DNA of 64,000 nucleotides, from NCBI GenBank assembly GCA_964106915.2, contig OZ066926.1; one strand, written 5' to 3'. This DNA comes from Podarcis gaigeae. Its lineage: Eukaryota. Shown here piece after piece: positions 1-64,000 of this stretch. The stretch's first letter is position 1. Every line of letters begins with the position of its first letter. The notes under the pieces are model-generated. The model ran no database searches and had not been told where the DNA came from. It was given only the letters and a program-made list of their open reading frames with translations. The position numbers were made by a program, and so were the translations under genes.

Positions 1-336
1 ACTAAGACTAGTTGGGATGCAACAGTTCCAAGATGCTGGGGTAGAATGGGCGCGAGTAGGTGACAGATTATTATTATTTATTAAATTTGTATAGAAGGTT
101 CATGTGGAGAAATGCAGGAGAAAGAGCGAGAAGCAGCTTGAAATACCTCTGCTGCTCTTTTCTTTTGATTTTAGCATAGGAACATGCAAGGCCTGCAAGC
201 ATGTCATCAAAGTTAGCAGCTTTCCTGCCCCTTCTTGCTTATATTATAAGTCCAGAACACCGTATGAAGGCAAGTAGTACAGCCGCCCTGCTGGAACTAA
301 GCAGTGCCCAGGTGGACTATCGCCTGGGAATCATGC

Positions 337-337
<1 letters not shown>

Positions 338-382
<45 letters not shown>

Positions 383-690
383 TTACTTACACCCTGCCCA
401 TCTGGCCGGGCCTCCCCAGCCACTCTGGGTGGCTTCCAGCATAATATTAAAAACACGATAAAACATTAAAAACTTCCCCTAAGCAGAGCTGCCTTCGTAT
501 GTCGTCTAAAAGTCAGATAGTTATTTATTTCCTTGACACCCGATGGGAGGGCGTTCCACAGGGCGGGCGCCACTACTGAGAAGGCCCTCTGCCTGGTTCC
601 CTGTAGCTTCACTTCTCGCAGTGAGGGAACCTCCAGAAGGCCCTCGGAGATGGACCTCTGTGTCCTGGCTGAACAACGGGGGTGGAGAGC
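338..690 (-). mobile_element. L2-type LINE 3' fragment with (ATT)n tail, in the last DBP intron
   Basis: Minus-strand translation ...GLLEVP...RAFSVVAPALWNALP...TFRRHTKAAL matches the L2 ORF2 C-terminus. The (AAT)n at 338-378 is its tail. The same family recurs at ~23530, 47215 and 48150. Confidence 0.8.
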
Positions 691-813
691 TTTGAGCTCC
701 CTGGACAAAAAGTAGATTTATTAAAATAATAAACAGCAATTTGTGGCCTCCAAAAGAGAGCCGACTCTTCTCAAGCCCACACTGACCTGTTTCGTTTTGT
801 TTCTCCTACCTAG

Positions 814-1029
814 GACGAGAAATACTGGAACAGGCGGTACAAGAACAACGAAGCAGCCAAACGCTCACGGGACGCCCGCCGCCTGAAGGAGAATCAGATC
901 ACGGTCCGAGCAGCCTTCCTGGAGAAGGAGAACGCCGTCCTGCGCCAGGAAGTGGCCAACATCCGCCAGGAACTGACCCGTTACCGCAGCATCCTCTCCA
1001 AGTACGAATCGCAGCACGGCACCTTGTAA
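814..1029 (+). CDS. DBP: D-box binding PAR bZIP transcription factor, last coding exon (bZIP basic region and leucine zipper)
   Basis: Acceptor ttctcctacctag|GAC at 814. Translates [77 protein letters not shown] and the QHGxL end are DBP-like, and the gene order DBP-SPHK2-RPL18 matches human. Confidence 0.95.
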
Positions 1030-2563
1030 GGCCCGCGGCAGCAGACGGCTGCGCTCTTCTCCACCGCTCCACCGCTCTGACGCGGTGGGGCCACCCTGGT
1101 TTTTCAACCCTGACCCCCGTCTTCCCGAACCGGGCAAACAAATAATCAAACAACAGATGTTTGGAATAAGGGGAAAGGTCCCGAGACGGACGATTCCCCA
1201 CGTGCGGGGACTGCCGTGCTCCAGGTACTCGACAGAAGGGATAAGACTTCCTGGGTTTGGCCTGAGCTGACCCTCGCCAAGAAAAAGGGCAGTGACTTGG
1301 GAAACGTTGAACTGGGCATCGTAGGCACACGAGACACACCGCGAACACACAAGGGCTCTGTAGCACACTGGAAGATGTATTACACACACACACACACACA
1401 CGTGCACACAGTACCCATTCTCTCTCTCTCCACGTACATGCTAGAGTTTGGTTCGTTGGCAGACTTTTCTCTCCAAACGGCAGAATTCAGCCCCAGATTG
1501 CTGCAGCTACTCACCTCTGCTTGCCCTGTTGTGGCATTTGGCTCAGTGGCACAGTTGGCCCAAGGAGGCATCAGGGTGCCCGTGCGTGCTTGCTTGCTTT
1601 TTTCTTCCAACAGCATCGTTTTTCAGTGGACATTTCTTCTTCTTCTTTTGCACACAATTTCTTCGACTCCTTTCTCCCGTCGACTCTTTTGTCAGGGTTG
1701 GTGGGGAAGGACACGAGAAGGCTGCAAAAGTGGACCCCCACCCCCGAGCCGTTCTGGGACGCCCATCTCGCAGCGGGTATCGAACCACTAAGCCCTCCTC
1801 CCGCTGCACCCTTTGCAAAGAGAACTTAGAGGAGGCCTGGCACCCTGAGAAAAAAGAGGACACAGGAGCGTTGTTTTTCTCTCTCTTCCTTTTGATACCA
1901 GTAAACGTCAAGACTTCTGCCTGCGAAATGCCAAATTAGAAAAACGAAAAGAAAAAACGGGTTGTGCACTCAATATTTTTTTCCACAATTGGACAAAAGG
2001 GGCTTTGTGTCAGAGGGCAGGTGTATGGGTTGTTAGTTGAATGATTACGATTATCTTATTCTTACTATTATACCTGTTTTCAGTTAAAAGGCAAGTGATG
2101 GTTTCTGTTATTTTCCCCCCTTCCACCACACCACACTTTTCCTCATGTTTTGTGTCCAACACTGTCTGATGTACGTCATATGTATAGAAACTAAAAGAAA
2201 AATGAAAAACACAGAACCTCATTGGTGACCCTCCATAAATATGAACATATATATAAATATATATATATAATTTTCTCTTTTTTTGTAAGGCAAAAAGTAT
2301 ATATAGAGGCTCCAGGAGAGACTTGAGAGATTATGTTCTTCTTAATTGGGGAAAGGATGGTTCTTTCGTACAGAAAGTGAATGGGGGGGTAAGGGGGAGG
2401 GGGGAATACGGTATTTTTATCCCCTTTGGGGAGGTTCCTAGTCTTTTTAATTTTCCATGTAACAGTGTTGCTGAAGACTTTGGGGGATGAAACCTCCGGA
2501 CTTGACGGAAGGCTTTTATTTCGAAAGGAGGTTTACACAGTTGTATACCATGAGCAAACTAGG

Positions 2564-2569
2564 AATAAA
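2564..2569 (+). terminator. DBP: Candidate DBP polyadenylation signal (AATAAA)
   Basis: AATAAA after ~1.5 kb of largely TE-free sequence, followed by GT/T-rich tcttttgtgtcgtttgtatt. Confidence 0.55.
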
Positions 2570-3823
2570 GAAAGACAGGATTTTAAAAAAAGAGCGAACG
2601 AAACCCGAGATCTTTTGTGTCGTTTGTATTAACCTTTCCGTGCACGGCTCAGATTTTACCAACCTGGTGCCTTCCTCTTGCTGTACTACAAGTCCCATCA
2701 GCCTCAGCCATTTCTGGGGTTCTTTGGTCCACTCATTCACAGAAAGGTGTCATTTCCCTATCATTTGCTAATGTCCTGCTGTAACAGGTAAAAAGGAGAC
2801 TTAAAGGAAAACAGCTATGTTAATTGGTGGGAGAGGAGGAGGAACCCACCAGCATTCTGTGCAAAGACAACTAAATTCTGCAAATTGTACCGATTTGCAC
2901 ATTCCTGCCCATTTTGCAGCAGAGATTTGGCTTCAGGCGTTCAGAGCAGGGGACAAAGAGACAGAAACACAGGGAAGTGCATCATACAGAGTGAGACCAT
3001 TGGTCTATCCAGCTCCGTACTGTCTCCAGCAGGGGTTCCCCAAAGAGAGGTCATTGAACCACCAGTGGTCTGCAAGCTTCATTCAGGTGGCCTGTGGTGT
3101 GTATGGCTTTGCGGTTGAAGATGGGAGAGGGTACATCCCTGTGTTCAATATTCCTCTCTGCTTCTAATCGTAATTCTGTTGCTTAGAGCAACAGAAACAC
3201 AATTAAAAATCGTGCATCAATCTGGTACAGGGCATTGCAGTCACTGCAACAAGCAGATAAAACCATTAAGCAGCCCTCTGCTATTCTCAAGAGATCCATG
3301 GGGGAGAAAGTATTAGGAACCACTCACCTACACTGACAACAGCTCTCCAGGATTTCGGACTGGACATTCCCAGCCTTACCTAGAGTTGCTGGGCACATGC
3401 TGCATGCAGGCCAAGTAGATGCCCTGCCACTAAGCTGTAGCCCATCAGCATCCTCTAAAAAGCCCAGCTTGCCCCTATCACCAGCTTCCAATGTTTCATT
3501 AAGCCAGGGGTGAGGAACCTGTGGTCCTCACGTTGGACTCCCAGCTCGCATCACCCTTAGCCAGCTTGGTCAGTGATGATGGGCATTGTAGTCCATCTGG
3601 AGGGCCAAAGTTTCCCACACCTGCCTTACAAGATGGAGCAAGCCTGTGTAGGAGTCGTTGGGCCTTCAGTTCCCAAACTGATTCTGCAAACCACCTTTGT
3701 GAGGAGACCTTGTATTAAGGTTGGTGCGTATAAATTGAGAGAGACTGGTTTTCTTTTTTATGTGTTATTTTATTATTACATATATATCATGCACAGAGGT
3801 GGGTGGGTGGGCAGTGTCTAGAG

Positions 3824-3950
3824 CAGGGTTTCCCAAACGTGGGCTTCCAGCTGTTTTTGAACTACAGTTCCCATCATCCCTGACCACTGGTCCTAGCTAT
3901 GGATGATGGGAGTTGTAGTCCCAAAACAGTTGCAAACCTAAGTTTGGAAA
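3824..3950. mobile_element. Short palindromic hAT-like MITE
   Basis: Starts CAGGG. Internal inverted repeats actacagttcccatcatcc / ggatgatgggagttgtagt. Related copies at ~3506, 4378, 23060, 26520, 54870 and 55230. Confidence 0.6.
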
Positions 3951-3959
3951 ATAGAGCTT

Positions 3960-4170
3960 ATTTGTTGCATTTATATCCCACCTTTTTCTCCAAGGAGCTC
4001 AGGGTGGTGTATGTGGCTCTCCCCTCCACCTCAGTTAACACTCCCCCTTGTGAGGTATGTTAAGCGGAGAGACAATGACTGGCCCAAGGTCACCCAGTGA
4101 GAATCATGGCTGAGTGGGCATTTGAACCCTGGTCCCCAATGTCCTAGCCCAGCACACTAACCACACTGAC
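3960..4170 (-). mobile_element. MIR-like (tRNA/CORE) SINE
   Basis: Reverse complement of the MIR-type core (tgactggcccaaggtcacccagtgag...tttgaaccc). Confidence 0.7.
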
Positions 4171-4377
4171 AAGAAAGTGCAAACTGCACGAAGATGTCAT
4201 CACTGGGTGCTTCTAGATGGGAACCTTGTTTTGCAACTGTGTCACAAAGATCTGATTTTATTCCCCCCCCCCCCATTTCCTCTGTGGCACACAAGCTTCT
4301 TCACTTTCTCATGCCTGCCTCAGTCGATTGGTATTCATTGCTGCTCTGACACTTGCTGTCCACATGAGTGACCAGAA

Positions 4378-4514
4378 CAGGCTTCCTCAGCCTCAGCCCT
4401 CCAGGTGTTTTTGGCCTACAACTCCCATGATCCCTAGCTAGCAGGACCAGTGGTCAGGGATGATGGGAATTGTAGTCTCAAAACATCTGGAGGGCCAAGG
4501 ATGAGGAAGCTTGG
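4378..4514. mobile_element. Short palindromic hAT-like MITE
   Basis: Terminal inverted repeats caggcttcctca / tgaggaagcttg plus an internal palindrome. Confidence 0.65.
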
Positions 4515-5245
4515 ACTAGGTATGTATTGTATTTCTGTTCTTCGGGCTTCGGCCATTCTTTCTGCTACTTTTTTCCATTCTGGGCATACGTACCACTATT
4601 TCTGCACATGTGGGCACACACATTTTTTAAAATCCCAGGAAGTGTGCAAGAACAAAGACTACCAGCCTTGGTTATGATGCTTCACACAAAAGAGTGGGCA
4701 AAATACAAACTTGGAGGGAGGTGGGTGGAGATGTCCATTTCCATTTGTTGTGTTCTTTTTAATAGTAAATACTTGCACAACAGCTTTTGTTTGTTTGTTT
4801 AGCCTGCCCGTTCAAAAGTGACGAAAGACTTAGCAAAAGATTTTGCCCCCTCCCCCAGAAGCCTGATAGATGTGTACTGTGATTACATTCTCCATGAGAA
4901 TCCCTCACATTTTACTGGGTGGTGATCTTGGGGGGAAATAAGCTGCTCTGAAACAGCCATATACCTTTGGTATGCAGCAACACCTCAGTTTTGTGCCTGA
5001 GATGGCTGGAGGTAAAATTGCTAAACTGCTCAGGTGAGGAGCGGGTGTAGAGATTGAGACTACCCACTCAAACATCAGGACATTTGTCCTGCACCAGTGA
5101 GCTTTTGCATAACAGCGACTGCCGATGTATCATGGGATTTCAAAAGCAGGAATTCCCACAAGATGCGCTCGGCTCGCTTGCAGCATGTCCACATGAAACA
5201 TTTGTACTGATTTTTATTGCTTCTTTTATTTCTTTTATTGCATTG

Positions 5246-5510
5246 TGTTATGTAGTGAAGTTTCACCCTGGGCCAGCAGGGGGATACTGTATATAGTTTT
5301 CACTCAGGTCTGTAGATAGTTTTCACTCAGGTCCACGTCAGTTATTTTAGGCGGGAACTCTGGGCTGTTGTTGCTACAATGTTGACAGCCGGCTGCCTAT
5401 AAAAGCAGGCCGACTGAGCTGTTTGCAGTCAGTTCTATTCCAGCTTACAAAATAAAGAGCTACTTGGAGAAGTCGCTGTGTCGTCTACTATGTCAACCCA
5501 CAACTTAACA
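5246..5510 (+). mobile_element. Solo LTR (265 bp) with perfect 5-bp TSD
   Basis: TGTTA...TAACA termini; TSD CATTG at 5241-5245 and 5511-5515; TATAAAA ~5398 and AATAAA ~5451. Related copy at 58183-58444. Confidence 0.85.
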
Positions 5511-6379
5511 CATTGCATTTGAATTTTAAGGAATGGAAACTGCAATACAAGATCAGAAATAAAAGAAGCAATAAAAAGACAGTTCAGAACCATGCAACAT
5601 CTTGCACAGCACGTGGCAATTGCTGCAACAGGCAGAAAAACCATTCAGTGGTTCTGTCAAGACTCTGAGCAATGCTTGGTGGAGGGGAGTTTGGAAACCA
5701 CTGACTTTGAGGATTTACCATTGAGCTTAAAATGTTAGAAACAGAGAAAGTACAGGCTGGCATTTTGATATAGATGCTGCCCGGGGGCTGGGTGCATGAG
5801 CAGCGCTGATTCCAAAGTAAGCACACTTCTGGATTGTGCACTGGGTGGGTGGAGGGTGGATATAATTCAGGACAGACCAGCCACTGATGGCAGTGATAAT
5901 ATAACATGATAAATAATAGAATCAGATCAGGAAAGGCTAGGTGTAAATGCAGCCAGAAATCGGGAGAGAATATTTACAAATAAGATGCACCAAACCTTCC
6001 ATAATTGCAAGTGAGGAGCACTTCATGTTAAAGATTACAGAACAGAGACTCTGGCTGAGCTTCTACCAGGTCAAACTTCATCACTATGGTCACATCCTCT
6101 CCTACCATTTTCTTTTATCTACTTAACAAAATAAATAAATATTTATTTAAGCACTGAGAAATACGTAGGATTTCTGTTTTGGCTTAGTTGCATATGCAGG
6201 TGCATAATTGGCGCACGTTCCTTTTGAAAGCAGAGTTTGTCAATTCCTGCGAAAGATTTCTTCATCCAATTCCCACAGTTACCTTTTGTCTGTGTGTGTG
6301 TGTGCCCAAAGTGAGACGCTGGGAATTTCAGTCTTTCAATGCAGACTTCATTTTGAAGGAAATGGGCACACGATTTGAA

Positions 6380-6925
6380 GCAGCCCAGTAGTTGTTTGGA
6401 GCACCCATCTCTCTCGAGACAATGGAGGGCACCTCCAGGGGCGAAGCCAAGCTGCTGCGTTAACAGCAACAAAGTGACCTTCCCAGGGTGCAGTCCTGGG
6501 CAGCGTGTATGGAGGTCCTGGTCTGCCCAGATGACAAGACCCTCATCTCAGCCTCACTGATGAGGTCCGAAGGAAAGCAGAGCAACTTCTTAGCCTTTTA
6601 ATCTCCCAAAGATATTCCACAAGGCAGCAGAGGCGTGTTCCTTCTAGATGAGCTACCTTCCCAGGTTGAGAGGCCCCACCTGCCCCTCACTTCCCTCTAC
6701 AGCACATGCGGAAACCGCCATCTTGGACTCACTACTGGTCTCATCCCCTCATCTGCCAGAGCCTGTCTTCGCATGCAGGAGAAGCCCCTTACTCACCGAG
6801 GGTTTGAGGCCCATTGGCTACCCTCAACTGGTTTAGCCAGCCAGTCGAAGCCATTTCCCAGCTTCGAGGAGCCACAGGTGAGCACCAGCTGCAGGCTGGG
6901 GGCCAAAGATGGACAAGCTACCTCA
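6380..6925. mobile_element. Probable non-LTR retrotransposon (RTE-like) UTR fragment
   Basis: Resembles from memory a common lacertid interspersed repeat. It has no intact ORF, and the family assignment is tentative. Confidence 0.35.
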
Positions 6926-9900
6926 GAAGTAGCAGGTACTACCACCAGAAGTACTTCCCCCTCACTCTAAAACCCCATTCACCCCAAGCTGCCCAATCAG
7001 CTGTGGAGGAAGCCATTTGGGCACCTGTGGTGGTGAGCCAGGGGCAACGCGAGCTGCCCATAGGAGTGGGGCGCACCACGAAGCCTCCGGAGTCTGCCTG
7101 CCTCCTCCCACTCAGCCACCCTACAACTGGGGGGGAGGCAGCGGGCGGACTGTTTGGGCAGCTCAGAGCCTGCGTGTGCTCAAGCCACCGTGTCTCTCCC
7201 AGGAGAGACGTGTGGCTCAGGCCTGCTGCAGGCCCCACAGTGAGTGCTGCCCGGCGTTTTGTCACCCCCCTGAGTGGCAACACCTGGGGCAGCCAGCACC
7301 CCACCCCTTCCTCTGCCCCCGTGCCCAGTAGAGGCTGTTCTAAAGCATTCCAATTAAGTGATGAGCTATAAACTACCTGCAAGACTTGTCTAAAGTCTTG
7401 CAAACAAAGGTTGTGCAAGAGCTATCTCCCCATCTGAAGAATAAAGCAGGGTAGTAGTATCTGCCAGACATCAGGCTAATTTAAAGCCACTGTCTTCTAC
7501 CCACCCAGACCCATGACGAAACCGGTGATTAGCGTAAGAGAAGCTACGGATGGGTCTCCTTCTGCCTTGCCCAGTACAGCTGACTCCCCTGCAGCACTCA
7601 GGAAAAAACAAGGAGATGGATATCCATGCTATTGCTTTTATTGCATAGTTTTTTGGAGTTTTATTTTTTATTTATTTCATTTTAAACATTTATCTCGTTG
7701 ACAGGCAACACACAGGAGGCAGTTGCAGACATAAAGGTTAACCAGTACAGCACTTCAGACAGACATATAAACAACCCAAACCAAGGCTGCATTTCTCCAG
7801 TCAAAGATGCTATGGGCTGCAGCACCCACAGGACATGGGACCTTGGAGGGAGGAAGATGAGGAAAAGTGCAATGAGCTTGGAATGGACACAGTCACAGAT
7901 CTGATGCACACAAAAACAAAAGGTTGATGGGGCTCACAGGCAAGGCTGAACATCATTTCCAGGCCAGATCACCACCCCAGTTTCTACACTGCAGCCTAAA
8001 TGATATTAAAATATGCTTACATTTATGCAGCAGTGTTTAGATTTGTGGAGAGGAGGCCAGGAGGGAGGGCAGCTGCGGGGTCAACAAGACAGGGCAATGC
8101 ATCAACCCTCTTCTATTAAACTGCCTACACATCTTTTTTGTAGCAGCTTGAAGATGTAGACAGCAAATAGTCAAAGGACAGGCCTGTATCTCGAGCCAAA
8201 AAAAAATCTGTTGAGAACAAACAAGCTTTGCTGGTCAACACAGAGCTCTCGCACTGAGCTCAAGCATTAACATTTGCAACTTGGTTTATACGGAAACCAT
8301 TGGCTATTTTGGATCAAAATGAGGCGTTCTTAAAAGAAGAGAGATAATTTCGGCAGCAGCTTACAAGCTTTGTGCCCTGACAGTCTGTTAAAGGCAAGTC
8401 AGTCCATTTCCCATGTCACAGGGAGTCCCAAAAACTACAGTTCCCATCATGCTTTGTGCTTGCAAAGATGAGGACTCCAGCAGCAGCTTGGGCACCACCT
8501 GCTCGTTCCATTGTTGCTGCCATGATCTTCTGTTCCCCTCAAAGATTGCCAAGTGTGTTGTTATCCGGCAAGTGCATTTGGCCACATTTATAACACACTC
8601 TTAGACACGCTTACACAGAAGTAAGCCCCATTTAACGCCAACGGGCCTTGCTTCTGGGTAAGTGGATATAGGCCTACAGTCGTCCCCCCCTTTCATTTAG
8701 ATCCTGCCTTCATCCAAAAAATCATAGAATTGTAGTTAAAAGGGAACCTGAGGATCATCTAGTCCAACCCCCTGCAAATGCAGGAATATGCAACTGTCCC
8801 ATACGGGGATCAAACCTGCAACCTTGGCATTATCAGCACCATGCAGTCAAATGTGGGAGTCTCCAGCTGATCTCCCTTCCAAGTAGTGACCCCAAGGCTG
8901 GCTGCTTCATCCCATTTCTTCAGAACATGCAGTGGGTCCCTTCCCTAATTAGTTAATCCCACCTTTCCTCTAATTATTTTTGGATAGTGTATATATTATG
9001 GTCCCTCCCTACTTTTTTATTCTCACAACCACCCTTTAAAGTAGTTAAGGCTGAGAGCAGGCCATCAGGCAAAGATCACAGAACTTGAGTGGGGATTTCA
9101 GAGTGATTCTCCCCAATACAAATCTGACCCACTAACTCCTACATCATGCTGGTCCCTTTTATCAGGAACCTTTCAATAGGTTAGAATTAGCAGTGTTAAC
9201 ATTTTGCGCAGCAAAGAGTTCTGTGTTGCAAAGGGCACGGCTATCCATCAGAACTCGCTTTCTACAACTTCTTTTAAATGAGTTACGTAAGCTTCCACCC
9301 CACAAATGAAACTGACTCAAGCCACAGTGTGAGGAGGTGGCTGAATATTGTTTGTTAAGATGCAAACCTCCTTCACATAACCCCAGTCCCTGAGTTTCCT
9401 GGCCAGGAGCCATGACAGCTAGACTGGTTACAATCTGATTTAGGAGAATACGACTTCAGACATGCTTCTACCCCTTCACCAACTTCAGGCCTTGCACTAA
9501 AAAATAAATAAATCTCCAAAACCATTTGCCATATTTGCCTGTGTTCAAAAATGTTTCTCTGCTATCACAAGGGACTAGAACCTTGGTTGTTTAACAACAG
9601 CAGTGCTAGAAATCTCAGCCAGTTAAACATGCAGCAGGTCCCAGATTAAAAGACACAGTCTTGCCTGCCAGTTTATTTTCTCTGAGCTAAGCATTCTTGT
9701 GCAGACATGAAGATGTTAACTGAGGACAATGAGGTTGAGATGCGACAGGGGATGGGAAGAGCTGTAAGGCAAACTTGTAAACCTCTACCAAACACATGAG
9801 TAGCTCAGGGTAAGTTATTAACACCCCAGCACAGATCTATGCATTAAAATTAAGAGCAGCGATTATACAGGCTCCAGAATAAATTAAGACCAATAAGCAT

Positions 9901-11664
9901 CTGAATAATTTCTTCCTTGGCATATTTTGCATTCTATTCCCCAACATATATAAATACCAAGCTCGTATGCATTACTACTTTGAAGGAGGGGCGTGGTATC
10001 CTGTGTTCTTCCAGTGGATATATCTGATAACAATTTTTGATGGTTGCTAAGTGAGTGAGGGCAAACCTTGAGGGTTGTATGCCACTAAATTCTGCTCAGA
10101 CTCGCTGAAATTTATGTCCATAATGGGTGTGAAACATTGGACACAACCCTGAATATTGCTCCTCCAAGAATTCTGCCCACAAGTCCCAATCCTGAAAAAA
10201 ACCAATTTATTTCTGCATTGCTGAACTTCCCTCCCACCAGAACAAAAAGTGTTTCTGGAGCAGGCCCTGGCGCTGCGAGAGTGAACCGGATCTCCTCAGG
10301 GCGATTCTAAAGCTACTCTTCTTGACACTGGAACAAGTATTTAAAGCTACGGTAATCGACTGTGCAACGTTATAGGAAATATCTGTTTGTTCTTAAAGTG
10401 CAACAAGCAGCAAACAGAGAAGCGATGCTTCCTAAGACACTGCCTATGAGGTAAGCCACAAATAGAGTTATATAATATACATTTAAAAGGGGTGTGGGGA
10501 GAGAGGAGGCTCAGGCCCACAGAAGAAAGTGTTCCGCCTTGTAACCTGGCAGGCTGGGTGAGGGTTGTGGCCTGCTGCGTGCCTGAAGACGTCTCCCGCT
10601 GCCTGTTTTTACAGTCCCAGGCAAGCAGCAAAGTTTGGTGAGGGCCCTGGAAGTCCCACACAGGGCTGGCGAGCTGCAGGAGCTTGGTGGCTCTGCACAA
10701 TTGTTATCTGGACAGTAGAAAGCCCTCTCAAGAGACAATCATTCCTTGCTTCGTGGCCCCGCTTAATACGGCTGTGAGCCTACGCTTTCATACACTGACA
10801 CACACAGTTCTGTCGTCCTTTCCTCATTCCCCCCCTCCAGCCAGATCTGTGGAAATATCTACATAATTTAAAGCACATTAAATGCTCACGACTTTCCCAA
10901 AAGAATCATGGGAACTGTAGTCCGTCCCCCCAGAGCGCTACCGTTCCCGGCACCTTTAACAAACTGCAGTTCCATGGATTCTTGGAGGGGTGGGGGAGGC
11001 CATGTGCTGTGAATGTGTGCTGACGGTGCTTTAAAAGTATGGATCTGCCCTTTTCTGATCAACACTTCTTAGTGATGGATTCACCAGCTCCCACTAGCAA
11101 CTTGTGGGAAATAGGGAGAGAGTGGGAAATAGGGCATGCTAAAGTATTACTAAAAAATGCCTAGGAACGTTCACATGAACAAAGAAAATAAAAAATCTTG
11201 GTCCCTTCGATCGGCTTTCCTTTTCAAACAGCAGTCATTTAAGCCCACGCTAATGGCAGAGGATCCCGAATTCCCCCAGTTTCCTCCTGAGTCGGCCTTA
11301 CATGCCACCTAAACACCACATAGCAACTGCCACAGAGGGTCTTTTTCCCAGAGAGGAAGCCCCCCTCCTTGCTGTGGCAGGCAGAGGTCTCTGTGTTGCC
11401 TCCCAACAGTGTCATCCATATGCTCCAATTACAGGGATCAAAATAACAGCCTGGCTCTCAGGAGGTTTCTGAGATGGAAACTTTGCAGGATGGCCTTTCC
11501 TTTGTAAATAAAACCTGCTCTCTCTCACACGCACTTCTCCAGCTACAGTCAGAGTAAAGACAAAAACCAGCAGCTAAAGAACGTAAAAACTGCTTGTTAA
11601 CCTAACAGGACCGTGAGCAGTCATGTTAACAAAGAGCAGCCAATGGCCCAAGTCCAGGCCTACC

Positions 11665-11965
11665 TAGGCCACATTCACACCTTACATTTAAAACACCACC
11701 ACACCACTTTAAACAATCATGGCTTGCCCCAAAGAATTCTGGGAGCTGTAGTTTGTGAAGGGTGCTGTGCGTTGGTAGGCTGTCCCTATTCCCCTCACAG
11801 AGTTTAAAATTCCCAGAATGGTTTAAGGATCAGTCCCCCTTTCCCACCCCCTTCCAACACCTCCTGGCACCCTTAACAAACTACATGTCCCAGAAGTCTT
11901 TGGTGGAAAGCCACAACTGTTTAAATTGGTTTTGTGGTGCTTTCAATGCATGGTGTTGATGTGTC
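11665..11965. mobile_element. Palindromic non-autonomous DNA transposon (MITE)
   Basis: Inverted arms cacattcacacc..catttaaa / ttcaatgcatggtgttgatgtg. Related copies at ~10845, 21620, 39355, 54660 and 56580. Confidence 0.5.
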
Positions 11966-12643
11966 CACTGCAGGGAAGAATCTCATTTCCACCTTTCATT
12001 GCAAAGTTGTTTTTTTCAGATGCAAATGGTGGGGCAAATGGTGTCCCACAGTGGCTAAAGAGATGCCTGTGGAAAGCCCACAGACAGGACATGAGCACAA
12101 CCGCACTCTCTCACTCATGCTCTCCAGCAGCCAGGATTCAGAGGCTTGGATACTGGAGGCATCGTGAGGAGGAGCCAATGATGGCCTTATCCTCTGCGAA
12201 TCTTTCTAACCGCCTTTTAAAACAGTCACGCTTAACAATGTACTCTGCGAAGAGAAAGGACAGAACAAAGGAAGTAATGTGGGGCTTTCAGCAAATTAGG
12301 AACCCTATTATGTTTTGCTCCAGTGCTGGCCTAGACGTCCACCCACTAGGTCGACCTTTGATATACAGGCTTTCTCCCATGAGGAAGTGGGGAAAGGTTT
12401 TGCCGGTGGAATTTGCCAACTTAAATCTCCCGATTCGACATCTCTTAAGATGTATGGTGAACATGTATGGTGAACATCATTTCATATACGCACACACACA
12501 CACATATCCATTACAGTATTGGATCATTTTAATTGCTTGTTAACCCCCACATAGTGGGGAGAAAAGAATAATAACAAATCACCCTACCAAAGTTAAGCCC
12601 CCACCCGTGAGAAGAAGAAAAAATTCCAGTTACATTCATCAAG

Positions 12644-12649
12644 TTTATT
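12644..12649 (-). terminator. SPHK2: Candidate SPHK2 polyadenylation signal (AATAAA on minus strand)
   Basis: tttatt on the + strand, ~1.33 kb downstream of the SPHK2 stop. The intervening sequence is TE-free and UTR-like. Confidence 0.55.
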
Positions 12650-13975
12650 CCTAGAGAGAGCCAGATTCGGAGGTCATTAGTGCAGGGGTTGGGGGTCAGT
12701 CCCATCCCCTTTCACTACACCTCCGGCTGGCTAGAAAGGAGCCATAGAAGGCTGTTGAGAAAGTGGTCCCTTCCTTGCCCTAAATGTCCTTGGTCGCCCT
12801 CTGAAGGAGAGGAGGCCAAAGAACCAAACACTACTCCAAAGAAAGATGGCAGATCTCCCTTCCCAGGGTAAACAAAGAGAGGAGGGGAAACAGCTGCCTT
12901 CGGTTCTGTTAAGGGTTTAAGAGGAGGGGTGGTGGTGTCAAATAGAAGTTAGTGTTTTGTGGGCTGCCTCTTACATTCAACTCCCTGCTACAGTGGTCTC
13001 ACTGCTTTCACATACACCCCCACCCTGGCTGAGCGGACCGTAGAAAGACGAGGAGCAGCAAGCAAGGCTTAGTGTTCTCTAAGTGGCTTCTTGTGAACCA
13101 CAGGCAAAAAGGGGCTGCAAGTTTGGGAAGAGAGGGTGGCCTCAAAGGGGTCAGGGGGTTCCCATTTAGCAGGAGAGAAGTGTGTGGTTCAGCAGAAGAC
13201 ACAAAAAGAGTGGAGAGAGAGAGAACAACACTAGAAATTGGGACACAACTCTTGGCCCCACGGCTTGAAGGAAAGTTGGTGTGGAATGTGCATTTCCCCA
13301 GTCCACTCAGTGCCCCACTCATCTCTGCAACCCACACCAGTATCTCTCTCCCCATCACTTCAGACATGTTCCGGAACCATGAGCTGCAAAGGGACGGGAG
13401 TCTTCAGTGTTACTGCCCCAGACTGGCAAGCAGGGTAGTGCGGAGGTGTCCCCCGTCTCTGGGACAAGTGGTTGGAAAAGTGGACTAGAAGGGCCTCCCC
13501 AAAAAGGAACAAGGTGGAGAGGATGGTGGGTCCTTGTAGGGGAGGAAAGGCTACATCACTTCTCGACCCAAACCACACCAAGGGTCCTGCAATCAAGCTG
13601 CTCCTTCTTGATGGGAGATGCAAAACAGGCTGGCAAAACATATGCAGGTGGGTGAGGAAAGAAGGAGGAGGTCAACATTCAAAAGTTTGCATGGACAGCA
13701 GCAGAGGATCATGGGGAGTGGGCAATACTTGCCACCCAAAGGCTCATTAAAGGAATATATGGTATGTGTGTGCCAAGGCCTAGAAGAGCAGAGGGAGGTT
13801 TTAAGCAGCTTGCCATCTGGGTGGCTGGAGGGGGCACTGCAAGTCAGAACGCCCACCCGCTACCCACACAGACAGTACCCCCGATCCCAAGCCTTAGGGT
13901 CCCTCTTTGCAGCAAAGGGGCAGAAGAGAACGAAAGTTACGTCAGATCTGCGAAGTGCTCCCGCAGCGTTCTGGG

Positions 13976-14990
13976 TCAGAACGCTGTGATCTTCACCTGG
14001 TTCACGCCGGTGATTAGATTGGCCACCGAGTGGTGGATCTGCCCCTGGATGGGGCCGTACTCCACTCTCTCTCCGTCAATGGTGAGGATGCCCTTGCGAG
14101 TGAGGGGCTCGATGCGGAAGGCCCGGACGGGAATGTGGATGAAGTGCGGGCACTCAATGTCAAAGTGAGTGCCCTTCTCTGTGGCCAAGAACAAGCGGAT
14201 CAGGGCTGCCCGGGAGATGCCCGCCTTGATGTAGAAAAGGTGGATGAGGCCGTCGTTGAAGCAGGCAAAGGGCGCCATGAAGAGGTCGGCTCCCAGGTGA
14301 GACTGGTAGATGGCCAGCACAGAGACAAAGTCCTCCTCCACTGTCACCCACGACTTGGGCACCGGCTGGTCCAGAGGCACAAGGAACTCATCTGGGGGGC
14401 CGTGCACCTGCTGGGGAGACAGCGAGACGGAAGGCGTGGTCATGGGCAGCCCGGCCTCCCTGCGGTCAGCCACAAGCTCCTCCGACAGGTTCTCGAAGCT
14501 GAAGCTGGAAGAGTGGAAGCTGGAGGAAGAGGGTGGGGAGCTGGGCGAGGGGGTGGGCTCGTCGGCAGGCTCCACCTCCTGGAAGCAGAGGGTGTGGCGT
14601 TCCTTGCACAGGCCCAGGTCAGAGACGGTGCGGTGGAGCGGCCCGTGCTGGAAGGGGAGGCTCCCGTTGGCTGCCATGGTGATGCTGCGCAAGATGGGGC
14701 GGTGGGCAGTGCCCTCCAGGGCGGGCAGGTAGGAGAGGCGCCCCCGGTAAGTGTTCAAGGAGGCCAGGCGGACCATCGTCCCCAAGGTGAAGCGAGCTGG
14801 GCCGATGTGCCGGAACTTCTCGCTCTCAATGTCCACGTCGGAGATGAAGCCCCAGGCCACGCTCAGGAAGGAGAAGGAACGGGAGCCCGATGCGGTTGTG
14901 ACTGACACCAGGTCCAAGGGGGTCACTGCCCCGTGGCAAAGCAGGAGGGTGCAGTTTGTGAGCAGCTCCTGGCCCAAGGTCTGCTCAAAC
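13976..14990 (-). CDS. SPHK2: Sphingosine kinase 2, last coding exon (coding exon 5)
   Basis: Acceptor ctctgtcgggcag|G. Encodes FSFLSVAWGFISDVDIESEKFRHIGPARFTLG, an S/P-rich insert, and GILTIDGERVEYGPIQ, ending KITAF*. 1015 nt. Confidence 0.96.
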
Positions 14991-15671
14991 CTGCCCGACA
15001 GAGTGAGAAATGTGTCAGGGTTGGAGAAGCTCACTCGCCCATGCAATCAAATGGTGAGAGGCTCCCAAGGGGGGGGGGGCAAACACTGCCACAATGTGGG
15101 GTGCAGAGGCTGCATCTGTCACGGGTCAACAGTAGCACTTACATTTCTGTTTAGCCAGCAAACAATAGCCACATGTGCAAAACGAGGAAGAAAGATATAA
15201 ATAGCTCAGGGCCGTAATACCTCAAGAACCGCCTCTCTCCATATGAACCTACCTGGACCCTGCGAACATCCTCTGAGTTGGAGACACACTTTTTAGACAT
15301 GCATCATTTTGTGACACTAATTCAGTTTTTCCAGCATACTGGAGGTTAAATTAACCCCTTTCCAGCCCCTGAGGAGCGTGGGGAGGGTTCGCGCAACTCA
15401 CCTACACACTGCAGCTGACACACTAGCATATTGCAACACAAAGTTTGGCAAGCTCTGTTATACACCTTTAGATGTCAGGCGAAAACGTTCCTCTTCAATC
15501 AGGCCTTTGGCTGATTGACATCTGATGCCGTTTTAAATGTGTTGTGGAAGGGGGGGGCGGGTTATTGATTTGTTGTTCTTATTTTTACTATGCATTTGTG
15601 GTTTTTATATTGCAACTTTATGCTGTGAACCACCCTGAGATCCCTGAGATCTATGGATGAAGAGTGGTGTA

Positions 15672-15842
15672 CAGTCGTACCTCGGAAGTCGATCTTGCAG
15701 CCAATCGGTAGCCATGGAAGCCCCGTCGGACATTCGGTTTACAAAAGAAAGTTCGAAAACTGGAACACTCACTTCCAGTTTTCAATTGTTCGGGAGTTGG
15801 AATGTTCGATTTCCAAGGCGTTCGGGAGCCGAGGTACAACTG
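15672..15842. mobile_element. Tc1/mariner (Tigger-like) MITE
   Basis: TA|CAGTCGTACCTCG ... CGAGGTACAACTG|TA. Related copy at 19850-20102. Confidence 0.8.
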
Positions 15843-16431
15843 TATTAATATAAAGTGTCCCAGACACAAGTGTAGCTTGAATGCTGGACTACACCTGGGT
15901 AGACCCAGGTTCGAATCCACATCCATCCGAGAATCTCACTGGCTAACCTTAAACCAGTCCCTCTCCTTCAGCCTCAGCCTACACCTCACTGGGTTTGTTG
16001 GTTTATTATTAAATTTTTATTAAACTTTGTTTCGAGACTAAAAGGGAAAAAATTGTATCCTGCCTTAAACTCTTGGAGGAGCGGTAGGATGAAAGCAGAA
16101 TAATGACCATGATTATGGTAATTAGTTCTCAGCACTGGCCAAGCTGCTGATGTAACTTGCTCCCTACCCTTGAAAATGCAAAATTACTTGCTCAAAATTA
16201 CTGCAGCAAGTAGAACAGTCAGCTCTGAAACTGCAATCTGGCCTGGGAGCCCTGCCAATCAGTACCAGGTGAGTGGGAGCCTAATTAGCTAAAGAAGCAG
16301 CACTCTGTGCATGTTTGCAGGGATTCTTATATGCATCACCTTTACATATCCAAAAGTAGAGATCAGGTCCGGCTGAAGATGGAGCTCCAAGTATAGCCTA
16401 CTCCCCTGCTTCCCAGAAGTGGTGTGGAGCA

Positions 16432-16625
16432 GAGCCCGTGTGGTGCAGCGGTTAGTGTACTGAACCTGGGAGTCCCGGGTTCAAATCCCCGCTCAGCCAT
16501 AAAGCTCACTTGTATGACCTTGGGCCAGTCACTGCCTCTCAGCTTAAGCTGAGGGTGAGAACTGTGTGCGTGTCACCTTGAGCTCCTTGGAGGAAAAGGT
16601 GGGGTAAAAATTGTACTAAATAATA
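16432..16625 (+). mobile_element. MIR-like SINE
   Basis: A-box-like tggtgcagcgg, B box ggttcaaatcc, and core tgaccttgggccagtcac. Confidence 0.7.
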
Positions 16626-16790
16626 CAGTCACTGCTGCGGTTTCTTTGTAGGAAAGCTTTCGTAGTGCAAACACAACCCAAAAGCAGCAACTTTGGTAAC
16701 AACAAATACAAATTTAAATATATTTAAAAAACAAACAAACAAACAAGCAACAAGGTGGACTAAGCACATCTGTTAAGCTTTCCCACTTAC

Positions 16791-16906
16791 CCAGCTCTGA
16801 AGTTTATGGCAGCAGCTACTGCATTTCCAGACCCACAAGGGAGAATACCAAGGGGCATTTTTATGGCTTCTTCCCAGTCCGGCCGTTCCATCAAGCCATT
16901 AATAAC
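16791..16906 (-). CDS. SPHK2: Sphingosine kinase 2, coding exon 4
   Basis: ccag|VINGLMERPDWEEAIKMPLGILPCGSGNAVAAAINFRAG|gtaagt. 116 nt, phases consistent with neighbours. Confidence 0.96.
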
Positions 16907-16908
16907 CT

Positions 16909-16971
16909 GGAAGGAAGGAAGGAAGGAAGGAAGGAAGGAAGGAAGGAAGGAAGGAAGGAAGGAAGGAAGGA
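16909..16971. repeat. (GGAA)~15 microsatellite forming the polypyrimidine tract of SPHK2 exon 4
   Basis: Perfect tandem GGAA directly abutting the acceptor CAG on the minus strand. Confidence 0.95.
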
Positions 16972-17606
16972 GGAGATAGGAAAGTATTCATAACCTACAA
17001 TCCTAATAATGCAGGAAATGGGATGTGTGTTGGGGGGGGGCAAGAACTGCAGTCTGCAAATTCATGTTCCAAGAAACCCAAAATTCTCTCACTGAAGGAA
17101 CTGGGAGAGCAAAGAAGCTTCTGTAAAGACAGCTGGACCTTTCGCTTTTGATCCATTCCAGCAAAGTGCCTTGTAAAGGGAGGGCTGGGGGGGGGGGATT
17201 CTAGGTCTGGTTCTCAGGGAAGTAGCAAGTCCTGGGCCCTGGAAAGTCCCTGAAGATAACAAGTTCAAAACCCAAACAGAGGCACCAAAACCTATCATGC
17301 ATTTTCTTCACTGCTCTAATTTGCAAACAGCTGAGTCAGGCTTTTTTGATGCAGTGTTCAGCCTTGCCCTTGGACCCATGAAGACTAGAGACTCTGGGGA
17401 AGAAGAAGAACTACTGTGACTACACCAGGACATTGACACGCATGCCTCAAAGCAGTGAAGTGGGTCTTATGTGCCACAGTTCTAAGGGAGCACAAAAGAG
17501 CAACTCAGGAAACAAGTAACAGGAATAAACCCTAGTGAGTAGCCTAAGGGAAAGGTTCCAGGAGGCTGGAAGGCCAGTGCCTTGGCTAGCACTTTGTGAA
17601 CAATAC

Positions 17607-17701
17607 CTCATATAGCAGCCCATCTCCTGAAATGGATACAATGCCATCCCACTCAGCCAAGTTGATGTTCTGTACCAGCTCCCGGGCATGGTTCTGTCTC
17701 T
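17607..17701 (-). CDS. SPHK2: Sphingosine kinase 2, coding exon 3 (ATP-binding SGDG motif)
   Basis: cccag|(E)RQNHARELVQNINLAEWDGIVSISGDGLLYE|gtattg. 95 nt. Confidence 0.96.
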
Positions 17702-17902
17702 CTGGGCCAGAAAAGGAATAAATAGCATACAGATTAGTAGCAATTCAAAGCCACACTCCCACCCGAAGAAACTGATTCAGTGGCTGACCACCAGGAGACG
17801 ATTTTGACCTTTTCTGTATGTCTTGTCCTAAGTGAATGGAAACAGCAAACTGTTTGGGAAAAATTATTATTGCTGCTGCTGAAATTATATTTGCATGCAT
17901 CC

Positions 17903-17935
<33 letters not shown>

Positions 17936-18918
17936 CATGCGTACATGCATGTACATATACATTATACAAATATAAACGCATGGGCATCACAATTCATTGG
18001 TGCTGTGATCGAAAGCTTTGAGGCTATACATTTAGAAGATGAATATACATTTAACTTTCTAGCATTTAACGCTAACGATTACTTAGGAGTTAAGAGCTAT
18101 TTAAGTGCTCAAGAAGCTTTGCATACCTTCTTTCCGTAATCTAGGATTATTACCCCCTTGTCACAGGTTGCTGTGCAGAGGGACTGAGGCTGCTGTTTGC
18201 CTAGCAAGTTGGTGGCTGAGGCGACATTTGAACCAGGGACTTATGGCTCACAGGTTCTATGGTTCTTGCCTAGCCGCCGCCACCACCACCACTGCTGCTG
18301 TTTTTTGTTTAAACAAAAGTATCTGTTCCCAAATATTGCTGTGTTCCCATTTTCAACTGAGTTTCCCTTAAGTACTTAAGAGCAGCCCAGCTAGTTCAGT
18401 AAAAAAAAGAGCCCCACAACAAATGCATGATGATGACAGCATCCCTCCCTTTCTATAGATCCCCCGGTGTCTTATATTCAAAGATAGACTGCCCCTAAAC
18501 ACGCTGGCTCCATTGAGCTAGTATGGCTCAGAGTCACCAATAAGAACCAGCCTCCTCCTATTTGTCTACCCCCCCCCAACTCCACTTTTGAATCCATCTA
18601 CAGGCTGTGTTTCCTCTCCCCACATCCACAGGAAGCGCTGATGGTCACCAAGCTAGATGGCTTCGAAACAGGATTAGACAAATTCACGCCCATGCTCTGC
18701 GTCCACAGTGGGAAGCAACAATACTTCTGAATACCATTTGCTGGAAACCACAGCTCTGAGGGTTCCCCACTAGCATCTGGCTGGCAGCTGTGAAGACAGG
18801 ATGCTGGGCCAGACAGGTCTCTGTCTTGGTCCAGCTGGCTCTCCTTATGTTCTTACCCCCCCACGGCATCCATTCCCCTTGCCCCTTGAAGGCCGCCTTC
18901 CTTCTGCTGCCACCTCAC

Positions 18919-19068
18919 CTGTCTGGATCAAGTTGAAGCCGATGTCCGCCTCCGTGATCATGGGGAGGATGTGATTCTGGCACCACTGCAGGGCATTGCC
19001 CTTGCCTCCAAAGGGGTTCAACAGTAGGAGCAGGCGACGGGGACGGGGCAGGAGGCTGCGGCTGATCT
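18919..19068 (-). CDS. SPHK2: Sphingosine kinase 2, coding exon 2
   Basis: ccag|(E)ISRSLLPRPRRLLLLLNPFGGKGNALQWCQNHILPMITEADIGFNLIQT|gtgagg. 150 nt; contains the NPxGG C1 motif. Confidence 0.96.
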
Positions 19069-19189
19069 CTGGTTTGAAGGGAGAGAAGAGGGTGAACAAA
19101 TCAGGTGTTGCATTTCCCCTGTTGGAGCTGCATCTGTAAGCTGGTGCAAAACAAGAAGCTGTCTGCACGGTAAAGCTGTGCTGATTATT

Positions 19190-19712
19190 ATTATTAAGGC
19201 ATCAAGGTCCAGCTTTGGGGAACTTCTGACCCTCCTGATAAAGTTGAACTCCACTTCCCATCGGCTCAGACCACTGTCTGGGGCCAATAGGGGTCCAGTC
19301 CCATGGGAGGGGGCTGGCTCCTCAAGGACCACCTCTCTCCATATGAACCTACCTGGCCCTTGCAAACATCCTGTGAGGCCTTCTTCGTTTGCCTCCTCCA
19401 TGAGAGGTCTGGAGGGGGCCAACAAGAGAATGGGCCTTTTCTGCAGTGGCTCCTCATTTGTGGAATGCTCTCCCCAGATAGACTCACCTGGTGCTTTCAT
19501 TATACAACTTTAGGCACCAGATGAAAACGTTTTCCTTCAACCAGGCCTTTGACTGGTTGACATCTAAGGCCCTTTTAAGTGTGTTGTGGAAGGGGGGGAT
19601 TATTGGGTTATTTATATTTTTGTATGTCTTTTGTGTTTTTTATATTGTAGTTTTATGTTGTGAGATCTACAGGTATAGGGCGGTATACAAATTTAATAAA
19701 TAAAAATAAGTA
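19190..19712 (+). mobile_element. L2-type LINE 3' fragment (rearranged)
   Basis: Contains ctcaaggaccacctctctccatatgaacct...ggccttttctgcagtggct...tgtggaatgctctccc and an A/T-rich tail. Confidence 0.65.
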
Positions 19713-19849
19713 AATATCTGCATGACACATTTGACAGACACACCACAAAACCGATTTCAGAAGTGCTCGTGACACTGCAAGACATTCACACGGCAAGTGT
19801 GCATTCCCATGTGACATGGGTAGCTGGGAGTTCATGCCCTAACAATGTA

Positions 19850-20102
19850 CAGTCATATCTTGGAAGTCAAACGGAATCCATTCTGGAAGTCCATTCGACT
19901 TCCAAAATGTTCGGAAACCAAAGCGTGGCTTCTGATTGGCTGCAGGAAGCTCCTGCAGCCAATAGGAAGCCGTGAAAGCCCATCGGACGTTCAGATTCCA
20001 AAGAATGTTCGCAAACCGGAACACTCACTTCTGGGTTTGAGGCATTCGGGAACCAAAACGTCCGAGTACCGAGTACCAACATCGAGATCCAAGGTACAAC
20101 TA
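19850..20102. mobile_element. Tc1/mariner (Tigger-like) MITE
   Basis: TA|CAGTCATATCTTGG ... CCAAGGTACAACTA|TA. Internal palindrome gattggctgcagga / tcctgcagccaat. Confidence 0.75.
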
Positions 20103-21121
20103 TACATCAGAGGCAAATGCCCAAACTGTGGTCGTTGCTAGCTTTCGCCTGTGGAGGCTTGCTGATCCCAGATGCCTGCTGTGAATGCCTGGAAAACTAA
20201 AGTGGAAATCTGATCAAAGAAATCTAGACAATAAATTATACCAAGTCTGAACTGATTCCGTCTACCTGGATGAATAAAACAATAGTTCTGAAGATGCTTT
20301 CTTTGTTTTGATAGTTGATCTATGTAATTGTCTGAGTAGAAGCAAGCCTTCCTTGGTGCAAGAGAAGTGGAAAATGCTTCTCCTGCAATGGCACAGCCTC
20401 CACCCATGATTTTTCCATAAGCACTTGTAGTAAAAAATGGTTTTCTCAAGCCAGTGCCACAAAGGGGTTTAGCGTGCTGGAAAGACCCAGGTTCAAATCC
20501 TCACTCGACCATGAAATTGACCATGTAACCTTGAGCAAGTCACTCCCACTCCATCTCACCTTACTTCACAGGGTTGGTGTGAACATTAAATGGAGGTGGA
20601 AGAAGTACAAGGCCCTTGGAGGAAGGGCAGGATGAAAATGTCGTCAAAGTAAGCACATAAAAAAACAACCTTTTCATAAGGCATTCTCCACCCTGCTGAG
20701 TCAAACCAGCCATCTCGTGTGTCTAAAGGACCTTAGGTCTGTTCTTTCCCTCTGTTTATTCAAAGTGATGTATTTTTAACTTTATTTTTTATTCAAGTTC
20801 TTACAAAAGAATAAAGAATTCTTTAAAAACCATGTTTTTAAAAGGCTGGGCTGACCTGGTTTCCAAACCTGCTGCCACTTGAGCCTGATCAACAGATTTA
20901 TTTATTTTTAATATCTACTAATGTAGAACATTTAATCTGCTAAACAGTGTAGCCCCAGTGAGCACCACAAGAGAAACAAGGGTGGGTGCTGACATTCACA
21001 CAAATACCATTTCCAGTTTTCATGGGTGGGGCTGAAAGCGTTCATGTATTCTTAGACATCAACCGGCAATCCCTGACACATTTTCTGTTCATCACTGGGA
21101 TGTACAACCTTCACTGTGACT

Positions 21122-21122
<1 letters not shown>

Positions 21123-21158
<36 letters not shown>
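21123..21158. repeat. (AC)n microsatellite
   Basis: Perfect dinucleotide run. Similar runs at 1382-1400 and 17903-17929. Confidence 0.95.
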
Positions 21159-21161
<3 letters not shown>

Positions 21162-23529
21162 GGAAAGCTCATATTTGCAGTGGCCTCTAGTTTAAAGTCA
21201 CTTGTTTCTACAATGACTTCTTATGGTGCTGCAATATGCAGCTGACTCTGGGGAGGGAGCTGCCACTTAGACCACAAACAGATTTTCAGGAGAGTTAAAG
21301 GTGATACTGAGAGCCATTATTTCCTGTGGTTTTCATTCATGGGCTTTTTTCAAAAACCGTGGTCTCACCTTTGCTAGCCTTTACAGGGCATCGAAAACCC
21401 AGAAATAATGTTTAACCACAAATAGTGTAATTGAGACAGAAATTAAAACTGTGTTTGCTCACCATGACTAATGATAGCTGCCATGCCACCTTTAGCTTTC
21501 AGGGCGGGGGAAGTATCACTCCTCCTCATCCTTATATAGGTTGCTTGTCTTTTTAAAGCCATTCCTTACAAGAGTATCAACCCTCGCTAACCTGCACACC
21601 CAGCGCCTTCCTCTTAGCCGAGCCACACCATACATTTAAAGCAAAGAAACTGTAGCTCAGCCCTCAGAGAACTAGAATTCCCAGAACCCTTTTAATTAAA
21701 CTACAGAGTCTGGCTGAGAAGAAGGTAGCAGGCTGGCTTTGGCTCCAGGGCTGCAATGCTGTGGCAGGGGGAAAAACAACCCCGCAAGTCCCAGGATTCT
21801 CTAGGAGGAACCATGTGTTTTTAAAAGCATGGTGTAGCTCTATAGTCTCCTCTGGAATCATCTTGAAATGCTGAATGTTCCTGGCATGAGGCTGTGACCT
21901 AGAAATGGGAATCCCCACCACTAGACTTCCTGCTAGTTTTCCAAGGGCAAAAACACACGAGATAAAAAAGCACCCAGGCAGGCAGGAAGCCTTAAGAACG
22001 AAGGAAGGAAGCTCTGCAGCCTGAGGCTCCAAAATAACTAATCCATCTTGGAAGGCAGATACTAATTTGGAAATACCCACAGAGCATAACTGGTTATGCC
22101 GAGCGGGAGGCCAAACGCTCTCTGGGCTGTACCTAAAATGAAGGTAGCACTTCGCTGTGCTGCCAAGGTCACGGCCAGTTGCATTCAGTGGCGCAAGGCT
22201 TTCATAAGACTTTCAGGTACCTTGAACTCCTTTCATAATTCTGGAGGGAACACCCAACGAGCAGAACTTGTGCCCATTTCAATACAAAGAGGAACAAGAT
22301 GAACTTTAAAGAGATGTAGAGATAGAGCATTCATCCTCAGGGTATTCCTCTGGGCCAAACTTCAAAATTTTGGGATACTTTGGGGAGGGGAAGGCATTAG
22401 GGTTAGGGTTAGGGTCAAAACAGCAAGAGGCAATTTAAACATTGCAGGGGGTTGGGCTGGATGACCTCAGGGTCCCCTCCAAATCTACAATTCTATGATT
22501 CTCTACAATTTCCTCCCTGTTGTAATAGTTTTGTTGCTGACAGGGGGAGCAGAGAAGAGAGTTAAATCCTCCCTCAGTGCCTTCTCTGATTCCATTTAAT
22601 AGCCACCCTCCCCCACCCAACCAGGAATTTGCATTTTTAAAAACTGTCATCTTACATATAAGGGACTGGAGCTCCCCCCCTTTTTTTTAAGCCTCCGGGT
22701 CCAGGGAGGACCTCTTTAAGAGGTGGGCATAACTCACTCCTGAAGCGAGGCATCACCCACTTCACTGACCCTTTTCACTAGCCACAATGGGCAGGTAAAT
22801 CAAGAATATGTAAAATATGTAGAATATTTTATGTAGGGTTTTGTGCGTGGCCAACCTTTGTGACAAATAAAAACATGTTTAATGGAAAACAATAGTCAGG
22901 GATATGGAAAACAAGTCCTACAAGGAAAGGCTGAAGAGCATGTTTAACCTGAAGATAAGAAGGCTAAGGGGACTCCTAATAAGACAGAAAAATTTGTTCT
23001 CTGAGGGCCCAAAGGTCAGGACTAGCTCTCATGAGGTAATACAGCATTCCTGAATCTGGCATCGTTAGACTCCAGCTCCCATCAGCCCCATCCAGTGCAG
23101 CCTGTGGTAAAGGATTATGGGAGCTGTAGTCCAACAACACCAGAGGCCTATATGCCCCCAAGTGAGACAGGCCACAGGGAGAAAAATGTTTCACAAGAAA
23201 TGATAGCAGCAACTTTGTTCCCCTTCCTTCTTGTGTTGAGGGCAGAGTATGCATACAGGTATCCAGTTTTATGAGAAAACAGTGGGAAAGGCACGTGCAG
23301 GAGATACCCATGGGAATGTTTTGCCCTGAGAATGAATGCAATCTGCGAGGAGCCTTTGCTGATGAAGAGGCAGGGGTGTGCAAACAGGAACTTGGCTCCG
23401 TCCTCAGTGGCTCCCACGGGGTTCTGGGGAATGAAACGAAAAGCCGCCTGCACTGCAATCTGGAACACGGATGAAAGAGCGCATAATTTGCATGGCACAT
23501 GAGGGAGATCAGGACTGCTTAGGGTAATG

Positions 23530-23845
23530 AGAGCCGAGGTTGCACAGATAGATGTGCCATCTCCGAGTGCCTTCTGGCGGTTCCCTCACTGCAAGAAGTG
23601 AAGTTGTAGGGAATGAGATAGAGGGCCTTCTCGGTGGTGGCGCCCTCCCGGTGGAGCGCCTTCCCATCAGATGTCAAGGAGATAAACAACTACTACACAT
23701 CTTCCTGTATTGGGAAGTTTTTTAATGTGTGGTGCTTTGCTGTGTTTTTATTACATTGTAAGCCGCCCAGGAGTGGCTGGGGCAACCTAGTCAGATGGGC
23801 AGGCTATAAGTAATATATTATTATTAATGCATTATAATTATTATT
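23530..23845 (+). mobile_element. L2-type LINE 3' fragment
   Basis: Same family as 338-690 (cttctggcggttccctca...gatgtcaaggagataaacaact). Confidence 0.7.
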
Positions 23846-24719
23846 AAGGCCAGGAAAGTCACCATCTCTACAATCCAGGCTGAGGAAGGATGGAGAGTTC
23901 GGCCCCCCCTGCCACTACATTACCATGCTTGGGGTGTTGCAGGAAGGGACTGTTCTCCTTTAAGGGCAGACTCGCTTTCTACACTGGGCAGGGGAGTGCT
24001 CTGGCTATCCTTTGCCGGCCCACCTGCTGCGCCACCAGGGCAGGGCTTGGGGGTTCAAGACCCAGGGGGCATTGCTCCATTGGGTGGGCAGTAGCGCACG
24101 CACACACAAACCTGCTAAAGGAAGCAAGGCTGTGTCATCATGTTCTGAAGGGAGTGAAGGACTCCACAAGGCCATCTACAGGCTCTGTTCAGTCCAGAGA
24201 CAAAAATTAGCTGTACACTTCTGCATGAACGGCATTGGAGTCTGCTGAATCAGGCCAATGGCCCATCTTCTCCAACATCCTGCTCTCACCGCAGCTGAGC
24301 CTGTAAGGTGGACATGAGAGCAACAGCAACTCGTGCAATTTGTGATTCCCAGCGCTTGGTATTGAGAGGAATGGTGCCTCTGACAGTGGAGGTAAAAAAT
24401 GAAACCACTCTGGCTAACAGGCACTGATAGGCCAAAATATAAGGTGACTGGTGGTTGTTGCTGTTTTTCTGCAAAGCTGCCATTTATTCTGGGGGAGCCG
24501 CGGGGGAAGAAAAATTAAAAGTGCCACAGTTTGGGGTGGGGAAAACAGCTTTAAGTTTGTAATTTCACACAACCTAATCTGTCAGGGCTTCCTTGCAAGA
24601 GACTCTGAGTAAAGGATGGGGAGACATTAGGCAAAATCGGCAATGGGGCACTGACATCCAGTGCGGCACAGAGGTTAGAGTGCCAGACTAGGATCTGGGA
24701 GACCAGAGTTCAAATCCCT

Positions 24720-25189
24720 GTTGTTATTTAGTCATTTAGTCATGTCCAACTCTTCGTGACCCCATGGACCAGAGCAGGCTAGGCACTCCTGTCTTCCACT
24801 GCCTCTCGCAGTTTGGTCAGACTCATGTTTGTGGCTTCAAGAACACTGTCCAACCATCTCATCCTCTGTCATTCCCTTCTCCTTGTGCCCTCCATCTTTC
24901 CCAACATCAGGTTCTTCCAGGGAGTCTTCTCTTCTCATGAGGTGGCCAAAGTATTGGAGCCTCAGCTCACTGTCCTTCCAGTGAGCTGATTTCCTTCAAA
25001 ATGGAGAGGTTGGATCTTCTTGCAGTCCATGGGACTCTCAAGAGTCTCCTCCAGCACCATAATTCAAAAGCATGAATTATTCGGCGATCAGCCTTCTTTA
25101 TGGTCCAGCTCTCACTCCCATGCATCACTACTGGGAAAACCATAGCTTTAACTATACGGACCTTTGTTGGCAAGGTGATGTCTCTGCTT
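24720..25189 (-). mobile_element. 5'-truncated RTE-BovB LINE with 11-bp TSD, inserted into a MIR-like SINE
   Basis: Translates KSRDITLPTKVRIVKAMVFPVVMHGSESWTIKKADRR..FELWCWRRLLRVPWTARRSN (BovB ORF C-terminus) with a short (CAA) tail. TSD TTCAAATCCCT at 24709-24719 and 25190-25200. Confidence 0.9.
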
Positions 25190-27889
25190 TTCAAATCCCT
25201 AGTCAGCCACAAAGCTTCCTAGGTGAACTCTGGGCCAATCGCCGTATTTCAGCCTAAACTTACCTCACAGGTTTGTTGTGAGGATAAAATGGAGGGGAGA
25301 CCCCCCCCACTGGGAGCTTCTTGGTTATTACACATAATAACAAACAGAATTGCTTCCTGCAGTTTCTTTGTAGGGAAGCTTACTCAGCACAAACACAGCC
25401 CCAAAACATTGGTGAGAAACTACTTATTCATTTCCCTGGCTCCCTAATACGTCTTGTCCAGGTCTAAGGAGGCCCTTGGCTGTGTGTGTTGTCACTTTCA
25501 CCACCGCAACTTGGCTGCTGCGAGCCTACTGGCTGGCAGAGGTGCTTACCCAAAGAAGCCCGAAACAAACTATATCAAGTGCTCTGAGCCATTGCTGGAA
25601 AGTTAGCATGGGTGCCCTTCTTCCCAGTGCAGGGATCAGCAATTGTTTGGGGGGGGGGGTGTTGGAGCCAGGTAGCTGCAGGAGAATGCCAGGTGCTGAC
25701 CTCAGGGCCTGGGGCTTGTCTTCATCCTTGGACTATGGAAGCCTGCAGGAAGGATCAGCGCCTTTTCTTAAAATCACTTAAGTGCCCCAAAAAATCGGCT
25801 TCTGAGAGGTTTGCAATGTAGAAAAACCAGCTAGGCAAAGAGTAACCCAAAGAAAACAATCCCAATCAAACACTGAAGTATAAACACTCAGAATTAAAGT
25901 ATGCAAAACCATCATTAGCAACCCATGATTAAAATATACAATAAAACAAGTCCTTTCAAACATTACAGTAACAAACAGACTGGACAGGGAGAGCCAAAAC
26001 ACTGACCAGACCCAACATAAGTCCTGTTTCTAAAAGTTGGCAGGTGCCCCTGCAGAACTTGTTAAGATGGTTTTGGTGTTTCTCCAGGAAGTGTTTAGCT
26101 TTTTCCTATTTGCTTTTGGCACACTTGTGGAAAAAAGACAGACAGACAGACAGCTCTCATTCTCACAGTAATAAAGAAAGATATGCAGCCTGGATTCCAT
26201 CACATCCTTTGATAAAACCACCCCACACAAGTCACGTAAATGTTAATTTATTCCCAACCAGGTGCAATTCTGAACAGTGATAAGACATCAGAATCCACGC
26301 TGGAACATCCTGGCCTCCCACAATTCATAGTCTTTCTCACAGTTTATTTGCTATCACAATCACATCTTGCTACCACAATCACATCTTCCCTTCTAGATCT
26401 CTTGCTCAGTCCCATTCATTCCCAGGCCACCTATCCACATTGCTGCCTGACGTTCCTCTCTGGTCTGCCGAGGCCAGCCACTTCTCAGCCTCCATTAACC
26501 TAGCAGCACTCATGGGTGCTACCAATGAGTCTTCCAGATATGGTTGGACTACAGCTCCCATCAGACAGAATGGCCAGTGGTCAAGGATGACGGCAGTTGC
26601 AGTCCAACAACACCTGCACGGGAACTGTGCATATTATTGCCATGTTAAGTGGGATGAAAGGCAACCATTTTGTTACTCTTTAAAAATCAACTTAATCTTT
26701 AGATTTAAAGACTTTTAATACCTCTAATCATCATGAGGGCATCATGAAGCCTGTTCCACACACAAACAAAAGCAGAAATCCCTTAAGAATGCAAGCTTGC
26801 ATCTTAGTAACGCTTTTCAGCACAAGAGGCCACACAAAGAGGGATATATATATATACACACAGCAACAAGGAACTGGAAAAGAGATGCTGTCTTAAATAA
26901 GTCCAAAGTGCTTTGAACTTGGCTTTCACACACACTGAGTTTCCAAGCACCAGGTTAGGCCTAGAGGCTCTATTCAATGGCAGGGGCAATGAAGATATGT
27001 CCTTCTCCACTTGGGTGTTTAGAGTCCCCTCCTACTAAAATATCAACTTCAGGGGATCAAGCCACTAAATATTTTATTTCCATTCTGGTTCAGCTGCAGC
27101 TGAGGTGGTTCCAGCTTCAGGCCAATCAATGCTCAGTAACCAGTTTTGCACACATAAAGAACTGGCTTCGTTCCGGTTCACGTGAGAAATATTAAAATAG
27201 AAAGGTGCAATTGTTATAATCACAGTGCGGTGAAGAAAACTAATACAGTATGTTAAGTGTTGCAATTAAGTGTCAGCAGCAGAAAGTACTACGCAAGCGA
27301 GCAAGAAAAACAATGGAGTACTTAGAACTTGTGCACTCTTTAATTTAAAATGACACAGAGACTTTCATAATAGGTAAAGGGGGGGGACCGAACAGGTTGC
27401 CCATCTAGGTATACAGCTGGAAGTATCTTCTTTGACTCTGAGGCAGTAATGCTTCTGAACACCAGTTGCTGGAAACCAGGGAGGCAGGGGGAGTGTGCTT
27501 GTGCTACTTGTGGGTTTCTCACACGCCATTGTGAGAATGGTGCACTTGACTAGACAGACCATTGGCCTGACCCAACAGGGCTCTTCTTATGCTCTTATCA
27601 CTTCGGAAACATATTTTTCATGCTATCATGCAATTTCCTTGGAAATGGTGTTGTGGCTTTCCCCACTATCGTTTCCAGCTGACACTTTGCCTGCTGTCCC
27701 ACAGAAATCTCTTATGGCAAACTGTTTAGAGACCGCAGTCATTTTTCAGTTGCCCCTTTTGCAGAGCAGCTCCCAGCTTCTGAATTGGTCGCCACAGCCA
27801 TTGCTAGCGATGTAAAGGAAAGGATTCTGCAGTTCAAAGCTATGCCAGACTGAACGCCATTTTGTAGGGCTGTTCGCAGCGGGTTTAAA

Positions 27890-28290
27890 ATCGCAGAATT
27901 GTGGACTCGGAAGGAAGGGACCCCAAGGCTCATCTAGTCTAGCTGCCTTCCGCCAGGAATCAAGAGTGAAATGATCCCCAGCAGCTGGCTATCCAACCTG
28001 TCAAAAAGCCTTCAATGAAGGAGATCCCGCCACCTTCTGAGGTAGTCCATTCTACTGTCAAACCGCTCCTACAGTTCTTCCCAATGTTTGTCTGGAATCT
28101 CCTTTCTTGTCATTTGAATCTGCTGGTTCGTGTCCTCCCTCCGAAGTCACAGAAAAACAAACTATGGATCCATCTTCCATGAAACGAACAGCCCTTCGTA
28201 TACTTGAAGATGACTGACATATTAACTTCTCAGTCTTCTCTTCTCCAGGCTAAACATACCCATGTCTCTCAACCGTTCCTCACACTAACT
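27890..28290 (-). mobile_element. CR1 LINE 3' fragment
   Basis: Reverse complement contains CR1-type ...gtttagcctggagaagagaagactgag... and tatacgaagggctg. Confidence 0.6.
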
Positions 28291-31200
28291 GTAACCCTTC
28301 CGGCACCGACATTATTGTTTGATTTCCTAGGTGCTTGGCTATACAATCAACAGGTCAAGCAACCTAGTATTCTTTTTTTTTTTTAACAGTGCCATCAACA
28401 ACAGCAACCAGGAGTGTGTGTGGAGGACAGTCAACAGCCTTGAAGTGGTGAGCCTCTTTTCAATGTCTTCCAGACTTCATTGTGTATCCACCTTCTTCAG
28501 CCTACCCAGCTTCTCTCAAACAGATGAACTACGCTCACTTGAGAACTCTTCTCCTGGAACTTCTGTGGCAAACTTCACCTCTTTTCAACCAAATCTGGCC
28601 AACTGTCCGCAATGGCAGAGCATAGGCCTTAGCAGCACCCAGGACCAAAGTGTTTGGTTACTCAGGAGGGAACGCTGCCCTTTAATATCCCTCATTGCAA
28701 CCGTTATTGGAACAAGTAGTCTACCAACAAGAAGTTGTATACCTAAATTACCAAGAACGGTGCCATATGAAGTCTGGTTGCACAATCCAACATCGTACAT
28801 TGGAGCCTGTTTGATCAATTTTACCCCCAGTAGTATTGTTTGTATAGGCTGAAGGTCCAGGTGTGCTGCACCTGGCAGGAACAGATTGCCAACTCTGTTG
28901 GCAATACCCACCCTCCCACACACACATTTAATCCTGTTTATAAATCTCCAATCTTCTATTATGATGCCTTTCATAACAGAAGGTCTAACCAGCACACAAA
29001 GAGGGTGCATGGCGACATGGGGGAGGAGCTCTGCAGTGGGCAGCAATGGTGCCCTCCCCCTTTACCTTCCTCCAACAGATACTCTGCAAATGCTTAGGTT
29101 GGTCCCCACTCCCCTGTCAAGGTTTGAGTTCACACCTGCTTGAATGGACTCCATAAGGTCCTTATTCCATTTCCCATTTTCCTATGCCCCCAATCTGAGG
29201 TTAATCTGGGGCTTTGTCTTACACTAGCAGCCTTGCGTCTGCTATTGCTCAGGAATTCTAAGAAACCAAAAATAATAATAAAGTAAACTACCAGCGAAGT
29301 TTTAAAATAGGTGGTTAAAAACAGTGGTTTTCAAAGGTTTCATCCCCCATCTTGCTTCAAAATGGCAACCCATTATATCCATACATAAGATAAAAACCTG
29401 CTCCTTGACCTCAGGAATCATCATGCCAAAGTTGGTTACAATATCTTAAGTGAAATCCAAATGCTTTCCAAAATACATAGTAGATTCCCATGCCTGTTCT
29501 CAATGTATATGTAAAGTCCATGTAAACCCAAACGCACTGCAAGAGGAGGAAAGCTGCCCTGGAGATAGGCAAATATTATGCTGTTAATCCCTTTTAATAG
29601 ATTTGGCAACGCAAATGAAACCAAGCAAGTATTCACATTGAAGACAAGGCCACAAACACACAAGCATACGAGAGTTGCCAAACCTGCAGTGTAAGTAAAG
29701 GAGGCACAGCTCTGACAAATGGCTAAGATCTGTAAAGTTTTGACAGGTTGAGGAGAAAAGCAATGTTTCAGCCACTCCCTTGGCCCCACTTGCTTTTCTT
29801 TCCTAACTTCCAGGCAGGGTTAGAAACTCAGACATATAAGCTAGGCACCAAATGGCTCCTTCAACCAAGGTTACAGTAGCCAAAACGGAATGTCTAGTTG
29901 TCATTTGGGGGCAAGATGGTGCTAAAGTCTTATTTTTCAAATGATGGACTGACTGTGATTGATTATCAGTTAAACATCTGGCTAGTTCAGATGACAACCT
30001 TGAGCTAGGTTAAAAGCTTCGAGAAATTAAAAGAAGAAAAGTCACTTTGTCCAGGGATAGCCCACATATATATTGGACTGACCTCTTTTTCTTAATGTCC
30101 ATTCATAACATAAGAAGATTCTTCACGACTGTGAGCAGGACAGTGGGTTGGGGCAGGCGAAGACAAGTAACAACAATTAACTATAATGTCATTTATTGCT
30201 CCTGCTCAGGCTGCACAGAAAAATCATTTCAGTTCCTGAAATTTATGCTGACTGTGCAGATAAAATATAACTGATAGAATTCTACAGGATGTGGTATTAG
30301 TTTGTGAAAACAGTCAAGATCCCCAAGCATGCACCTCCAGATAGTGGAGATGTCGGGCACTATCCTGGCACCTAGGCGTAGTCACTTGGTCTCAAGTGGC
30401 TGCTAGCCAAGGGCAAAATGCCCCAGGCTAATTCCAAACACTGCTTCCAGGCCCACCTACCCCCACTGCAGCATTTTGTCGTCGTCCCCCTTGCAAATGG
30501 AGGGCAAGCCTTCAACGCTTAGGGACATGGCCAAGGTGGGACTGCATTTACCACCTCACAGTATCCAGAGCGAAAAATAGGTCTGGGAGCCTCTCAAGGA
30601 TCTCCCAGGTGACCACCTGCCGACTCAAACTCCCACCAAACACAAGGGAAACTACTAAGATCTGAGATCTACACAGTCCTGCCCTGGGGCCACATTAAAG
30701 CAGAGGGGCTGAACTTCTTTTTTCCAGGCAGAAGAGCCCAGATGGGAAGAGCCCATTTGGAACCAGCACGTCAGTGGTTGGTGCAGCCAGAAACTGAGTG
30801 TGGCAACCCATGCATACACACATACACCCACCCAGCCCAGCACATAGCAGAATGGTGGTAACTGGTGTTTATCCATCTAGATGGCTGGAAGGTGTGACTT
30901 GTCCTGCATTCACTTCATGCATTTTAGCTAAACATCGGAATATGATCAGTTGAAGGAAATGTTAGCAAAATGCATTTTCGCGTCCTTAATCGGGGGGGTG
31001 AAAGCAAACACCAAGGATTTCGAGTACAGAAGATTCCAGAGCTCTATTTCTAACAGCACAGGGCTGGGCTCCCGACACTCCAGCCAGCCTTGGTCAAAGG
31101 TCAGGGATAATGGGAGCTGAGGAGTTCAGCAATATAGAAAGAAGCAGATATGTCAGGTGTATGCAGACATAGCCTGTGTAAGTGAAGTCCTATACACTAC

Positions 31201-32661
31201 CCAGATATAAGCACATTTTAAGTTCAAAGGGACTTATCCCAGGTAAGCATGAACGGAACTGCAGTCTTCATTTTTATTTTTTAAAGGAGTCATGGGAGAT
31301 TTTTCTCCACATGGTTCCCATCCACTTTTACATCATAAGTATGTGTAAATCAAATGCTGGTTCAGTTATCAGTCTTGTCTTCCTCTTCAGGTAGAAAGAT
31401 TTGGCCGGGGTGTGTGTGTTGGTGATAAATGATAATTTGACAGCACCACTTTTATTGTTTTAAAAGCTCATTCTATCATCTCATTATTCGTTGTTGGTTT
31501 TTTAAAAGGCACCACCCACTTTAGAAGTTACACTGGTGTAGACGAGGTTGATGGCAGGGAAGTTTGTGACATCACAGACATTGGGCAATCTGCGCTGTGC
31601 ACTGCCAGCTTCTGCTGCAAACGTACAGACCTTATTCTGCCCATGAGCTTACCCCTTAAATGTTGTTCGACTCCCAACTCCCACCATCCTCAGCCAGTAT
31701 GGCCAATGGTCAGCGAGAGTGGGAGCAGTAGCCCAGGAACATTGGAGGGCACCATGTTGGCTACCCCTGCTCTGAGACAGAGGGAAAAAGAGGGGGAACT
31801 TCATTTGAACAGAACGCAGCAAGAGCACTTTCAGAGCATCTCCGCCTTTCAACTAATGTTATGAACTCCCTACACACCCCATTCTATAAAGCCAAAAACT
31901 ACAGTGGTGCCAGAGGCAAGCATCTTACGAAACTCTGAGTATTACAATTATTCTCATGTTATGTACAAGTTTAGTACAATAATCCTCTGCCCTGCAAGAT
32001 AAGCTGGGTCATTTAGTAAGTATCTCATTTAATAAGTTAATAAAACACTGCAGAAGCTAAGGGTTCCAAGAATCATAGGGAGGGTCTGGCAGCATTACTG
32101 ATTTAGGAGGATGGAGTCCAGGATATCTCCACCTAGGCCAGCCTTTGCTAGCCAGGAATCCTCCAGATCTTTCAGACCACAAACCTCACCAGCCACAATC
32201 AGTCCAACAGCTCTCTAAGTCAGGAGAGAGATTGTGGGGATACACAAAACATTATAAAACTAAGGGATTTTGGTATCTAGGTCTCCTGAGTTCTTGAAGA
32301 TATTATTAGGAGCAGAGACACAGTAATAAATCTATTTGATTTTGTGGAGGAGAGTGTTAGACAAACTCTACATATTCGGCAAAATCATGCGGCAGGGGCT
32401 TTTTTAAAAACACTTCCCTATTTTGGAGGGGGTAGGGAGGTGCATATCAGGGGAAGGACTAGCATTGAACACCTCCCTGATGGGTCAATTTTCTACAAGC
32501 AAGAAGGATTTTATAGGTGAAGCATTACAAAAAATTGGTGATAACCCACCTACAATCTGAAGCATCAGAGGCTAGGAAAGGCTACCACTTGTAAGTAGCG
32601 AGGACTCATAGTTTCTCTAGGCAAGAAGCAACACTCAAAGGATTGTGAAGGCATCCCTTAC

Positions 32662-33085
32662 CTGTTTCACTCGAGATGGGGATCCCCAAGACCAGGCACT
32701 TGATGGCAGCTGCCCACCTCTCAGCCACTTTTAGGTTATCCTCGTAGCACTCTGCGCTGTCCACCTGAAAGGTCCTCGCAATCCGCTGCCGCACCCGCCC
32801 AGAGCTCACCGCCACCTTTCTCTTCTTCAGCGGGTAAGCGTAGACACTGAAGAAAGCTGACTGGTTCGCAACTGTGTGGCTGCGCATCGTGTGGCAACCC
32901 ACCACATCAATCAGCTGCAACACCGTCCGGTGATCTGTATCTGGCTTGGGCACCAGGCGCTGGATATGCAACTCTGTCCGTGTGAGACTGAGGGCATAGC
33001 GGGTCCCCTTCGGAGGGTGGGCACCAAATTCTCCATGTAGGAGAGTCTCAGAGCCTTCCCCACATGCCCCCAAAAACATGCTCAT
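32662..33085 (-). CDS. SPHK2: Sphingosine kinase 2, coding exon 1 (N-terminal extension)
   Basis: ATG at 33085 (MSMFLGACGEG...LLHGEFGAHPPKGTRYALSLT...YAYPLKKRK...RTFQVD...AERWAAAIKCLV), with an in-frame TAG upstream and donor ACAG|gtaagg. The 5 exons sum to 1800 nt (599 aa). The exon probably starts at the acceptor at 33350. Confidence 0.92.
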
Positions 33086-34230
33086 CTCGCTACGGAGCCC
33101 CAGCTTTGCAGTTTTGCTTTTCACCTTTTGCTAAGCCTGTCAACAGCTGGTTGCAACTCACTGCAACCGAACCCTTTCCCTTTAACCTCTCCCCCAGAAG
33201 CAGCAGATTTAAAGAAGAGGATTTGAAAATCTTTTCATTTCCTTAGTAGATTAAGTGGCTCATGCAGCCCTTTAAACCAAGAAACTTCCTCCACAGCTCA
33301 AGCTGCCAAACCGTTTCCCAGGGTTTTCTCTTTCTTCATTGAGCAAGATCCTGTGTGTCAGTAAACAAACAAACAAAAAGTTTTAAAGGGGGGAAGTGTA
33401 TACACACACACTTTTCTCCTCTTGCTTCTTCCCAAAAAGAATGTTATGAGGCAGGGCCACATCAAAAGCCTACAGGACCAAAAACCAACCTGTCTGAGCT
33501 ACTACAGATTTAGGACAAGAAAGAAAAAAAAGGAAGCTCTGCTATCTGCGTAAAGACCAGGGGAGAGAAATGAGATAAAAGCTAACAAAGGTTTTTTTAA
33601 AATGTTTGCATTCCCTAGCAAATAGGTACTTTTCAGGTGTTTTCAAATAATATGATTTTCACCTTCAGGCAAGGAGCTGAAGAATGTAGTCCGGAAGGTG
33701 TCCCAGCTATGAGACTCTCATGAATCCAAATGAGTCACTGAGGATATGCAGCTCTCACTGGGAAGAGATCCCAAGTCTAACAACTTAACAAAGGATGCCA
33801 GAGAAGTTTTAGCTGTTCAGGTGATGGTGCTGAGGAGGAAAAAGAAGGAAACAAAAGAAATGTGGAAATACTATTTGGAAAAGGCTGCCTTTAGGACTTG
33901 AGCTAGAGGCCAGGTTTGGAGGCTGTCGGTTTTTTAAAAGAACGACTTGCCTAGCATTTCATACCAGCATACTTAGGCAGCTCAGCTTTTAAACGAGCTT
34001 AAGCTATGATCCAGATTGTATATCGCCTTCACCACCTAACACCACTATTTTAAACGAGTGGAGGGCAAGAGAAGACAAATCATTTCACCACCACAAGCTT
34101 ATAAATGAAATCGAAAGGACGGGAAAGAAAGGCTTTTTTCCCTAAAGTGCTATAAAAACGTAGTGCAAATGCAGCGGGACTATGAAGTATCCCTACCACC
34201 ACACACCAAAAAAGGAGGCGCCCAACTCAC

Positions 34231-34600
34231 CCCCACCTGGCGCCTTTGTCCAAAGCATACAAGACCACACTGAGGAGAATCAGTGCCTGCTTGGAGTCGG
34301 TGGAGCAGAGTCTTGGAAGAGCGAGCGGCGGGGATGGGGGGCAATAAAGGAAAACCAGCAGTTCCGTGCACTTTCGAGCGCCTCCCTCCGACACCTGACA
34401 GGCGACGGTCCCCGGCCCCGCTCAGCAGTTCCTTTTCCCTGCCATCCTCTTCCTGTTCACTCTCCTCTTCGCCCGCCCGTCACCCCCCTCTCTCTCTCTC
34501 TCTCTCCCCCTCCCTCCTGCCTCTCCCAGCTCCACGCTCCTTCTCGTGCTCAACTAGGAAGTGCTCTGTTTTCTACCTAGAGGGAGGGATGAGTCGGGTG
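34231..34600 (-). other. SPHK2: Probable non-coding first exon of SPHK2
   Basis: GC/CpG-rich, with donor GG|gtgagt at 34230 and an Sp1 GC box (gggggcgggg) at ~34605. TSS not resolvable. Confidence 0.5.
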
Positions 34601-35200
34601 GAAAGGGGGCGGGGGGAGTTCGCCCTTAGCCTATGAGAGAGAGACAAGGCCTTTCGCCGGCCCATTCAGGAATGCCGCCCCTGCCCGCCGGCGAGTCAGA
34701 TGCGGCGGCATTGGTGGCAATGGGTGGAGGCTGCCATATTTGTTCAGGGCAAATGTGTGGAGAGGCAGGGGAGGGGGCCATCTTCACTAAGGGAAGGGAG
34801 CCGTAATATTAGAAGGAGGCCGGGTTTTGAAGAAAGGAGAGGTCGCAGGGTTTTGTAGTGGGGGCAAGGTCACAGCGAGAAAGAGACTTGATTCTATTTC
34901 CATAATAAATGACGGCCATCTTTAGTAAGTGAAAAGGATGGAGTTTCAGTCCGGGCCAGGAGGAAAGGAAGGCGTAGCGGCCATTTTGGACGCGGGCGAA
35001 GTTTCAAGGCTTCGCTCGACGTGCAGCAAATCATCTTAAGTGAGGAACAGGGTACGCCTCACGGTAGTTCACGTTATTCGCACCATCTTTAAAGTTGTGA
35101 AGGCGCGAGAACTTAACACCCCACCCCCCGACGATAGCAGCCATCTTTGTTACTGGAATGCAGGCTTTGGTTTGTTGCTTCTCTTCGCGTGAGCACCAAA
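34600..35200. promoter_or_regulatory. CpG-rich SPHK2-proximal promoter with a cluster of YY1-type GCCATnTT motifs
   Basis: GCCATnTT at 34733, 34777, 34915, 34980 and 35140, with variants at 35030 and 35082; GC boxes; high CpG. Confidence 0.75.
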
Positions 35201-35329
35201 TGAGTCGAAAAAGTCGCTTTCCATAGGGGCATCCTTCTTACAAACAGCTTTTCAAGGGATTTTCGTATTGGCTTCCCCAACCTCACCCAGACCTCACCTG
35301 AAAGATCTAGTCTAGATACCCTATTATGT

Positions 35330-35820
35330 TGTTATGAGTTGGAGTGGTGGGAGCGGTTTAGGCTGAATGCCTGGGTCCCCTTCTAACTTCTGGATCCAGC
35401 ACAGATTCAGTTGTTGGAATAGCCGGGCCAGCCTGGTAATGGCTTGCTAAAGAGGAGTTCTTTATGAAGGACGAAGGGTGTGGATCTTTGCCAGAGGGCA
35501 AAGAGTGCCCCTCTCCCCTTAGAAAGACCAAAGGGCAGATTGGAGAGCTGAGTTATGTGAGCTAGAAGCTGGAGGCAAAAGTTGCAGCCTGGAAAGGCAG
35601 AGGGAGAGGCTGTGGCTATGGGAGAAGCAAGACACTTTAGGGTTGATAATGCCATGAGCCCCTCCATCATAGGCTCAGGTTGGATATATGTGTAAATAAA
35701 CCATACATACTAAAGAAACCACAGTCTCCACTGTGCCACATTCTAAAGGAAACTGGAATCCTGAGTAAGTGCCTGGAACCCCTGGAATCTCACAGCACTC
35801 AGAGACTGGAATGACATAAA
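35330..35820 (+). mobile_element. Probable solo LTR between the SPHK2 and RPL18 promoters
   Basis: Begins TGTTA, purine-rich body, AATAAA at 35695, possible TGACA end at 35816. No clear TSD. Confidence 0.45.
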
Positions 35821-36602
35821 AATATAATTATTATGTTCAACTTACTGATTGCATGTTGATAACACCACATGCTTACTGTATAGTTTCCTGTTGTAATTGC
35901 TGTGTTGTTTTATTGGGTATTTTAATTATGAATGTTTATATTTTAATGTTTATGTTACGAATGCTCCCACTTTGTAAACCACTGGAAGCCTATTTTGGCA
36001 TTAAGTGGTCTGTAAAATGATAATTATGATGCAATCAATAAAGAATGGATGATTGAGGAACTGTAGACAGCATCATACACAGTGGTTCTGAGACACCCAA
36101 CCATAATATGGGAATAACAACAGCCGAACTACATTGCAGAGCTGATTATGACTCACTGAGCTCAGGCACAAAATGGCAATATGGAAATAATAACTCTGAA
36201 TATATCTGCAACCTGCAGAGCATTTCTTTTCTTTCTTTTTAAAAGCATCCCTGTTTATATTTTCCTTGCACAATCAGCCCTTAGCTTGAAAAAGCATTGA
36301 AATCCTGGCTTTGCTTCTACTTTTTCGGGTGGGCGGGCGGTATTAACTACATGTTGCTGCCCAGCATTAGCTTTGAGATTTCTCTTTCGTTTCCTATCGG
36401 AGAAGGGGTATAGTGGAAACGATATACAGTACTGTACAGTAAATAAAAGAAACTAGGAAGCTCCGTCTTCGACCCAAGGAATTGTCAGTCTACAGTTGTC
36501 GTACGTCTATGGTGCACATCCTAGAATTACTAGAGAACAGAAGCCACGCCCCTTCCTCCCGTCTCGCCCCTTCCTTCCCCACAATTCTTTGCGCTCCTAC
36601 AG

Positions 36603-36624
36603 CCTCTTCCTTTCCCTTTTTTCC
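36603..36624 (+). promoter_or_regulatory. RPL18: TCT initiator / 5' terminal oligopyrimidine (TOP) tract of RPL18
   Basis: cctcttcctttcccttttttcc ends 20 nt upstream of the ATG, typical of ribosomal protein genes. CpG-rich context; ETS ggaagtg at ~36673. Confidence 0.85.
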
Positions 36625-36643
36625 GGGCGCCGCTGACGCTGCC

Positions 36644-36646
36644 ATG
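36644..36646 (+). CDS. RPL18: 60S ribosomal protein L18, exon 1 (ATG only)
   Basis: gctgccATG|gtgagt. An ATG-only first coding exon gives a 567-nt CDS (188 aa) with exons 2-7. Confidence 0.9.
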
Positions 36647-37133
36647 GTGAGTCCTGATTTCGGAGGGAGGTGGGAAGTGAATCGGTTGCAATCCTTCCCG
36701 GGGAGGCGGCGTGAACAGCGGATGGTGCCGCGCCGGTGTGGAGAAGGGCCTGGAGTGCCCGGGGAGACTAGTATTGGCGGGCGCAGCCGGTGCCTGGAGA
36801 GACACCACCGCGGAGGGTGTGTGTGTGTTTCTTTAGGAGCAGGATGGATTTGGGGCCTAGGAGCGTTGCTGGAGCCGCTTAAGATTGGACAGAGGAAGGG
36901 GGAGTCTACACGCGTGTGTGCACGTCCTGACATTACACAGGGGGGAAATAAAAAAAAAACACGTCTTATCTAAAACACGATTACGGGCTCGTTATATGGT
37001 AAAAAAGAAGGCAGACGAGAAGCTGCAGAAAAGTTTCCTCTAAATACCCAGGTGAAACGTAGCCGTTCTCAGGCTCTGCGTCTTTGGTATTTATAGTTCT
37101 TGCTGTAACAGCCAATATCCATCTCGACATTTT

Positions 37134-37330
37134 GGGAAGGGACTTAGTTCAGTGGCGGGGCATCTGCCTGGCGTGTGGAAAGTACCTAGTTCAGTCCCTG
37201 GCATTTCCAGGTAGGGCTGGGAGAGATTCTTGTCTGAAACCTGGGAAAGGTGCTGCCTATCCATGTGGACATTTCTGAGTTAGATGGATGAATGATCTGA
37301 CTCTATATAAGGCAGCTTCCTGAGTTCTAA
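37134..37330 (+). mobile_element. Squamate tRNA-derived SINE (Squam3-like)
   Basis: tRNA-like head followed by ...ccaggtagggctgggagagattc...aaggcagcttcc. Related copies at ~3300(-), 38895 and 51630. Confidence 0.6.
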
Positions 37331-38024
37331 AAATACTGCACTTTTCAGCCTTTCAAAGCTGAGTACCTCTTAATAACATGGAGTGTGGACGTTCAGCCTT
37401 TGCACGAGGAGCATACTAGCTTTAGAACGGAGATGGGGTTTTAATTCACTGTTACCAATAAACAAATAACCTGTGACCCTTCTGGATGTTGTTGGACTCC
37501 ACCTCCCATCAATGCCAACAAAAAAGGTCAAGTGATTAGGTACGGTGGGAGTTTCAGGCTAGCATCATCTTGAAGGGCTGCAGGTTGCCCATTCCTGGTG
37601 CCAACCAGTGAGGTTTACATCATAGCAGCAGCAGCAGTAGATGTGGCCATAGTGAGAAAGGAGTATGGAAGATGCTGTTTACTTTTGTGTAATAGAACTT
37701 TAGCCATGCAGTGTGAATGGGGCAGTTGCATTGAGAATGGATTTTGCAGCTAGGCATAACCCTTGGTTCTTCATGATAGAGAAAGAGGGGGGCGTAGTGT
37801 GGTGGGTCCTTTGGGCATGTGGGAAGTGAGCATGCAGGCAATTAACAGGTTCTGATGTGAAAGAATGGCTTGGGTGAATGGAGCTCGTGTGTGCAGAAGA
37901 TGAACATGTACTTGGGGTGCCTGTTGTCAGGAAACAATAAAAAGGGAACCCACTTATTAAACTACATGCAGTAACAAGCAACTTAGACCACAAACAAATT
38001 TGTTTTGAATATCAACTTCCCTTA

Positions 38025-38560
38025 GTTGTATTATTATTATTACTATTACTATTAATTGAATTTGTATACCACCTTTCATCCACAGATCTCACGTCAGTTC
38101 ACAATATAAAACACACAATAAGAATAAAATCAAACCAATAATCCCTCTCTCTCAAACATATTTAAATAAAAGGCCTGTTCTTATGGTGCCACCCTCCAGA
38201 CTTTCATAGAGGCCTCAGGATGATCTCAGCCTCCTAGTAGGTTCATATGGGGAGAGGCGCTCCTTGAGATATTGCAGTCCTGAACCATTTAAGGCTTTTT
38301 AGGTCAAAACCAGCACTTTGAATTGGGCCCAGAAACTAATTGGCAGCCAGTGCAGTTGGGCCAGGATCAGTGTAATATGCTCATACCATCTTGCGCTGCT
38401 GAGCAACCTGGCCACTGAATTCTGCACTAGTTGAAGTTTCTGCACCATCATCAGAGGCAACCCTACCCTGAACATGTTGCAGTAATCCAGCCTAGAGGTT
38501 ACCAGAGCATAGTGAACAGTAGTTGGGCTGTCCCTGACCAGATGGGGTGCAGCTGGGCCA
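38025..38560 (-). mobile_element. L2 LINE fragment (RT C-terminus and 3' end)
   Basis: ALVTSRLDYCN...LQLVQNSVARLL...HITLILAQLHWLPISFWAQFKVLVLT. Confidence 0.85.
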
Positions 38561-38634
38561 CCAGCCCAGTATTCAGTTATTGCAGAAACATTCTTGTGCA
38601 TTTGGCATTGTACTTGCAGAATGGTTTGCATCTA

Positions 38635-38822
38635 CAGTGGTACCTCTGGATACGAACTTAATTCGTTCCGGGGGTCCGTTCTTACCCCAAAGCATTCGCA
38701 TCCAGGGGTGCCTGTTCTGCACATGCACGCAGGGCGGAAACCTTTCCGTTACTTCCAGGTTTGCCACATGTGTAGCCCAAAGGATACGTATCCAGAGGTG
38801 TTCGCAACTAGAGGTACCACTG
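38635..38822. mobile_element. Tc1/mariner (Tigger-like) MITE
   Basis: TA|CAGTGGTACCTCT ... AGAGGTACCACTG|TA. Confidence 0.85.
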
Positions 38823-39614
38823 TAGTTGCTGGTTGTAAATTAGATTAGTGTAATCCCTGTGCTTCTTTCCTCTTGCACATTGCTCATTTTGGGGAGGGGT
38901 TGCAGCTAACAGGGCACAGCACATGCCTTGCATATGGAAGGTCCCAGGTTTAATCACTGGCCTCTGCAGTCAAGGCTGGGAGAGACCCTGGAGAGCTGCT
39001 ATCCATCATTGTTGACACTGCTGAACCAAATGGACCTCTGTCACAACCTATCACATTAGTGCTGTCATGGGCAATTTTGAGAATAGTTTCCTTCCCAACT
39101 TCTCTTTTACCTAAGCTTCTGATCAAAGAGAGAAGGTGGACAACTAGTTGGCAACACTTTATAGCATACAAAATGTCCCAAAGTCTTTGAACATTGATTG
39201 TCTTCACAAGCCTCTCTATGTGAGCGATTGTTTATTTGGCACCATTCCGCAGATGAAAAACATGAGGCAGAGGGGGAAATTGCCACCAAAATTAACTTTG
39301 TAGTTTTGTGTACATTTACTAAGCCGTAAGTCCCACTATTTTCAGTCCAACTTAACCGCCATCTGTACAATACCTTTAAACGCTTTGATACCACTTTAAA
39401 TGGTCTTGGCTTCCCCAAAATAATGTTGGGAACTGTAGTTAGTTAAGGGTGCTGAGAGTTGTAAGGAGACTTTATTTCCCTCAGAGAGCTACAATTCCCA
39501 GAGTTCCCTGGGAAGAAAGCATCAGGTTGGTGAAGGCTGGCACAGTATATGCTGCCCAGTCATAAAGAAATCCAACATTTCTATATCTCAGAAAGGAGGA
39601 AGGTGTGGTTGTAA

Positions 39615-40025
<411 letters not shown>

Positions 40026-40105
40026 TAATATGGAAAGGGAGGGCAAAGGGACAGGCCAACGAGACTCCCCCAAGTATCCTGTCAACCCCTTTGTTGACTC
40101 TTCAG

Positions 40106-40213
40106 CTCTACAGATTTCTTGCTCGACGGACCAATGCAAAATTCAACAAGGTGATTCTGAAAAGGCTCTTTATGAGCCGCACCAACAGGCCTCCGCTGTC
40201 CGTTTCCCGCATG
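40106..40213 (+). CDS. RPL18: RPL18 exon 3
   Basis: ttcag|[36 protein letters not shown]|gtaag. Confidence 0.98.
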
Positions 40214-40611
40214 GTAAGTGCAGATTCCGCTCCCAATCTCTCTATTTATCTTTTTTTATACACTTCTACGGGATGCCCTACATAGCAATTCTCAGTTGCT
40301 ATCTTTCACACCAGCCCTCCAGATCCAAGTTCAGGAATAAACAGCCACCTCTGTTGTGATTTTGCCAGCATTTTTCAAGCAGTGGAGCAAGGCAGGAAGA
40401 AAGGAAAGGAGCAGGACTATGGCCCATGGTGTGGCTTTTCCCTATTTAAGGGTATCCAAAGAGCTTGGCTAGATGTGTCGAAAGGTTCAATTTGCAGAGC
40501 ATTCTGTTCCTACTGTGGCCAACCAGATGCCTATGAGAAACTCACAGGCAGAACTTGAGAGCAACAACAGCACTCTCCCTGCTTCTGATTCCCAGCAACT
40601 GTTGTTTGGAT

Positions 40612-40830
40612 TTGATATCCCGCCTTTCACTCCCTTTAAGGAGTCTCAAAGCAGCTAACATTCTCCTTTCCCTTCCTCCCCCACAACAAACACTCTGTGA
40701 GGTGAGTGGGGCTGAGAGACTTCAGAGAAGTGTGACTGGCCCAAGGTCACCCAGCAGCTGCATGTGGAGGAGCGGAGACGCGAACCCGGTTCCCCAGATT
40801 ACGAGACTACCGCTCTTACTGCCGCATACT
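40612..40830 (-). mobile_element. MIR-like SINE nested in a CR1-type 3' fragment
   Basis: gactggcccaaggtcacccagcagctgcatg...gcgaacccgg. The flanks rejoin a CR1-like gcaactg...catactgcctcc segment. Confidence 0.6.
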
Positions 40831-41459
40831 GCCTCCGACAGGGGAGATGAAATATCTCCATTGTGTCTAGTAGCCATTGATATCCTCCACAAACTTGTCC
40901 TCTTTTAAGCCCATCCAGATGGGCGGCATATAAATAATAGAGTAATAATAATGCTTATTATCATCATCGTCCAAGTTGGTGGCAGTTAGTTGCATCTTGT
41001 GTGAACAAGTACCATAGTTTAAGTATGCATATTGTGAAGGCTTTCTTTTCTCTGTCCTGGATCTTCCAACTTTCAGCTGCTTAGGTTCTAGTATTATGAG
41101 AGAGAGAGAATAACTTTTCCCTTCCCATGTCTTTATCATGTCGATCCCCCCCCCTCACTTTTTTTTCTAAACTAAAAAGGGCAATGCACTCCTTCCCCAA
41201 CCCCAAAGCAGTGGGTTGCTGTGCAGGTTGGTGGCCCAATAAATCTAGTGAGATATGCAGCTGATCATGCTAATGCAAGTTATAGGAGGAAATGGAGGGG
41301 CAGATCCATTCTCCCGCTGTCCCAGTTAAAGTAACCTGAGCGTACAAGGGTGCGCATTCATATATAAAAAAGGAGCCCACTCCTCATATAGTTAAACCAC
41401 TGCCTGCTGTTCAGACAGTTAATACGTGCACATTCACTGTGATCACTCTCCCTCTCCAG

Positions 41460-41558
41460 ATCCGTAAGATGAAGCTCCCAGGCCGGGAGAACAAAACTGC
41501 TGTGGTGGTGGGTACAGTGACCGATGATGTTCGCATCCAGGAAATCCCCAAACTGAAG
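41460..41558 (+). CDS. RPL18: RPL18 exon 4
   Basis: tccag|[33 protein letters not shown]|gtagc. Confidence 0.98.
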
Positions 41559-41995
41559 GTAGCTTGGCTAGTTGTTGGTGGAGGAGCTCTTCAAAGGGAA
41601 GGAACTCAAGAGGCTTGAGGCAGCAGGAGGGATGTTGCTTTGACAGCCTTGAAAACTGGAGGTGTATAGGAATGCCTAATAGGCATGTGATGGCATGGAA
41701 GTGGTTGGCGCATGCCACTTATAATTGTACATGCAGTTGATGACTGGCCAGTGCTTGGACTGCAATCTGTTTATGAGTTTTAGTTCATTAATTAACTAAG
41801 CATTCCAAGTCTGCTGCCTGGTTAACCAGGTGAGCATCTTTTAATTCCAATCAGAATGTTTTGATGCAATCAATTAATTGCATCCCTAGTTATAATAATT
41901 AGGTTGGGGTATAGATGAAGGTGCAAATTTTATTTTTGGAGCAACAAATGACATACTTCATCTCACGTTGCAACCCGTTTCCCTTTTCCTCCAAG

Positions 41996-42119
41996 GTTTG
42001 TGCCCTGAGAGTGACCCGAGGAGCCCGTACCCGCATCCTGAAAGCTGGTGGCCAGATCATGACTTTTGACCAGTTGGCCATGGCTGCCCCCAAGGGCCAA
42101 GGAACTGTGCTGCTTTCTG
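41996..42119 (+). CDS. RPL18: RPL18 exon 5
   Basis: ccaag|[42 protein letters not shown]|gtgag. Confidence 0.98.
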
Positions 42120-42205
42120 GTGAGTCAGGAGGATGGTGCCAAGCTCTCGAGGCTTGCGAAGTTCTTGCAGATGCTAGTTTGCTGCTGATGCCTCAGTATG
42201 ACTAA

Positions 42206-42304
<99 letters not shown>

Positions 42305-43032
42305 TGAGTACCTCAGGCTCCAGGTCTCCTGCTAGCCTCTTCCCATTTTCCTGTATTTGCCTAAAGCTATGCTGCACTTCAAGATAACTGTAGGTTTTTA
42401 AGGAAAAAATAGGACTTTTCTCCTGTTTACACAATCACTTTATTACTTCCTGTTCTTCTGTGGTATAGCTTCAGTATTATACTTACAAAGGGCCCTAAAA
42501 GGCCTTTTCTGACCTTTGAATCCCATTCTTCCAAGGAATCAAGTCTTGGAAGTCTCACCATAGTGTTCTGAACCCCATAGCTGCCTAAGAGAGTTAATTA
42601 GGCTATCCTGTGACCATTAAAACAGGCTTCCCACACCCAATCCCAAGTATTTCAACTAGGTGGCAACACTTTATAGCATACAAGACACATTCTCTTGCAT
42701 GGTTTGCCATACAGCCATGGCCCCCCATTTGCCTCTTTTTCTCTGTACTCTAGAAGTTGGAGAGGGGTTTGGATTCAGATTACAGCTCTTGGATTTCAGA
42801 AGCTCTGGGGATTTTGGGAGAGGAAGCAGAGTAAATTCCATTGACGCCTTCTCACTTTTTCAGGCAGCTAAGACAGTCTGTGGGAGGGGGAGCCTTTTTG
42901 GGGTTAGGGAGGTGAAGGATAGGTGGGAGCAAGAGAGCCCCACGATTCTGCAGCACCTCTGAATTCAGAGGCTATTCCTTCCTGAAGCAGTGTATCTACT
43001 AAGCAAGAGCAGGCTCCTATTTGTGTTACTAA

Positions 43033-43134
<102 letters not shown>

Positions 43135-43961
43135 ATTGGGTCTTGAAAATTTGAAGGCTATGCTGCGATGGATTAAATTTGCTATTCTGAATATAAATTT
43201 AAAAACCCCATGTCGTGTCGTTTGTTAAGACGGTCAAGTGCTAGGAAGATTGTAAAGGCAGGCTGTAGACCCAACAACGTCTGGTTTGCCTGAACATCAG
43301 TCTTTCTCAGGATGTCTCTCCCCTCCCAACCTGCTTTGAGTCTTCCCACAATCTTTACTGAACATGAGTGGATGAGGTGACCCAATAATTATACTATACA
43401 ATTATACTTATAATTATAATTATACTATACAATAATTATGTCTTCTTAAAACATGAGAGCAAATGTAGCGTAGCGAAATTAGTGATGCAGCTATCCCACT
43501 GATGATAAAGAAGTGTTTTGGAAATGTCAGACATAAAAGAAAAGTGTCAGGGAGGGAGGGAGGGAAGACTTCTTAAAGAGAAGTATTTGCAGGAGCTGGA
43601 GGGTGGAAGACATGTTGGTTGGAAAAAGCACCCCTGCTGGTGCTTATCAGTTACTGAACTACAATTTTAAAATACAGTTTAGGGAAGACTTTTTTTTTAG
43701 ATAAAAGTTTGCTAAATGGGTCTGGGGGTGCTCAACCAAGATAACAAATGAATTTTGGATTAGTTTCATGGTTGCTATCTCTGGTGGTCAAGGAAAGCAG
43801 AAACAGGTGTCCTAAAAGGTGCGTTCATTCTGCAGCACGGATTCTGACACACCAAGTAGGGCCCAGCAATAAAATTACAGTGCAGGTGTGAAAATAGGAG
43901 CAGCGTTCAATGAAGGTGACACAGAAGTGTGAGACTGTTGGGGGAGCAGGACTCCTTTGCC

Positions 43962-44429
43962 CTAGCCTAGCCCCATGGGGTCGTGCAGCAGGCAAGCCAG
44001 GTAGCAGGAAATGGTCCACGCCCTGCCCACTTGGCCTTCCATGTTCTGCGGGTGAACAACACGCAGGAAGCGGTAGCCAAAAGCCTTGTCCGCCAGGCTC
44101 CGCAAGCTCAGCACTTGCCTCTTGGCCGCCTCCTGCTGGGCTGTCAACTCCACAGGCCCTGCCTGCAGGAACGGCGGCAACACAGGCAGTTCTTTGCCAG
44201 TCCCGGCACCGAAGGTCAGGAACCCGCTGGGAGCAGCCAGAGCATAGCCGTGCACCGAATACCGAGCCCTAGGAACCTGAGGGGCATCTCCTCCTCTGCC
44301 TCTTGACCGCCCCTGGACTTCGAACAACAGTTCTGCGCAGTCCAGAGCCACCAGTGGCACGTCATGGTGCCTGAGTGGCTGCTGTGGCTTGAAAGCATCT
44401 ATGTAGCGCTGGCTGCAGGCGACGGGGAT
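43962..44429 (-). CDS. Transposase-derived gene, last exon: degenerate DDE_Tnp_4-like (ISL2EU/Harbinger-type) domain
   Basis: Acceptor ctcctccctccag|ATC (phase 0); 156 codons to TAG. Motifs ALDCAELLFE, ALAAPSGFLTF, LPPFL, LRSLADKAFG and WTISCYLAC line up with IIDCTE, GITPxGxISF, IPPF, RIHVERAI and VCxxLxN of ISL2EU transposases. Confidence 0.8.
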   Translation of the reverse strand: MPVACSQRYIDAFKPQQPLRHHDVPLVALDCAELLFEVQGRSRGRGGDAPQVPRARYSVHGYALAAPSGFLTFGAGTGKELPVLPPFLQAGPVELTAQQEAAKRQVLSLRSLADKAFGYRFLRVVHPQNMEGQVGRAWTISCYLACLLHDPMGLG

Positions 44430-45378
44430 CTGGAGGGAGGAGAAGACATCTGTAAGAGTGGCCGGCTGCATCAGGGCAGTGACCCATCTTGTCCAGCATC
44501 CTGCTCTCACAGTGGCCCACCAGGAGCCTGTGGGAAGCCTGCAAGCAGGATCTGAGCATAACGGTACCCTCTCCCTGCTACCTGATTTCCAGGAACTGGT
44601 ATTCAGAAGCATGACTGCCTCTGACAAAGGCATTTCTAGGTTAAAAACAGGAATGGGGAACCTCAGACTCTGGGACGAATCTGGCCCTCCAAGCTACTCT
44701 TACCTGGCCCTTGGGACTCTCCTCAGGCCACACCCCTCTCCCTAAGCCACACTCCTCACTGGCCCTGCTTTGCTCCTTAACTGTTTTTGCCTGCCTGAAT
44801 TCTTGATCTTTGATGAGACGTCTTCCTTGCCTGGACAGGAGATAGATGGTATGCAGAAAAACTAGCCTGCTGTACAAAGGTAAAGTACATTTGTTCCCCT
44901 GCCCACCCTTAGCACATGGCCCCCAAGAAAGAAATGTGGCCCTCATGCTGCAAAAGATGAATGCAAACATAGGCCAAATTGCTTGATGGCTGGGGGCTCT
45001 CATCTCTGGATTGTGAGTTTCAAGGAATGAGGAGAGGGTCAACAGGAAAGGGTGCAGTAGTTCTGCCTTCTGTTTTGATTTGAGAACTGATGGGGGCAAA
45101 AGAAATTGGAAAGCAAGGATGCACATGCCACAGTCCAAACCCACAGAAAAGTTGTGAAGTCCCTCCTCTGAAACCAATAGGACCAGTTGTGGCTAACATA
45201 CACCACTTAATTTTTATGGGGACTTCACAGCTGGGTTAATTTTCATTGGGATTTGTGCTCTTAAATACCATTTTTACTACTGAATTCAAAAATGTTCTCT
45301 GTTGGGAGGGGCAACAGCCTAAAAATTAAGTGGGGGGGGGGGCGGGATCCAAACCACAGACAACAGAATGTGCTTCTA

Positions 45379-46211
45379 CAGTGGTGCCTCGCAAGACGAA
45401 ATTAATTCGTTCCGCAAGTTTTTTCGTCTTGCGAAGCACGGTTTCCCATAGGAATGCATTGAAAATCAATGCGTTCCTATGGAAACCGCCTTCAGACCAG
45501 GTCCGGGGACAGTCTGTCCCCCGACCTCTTCTGAAGGCTGAGGGGGGGGACAAGGGCTTTTCTTCCCACCCCCAGCATTTTAAAAAACCCCGGGACAGCA
45601 GAGGACTTCTCCGCTGTCCCGTCCGTTTCTCCGCTCTCCCGGGAAGGCAGGCAGGGGGGAGCAAAGACTTTTGCCCCCTGCCTGCCTTCAAAAGCCGTCC
45701 GGGATAGCGGGAAGCGCTTCCCTGCTATCCCGGACCGCTTTTAAAATGCTGGCGGTGGGGAGCAAAGCCTTTCGGCCCCCGCCGGCCATCCAGGACCTCT
45801 TCTGAAGGCCAGCGGGGGGGTGAAAGTCTTTGCTCCCCCCCCCCGCCTGCCTTCAAAAGCCGTCCGTTTCTCCGCTCTCCCAGGAAGGCAGGCAGGGGGG
45901 AGCAAAGACTTTTGCCCCCTGCCTGCCTTCAAAAGCCGTCCGGGATAGCGGGAAGCGCTTCCCTGCTATCCTGGACCGCTTTTAAAATGCTGGCGGTGGG
46001 GAGCAAAGCCTTTCGGCCCCCGCCGGCCTTCCTGGACCTCTTCTGAAGGCCGGAGGGGTGGGGAAGGCTTTGCTCCCCACCGCCAGCATTTAAAAGAGGT
46101 CCCCGGAGATTTCCCTATGGGCTTTCTTCTTGTGAAGCAAGCCCATAGGGAAATTCGTCTTGCGAAGCAACTCGCAAACGGAAAACCCTTTCGTCTTGCG
46201 GGGCACCACTG
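45379..46211. mobile_element. Tigger-like non-autonomous element with internal ~241-bp tandem duplication
   Basis: TA|CAGTGGTGCCTCGCAAGACGAAA ... TTTCGTCTTGCGGGGCACCACTG|TA. The internal unit repeats at 45621 and 45862. Confidence 0.85.
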
Positions 46212-46559
46212 TACAGCACACTTTTCTTCCCTTTCTACACATGGGGCTGGGAGAACAGTGTGAACTGGACTTCTGGACTTCATCCACCGGGGGCAGTGCA
46301 GGACTGTAGCAGAAGAGCCCTTCTCAACCAGCCTTGTGCCCTCCAACTCGCTGGGGCTGATGGGTATTGCACCTCAAAAGCCTCAGAAGAGAAAGTTTGC
46401 GACCATGCACCATTTGAAGGCTCCTTACCACCCACCCTTCAGTCCCCACCCAATTATTCTATGCTCCTTTCACCAACACCATTGCACCTCTCCTTAACTC
46501 TCTGGTGTTGTTTTTCCGGGGTGTGTAGAAAGGAGGAGCTCTTGCCCCGCTTTACTCAC

Positions 46560-47078
46560 TTGTCTCAACCTCTGCTCCATGAGCTCCGTCCAGCTGGCCC
46601 AGTAGCGGGAGGCCGTGGATTCGGAGATGTGGAACCGGAAGGCCAAGTCCTGAAGCAGCAGGCCCAGGCGCAGGCGGACGAGCACCAGGAAGAGCTGGTT
46701 GTCGGGACTGAGGGCGCTGTGGGGGCTGCCTTCCGGGGCCCCCACCTCCCCATGCTTGCCCTCGAGGAGGAAGTCCAGAAAGGCCACCAGGCGGGGGTAC
46801 CTGTCGAAGCCCGTGTAGAACCTCAGCCGCTTGCCGTCGCCCTTGACGCTCTCGAGGGAGAACGCCCCGTGGTGCGCCTGGGCCTCGCGCTGCCCCCTCA
46901 GCTGCCTGCTCAGCGAGAGGACGGTGGCGCCGCTGGCATCCAGCTCCTTGCGCATGCGATGTCCTGCAGACTCCAGCTGCTCCCGCTCCCAGCGTAGGTT
47001 CTGGTTCTCTTCCTCCAGCTGCGAGACGCGCTCTCCGAGGTGGGAAAGGAGAGCCCAGTTCTCGCCGTCCGCGCTCTC
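46560..47078 (-). CDS. Transposase-derived gene, internal exon: coiled coil, FYTG motif and HTH_Tnp_4-like domain
   Basis: cacacag|GAG ... CAA|gtgagt, 519 nt, phase 0-0. Encodes RVSQLEEENQNLRWEREQLE...LRFYTGF...LSPDNQLFLVLVRLRLGLLLQDLAFRFHISESTASRYWASW. Confidence 0.88.
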
Positions 47079-47214
47079 CTGTGTGCGGTGAAGGACAAAA
47101 TGGTGGCGTTGGCATGGCTTTCCCCAAAGTTGCCCCCACCCAACTCTGCTCCCTGCCCACCTAGTCAGCCCGGACACTGAGGTCCAGTTCCAAGGGCCTT
47201 CTGCCACTTCTCTC

Positions 47215-47682
47215 ATGGCAAGAAGTGAAGTTACAGGGAACCAGGCAGAGGCCCTTCTGGGCAGTGGTTCCTGCCCTGTGGAACACTCCTGTCAGATGCC
47301 AAGGAAATAAACAACTACAGTGGTACCTCGGGTTACAGACGCTTCAGGTTACAGACTCTGCTAACCCAGAAATAGTACCTCGGGTTAAGAACTTTGCTTC
47401 AGGATGAGAACAGAAATCGTGTGGCGGCAGCGCAAGGCCCCATTAGATAAAGTGGACCTCAGGTTAAGAACAGTTTCAGGTTAAGAATGGACCTCCAGAA
47501 TGAATTAAGTTCTTAACCCGAGGTACCAGTGTATCTGAGTTTTAGGAGACATCTGAAGGCAGCCCTGCATAAGGACATTTTTATGTTTTTTATTGTGTTT
47601 TTATATTTTACTGGAAGACTCCCAGGGTGGCTGGGACAACCCGGTCAAGATGGGCAGCGTATAAATAATAAAATTATTATTA
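47215..47682 (+). mobile_element. L2-type 3' fragment split by a Tigger-like MITE
   Basis: aaggaaataaacaacTA|MITE|TAtctgagttttaggagacatctg. The contiguous version is seen in other copies (480-540, 48415-48460). Confidence 0.75.
47318..47531. mobile_element. Tigger-like MITE family A, copy 1
   Basis: TA TSD and CAGTGGTACCTCGGGTT TIR. Confidence 0.88.
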
Positions 47683-47700
47683 GTCACTGGTCACCCTCAC

Positions 47701-47945
47701 CTGCAGCTCTCGGTGTTCTTTCTGGTTGGCTTCCACCGCTCCCTGCAGGCTAAGAAGGCGCTCGCTCTGGCGGTGGGCTGTGTCCTGCAACTCCCTCACA
47801 AGCCTCTTCAGGGCATGTCCTCCTTCTGGTATGCAGTATGCGCCGTGGTCATGCAATGCAGCCATGCCCTCGCAACAAGGTGACACGCTGGTGTTTTTCA
47901 CCTGCTCAGCTGCCACAACCAGGTCACCAGGACCAGAAGGAAGGC
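47701..47945 (-). CDS. Transposase-derived gene, upstream exon: DHxxY motif and start of coiled coil
   Basis: tttgtccaatag|GC ... CAG|gtgagg, 245 nt (phase 1 to 0), in frame with the next exon. Encodes LPSGPGDLVVAAEQVKNT...LHDHGAYCIPEGGHALKRLVRELQDTAHRQSERLLSLQGAVEANQKEHRELQ. Confidence 0.7.
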
Positions 47946-48151
47946 CTATTGGACAAAGATTGACTTATTGGTATTTCAACAGCGTGGTTGTTGCTTCAAG
48001 GGTCCTCCTTATTCCTGGCCCTTGGTGCCCTTTCCCCCCCTTCCCAAGAAGCTCTGGGAAATGTAGTGCCCTGAAAGGCTAAGGGCACAGTAACAAATTT
48101 GCTCACCTGGTGTCATCTCTGTCCTCCACCCTCCCCATGCCAAACTGTTTT

Positions 48152-48566
48152 ATCCTAGAAGACCTACAGTGGTTCCCAGTACGTTTCCAAGCACAATTCA
48201 AAGTGTTGGTGCTGATTTTTAAAGCCCTCAACGGCCTTGGCCCAGTAGACCTGAAGGAGCGTCTCCACCCCCATCGTTCAGCCCGGACACTGAAGTCCAG
48301 CTCTGAGGGCCTTCTGGCGGTTCCCTCCCTATGAGAAGTGAGGTTACAGGGAACCAGGCAAAGGACCTTCTTGATAGTAGCGCCCACCCTGTGGAACGTC
48401 CGCCCATCAGATGTCAAGGAAATAAACATCTGACTTTTAGAAGACATCTGAAGGCAGCCCTGTTTAGGGAGGTTTTTAATGTTTGATGTTTTATCATGTT
48501 TTTAATATTCTGTTGGGAGCCGCCTAAAGTGGGTGGGGTATAAATATATTACTTACTTACTTACTT
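48152..48566 (+). mobile_element. L2 LINE 3' fragment with (TTAC)n tail
   Basis: LQWFPVRFQAQFKVLVLIFKALNGLGPVDLKERL. Confidence 0.85.
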
Positions 48567-50779
48567 GAATCTTTTAGCTTCAACACTGGGATTTTTATTG
48601 ACCGAACTGCTTCACTGTGTGGCTGTATTACATTATTATTGCTGGATTTATTTGTGGGGTGTGGGTTTTGGCTTCAGGAACCTATTGAAGAGCTGGGGGC
48701 CAAATAAGAAGTTTAATTACTTGGGCAGGTATATCTTTGGTATCTGGTATCTTGAAGTAGGAGTGATTCAATTTATTAAATATATTTTTATCCCATTCTT
48801 CAGGCAACCCTCAACCCCACCCCACAACAATCCAAACCAATAGTGGCAGGCACTGTGTGTCTAAAGCTGGGACAGACAGCCTCGGGCTCAAGGACCAAAT
48901 GCCCTCTGTATTTGGCCCTTGAGACTCTTCCCCCAAACCAGACCCACTCCTTGGCTCTGCCTCTGCCTGTGAATGGCTGCTTTGAGTCTGCACTTAATGA
49001 TTTCTTGTGGCATGGAAGTTACTCTGCTGCAGTCGTGGAAAACTGGAACCCCAACCTCTGGCTGTTGACTAGAGCTGGTTATCTGCACTGAGGAATCTGC
49101 ACCGGCTGCTAATGTGCTACTGGGCCAGATTGAAGGTGCTGAGTGTATAAAAGCCTTGGGACCACCTTTCCCTATGTATTCCTACCTGTTATTCTGATAT
49201 GTTCTGCAGCAGCGTTGCTAGCTGGTCCCTTGTGCCACATGGAGTTGAGTACAGCAGACTCTATACTATGGAATTTAATCAATTTGTTGATTCACTTTTT
49301 ACTCTACCTTAAAAACCTGTTTATTTTTGCAAAGTTACCCTGCCATGTGAGCAGTTTTACATTCTTCTGATCTTTGCTTTTACCCTTAATTTTATGTACA
49401 CCACTCTGAGAAGATCTCCCCCTTTTCATTTAGTGGTATAGAAATTTATGTACGTATAAATAGATAAGCCTTAGAAAGTCCAAGCTCGCCTCTTTGCCAT
49501 CCCAAAGAAACAAGGGATTCTGTGTTTCCAAGAAGCCCATACACCTCCTCTTGCCAGCAAACCAGTGAGGATCCTCTCTGATTTTACACTGCACAAGCAC
49601 CCTGTGCTCTCCCAGAAATCTCTGCTTCTAGTGTCCAAGAAGGAGATACTTTGCTGCTGTGTCAGCTGTTAGCTAGGTCTGTGCTCCTTCTTCATGCCTC
49701 CATCTCTGGCCCACAGGGGGCAGCACCCACCCACACTGGCTCATGGCATTCCTGTTAGGAGGAGGATTACATTTTGTGGGCCTCTCCAGACTGATGTTCT
49801 ATTGCAAGTTTCATCCGCAACATGTTCTGTGACACAAAAATAGTGGTGGACTTATTCTGCTTTAGCTTGCGATGCTTCCCTGATACTACCACACGACTGT
49901 TTTGTAGAGCAACAAAAGTGGGACAAAATTAAACCGGAACATGTGTGGCATAAAAATTACAGAATATCAACAGGAAGCTGCAGGATATGGGCATCTGATT
50001 GGAAATGGAGGAATGTGACTACAGGATTGAAAGTGGAATCCTGTCTGATCACTGTGATAGCATCATGAACATAGATCATCATGAATGTGCAGTAAGAAGA
50101 ACATCTGGAGGAGTCCCTGTTTCGTAGTACCATGTCTTTCATGTACACAAGAATCACCACAACCCCTCTCCTGATTTGGGGTTAACTTGGAGATTCACCA
50201 TGACCTCACCATGACTTTGTGATGATCTTTCATAAGCAAGCAAGACAAGACCATACAAATTTTTAAAACCTGCATACATCACTGCGACTAACATAACAGA
50301 CATTAAATTTTCACAGCAAATTGTTTCTGCTTCTGCCTCTTATGTGACACACAAGATATCAGAGCAATACAGAAACCTTTTGCTATGTAAATTTAAGATG
50401 ATCTCTGTTTTGTTAGCCGCTGTTACAATATATAGTTTTAGTCAAAAGTGACGAACTGCATCCTTCCAGGATCCAGACTATTTATGGATCATAGCTGTCA
50501 ACTTTTCCTTTTTCTTGTGAGGAATCCTATTCGGAATAAGGGTATTTCTCTTAAAAAAAAGGGAAACGTTGACAGCTATGATATGGGTACATATAAAGAA
50601 AACATTGCTGCAAAAATACTTGGATCCTATTAAAATGTACAAGGAAAAAAGATACAGACGTAATACTCTCTCTCCCCTCCCCTCTCTCTGAGAAGCTATG
50701 AAGCAATAAAGTGCAGATGCATATATGAAGCGTAACAGGGAGGGATTGCTGTCTAAATTTGTGGAGCATCAATACTGAG

Positions 50780-51060
50780 GCGAAGGGGAGCCCTGAGATA
50801 GCCTGAAAGCGGCAGGTTTGGGGATGGCGATGCACCCCTGTTGCTCAGTACCTGGGAGGGACCGCAGCTGAACTCCATCGCGCCGGCTCTCCCAGCCTCG
50901 TTTCCGATCCAAAATGGCCGCCGCAGTGAATCAGCCCTATCTATCTCTACTACCACGAAAGGCGCTGTCTGGTTTTCCCTCAACCAAGATGGCAGCATCA
51001 GACTCGAAAGGAATGAATGAAGCGCGCCAGGAGTTGGGTCCTAGTTGCTGCGTATATAGT
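50780..51060 (-). promoter_or_regulatory. CpG-rich promoter and candidate first exon of the transposase-derived gene
   Basis: Local CpG cluster with two YY1 motifs (aaaatggccgcc at 50911, caagatggc at 50985). Minus strand reads gcgATGGAG...CAG|gtactg (MEFSCGPSQ, 50878-50852). Confidence 0.55.
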
Positions 51061-51182
51061 GGGTTCTCTCATTAACTTTTTTTCCCCTGAGGGAAGAGAG
51101 AATCACAAAAAGTAAACACACACACACAGTTTCGTGGCGCCTTAAAAACTAAACACTTTGATTATGGCATAAACTTCCGTAG

Positions 51183-51528
51183 GTACGTGGGTGGCGCTGT
51201 GGGTTAAACCACAGAGCCTAGGGCTTGCCGATCAGAAGGTTGGCGGTTTGAATCCCCACGACAAGCTCCCGTTGCTCGCTCCCTGCTCCTGCCAACCTAG
51301 CAGTTCGAAAGCACATCAAAGTGCAAGTAGATAAATAGGTACCACTCCGGTGGGAAGGTAAACGGCGTTTCCGTGTCCTATTCTGGTTTGCCAGAAGCGG
51401 CTTAGTCATGCTGGCCACATGACTCGGAAGCTGTACGCCGGCTCCCTTGGCCAATAAAGCGAGATGAGCGCCACAACCCCAGAGTCGGCCACAACTGGAC
51501 CTAATGGTCAGGGGTCCCTTTACCTTTA
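51183..51528 (+). mobile_element. Sauria SINE (full length)
   Basis: ggtggcgctgtgggttaaaccacagagcc...cagttcgaaagcac...ggggtccctttaccttta with an (ACCTTT) tail. Confidence 0.88.
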
Positions 51529-51822
51529 TCCTTGCAGATTTATATGGACACATGGGTGTAAGGAACGGAGGATCTGTAATCACTGGGGTCTGAGGCAAAT
51601 GGAAATATGAGGCAAATGGAAATATGAGGAAGGGTAGAGCATCCACGGCTTTGCATGCAGAAGGTGCCAGCTTCAATCCATGGCATCACCAGGCAAGGCT
51701 GGAAGAGACGCCTGGCTACTGACAGTCAGTGGAGAGAATGGCCTTGTGTTCCTGTAATTACAGATAGTGACGGTTCAATTATAGCTAGGCAGTCTGCAAA
51801 ATAAACCAGCAACTGGAGGATT

Positions 51823-51968
51823 AGAATCATAGAATTGTAGAGTTAGAAGGGACCTCAGGGGTCATCTGGTCCCACCCTCTGCAAAGCAGGAAACTTTTTG
51901 CTCAACATGGGTCTCGAACCCACACGCCTGAGATGAAGTGTCTTAAGCTCTACCGACTGAGCTATCCC
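51823..51968 (-). mobile_element. tRNA-Lys-like SINE with CR1-type 3' tail
   Basis: Minus strand gggatagctcagtcggtagagc...ggttcgagaccc..., ending ctctacaattctatgattct. Partial copies at ~8720, 22440 and 54815. Confidence 0.75.
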
Positions 51969-52026
51969 ACACAAGATTACATGTCATGCGTCTAACAAAA
52001 TGGAGTCATGTAGTTCCTAAAGGCTT

Positions 52027-52395
52027 TAAAAAGGTAAAGGACCCCTGACAGTTAAGTCCAGTTACAGACGACTCTGGGATTGCGGCGCTCATCTCGTTTT
52101 ACTGGCCAAGGGACCGGCGTTTGTCCGCAGACAGTTTTTCTGGGCCATGTGGCCAGCATGACTAAGCCGCTTCTGGCACAATGGAACACCGAAACCAGAG
52201 CAGCTCACGGAAATGCCATTTACCTTCCCGCCGGAGCGTACCTGTTTATCTACTTGCACTGGTGTGCTTTTGAACTGGCAGGAGCTGGGACCGAGCAACG
52301 GGAGCTCACCCTGTAGCGGGGATTTGAACCGCCGACCTTCTGATCGGCAAGCCCAAGAGGCTCAGTGGTTTAGACCACAGCGCCACCCGTGCCCC
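52027..52395 (-). mobile_element. Sauria SINE (full length) with ~12-bp TSD
   Basis: Reverse complement of the 51183 element. TSD tcctaaaggctt (52015-52026) / tcctaaaagctt (52396-52407). Confidence 0.88.
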
Positions 52396-53706
52396 TCCTA
52401 AAAGCTTAGGCCAAAATAAAATTGATTAGCCTTTAAGTGCCACAAGACTTGGTTCTTTTTGATGCAACTAGCATGAGTTCCTCTCTGGAAAAAGCACAAA
52501 CAGGTATTTCCTTAATCAGTGGTATTATTTTCCCTTATGTTGTGGCAGTAATGGGAGCAGGAGCTGCTTGATCATGGGGGCAGTGGGTGAACCCCCTAAC
52601 ACAGCCTTTGCTAACCTTTTGAGATGCTTTGGACTACAGCTACATGCACACCATGCATGTAACGCACAGGAGGAAGCCCTAGGGTGGTGGGGCAAAGGTG
52701 TCCATTTGAAATGCACAAATTGTTGAGGTACTGCACACACCTCCTCTCCTCAGATAAGGATAGTTGCCTGACTGCGTTTTTCAGAGAAGGAGCAGCTGCA
52801 GGGGCTTTCCTTCACCATTCTGGAAAGAGCATCTAGCTCCAACTGCTTCTAGCCCAGAGCTGAAGGGAGGCACACTCTTCCCTCTGCCACTGGCTGAGAG
52901 CCTGGGGTGCCTTGCAAGAGTTGCACCCCGTGACACTCAAGAGGAACATCATGCCAAGAGAAATAAACTGTACCCAGGAGCGATGCAGTCAGTGCTATTT
53001 ATGCATAAAGTTCAGATGCAGACGTGGCAAAACTCTGTTATTAATTCACAGCAGTGCTAATTGATGGCAGCACAACCTTTCTAGCTTTGCTATGCTAATT
53101 TAACACCTGGAAAGGGAGGGCGGAAAAAACAAACGTGGTCTCAGCTGAGTCCTAAATGAATAGGAATCCGAAGACATTATAAATTCTTGTTCAACAATTT
53201 CACTCTCTTGACATCTTTTAAAGTTCCTTTGTTGAAGAATGGCAACATTCTAGTCTGCAGCAGAATGTCCTTGGAGAGTGAAATGTTCTCCCACTGGTTT
53301 CTGAAATGTTGCCATTTTTGTATGTTGAATTTGTGCCCATCTATTATTCTTTTGCCTGGAGACAGACCTGCTAGTCCTTTGCAGAGAGGCTGGAATAAAT
53401 GAAAATTCGGGTCCTGTGAGGAGGCTAGGAATTTCGGGGTGCTGATCCTCTTGACATTTTTCATCATCTGGCAGACAGTTTTATTTCCACTTGAAGAGAG
53501 GGCTCAAGACTTGAAGCCCCAGATACACCTTTCGAGAACTAAGGAGCAGTGAAATAATGATGCTATAAGGGCAGGCGCAGTAGGATCTGTTTGCTGAATT
53601 AAAGGTGAGTCTTAGAATAAGGCACTCTTTAAAAAAACCCCAAAACCCACACCGTTCTCAGTGTTCACACCTTGTGACAGTTCCAGATTCAACCATCTAT
53701 ATTATG

Positions 53707-53947
53707 CAGTGGTACCTCGGGTTAAGTACTTAATTCGTTCTGGAGGTCCGTTCTTAATCTGAAACTATTCTTAACCTGAAGCACCACTTTAGCTAATGGG
53801 GCCTCCTGCTGCCACCGCGCCGCCGGAGCACGATTTCTGTTTTCATCCTGAAGCAAAGTTCTTAACCCGAGGTAATATTTCTGGGTTAATGGAGTCTGTA
53901 ACCTGAAAGTATGTAACCTGAAGCGTATGTAACCTCAGGTACCACTG
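53707..53947. mobile_element. Tigger-like MITE family A, copy 2
   Basis: CAGTGGTACCTC ... AGGTACCACTG|TA. Confidence 0.88.
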
Positions 53948-56900
53948 TACCTCATAGAATCATAGAACTGTAGCATTGGAATAGAATGAATGTAATTGGC
54001 GATCTGAGGGTGGCATTGAAACCAGAAGAAGGTTTGTGTTTGGCCAGGTGTAATCCAGAGTGTGTCACATAGCAATGGAGAGTCATCAAAGATGGATTTG
54101 AGAATTGAATCTGATGTTGACTTCTCAAAAAAACACCCACCTTATCTGGTCTGAGGCTGCCACCCTAAATCAGTACTCCAGAATCCTAGGTTTCCTCGAT
54201 CCTGCTTGCTAGTTCCCCATCTGAAAAGATAGATTAAAAAAAACCCAAAATTTGTATTGAACGGCATTTGTACAGTCACTTCTTTTTTTCTTCTTCTCCC
54301 TCTGCTCTGGCAATACAGATTTTGCCTGCGAGCTCAGCAGGGCTTGTCTCCTTCCCTTTCTGACTTTTGTTGTTGTTGTTGTGTGCATTTTATCTCTATT
54401 ACACATTTCCTCCAAAGAATTGCCCCTCACAGCATCTTTGGACCAGACTAGACAATGCACTTGTTGCTGTGCCCTTTTTAAAATAATAATAAAAACAACA
54501 ATAACAACAGAATAATTGTAAGTATGGGGAACTTGATTTTCACTGGGACTGTCGTGGAGTTAAACCACCCTCAGTATGTGCCCCAGTGCCCTAATAAGTC
54601 CCATCTGTCCCCAGCAGCAGAAAGCAAGCCACACATTTAGTGCCACATCTAGTCTTCGTAACATGCTATACATTTAAAGCACATTACTTCCCCCAAGGAA
54701 TCCTGGGAACTGTGGTTTGTTAAAGGGCTGGGAATTGTAGCTCTGTGCTTTAAATGTATGGTGTGTACACATTTACTAGAGCAGCCTTTGCCAACCAGCT
54801 GCTGTTCAGAAAGAATAATAGAATTGTAGAAATGGAAGGGTCCTCTAGGGATCATCTAGTCCAACCCCCTGCAATGCAATGTTGCACTACAGCTCCCATC
54901 AGCTGAGACTGATGGGAGTTGTGGTCCAATGACTTCCAGAGGGCGGAAGGCGAGTAAACCCCACTGAGCCCTGTGAGGCCTAGTTCTGAGTAAAGACGCA
55001 GAGGGTTGCATTAAAAGCCTCACAGCTTCCCTGCAATGGGCTTCATTATTTTCCCTCTCCCATCTGGTTTTCCTGTCTCCATCTCAAGGGTCAGTCGGCG
55101 CTCAGTGGTCACTCAGTATGCTCAGTCCTCCTTGGACTGTTTTGGAGGTTTCCCACCTACCACTTCCGCTTTAGGGCCATCGCACACACCCCTCCCCCCA
55201 AAACACCTGCTTGATCCCTTCTTATAAGGCAGGTGCGAGGGAACATGTGGCTCTCCAGATGTGGCTGAGCTACAACTCCCATCATCCCTTGCCATGGACT
55301 AGGCTTGCTAGCATTAATGGAAGCTAGAGTTCAGTCCAAAGATTCACCATTTCTGCTTTAGAGAGCGGATGGGGCCATTTTGGCAACGTAAAAATCCACA
55401 AGTTGGCCTCTGAACTTAGAAATGGAGGGAATAATTTAGTAGGAGGACACCATGAGATTTTCCTGAGAGAGAGATAATAGGGCAGATAGAAACCTTTCAC
55501 ACAAGGTCTGGGTATTTATAGGGTACATCTTCCTTGTTCCAGCTATCATCCCTTTCAGACGTTAGATTGAGGTCCACAAGGATTTTTTGTGTGTGGCGCC
55601 CCCTGAGCTATGGAATTCTCTTCCCTCCCTTTTCCAGCACAGGTGAAAATGTGATTATTCCTCTGAGCTTTCGGACACTGTTTTCATTGTCACCAGCTTT
55701 TAAATGTTAAATATATATTCCTTTCAATACTGTTTTTTAAATACTTTTCGCAGCACTGTGGTTTTAAACTTTTATATTTTTTAAACAAACTAGGTCATCC
55801 TGCTGAAAGACAGTATGTAGACATTGTTCATATATTATCATTATTTGGAGCTTGCCAAAGAACAGACAGAGAGGTATTATAAAAGTGTTACTTTGCACAA
55901 CAGACAAACAGCATGTCATAGATGTTGGTCAGATAATGTCTGTCAGTATCCTCTTCTGCAGGCCTCCTAAATAGAGGGGGCTGGGGGGGGGGAGAGAGAG
56001 CTTGATTTGTAATGCAGATGCAGCCTTTGAGCATTACAGATCAAAACTAGCTGGGAGCTCTCCTCAGAGGAATCCTGAAGAGATCTGCTATCAGAGCGAG
56101 AATGCCAAGTTTGCCTGTTGAAGCAAAAACAACAACAAAGCATCTCGTTGAGACACCTAAAAAGACGAACACGTTTATTATAGTACAAGCTTTCATGGAC
56201 AGCATCTGGGCTTCCCAGACTGATCCGTGCTTCGTTCAGGTGGTTCACAGTGTATCTGTGGATTCTTGGTTGAAGATGGGAGACGGCACATCCGTCACAT
56301 TAAATATTCATATTTATTTTTAATTGCATTTTAACGGCTTCTTTTATTTCATGGATTTTATTGCATTACAATTTGAAGTCTTTGGAATGTAATAAAATAC
56401 AGCGCATATGAAACAAAAAGCCTTTAGAAGTCACACAGCATCTAGCACAGCACATTGCAATTGCTACAACAGGCAGAAAAATCATGGTTCGCCAAGATCC
56501 TCAGCAATTTTCAAGTGGTCCAAAGCAGAAGAAACTTTGGGGACCTAGAGAGCCCACTTCATCGTGCAGAAAAAGTCTCCGTGTAGATACTTTAAAGCAC
56601 ATTCTTTCCCCTCAAATAATTCTGGGCACTGTAGTTTCTTAAGGGATGCTAGGAATTGTAACTCTCTGATGGGGGCTAAACTACAGTGCCCAGAATTCTT
56701 TGAAGGAAGGCATCTTCTTCAAGTGTACTTTAAAGGTATAGGATGTACACAGCCTTAGGCATAAAACAGGTTTCAGGTTGCACTGAGGATGCCAGAGGAA
56801 AGATTCCACCATGGCTGTTATGCCATGAAAAATGACCGTGTTTTCCTTCATGCCTGCTTTGTGCCTCACAATAGGAACATTACTCCATTTAATTTAATAT

Positions 56901-57086
56901 TGTCTACACTGGGTGGCAGCAGCTGTTCAGTGCAAGATCAGGCCTGGTATTTGAGAAGTAAGGGAGGCAGAAGCAGTCAAAAGAGATTAACTGCAACCAT
57001 GGTTCAAAGGCTCATGCCTGAGATAAATTCAAGATTGATTCATTGTTGTTTGTTTTTTTAAAAGCAAGCGATATATTCTAGAGGCA

Positions 57087-57865
57087 TGTAAGATGTGGGT
57101 CCTAAGACCCTTAATCCCACTCCTTAAAATACAATCTGAACAAAATTGGTGAAGCAGCAAAGAGTTTATTGAATACAATATGTTCTTGCAAGAGTGGGAA
57201 TCCAAAGTAGGCAAACCCCAGCTTTGTCAAAGCATAAGTTTATATTCCCTATACAGTACAGTGGTACCTCGGGTTACAGACGCTTCAGGTTACAGACTCC
57301 GCTAACCCAGAAATAGTACCTCGGGTTAAAAACTTTGCTTCAGGATGAGAACAGAAATCACGTGGTGGCAGCGGGAGGCCCCATGAGCTAAAGTGGTGCT
57401 TCAGGTTAAGAACAGTTTCAGGTTTAGAACGGACCTCCAGAATGAATTAAGTTCTTAACCCGAGGTACCACTGTACCAGAAGCACAGGTCCCCGTGTGTC
57501 CCCCCCCCGTCTCCCCATTGGCTGGGTACTACAAAGTTTACAGCCTATCACAACCACCTAATTATCCTACCAACATTCCCACCTCTGTTCACTCTGATTC
57601 ACCCTCTACATTTCTTTATTATTCCCCTTATTTGGTCTATGTTCCTATGCAGTTACTTGCTAAGCCAAGCAAAAACACCGCCTTCTGATCACAAGCTCTA
57701 ACATCTCCAGATAACAAGTGATCTGGACTGCTGACACTTGTCTACTTATTACAACCACATCCTGACCACAAGCTCTAAATATCTCTTAAGCTGTCTGGAC
57801 TGCATACATTTGTTTGTTTACCTGTTACATTTATATATGAAAAAGCAACATCCTCATTTCTCACA
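57087..57865 (-). mobile_element. ERV-type solo LTR containing a nested MITE
   Basis: Minus strand TGTGAG...CTTACA termini with CCAAT, TATA (57238-57244) and AATAAA (57165-57170) in LTR order. 5-bp flanks aggca/gggca. Confidence 0.65.
57259..57473. mobile_element. Tigger-like MITE family A, copy 3
   Basis: TA TSD and perfect TIRs. Confidence 0.9.
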
Positions 57866-58182
57866 GGGCATTTGTTGTAGTTATTTATTTATAGCTCATA
57901 ATTACCGGCAACATTAACAACGCAGGTCAAACAGCCACACTTTCATTTCTGAGGGGAAATGATGTGAGCATTGGAGAGACTGGGTTGGCATCAGATTTCA
58001 TGGGCCTCTCAGCATGTTACCACCCAGTGTCCCCACCAACACACACAACCTATTTCCCCATTTGGTCACGGAGCACTTTTTCCCCTTTCGCCACAGCCAC
58101 CGAGGCCTCAGTAGCGGCAGCAACACCACTCACTGGTGCCCTGCAGTGCTTTCGTGGTGCTGCTTTTGAATGAGAGCCAAAC

Positions 58183-58444
58183 TGTTAAGTTGTGGGTCAT
58201 ATCAGACAACACAGTGATTCTTCAAACAGCTCTTGTTTATTCACAGGCCCAGAACAGAACTGGGCTCAAGGGTTCAGCCAACCTGCTTATATAGAGCTCA
58301 ACTACAAAGCAACAGTAACAACTTTCTGTAACTATCCAATCACTGAACGTCACTTTCAATTCCTTATTTGCATATGTGGACCTGAGTGAAAACTATCTAC
58401 AGTATCCCCCTGCTCGTTCAGGGTGAGAACTTCAGTACATAACA
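58183..58444 (-). mobile_element. Solo LTR, same family as 5246-5510
   Basis: TGTTA...TAACA termini; shares ggacctgagtgaaaactatctacagtatccccctgct. Flanks caaac/ccaac. Confidence 0.8.
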
Positions 58445-58912
58445 CCAACCTATAGACCTAATGGAAGCGATAGTTTTCTATAGCTGCACAGCACACATCT
58501 TTTTAAATGTCAGCCAGGGCATTGCATTCTGGGTGAATTAAATGGTTGGGTGGATTCTGTGAATGAAACCAAGCTTGGCTCCCACCGCAAAGCGGCACTG
58601 CCACCCACTTACTGCTCTGACAGCTGTCTGGGGGCCTGGCAAGAGGGCAGTGAGCCACACTGGGGCAGTGAGGGACCCTTCTGAGTCCCTGGGACTCTCA
58701 ACCAGAACCTGACCTGGCTGACCATTGGCACCAGGCCTGGACATGAATATACAGTACTGATATAAGTGTTTGTTTGTACCTGCAGCAAACATCCACCAAC
58801 ACCAGTTCTCGGTTGTTTCCCCCCAAGGGGGGTGGGAAATAGCTAGTCAATCCCTTCCCAATGCCACTACTACCCCTTCCTAGTGCCAATACTACCATCA
58901 AAATGTCTTCCT

Positions 58913-59079
58913 NNNNNNNNNNNNNNNNNNNNNNNNNNNNNNNNNNNNNNNNNNNNNNNNNNNNNNNNNNNNNNNNNNNNNNNNNNNNNNNNNNNNNNNN
59001 NNNNNNNNNNNNNNNNNNNNNNNNNNNNNNNNNNNNNNNNNNNNNNNNNNNNNNNNNNNNNNNNNNNNNNNNNNNNNNN
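58913..59079. other. Assembly gap (167 N)
   Basis: Run of N. Confidence 1.
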
Positions 59080-60099
59080 TATCACAGCATTGGACTACAC
59101 TACAGGGTTTTTATGAGTCCAAATGGCTACCCAGAATTGCCAATAAATTCTTGCTCATAGATTTTGCACCCCTGGCAGCTCCACTTTTGACCGTCTTTCA
59201 TTACAGAATGACAGCCTTGAGGTTTGCAGCAGAATGTCCTTGGAAACAGAAAGTTTATCCCGCTGGCTTCTGAATGTTACATTTTTTAATTCCCCCCAGA
59301 GATTTGACCAGTTTATGCAATGTAGGGCATAGTTCCATGATAGGGGCTAGGAATTTTGGGGTGCCTTTCAGCACATACACGGATTTCCTTTGTCAGCTGG
59401 GCCACTATGTTTCCTATGTGCTGGAGGCACCCAAATCCTGGAGTCCCAGGTACACATTTCTTCAAGGAACCAAAGAGTGGCCTTGAACAACCAACCTTCT
59501 GATTAACAGCCAGATGTGCTGATCCATTGCCCCACCTGAGGAAATGATGCCGAAAGGATATGAGTATTATATGAGCTATGATCTAAACCTGAGGTAGAAA
59601 CTGGATCAGGTCAGGCAGCCAGATTATTATCTCCCTCGCCTGCTGTGGGTCAAAATTGATAGGAGGGTGGTGTCACCCGCTTATCAACCAGCAAATTTCA
59701 CCATCCGGTTTGAAATCAAACTATGTGAGATACATGGGTGGAGGGGGTGACACCGAAATCAGAATGGAGTTTGGCTGTGTACATCTTAACAGCTTAAAAT
59801 GCAGCTAGCCTGCTCTTTTTCTGAATTCGGATCAAAGCTGGTTCAGATCAAACCTTGTGTATACCACTTCCAAAATCAGTGGTGGGAGTGTATTGGATGC
59901 GGAATAAATGAGTGTGGACACAGTTTTGAACTATCAGTAGATCACCAGAGTTTCTCTTACACACCTCTGATAATAAACATTTATCATTTCATATCCTTTG
60001 TTGCAGTTAGTTAAATTCTGTATGGCTTATATGTTGGCCTCTGGGATGAAGCGAAGGACTTGATCTGTTTGGATCCATATATGAGATATTCCTCTTAAG

Positions 60100-61290
60100 T
60101 TTTTTTAAAAAAACAAATCTTTTATAAGGGTGGTATTTCCATATGATCCAAAAATTATGTTAAAACCAATTGTTTCCCATTGTTTAAATTGTCAACAGTT
60201 GTCCTGGTTATAAAAAATGGGGATGATATAAGAAAGGAATTAGCAGGGAAATGGGTTTGTGTGCATGTAATTTTTTATACCATCTTTTCCATATTTTTTC
60301 AATTGCCAATAGGCAAGGGTTATCCAATTTTTCATTTGTCTTTGGATTATGCACCAGGAATGTGATACTTTCCCATTTTATGGCTCCACTCTGGCGAGTG
60401 TTCAATTTTTATCCATATCTAAGCTTTATTGCCTTGAGCAATGGCAATTAGATTCTTAGTGTGTGCTACATCATGGCAATATGTAATATTTGGGATACTC
60501 AGAGCCCCTTATGATGTTTCACTCTATAATGTGGAAAGCCTGATTCTGGCTTTCTCCCCACCTCAATGGATAAATGTGATCATTAACTTTTGCTAGGTTT
60601 GCTAGGCTGATATCATGGCTGGAATGACTTCAACATTTTGTAATCGTTTTGGGGGAATTACGATTCTTGTTGCAGCATTTTTTTCCTAAGCCATGGAAGT
60701 TTCAATTTGTCCCAGTTTATCAGTGTTTGTTTTACAGTTTTGATACGGGGTTAATACTTTATTGTGATAAGCCAATTCAAGATTTGGGGGGAATATTCCT
60801 AAATATTTTAAAGATGTTGGACGAACTTTTAAGCCTATAGCTGGTGGGCATGAGACATTTATACATAACATTTCTATTTTTTGATAGCTGATTTGCAGTC
60901 CAGCAAATGCACCAAAAGTGTAAGGTATCAATTCCTCTGGGTTCGTGATCATAATGGCAGTTCAAACACTTCAATTCACGGTTATATACCCTTGATGCCA
61001 CTAAAAAAGGAATATGGCAGTGAACCCTTTTGCAATCAGGATTTATTACAATTTATTTCCTTCTGCGAAAAGAAGAAACTGATACTGCAACACATTGCAA
61101 TCAAGTGTGGCTCCAGATTAATCCCAGTGGAAGGGACCAGGAGCCAAAATCCATTCCCCTCTCTAATATATTCATTCAAAGAAAGGAAGAGAATTTGGCA
61201 CAGGCCCAGCATAATTAGGAGCTCTGCACAATTAATCCCGGAAGAAAGAGCTGAGCCTCTTCTTATTTCACAAACGGGAGCTTCGCTTCT
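60100..61290 (-). mobile_element. Decayed L1/Tx1-type LINE ORF2 fragment
   Basis: Minus-strand pieces AGLQISYQKIE...SLKYLGI and GALSIPNITY match the post-RT motifs SGLKINxxKS..KYLGI and GGLxLPN. Many stops and frameshifts. Confidence 0.65.
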
Positions 61291-61967
61291 CTGCCTTAGA
61301 AATAAATAAATAAAAATGACTCCTATTCAGTCTCCCCACGGCTGGATTCTGGAGTGTGGAAACACAGGGAGATCTCCCATGTGCAGTCTCTGGCGTGGGT
61401 AGTTTTCTGATCTCTCAACAAGATGCTGAGATGCCCAGCCCTGCCTCACATTTTGCAACACCCTTTGAAGTGAGTCAGCTGACCACAACCCCTTGGGGAC
61501 AACCCTAGAACCGTGACAACCCAGGGGATCAACTGCAGGAACAGTTGTCCGCAGTCCAGGTGAGCTGAGAGAAGAGGTGACACAGAAGCGTGCGCAACCA
61601 TGAGGGAGGGAAGGTTTGCCAGTGCTTGAGGAGGAGGATAAAAGCAAAAGGAGAGGCCCTGCTGCTTAACCCTGCGGCTCCTGGGAAGAAGCGGAGAAGC
61701 GAAGAGGAAGCAGAGAAAGGAGAGATTGGGAAGGTGCGTGATCTTAAGGAAGCGGGAGAACGTCGGATAAAACAAGGATGGGGAGAGGATGTGCAGAGAT
61801 TTCTGCAGAAATTAGGATATGCACAAGAGAGGGAAGGGTGGGTGTAAGCAAGCAGCAGGCACCTGCCCCGGAGTCGCCCTTTGTGATATGCCTGCCCTGT
61901 CTTGCTCCTGTTCATCTCTTGCTGGTTGGTATAGATACAGTATAGGTAAGAGGTTTGCAAGGTAATA

Positions 61968-62179
61968 CAGTGGTACCTCAGGTTAAGTACTTAATTTGTT
62001 CCGGAGATCCGTTCTTAACCTGAAACTATTCTTAACCTGAAGCACCACTTTAGCTAATAGGACCTCCCACTGCTGCACGATTTCTGTTCTCATCCTGAAG
62101 CAAAGTTCTTAACCTGAGGTACTATTTCTCAGTTAGTGGAGTCTGTAACCCGAAGCGTATGTAACCCGAGGTACCACTG
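61968..62179. mobile_element. Tigger-like MITE family A, copy 4
   Basis: TA TSD and TIRs. Confidence 0.9.
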
Positions 62180-62772
62180 TATGTGAGTTTGTATGTTTGC
62201 AGACTGGAGGAGTGTCAAGCAGGAGGGGAAAGGAAGCGAGATGGGGGGAGGCATGAAAGGAGGATGAAGACAAGAATGTGTGAAGGAACTATGAGAGACA
62301 ATGGGGTGCAGTGGCTAGAGTGTTGGACTACATTTTCTTTGGCGATCACTCGTAGCTGAGTGAACATGAACATGGTTTTAACAGTGAGTCCGTAAGTGAC
62401 TGTGGAGGCCAATTCTGGAACCACAAGTCCTTCCACAGTAGGGAGATAGGTTTCTGGGTAGGGGTTGATCATGGTGAAGGTTTGCTAAGCGTGCCATCCT
62501 TTTAGCGCACCTTTGGTAAGCTGGGAGCTGGGTGGCCAGGTTTCACCTCCCTATTCCGTCATGAGGTTTGCTGGGTGACCTTGGTCCAGTCACTGCCTCA
62601 CAGGGTTGTTGTGGGGATTAAATAAGAAGGAGGAGAACCAGGTATGCCACCTTGAGCTCCTTAGAGAAAAAGGTAGGATTTAAGGGGGGGCAGTAGCACT
62701 AAAAAAAACCTAAAAGGGGGAACAAGGAACGTGGGGAAAGTGTGGGTAGAGAAGAAATAGAAGAAGAAAATA

Positions 62773-62998
62773 CAGTAGTACCTCGGGTTAAGAACTTAAT
62801 TTGTTCTGGAGGTCCGTTCTTAACCTGAAACTGTTCTTAACCTGAAGCACCACTTTAGCTAATGGGGCTTCCCGCTGCTGCCACACCACTGCCACACGAT
62901 TTCTGTTCTCATCCTGAAGCAAAGTTCTTAACCCAAGGTACTATTTCTGGGTTAGCGGAGTCTGTAACCTGAAGCGTATGTAACCCAAGGTACCACTG
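62773..62998. mobile_element. Tigger-like MITE family A, copy 5
   Basis: TA|CAGTAGTACCTC ... AGGTACCACTG. Confidence 0.88.
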
Positions 62999-63104
62999 TG
63001 TACAAGAAGATGGAGGAAAGAAAAACAAGTGTGTGGGGGGGGAGGGGAATGAGATGGAAAGGCAGGTGAGAAAAGGGCAGAAATTTCAAATACAAATCTG
63101 TGGC

Positions 63105-63715
63105 ATGACCATATTTGGAATACAGTTCTGGTTGCCTCGCCTCAGAGAGGATATTGTAGAGTTGGAAAAGGTTCAGAAAAACGGCAACCAAAATGAATGA
63201 GAGGGTAGAGCGGCTCCCCTGTGAAGAAAGGTTTGCAGTGTTTGCAGACTTTCGTTTAGGCTGAGAAAAGGAGAGTAAGAGGTGCCACCTCAGAAGGTTG
63301 CGAAATTTTGCATGGCATGGAGGAAGCGGGTAGAGAAATGTTTTCCTCCCTCTCTCATGACAATTGAGCTTGTGAACATCCAAGGAGCGATAAAAGGAAG
63401 CCCTTCACACAGCACATCCTTAAACTATGGAACTTGCTCCCACAGAAGGAAGTGACAGCTTTAAAAGAAGATTAGGGAAGGGAGGAGTGGGCTGCCAGTG
63501 ACTACTAGCCATGAGGCCGATGCCCTGCCTCTGTGGTCAGAGGCAGTAAATGCTTCTGAACACCAGTTGTGAGAAACCACATGAGGCGAGACTGCTCTTG
63601 GGCTCTGCTTTTGCTCACAGGTTTCACACAGGCATTTCCTTGGCCACTGTGAGAACAGGACGCTGGACTGGTTGGGCCAATGGCCTGACTCAGCGTAAGG
63701 GAGTGTTACGGAAAT
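63105..63715 (+). mobile_element. CR1 LINE 3' fragment
   Basis: QFWLPRLREDIVELEKVQKTATKM...LPCEER matches the CR1 ORF2 C-terminus; a CR1-like 3' UTR follows. Confidence 0.8.
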
Positions 63716-63746
63716 GATGAGGGGGGGCACATCTTTATAGTTATTA

Positions 63747-63981
63747 CAGTGGTCCCTTGGGTTACAGATGCTTCAGGTTATAGACGCTTCAGGTTACAGA
63801 CTCCGCTAACCCAGAAATAGTACCTCGGGTTAAGAACTTTACCTCAGGATGAGAACAGAAATGGCACAGCGGCGGAGGCGCGGCGGCCCCATTAGCTAAA
63901 GTGGTACCTCAGGTTAAGAACAGTTTTAGGTTAAGAACGGACCTCCAGAACGAATTAAGTTCTTAACCTAAGGTACCACTG
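63747..63981. mobile_element. Tigger-like MITE family A, copy 6
   Basis: TA TSD and TIRs. Confidence 0.9.
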
Positions 63982-64000
63982 TACAATGTTATTAATATCA

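Follow-up and report, generated by a model that had tools for sequence, protein, structure and literature searches.

The closest described system is the ISL2EU element, whose transposase, according to the sections of two papers drawn on here, combines THAP, HTH and DDE domains (PMC4482050, PMC4122938) under the catalytic signature D..K..D..D..P..R...E (PMC4122938). HARBI1, which the relevant part of PMC9392472 places with NAIF1 and MSANTD1-4 among the Harbinger-derived genes of jawed vertebrates, belongs to a different PHIS group; it depends on a Myb protein encoded separately, and mammals have retained it. ALP1 of Arabidopsis is a catalytically dead PHIS transposase kept by its host; its full-length core carries point substitutions (DGA), and it has, in the portion of PMC4671723 used, a demonstrated role as a PRC2 accessory protein. 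THAP9 derives from a P element and has kept its activity, as given in an excerpt of PMC5753468.

Here we describe a gene of the lacertid lizard Podarcis gaigeae, within an analysed stretch of 64,000 nucleotides (the window), that resembles each of these in part. Positions 43962-44429 of the minus strand form the last coding exon of a spliced gene (Table 1), whose 383-aa product is read from 47865-47701, 47078-46560 and 44429-43962 across phase-0, GT-AG introns and without internal stops, and whose domains run in the order coiled coil, HTH_Tnp_4, degenerate DDE_Tnp_4. The last exon is 98% identical to that of Lacerta agilis LOC117058535, and 368 of 383 residues are identical over the whole protein. 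The order of ISL2EU transposases is the same, namely THAP (in the fish orthologues), coiled coil, FYTGF, HTH_Tnp_4 and a DDE_Tnp_4-like domain, whereas the 383-aa gene has no second Asp and no SD, has Asp for the catalytic Glu, is single copy and has introns. HTH_Tnp_4 is present in the lizard itself, THAP is found in ray, coelacanth and gar and is absent here, and the DDE domain is recognised by HHalign and in the Atlas. Unlike HARBI1, the gene carries its own HTH, lacks part of the fold and gave no match in mammals or birds. The first-pass annotation had offered ALP1 as its analogue, which holds for the class of function and fails for the anatomy, as the 383-aa gene has lost a 40-aa segment of the fold and has its own HTH, in contrast to the point substitutions and separate Myb partner of ALP1. 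Fish orthologues share with THAP9 and other THAP host genes a THAP domain, a coiled coil and a transposase-derived body, but the 383-aa gene is ISL2EU-derived and dead, with THAP lost in tetrapods.

Table 1. Positions of the gene's features in the window
Feature	Position	Strand	Evidence
Last coding exon, 155 aa + stop, degenerate DDE_Tnp_4 (ISL2EU-type)	43962..44429	-	Uninterrupted open frame, AG acceptor, HHalign to intact transposase P0119, Atlas, model pLDDT 87.5
First Asp of ancestral triad (LDC), predicted strand 1	44340..44342	-	Sequence; orthologue counts
11-codon remnant; transposases have 49-53 aa including SD and second Asp (MADRG)	44178..44210	-	Alignment, HHalign
Asp in place of catalytic Glu (RSLADK for RxHVER), predicted helix 109-116	44088..44090	-	Sequence, model
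C-terminal helix and MGL end	43965..44030	-	Conservation higher among orthologues than transposases
3' untranslated region, at least this length, toward RPL18 end	43761..43961	-	Contigs of runs X4, X6 reach 43761
Intron, GT-AG, 2130 nt, contains MITE-like insertion 45377-46213	44430..46559	-	Skipped in spliced contigs
Coding exon, 173 aa, with FYTGF motif, second coiled-coil half and HTH_Tnp_4 (recognition helix SxSTxSR intact)	46560..47078	-	Pfam PF13613 E 5.2e-20
Intron, GT-AG, 622 nt	47079..47700	-	Skipped in contigs of X4, X8
Exon: GDLVxAAE motif upstream of first in-frame Met (47865), HDHxY motif, coiled-coil start	47701..47946	-	tblastn of orthologues, contigs; 55 aa from 47865
Remnant of other reptiles' upstream coding exon (AAPCGPEMEA), stop-interrupted	49683..49790	-	tblastn E 0.14-0.25 to Pogona, Elgaria N-termini; weak

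Transcription, selection and genomic setting

The open frame is transcribed and under purifying selection. In contigs of related lizards position 46560 is joined directly to 44429, record 10 of X4 running through 47947-47700, 47077-46560 and 44429-43761 with contiguous record coordinates, and the last splice joint recurs in X6 and X8 (three of the four runs of the first contig set). In the second contig set X4 and X7, both of the RNA-like runs, have loose ends at 44429 that match the end of the upstream exon, and two other runs continue past 44429 into intron-like sequence; the runs are taken as RNA by guess, and the evidence for transcription is the splice joints, without depth. Among 21 variable sites in the lizard contigs 12 are synonymous and 9 non-synonymous, giving a pN/pS of ~0.26 (p 0.002, with sites counted as independent). 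No motif of the DRG segment, which in intact transposases carries the second Asp, occurs in the three frames of the 2130-nt intron, and this together with the direct splicing rules out an extra exon that restores it.

At the 5′ end, the exon that precedes these in other reptiles is stop-interrupted in this lizard, by a weak tblastn match, so that the protein probably starts at MAALHDH, in agreement with the L. agilis annotation, and the remnant is probably the trace of a lacertid N-terminal truncation. The GDLVxAAE motif (~47900-47940) lies in frame upstream of the first Met, where a non-AUG start or another exon is possible. Two intronic MITE-like elements (45377-46213 and 47316-47533) have TA-CAGTGG ends and inverted arms of 25 nt and 20 nt, the former with GC-rich repeats inside.

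The gene adjoins RPL18 (Pfam Ribosomal_L18) tail-to-tail. A bZIP gene and a sphingosine-kinase-like gene lie to one side of it, and a sulfotransferase is located outside the window. We take these neighbours to be DBP, SPHK2 and SULT2B1, the human order presumably being DBP-SPHK2-RPL18-FAM83E-SPACA4-SULT2B1, without the 383-aa gene. The 3′ ends of RPL18 (+) and of the 383-aa gene (-) lie within ~600 nt of each other (43135-43761) and contigs cover 43200-43674; the transcripts may overlap. The last exon has one genome match among five candidates, and no dispersed copies were found, with one match per search, both counts being lower bounds. An active ISL2EU element would have terminal inverted repeats that begin with GG, and an AT target duplication; of 100 inverted pairs in 43140-52000, none of the 25 longest brackets the gene, and no YqaJ gene lies near it (C25:18.52 Mb), all three YqaJ candidates being on contigs C9 and C135.

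The match on C9 (L014:988-2169; G000:C9:94438434-94439615, +) is a host-like gene whose N-terminal half is of low complexity and whose YqaJ exonuclease domain retains E, D and ExK; it is a candidate domesticated form of the second ISL2EU gene. A CpG-rich stretch lies ~7 kb upstream of it (L017:2800-3450), and fragmented retrovirus-like frames, gag-, pol- and env-like by eye, also lie on its upstream side (L018:3334-5319). On the small contig C135 YqaJ occurs twice (L015, L016) among phage-like frames (RecT-like, HTH regulators), probably as bacterial or phage contamination of the assembly. The genome also holds twelve Harbinger-type DDE_Tnp_4 matches (L004-L013 on C1, C2, C24 and C25), several with open frames of 428-540 aa, which are possible further domesticated Harbinger genes of reptiles or young elements; one of them, L012, we take to be a HARBI1-like gene at a separate locus.

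The gene family and its missing catalytic segment

A profile search that scored 7994 proteins placed at least 85 of the best 100 in the gene family, 84 of them with vertebrate names, from sharks and rays, coelacanth, lungfish, bichir, sturgeons, gar, bowfin, bonytongue, eels, tarpon, herrings, characins, frogs, turtles and squamates. Scanning 1.84 billion representatives with a profile, of which the best 150 of 3246 matches are considered here, added at least 20 family-like rows among the 109 classified, the named ones from the same animal groups, and a search restricted to proteins of 1408-4020 aa returned no family member. Among the matches listed, which are annotated proteins, the family is absent from mammals, birds, crocodilians, tuatara, salamanders, caecilians, cyprinids, catfish, euteleosts and lampreys. 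Judged from these annotations, the lack of any match in mammals, birds, crocodilians, salamanders, caecilians, cyprinids and euteleosts suggests that many lineages can do without the gene. Four sea-turtle models (P0025, P0026, P0061, P0086) seem to contain frameshifts or partial deletions, and a second copy in Leptodactylus (P0129) is degraded, each of which may reflect ongoing loss or errors in GC-rich assembly.

Our set of 71 orthologues consists of the 85 hits minus 15 truncated, frameshifted, redundant or unnamed rows (P0020, P0023-25, P0046, P0054, P0058, P0060, P0061, P0068, P0077, P0078, P0083, P0086, P0094), plus P0111 from the representative scan. A quick tree built from 28 orthologues and 39 transposases unites the orthologues on a single branch (SH-aLRT 100) and recovers every class as monophyletic; ray-finned fish group with reptiles, contrary to the species tree, which is probably a composition artefact, composition bias being flagged in three turtle and three fish rows. 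The next-best matches listed after the family are intact THAP-HTH_Tnp_4-DDE_Tnp_4 transposases of ISL2EU type, the closest named ones from tick and mayfly, and not members of the PIF/Harbinger group with a Myb/SANT partner. By alignment and tree, the gene is an ancient single-copy host gene of one origin, descended from an ISL2EU-type transposase.

The last exon is ~50% identical to sharks (76/151, 81/152) and ~25% to transposases. The HTH is the most conserved region, with 26 of 51 positions at 90% or more and 32-40 of 51 residues identical in the orthologue comparison (33-40 of 51 for animals from sharks through turtles); recognition-helix residues T210, S212 and R213 have frequencies of 0.95-1.0, and the basic residues R271 and R282 are near-invariant. 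The last 22 residues keep 16-19 identities among orthologues (19/22 between lizard and manta ray) against 6/22 with transposases, and the mean top-residue frequency of the C-terminal helix is 0.77 in orthologues versus 0.49 in transposases. Of the 71 orthologues, 11 (ray, coelacanth and nine ray-finned fish) have a THAP domain whose C2CH pattern is intact; THAP is missing from all tetrapod and lungfish models. A decaying transposon copy or pseudogene would account for the lost Pfam DDE_Tnp_4 match, the decayed 5′ exon in this lizard and the frameshifts of some sea-turtle models, but it is refuted by the range of orthologues, the spliced contigs, the pN/pS and the identity to sharks in a single-copy gene with introns, and we give it next to no credence.

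The segment that carries the second Asp was traced by the spacing from the Phe of SGFLTF (44213-44211) to the Pro of LPPFL (44177-44175), which is 11-12 residues in all 18 squamates and 49-53 (median 51) in 39 transposases; the latter were chosen for carrying the motifs, so that 39 of 39 is circular and they serve as a length ruler only. HHalign to the intact transposase P0119 opens a gap of 40 columns (99.94%, E 8.4e-37, a score raised by the HTH that also lies inside the alignment), and Pfam DDE_Tnp_4 does not match the last exon even at E 1. Relative to intact ISL2EU-type transposases, then, ~40 aa including the second Asp are missing by alignment, which agrees with the 40-45 aa that had been proposed from the letters alone. 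Against the ISL2EU signature, the lizard exon keeps the first Asp and the Pro, has Arg for Lys and Asp for Glu, and has lost both middle Asp residues, and no intact D-D-E triad was found in it. The first-pass annotation had also read the Glu-to-Asp change of RIHVER to RSLADK correctly (44090-44088), this residue being Asp in 67 of 71 orthologues, and had rightly described the frame as intact to the C-terminus. The first Asp, kept in the lizard as ALDCAE, is less constant across the family (D in 55, E in 15, Q in 1), the conserved Lys is Arg in 70 of 71, and the His of HVER survives in five, all of them cartilaginous fish.

The ADxG motif is kept in none of the 71 orthologues, which places the loss of catalysis, as read from the alignment, before the split of the jawed vertebrates. 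The dead segment is acid-rich and 29-53 residues long in cartilaginous fish, 40 in coelacanth, 35 in lungfish, 30-31 in frogs, 26 (median) in ray-finned fish, 15-17 in turtles and 11-12 in squamates, and this gradation points to stepwise erosion and not to one inactivating deletion, the 40-aa loss being its end point and distinct from the inactivating event. The single in-frame deletion first proposed thus gives way to a loss of the second Asp that is common to all orthologues and a segment length that varies by lineage. The notion of a pseudo-nuclease kept under selection is upheld by the 71 orthologues without second Asp and by the pN/pS among lizards; the region proves, furthermore, to be one exon of an ancient vertebrate gene in which catalysis was lost gradually.

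Predicted fold and dimer

AlphaFold2 with an orthologue-only alignment models the full L. agilis protein at pLDDT 88.4, with a helix of 105 residues, and the last exon at pLDDT 87.5 and pTM 0.81. The exon model has strands at 24-38 (with the first Asp), 55-65 and 70-75, helices at 97-116 with the Asp that replaces Glu, and a long C-terminal helix, and is without strands 4 and 5 of the RNase H-like fold. The scaffold that was thought to be kept is therefore, as modelled, kept by half, as three strands and the E-helix. Foldseek returned no match at E 0.001 for the whole-protein or the exon model, and the fold-search matches of the whole 383-aa model are coiled coils. The top VIA-align match of the exon model is the ISCth4 transposase (Z 3.7, rmsd 4.8, 97 aligned), with KA1 domains tied at 3.3, integrases and Mu at 2.4-2.9, and none of 48161 structures reaching Z 5. 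In the Atlas the nearest clusters of the last exon are DDE_Tnp_4 at 0.93, with 160-162 of 256 features in common, below the 170 typical of same-family matches. The structure searches fall short of establishing an RNase H fold; homology to DDE transposases rests on sequence, not on fold search. On the C-terminal helix C370, C374 and H377 form a candidate Zn site.

A homodimer model of residues 122-383 of the L. agilis orthologue scores 0.63 against 0.02 for the best control, with runs that agree in at least 46% of contacts and pLDDT of at least 70. In calibration, 21 of 30 solved microbial homo-pairs attained this mark, as did 17 of 29 eukaryotic pairs (animals 7/16; 1/7 of those lacking an older solved relative), whereas 0 of 23 microbial and 0 of 30 eukaryotic monomers did so. 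The modelled interface comprises residues 139-202 in the HTH exon and 261-284 and 348-353 in the last exon, its pairing motifs being FYTGF, LRLGLLLQD and the RFLRV stretch of the last exon, and its positions are more conserved than the whole region (0.82 versus 0.67). Sequence searches yielded no solved relative for either the HTH or the DDE part. The model supports a homodimer, in keeping with the earlier suggestion that the dead nuclease is kept for oligomerisation.

A model for the gene product

We propose, with somewhat more confidence than doubt, that the protein is a nuclease-dead dimer, as modelled, and a predicted DNA-binding regulator of genes or chromatin. DNA binding is suggested by the invariant recognition helix and the conserved basic residues, and the regulatory role by analogy with other domesticated transposases. 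Two copies would pair through FYTGF, LRLGLLLQD and RFLRV, and the 105-residue coiled coil would extend the dimer. The paired HTHs, together with THAP in fish, would read DNA sites, perhaps old ones that resemble ISL2EU ends, while the charge-keeping swaps at the former active site (K to R, E to D, R to K) may hold a network of DNA-phosphate contacts or salt bridges without cutting. Finally, the newly fixed surfaces, the GDLVLAAE motif and the C-terminal helix, would recruit a partner.

The main rival, which we regard as appreciably less probable, is a pure protein scaffold in which the dimer and its long coiled coil bridge other proteins, perhaps within a chromatin complex in the accessory role that ALP1 has in PRC2, and DNA binding is dispensable, at least in tetrapods. 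On the model, the dimer interface suffices to explain why the HTH is so conserved, most of the modelled contacts being located there, and it speaks against DNA reading that tetrapods have lost THAP and that the upstream exon, which bears a basic NLS-like cluster in other reptiles, has decayed in this lizard. A scaffold would also fit the motifs newly fixed without transposase counterpart, such as the C-terminal helix, and the co-purification of ALP1 with PRC2 (PMC4671723, in the portion used). However, T210, S212, R213, R271 and R282 are near-invariant and lie outside the named interface residues.

The first-pass annotation had also suggested a dominant-negative restrictor, a dead dimer that occupies ISL2EU ends or poisons the ISL2EU transposase. 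Transposases have the same dimer surface and HTH, and gene and element are apparently anti-correlated among fish, but the genome offers no target, no further ISL2EU-like transposase having been found in it and the one HTH_Tnp_4 match among 37 candidates being the 383-aa gene itself (both lower bounds), and mammals and birds appear, from annotated proteins, to be without either gene or element. Furthermore, conservation over ~450 million years has been slow and even, unlike an arms race, and in the part of PMC9179366 consulted ISL2EU is reported absent from gar, coelacanth, elephant shark and tetrapods, lineages that retain the gene. Restriction is therefore poorly supported and, to us, improbable. 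We are similarly doubtful of a residual or partnered chemistry, in which the pair of acids that survive would hold one metal or DNA ends, with the cutting done by a YqaJ exonuclease domesticated alongside. Both remaining triad positions are acidic (70/71 and 67/71), the genome has one host-like YqaJ gene with E-D-ExK residues, ISL2EU elements encode a YqaJ protein (PMC4482050, PMC4122938, in the sections used) and HARBI1-NAIF1 is a precedent for such pairs (PMC9392472, likewise), but the strand that bore the second Asp is gone and the YqaJ gene sits on a different contig.

As a regulator or otherwise, this is a conserved and apparently undescribed domesticated ISL2EU-type transposase gene of jawed vertebrates. 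No published description was found in the main texts of the open literature, and a search on six orthologue locus ids returned no publications. The gene could figure in the gene tables of PMC9392472 or of bioRxiv 10.1101/2020.05.07.082677, whose main text does not mention Harbinger, ISL2EU or THAP, and human-centred surveys would miss it, as no mammalian orthologue was found. ISL2EU has been proposed to have entered vertebrates at the base of the teleosts (PMC9179366, in the part consulted); the gene implies, to the contrary, that ISL2EU was present in the gnathostome ancestor. The orthologues form a series in which an enzyme fold is pared stepwise to the parts in use, which points to the dimer and the HTH, and the Xenopus orthologues LOC101732849 and LOC108696677 make the gene testable.

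Follow-up and report, generated by a model that had tools for sequence, protein, structure and literature searches.

A jawed-vertebrate host gene beside RPL18 derived from an ISL2EU-type transposase with a degenerate catalytic core

The 64,000-nucleotide stretch of Podarcis gaigeae contig OZ066926.1 analyzed here (the window) contains a gene that we regard, with a probability of about 0.97, as an ISL2EU-type transposase domesticated as a host gene. The gene lies on the minus strand, and its three main exons (exons 3 to 5; Table 1) measure 245, 519, and 468 nt, the last including the TAG stop codon. These exons have AG/GT ends, compatible phases, and one open frame, which bears out the three-exon model of the initial annotation. 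Their GC-rich coding composition was also borne out, with GC3 values of 0.60, 0.90, and 0.71 in exons 3, 4, and 5 versus GC contents of 0.44 to 0.54 in the introns. The stop codons of the gene and RPL18 are 828 nt apart in the window.

Table 1. Positions of the gene, its relics, and neighboring features in the window
Feature	Position	Strand	Evidence or comment
Promoter end and exon 1	50852..50960	-	Gecko exon 1 alignment; CpG o/e 0.7
Decayed ancestral exon 2	49650..49751	-	Gecko exon 2 alignment; same first stop in Lacerta agilis
Exon 3: 5′ UTR, main ATG, DHxxY motif, start of coiled coil	47701..47945	-	
Exon 4: remaining coiled coil, RFYTG motif (46820 region), HTH_Tnp_4 (46715-46563)	46560..47078	-	Pfam E=3.5e-20
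Exon 5: degenerate DDE/RNase H-like domain, stop at 43962	43962..44429	-	
RPL18 last coding exon, tail-to-tail neighbor	43033..43134	+	
Intronic MITE with 25-nt TIRs and TA ends	45377..46213	.	Tigger/pogo-like by ends; family assignment tentative
Second intronic MITE-like high-copy insertion	47316..47534	.	

RNA-like contigs join 47701 to 47078 in three runs (X1, X2, and X13) from two related species, the RNA label being a guess. Contigs from two related species break exactly at the exon edge at 46560, the donor side of the predicted junction with 44429. A DNA run gives flat, single-copy depth over the exons, and most species have one orthologue cluster, as expected of a single-copy gene. Over the first intronic MITE, DNA run X19 reaches a very high depth; the intronic repeats, putatively the L2 and Tigger copies of the initial annotation, show high copy number in DNA reads. 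An inverted-repeat search of 42.5-52.5 kb detected no TIR pair enclosing the gene, in agreement with the initial annotation; the inverted repeats found near the gene are intronic MITEs and SINE-like repeats.

The window exons were searched singly, and the L. agilis protein P0187 served as the full-length stand-in. Pfam recovers the annotated HTH_Tnp_4 domain in the middle exon and in all 26 orthologues tallied. The last exon has no Pfam DDE_Tnp_4 match, so profile methods were needed to establish its homology: HHalign aligns it with a transposase profile at 99.4% probability (E=2.5e-21). The DDE_Tnp_4 assignment thus stands as DDE-derived homology, by pairwise and profile comparison, and falls as a Pfam-detectable intact domain; the exon encodes a degenerate remnant. 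DDE_Tnp_4 is weakly detected in 2 of the 26 orthologues and THAP in 8 (fish, ray, and coelacanth). The orthologue family shows the order THAP, HTH_Tnp_4, and DDE-derived domain. Many fish orthologues keep THAP, which is doubled in gar and apparently in bowfin, and tetrapods have lost it; lacertids lack the basic NLS-like cluster as well.

Exon 5 retains the first Asp of the catalytic triad (44342-44340) and has Asp at the Glu position (44090-44088). Across 35 orthologues the first column is acidic in 34, and the triad Glu is replaced in every one by Asp, followed by an invariant Lys. All 12 transposases compared have the second catalytic Asp, against none of the 35 orthologues. This Asp belongs to a stretch of ~40 residues with the SD and ADRG motifs that is deleted or exchanged for variable low-complexity loops, and the His preceding the triad Glu is mostly Leu. 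The core is very probably catalytically dead because the second-Asp segment is missing and Glu has become Asp. Most of the invariant columns of the orthologue alignment fall in the HTH, whose predicted recognition helix keeps the same charged and aromatic residues (E, T, R, and W) all the way from sharks to lizards.

The coiled coil of ~105 residues is far longer in the orthologues than in donor transposases, and AlphaFold predicts a helix over residues 16-122 of the L. agilis orthologue. It is preceded by a conserved DHxxY motif (DHxxL in teleosts). A canonical HCF-1 motif was considered and rejected, as DHxxY differs from the consensus D/E-H-x-Y. In a model of the C-terminal region (pTM 0.87), the HTH and core fold as one unit. 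The best structural matches of this model are transposases, with weak scores (ISCth4, Z 5.7; TnpA, Z 5.3), and it aligns with Atlas DDE_Tnp_4 clusters at TM 0.64-0.66. Foldseek gave no match at E<=0.001, and a PDB sequence search returned THAP domains and coiled coils and nothing else. The full-length structural search was uninformative because the coiled coil swamped the matches.

The donor was assigned from element features at one locus, that of the nearest intact relative read in its genomic context (P0248, locus L007). This relative encodes THAP-HTH-DDE and displays the hallmarks of ISL2EU (PMC4482050): it is convergent with a YqaJ gene and lies inside TIRs that begin with GG at an A|AT|T target. 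By these features the close intact relatives are classed as ISL2EU-type, and the Atlas neighbor is named is4eu-1 dr. Together with the last-exon profile match, they sustain the ISL2EU-type origin first proposed. The gene shares with ISL2EU elements (IS4EU, PHIS superfamily) the order THAP (in fish orthologues), coiled coil, FYTG, HTH_Tnp_4, and DDE. Unlike these elements, it has no GG TIRs with AT target duplication and no YqaJ second ORF, and is a single-copy gene with host introns at a fixed locus; its triad is broken and its coiled coil extended.

Orthologues occur in rays, sharks, bichir, sturgeons, gar, bowfin, basal teleosts, coelacanth, lungfish, frogs, turtles, and squamates, mostly as one cluster per species, and thus span all main jawed-vertebrate lineages except mammals, birds, and crocodilians. 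RPL18 is the convergent neighbor in the window and in five other species, lying tail to tail with the gene in gecko, Lacerta, turtle, Xenopus, and manta ray (Mobula). Intron positions and phases are common to gecko, turtle, and Xenopus, and three are also found in arowana. The gene predates the split between sharks and bony vertebrates, given the shark and ray orthologues and the synteny in manta ray, and the earlier suggestion of a squamate- or sauropsid-specific gene is overturned. Alligator has a weak relic, and crocodiles lost the gene. Platypus has no trace of it in 7.3 gap-free kb between RPL18 and FAM83E, and mammals apparently lost it. Zebrafish and medaka, which carry ISL2EU, yielded no orthologue. 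Several lineages do without the gene.

Purifying selection on the gene, which the initial annotation had described as selected, is evident in a dN/dS of 0.19 against gecko and 0.28 against L. agilis, with pairwise values of 0.19-0.33 among reptiles. The GY model gives an omega of ~0.14, with lnL 172 better than with omega fixed at 1.0. In an unrooted tree of the 26 orthologues and 34 intact transposases, a long branch (SH-aLRT 100) separates the two sets. Within the orthologues, the deep branches follow the species tree only in part, with ray-finned fish and reptiles grouped at 97.

The first exon (~50920-50852) and the decayed exon upstream of exon 3 are parts of the gene. A CpG/YY1 promoter had been placed at ~50.9 kb, and both elements are there: the CpG ratio (Table 1) and a YY1-like motif at 50920-50911 (CGGCCATTTT-like) that is conserved in gecko. 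Exon 1 holds the ancestral ATG at 50878, nine codons, and a phase-0 donor at 50851, and the aligned gecko exon is the same nine-codon first coding exon. Depth in the 50701-50900 bin probably stems from an X2 contig that carries 30 additional letters. A search from 50851 to 47946 for an intact phase-0/phase-1 exon led to a candidate at 49751 that proved to be the broken relic of exon 2. Its alignment with gecko exon 2 scores 80, and the shuffled maximum is 54. In other tetrapods exon 2 encodes a C-terminal vestige of THAP and the basic cluster; in lacertids it is shortened, out of phase, and interrupted by in-frame stops, and no RNA-like contigs cover it. Owing to this loss, ATG 50878 is not the main-frame start in lacertids, as initially annotated, and instead opens a 24-codon uORF out of frame with the main protein. 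The lacertid protein most likely has 383 aa and starts at ATG 47864 in exon 3, which has good context. The annotated open frame of ~410 codons is correct as a frame and most likely too long as a protein: the 81 nt at 47945-47865, with the old GDLVLAAE motif, were formerly coding and are now 5′ UTR.

HARBI1 keeps its DDE residues. It occupies another locus and is kept in mammals, whereas the gene here lies beside RPL18. By description, HARBI1 has a Harbinger donor with a Myb partner (PMC9392472, PMC5753468), in contrast to an ISL2EU donor with THAP/HTH. The named orthologues, which include Xenopus LOC101732849 and LOC108696677, are all "uncharacterized" or "hypothetical," no mammal is represented among them, and all lack a Myb domain, in line with the view that the gene is not HARBI1, NAIF1, or an MSANTD member. 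Fish, ray, and coelacanth orthologues share THAP, a DH-containing motif, and a coiled coil, in that order, with THAP1, THAP3, and THAP11 (PMC13631171); however, the motif departs from theirs, HTH_Tnp_4 and a dead DDE domain follow, and tetrapod orthologues have no THAP. Judged by architecture, the gene is not one of the 12 human THAP genes. Plant ALP1, HDP1, and HHP1 are Harbinger-derived subunits of chromatin complexes (reviewed in PMC9392472). They are likewise PHIS transposases reused by the host and a model for the function proposed below, but represent independent plant events with Myb-like partners.

A search by six LOC identifiers found no paper describing the gene, and keyword look-ups in Etchegaray 2022 (MBE), Han 2015, the Cosby 2020 preprint, Mukherjee 2023, Kojima 2018, and Frith 2022 gave no mention of it. 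No earlier report of domestication from the ISL2EU group was found. Lists of transposase-derived vertebrate genes are drawn largely from human proteins (e.g. PMC9392472) and would overlook an ancient gene that mammals no longer have. At odds just short of even, this could be the first recognized ISL2EU-derived host gene, an unnamed member of the gnathostome-origin wave of captures (with RAG, HARBI1, and PGBD5), and a THAP/HTH regulator of transcription or chromatin in a process later dropped by mammals, archosaurs, and most teleosts, with the gnathostome ancestor already carrying ISL2EU-type elements, well ahead of their proposed horizontal entry into teleosts. An earlier survey found no ISL2EU outside teleosts, reporting that gar, coelacanth, elephant shark, and tetrapods lack it, and put forward a transfer at 200-300 My (PMC9179366); the gene instead dates such elements in vertebrates to before the shark/bony-fish split. 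The two Xenopus loci permit direct testing of the gene.

The results show that a transposase gene of ISL2EU type, with THAP, coiled coil, FYTG, HTH, and DDE, became fixed beside the RPL18 3′ end in the jawed-vertebrate ancestor. TIRs and an adjacent YqaJ gene are absent today; introns were gained and the second-Asp stretch lost, and purifying selection has kept a single-copy host gene. Tetrapods dropped THAP, and lacertids also exon 2, leaving an internal ATG behind a uORF. The gene was pared down in steps, losing first the catalytic Asp, next THAP, and finally exon 2, around a dead core and an HTH that stayed frozen. The product would be a catalytically dead nuclear protein that dimerizes through its coiled coil and binds DNA through the near-invariant HTH and, in fish, also through THAP. 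Partner surfaces may be provided by the DHxxY and C-terminal motifs and by the dead RNase H-like fold, and the protein would act as an adaptor in transcription or chromatin. We lean slightly toward such a nuclear DNA-binding adaptor. Counted against this account as a whole are the misfit of DHxxY to the HCF-1 consensus, the lacertid loss of THAP and the basic cluster, the partly species-shaped deep subtree of an unrooted tree, and dispensability in several lineages.

The protein could instead be a coiled-coil scaffold or adaptor acting through protein contacts without sequence-specific DNA binding, its HTH conserved by packing on the RNase H-like fold. Selection persisted after tetrapods lost THAP and lacertids lost the basic cluster, which agrees with this proposal, as do the lengthened coiled coil and the modeled HTH-core unit. 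The proposal is nonetheless unlikely: the predicted recognition helix has invariant charged and aromatic residues, and many fish keep a strong THAP, doubled in gar and apparently in bowfin. Together, the first acidic residue of the triad and the Asp that has replaced Glu, followed by its invariant Lys, might form a non-canonical nuclease or a binding site for metal or nucleic-acid ends. Two-metal DDE catalysis requires all three carboxylates, and loss of the SD/ADRG/second-Asp stretch and the His-to-Leu change make a residual site quite improbable.

Dominant-negative dead transposases are known, and the kept dimerization, DNA-binding, and core surfaces of the donor would suit a transposon defense in which the protein poisons ISL2EU multimers or occupies their TIRs. 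We consider this very unlikely, as the gene is retained where ISL2EU is reported absent (PMC9179366) and zebrafish and medaka have the elements and no detected orthologue. Most doubtful of all is the reading that, within a family that is itself real, the lacertid copy is decaying after loss of exon 2 and its start codon. The broken exon, the out-of-frame upstream ATG, low contig depth, and a dN/dS of 0.81 (11 changes) in exon 3 against L. agilis point that way. However, the lesions are shared with L. agilis, yet the 383-codon frame stays open with 368/383 identity, dN/dS is 0.37 in exon 4 and 0.08 in exon 5, the lacertid branch has ordinary length, and the transcripts are spliced.

The gene adjoining RPL18 is a real, jawed-vertebrate-wide domesticated ISL2EU-type transposase that has apparently gone undescribed. 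The three minus-strand exons proposed in the initial annotation were confirmed: they are bounded by AG/GT, their phases combine into a single open frame and their GC3 is coding-like. The frame of ~410 codons was probably an overestimate; translated from ATG 47864, the protein has 383 aa, as has the RefSeq Lacerta agilis model, with 368/383 identities counted exon by exon. Database searches were likewise run exon by exon, and the L. agilis protein P0187, not the joined window model, was the full-length proxy. In the middle exon, Pfam matched the predicted HTH_Tnp_4 (E = 3.5e-20), with coiled-coil families upstream of it; the last exon, where DDE_Tnp_4 had been expected, had no match. No TIRs had been seen, and none of the region's inverted repeats encloses the gene; they are parts of intronic MITEs and SINE-like repeats.

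Coordinates of the gene, its relics and related features
Feature	Position	Strand	Detail
Exon 1	~50920-50852	-	ATG 50878, nine codons
Ancestral exon 2 relic	49751-49650	-	shortened, out of phase, stopped
Exon 3	47945-47701	-	GC3 0.60; ATG 47864
Exon 4	47078-46560	-	GC3 0.90
Exon 5	44429-43962	-	GC3 0.71
uORF	50852-50878 with 47898-47945	-	24 codons
Intron segment similar to Rhineura models	45146-44807
SINE-like repeat, two inverted copies	51189-51527; 52029-52388		just upstream of promoter
AATAAA	43868	+	~94 nt from the gene's stop
AGTAAA	43359	-	sole minus-strand poly(A)-like hexamer found
N run	58913-59079		gap or mask
Intact ISL2EU-type element	L007:5055-10176		TIRs perfect, ~990 nt
Alligator sinensis last-exon match	L008:16977-16791	-	nhmmer E = 3e-4 on ~48 kb

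The alignment of the last-exon profile to ISL2EU-type transposases spans 153 columns (probability 99.4%, E = 2.5e-21). In the ESM Atlas, the neighbor that follows the family's own cluster bears the name is4eu-1 dr. P0248, among the nearest transposase matches, carries THAP, HTH_Tnp_4 and DDE_Tnp_4 and is convergent with a SWIM-YqaJ gene; the enclosing inverted repeats start with GG at an A|AT|T target. PMC4482050 lists a YqaJ partner, GG-starting TIRs and this target as ISL2EU features, with TIRs of 6-259 bp; the P0248 element agrees in these features, but its TIRs far exceed that range. The cluster of this intact element, at locus L007, has several near-identical members. Because the comparison was made without a Harbinger or HARBI1 outgroup, the ISL2EU assignment is based on architecture and nearest neighbors. 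These favor the derivation from an ISL2EU-type transposase that was originally put forward.

Orthologues were sought in the protein collection with the middle exon, the gecko orthologue and the family profile. They occur in squamates (all main groups), turtles, frogs, lungfish, coelacanth, bichir, sturgeons, gar, bowfin, elopomorphs, arowana, clupeiforms, characiforms, sharks and rays, all as 'uncharacterized' or 'hypothetical' and mostly as one cluster per species. The next matches, past a sharp drop, are intact THAP-HTH-DDE transposases at ~25-30% identity. In gecko, L. agilis, painted turtle, Xenopus and manta ray, RPL18 is the gene's tail-to-tail neighbor, with 0.6-2.4 kb from stop to stop. 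Gecko, turtle and Xenopus have a common five-exon layout with identical phases, and three of these junctions recur in arowana, one of them the phase-0 Q|IP intron where the DDE region begins. In an unrooted tree, whose deep order is not fully species-like, a long branch separates 26 orthologues from 34 transposases (SH-aLRT 100). The range, synteny, common introns and tree together show that the insertion took place before cartilaginous and bony vertebrates diverged. A squamate- or sauropsid-specific origin, first raised as a possibility, is contradicted by the sharks and rays and by the manta ray synteny. The arowana gene has neighbors other than RPL18, lying between lectin/fn3 genes (locus L006). 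Elopomorph models P0284 and P0285 fuse the gene to lectin/fn3 domains, a sign that they may share the relocated locus and that annotations were merged. Models of the amphisbaenian Rhineura floridana (P0001) continue after the HTH into unrelated sequence, part of it similar to a window intron; either the annotation is at fault or this lineage has lost the last exon.

The protein collection yielded no orthologue from mammals, birds, crocodilians, salamanders, caecilians, cypriniforms or euteleosts, absence there not being proof. A decayed last-exon match in Alligator sinensis is weak and lies ~1.7-1.9 kb past the RPL18 stop, with side, strand and distance as expected; it is probably a crocodilian pseudogene relic. 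No trace was found in platypus, where the 7.3 kb from RPL18 to FAM83E contain no gaps.

Contigs of sequencing runs were placed on window 45101-51100. Single contigs cross from 47700 to 47077 in three runs whose RNA nature is a guess (two organisms, three studies), bearing out the first predicted junction. The second, 46560/44429, was observed at its 46560 end: two contigs stop exactly there, as a splice to the last exon would predict, their next 595 and 173 letters falling outside the stretch covered. Another 30 letters of one contig lie past 47948, and bin 50701-50900 has a depth of 0.57, the same as 3.8 × 30/200, which points to exon 1 spliced directly to 47945. Unique intron sequence had little or no coverage in these runs. 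In a DNA run of a close relative, depth was ~120 on exons, ~100 on unique introns and 10^5-10^7 on repeats, so the gene is single copy.

THAP is present in ray, coelacanth, gar, bowfin and most sampled teleost orthologues. Tetrapod exon 2 retains just a basic cluster and a vestige that aligns to the THAP C-terminal CxxHF-P motif. The gar orthologue has two tandem THAP domains, as does bowfin by alignment (P0017, P0236, P0169); the Atractosteus label 'THAP2 protein' is probably a domain-similarity mis-annotation. The window retains the gecko start in a corresponding nine-codon exon, and its exon 2 is a relic, as in L. agilis. With exon 2 skipped, this ATG opens a uORF that stops 33 nt short of ATG 47864; the ancestral start is retained as a uORF start in two lacertids (24 and 19 codons), and the uORF may hold down translation of the shortened protein. 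Decay of the gene in lacertids is an unlikely rival. The dN/dS (NG86) is 0.28 versus L. agilis, 0.19 versus gecko and 0.30 versus turtle. Omega was 0.14 in a GY codon model of four reptiles (lnL -3782 versus -3954 at omega 1.0).

At the first Asp column, 34/35 orthologues have D/E; the second Asp is found in 0/35, ~40 residues with the SD and ADRG motifs being deleted or swapped for variable loops. The Glu-Arg pair is Asp-Lys in all 35. By established DDE chemistry, the usual two-metal site cannot form with the altered residues; a residual nuclease, an unlikely rival, would be built on the first acidic position and the Asp in place of Glu. AlphaFold predicts, for the L. agilis protein, a helix at residues 16-122, followed by the HTH and an RNase H-like core of three strands (pLDDT 88). 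The best solved-structure matches of the C-terminal model are transposases, with weak Z of 5.7 and 5.3; in the Atlas the model matches DDE_Tnp_4 clusters (TM ~0.65). Origin, fixation, catalytic-residue loss, selection and splicing are established; the product would be a dimeric, catalytically dead DNA-binding adaptor. This role is proposed because invariant columns are concentrated in RFxT, the HTH with its recognition helix and the core, and because other PHIS-derived proteins work in chromatin complexes (PMC9392472). The less likely rivals also include a pure scaffold protein and a transposon repressor. The DH motif ahead of the coiled coil is similar to that of THAP factors; it was rejected as an HCF-1-binding motif, as it departs from the HCF-1 consensus.

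The orthologues' LOC ids are named in no paper found, and the claim of an undescribed host gene apparently holds. Keyword look-ups of reviews and surveys, with most subscription journals and Repbase Reports outside coverage, returned no ISL2EU-derived vertebrate gene; prior mention is possible. ISL2EU is described as absent from non-teleost vertebrates (PMC9179366). The gene shows that an ISL2EU-type element was in vertebrates earlier than in that picture, and later re-entry into teleosts is not refuted.

At the 3' end, the two hexamer positions indicate that the 3' UTRs of RPL18 and the gene could overlap. Upstream, the SINE-like copies raise the local CpG ratio.
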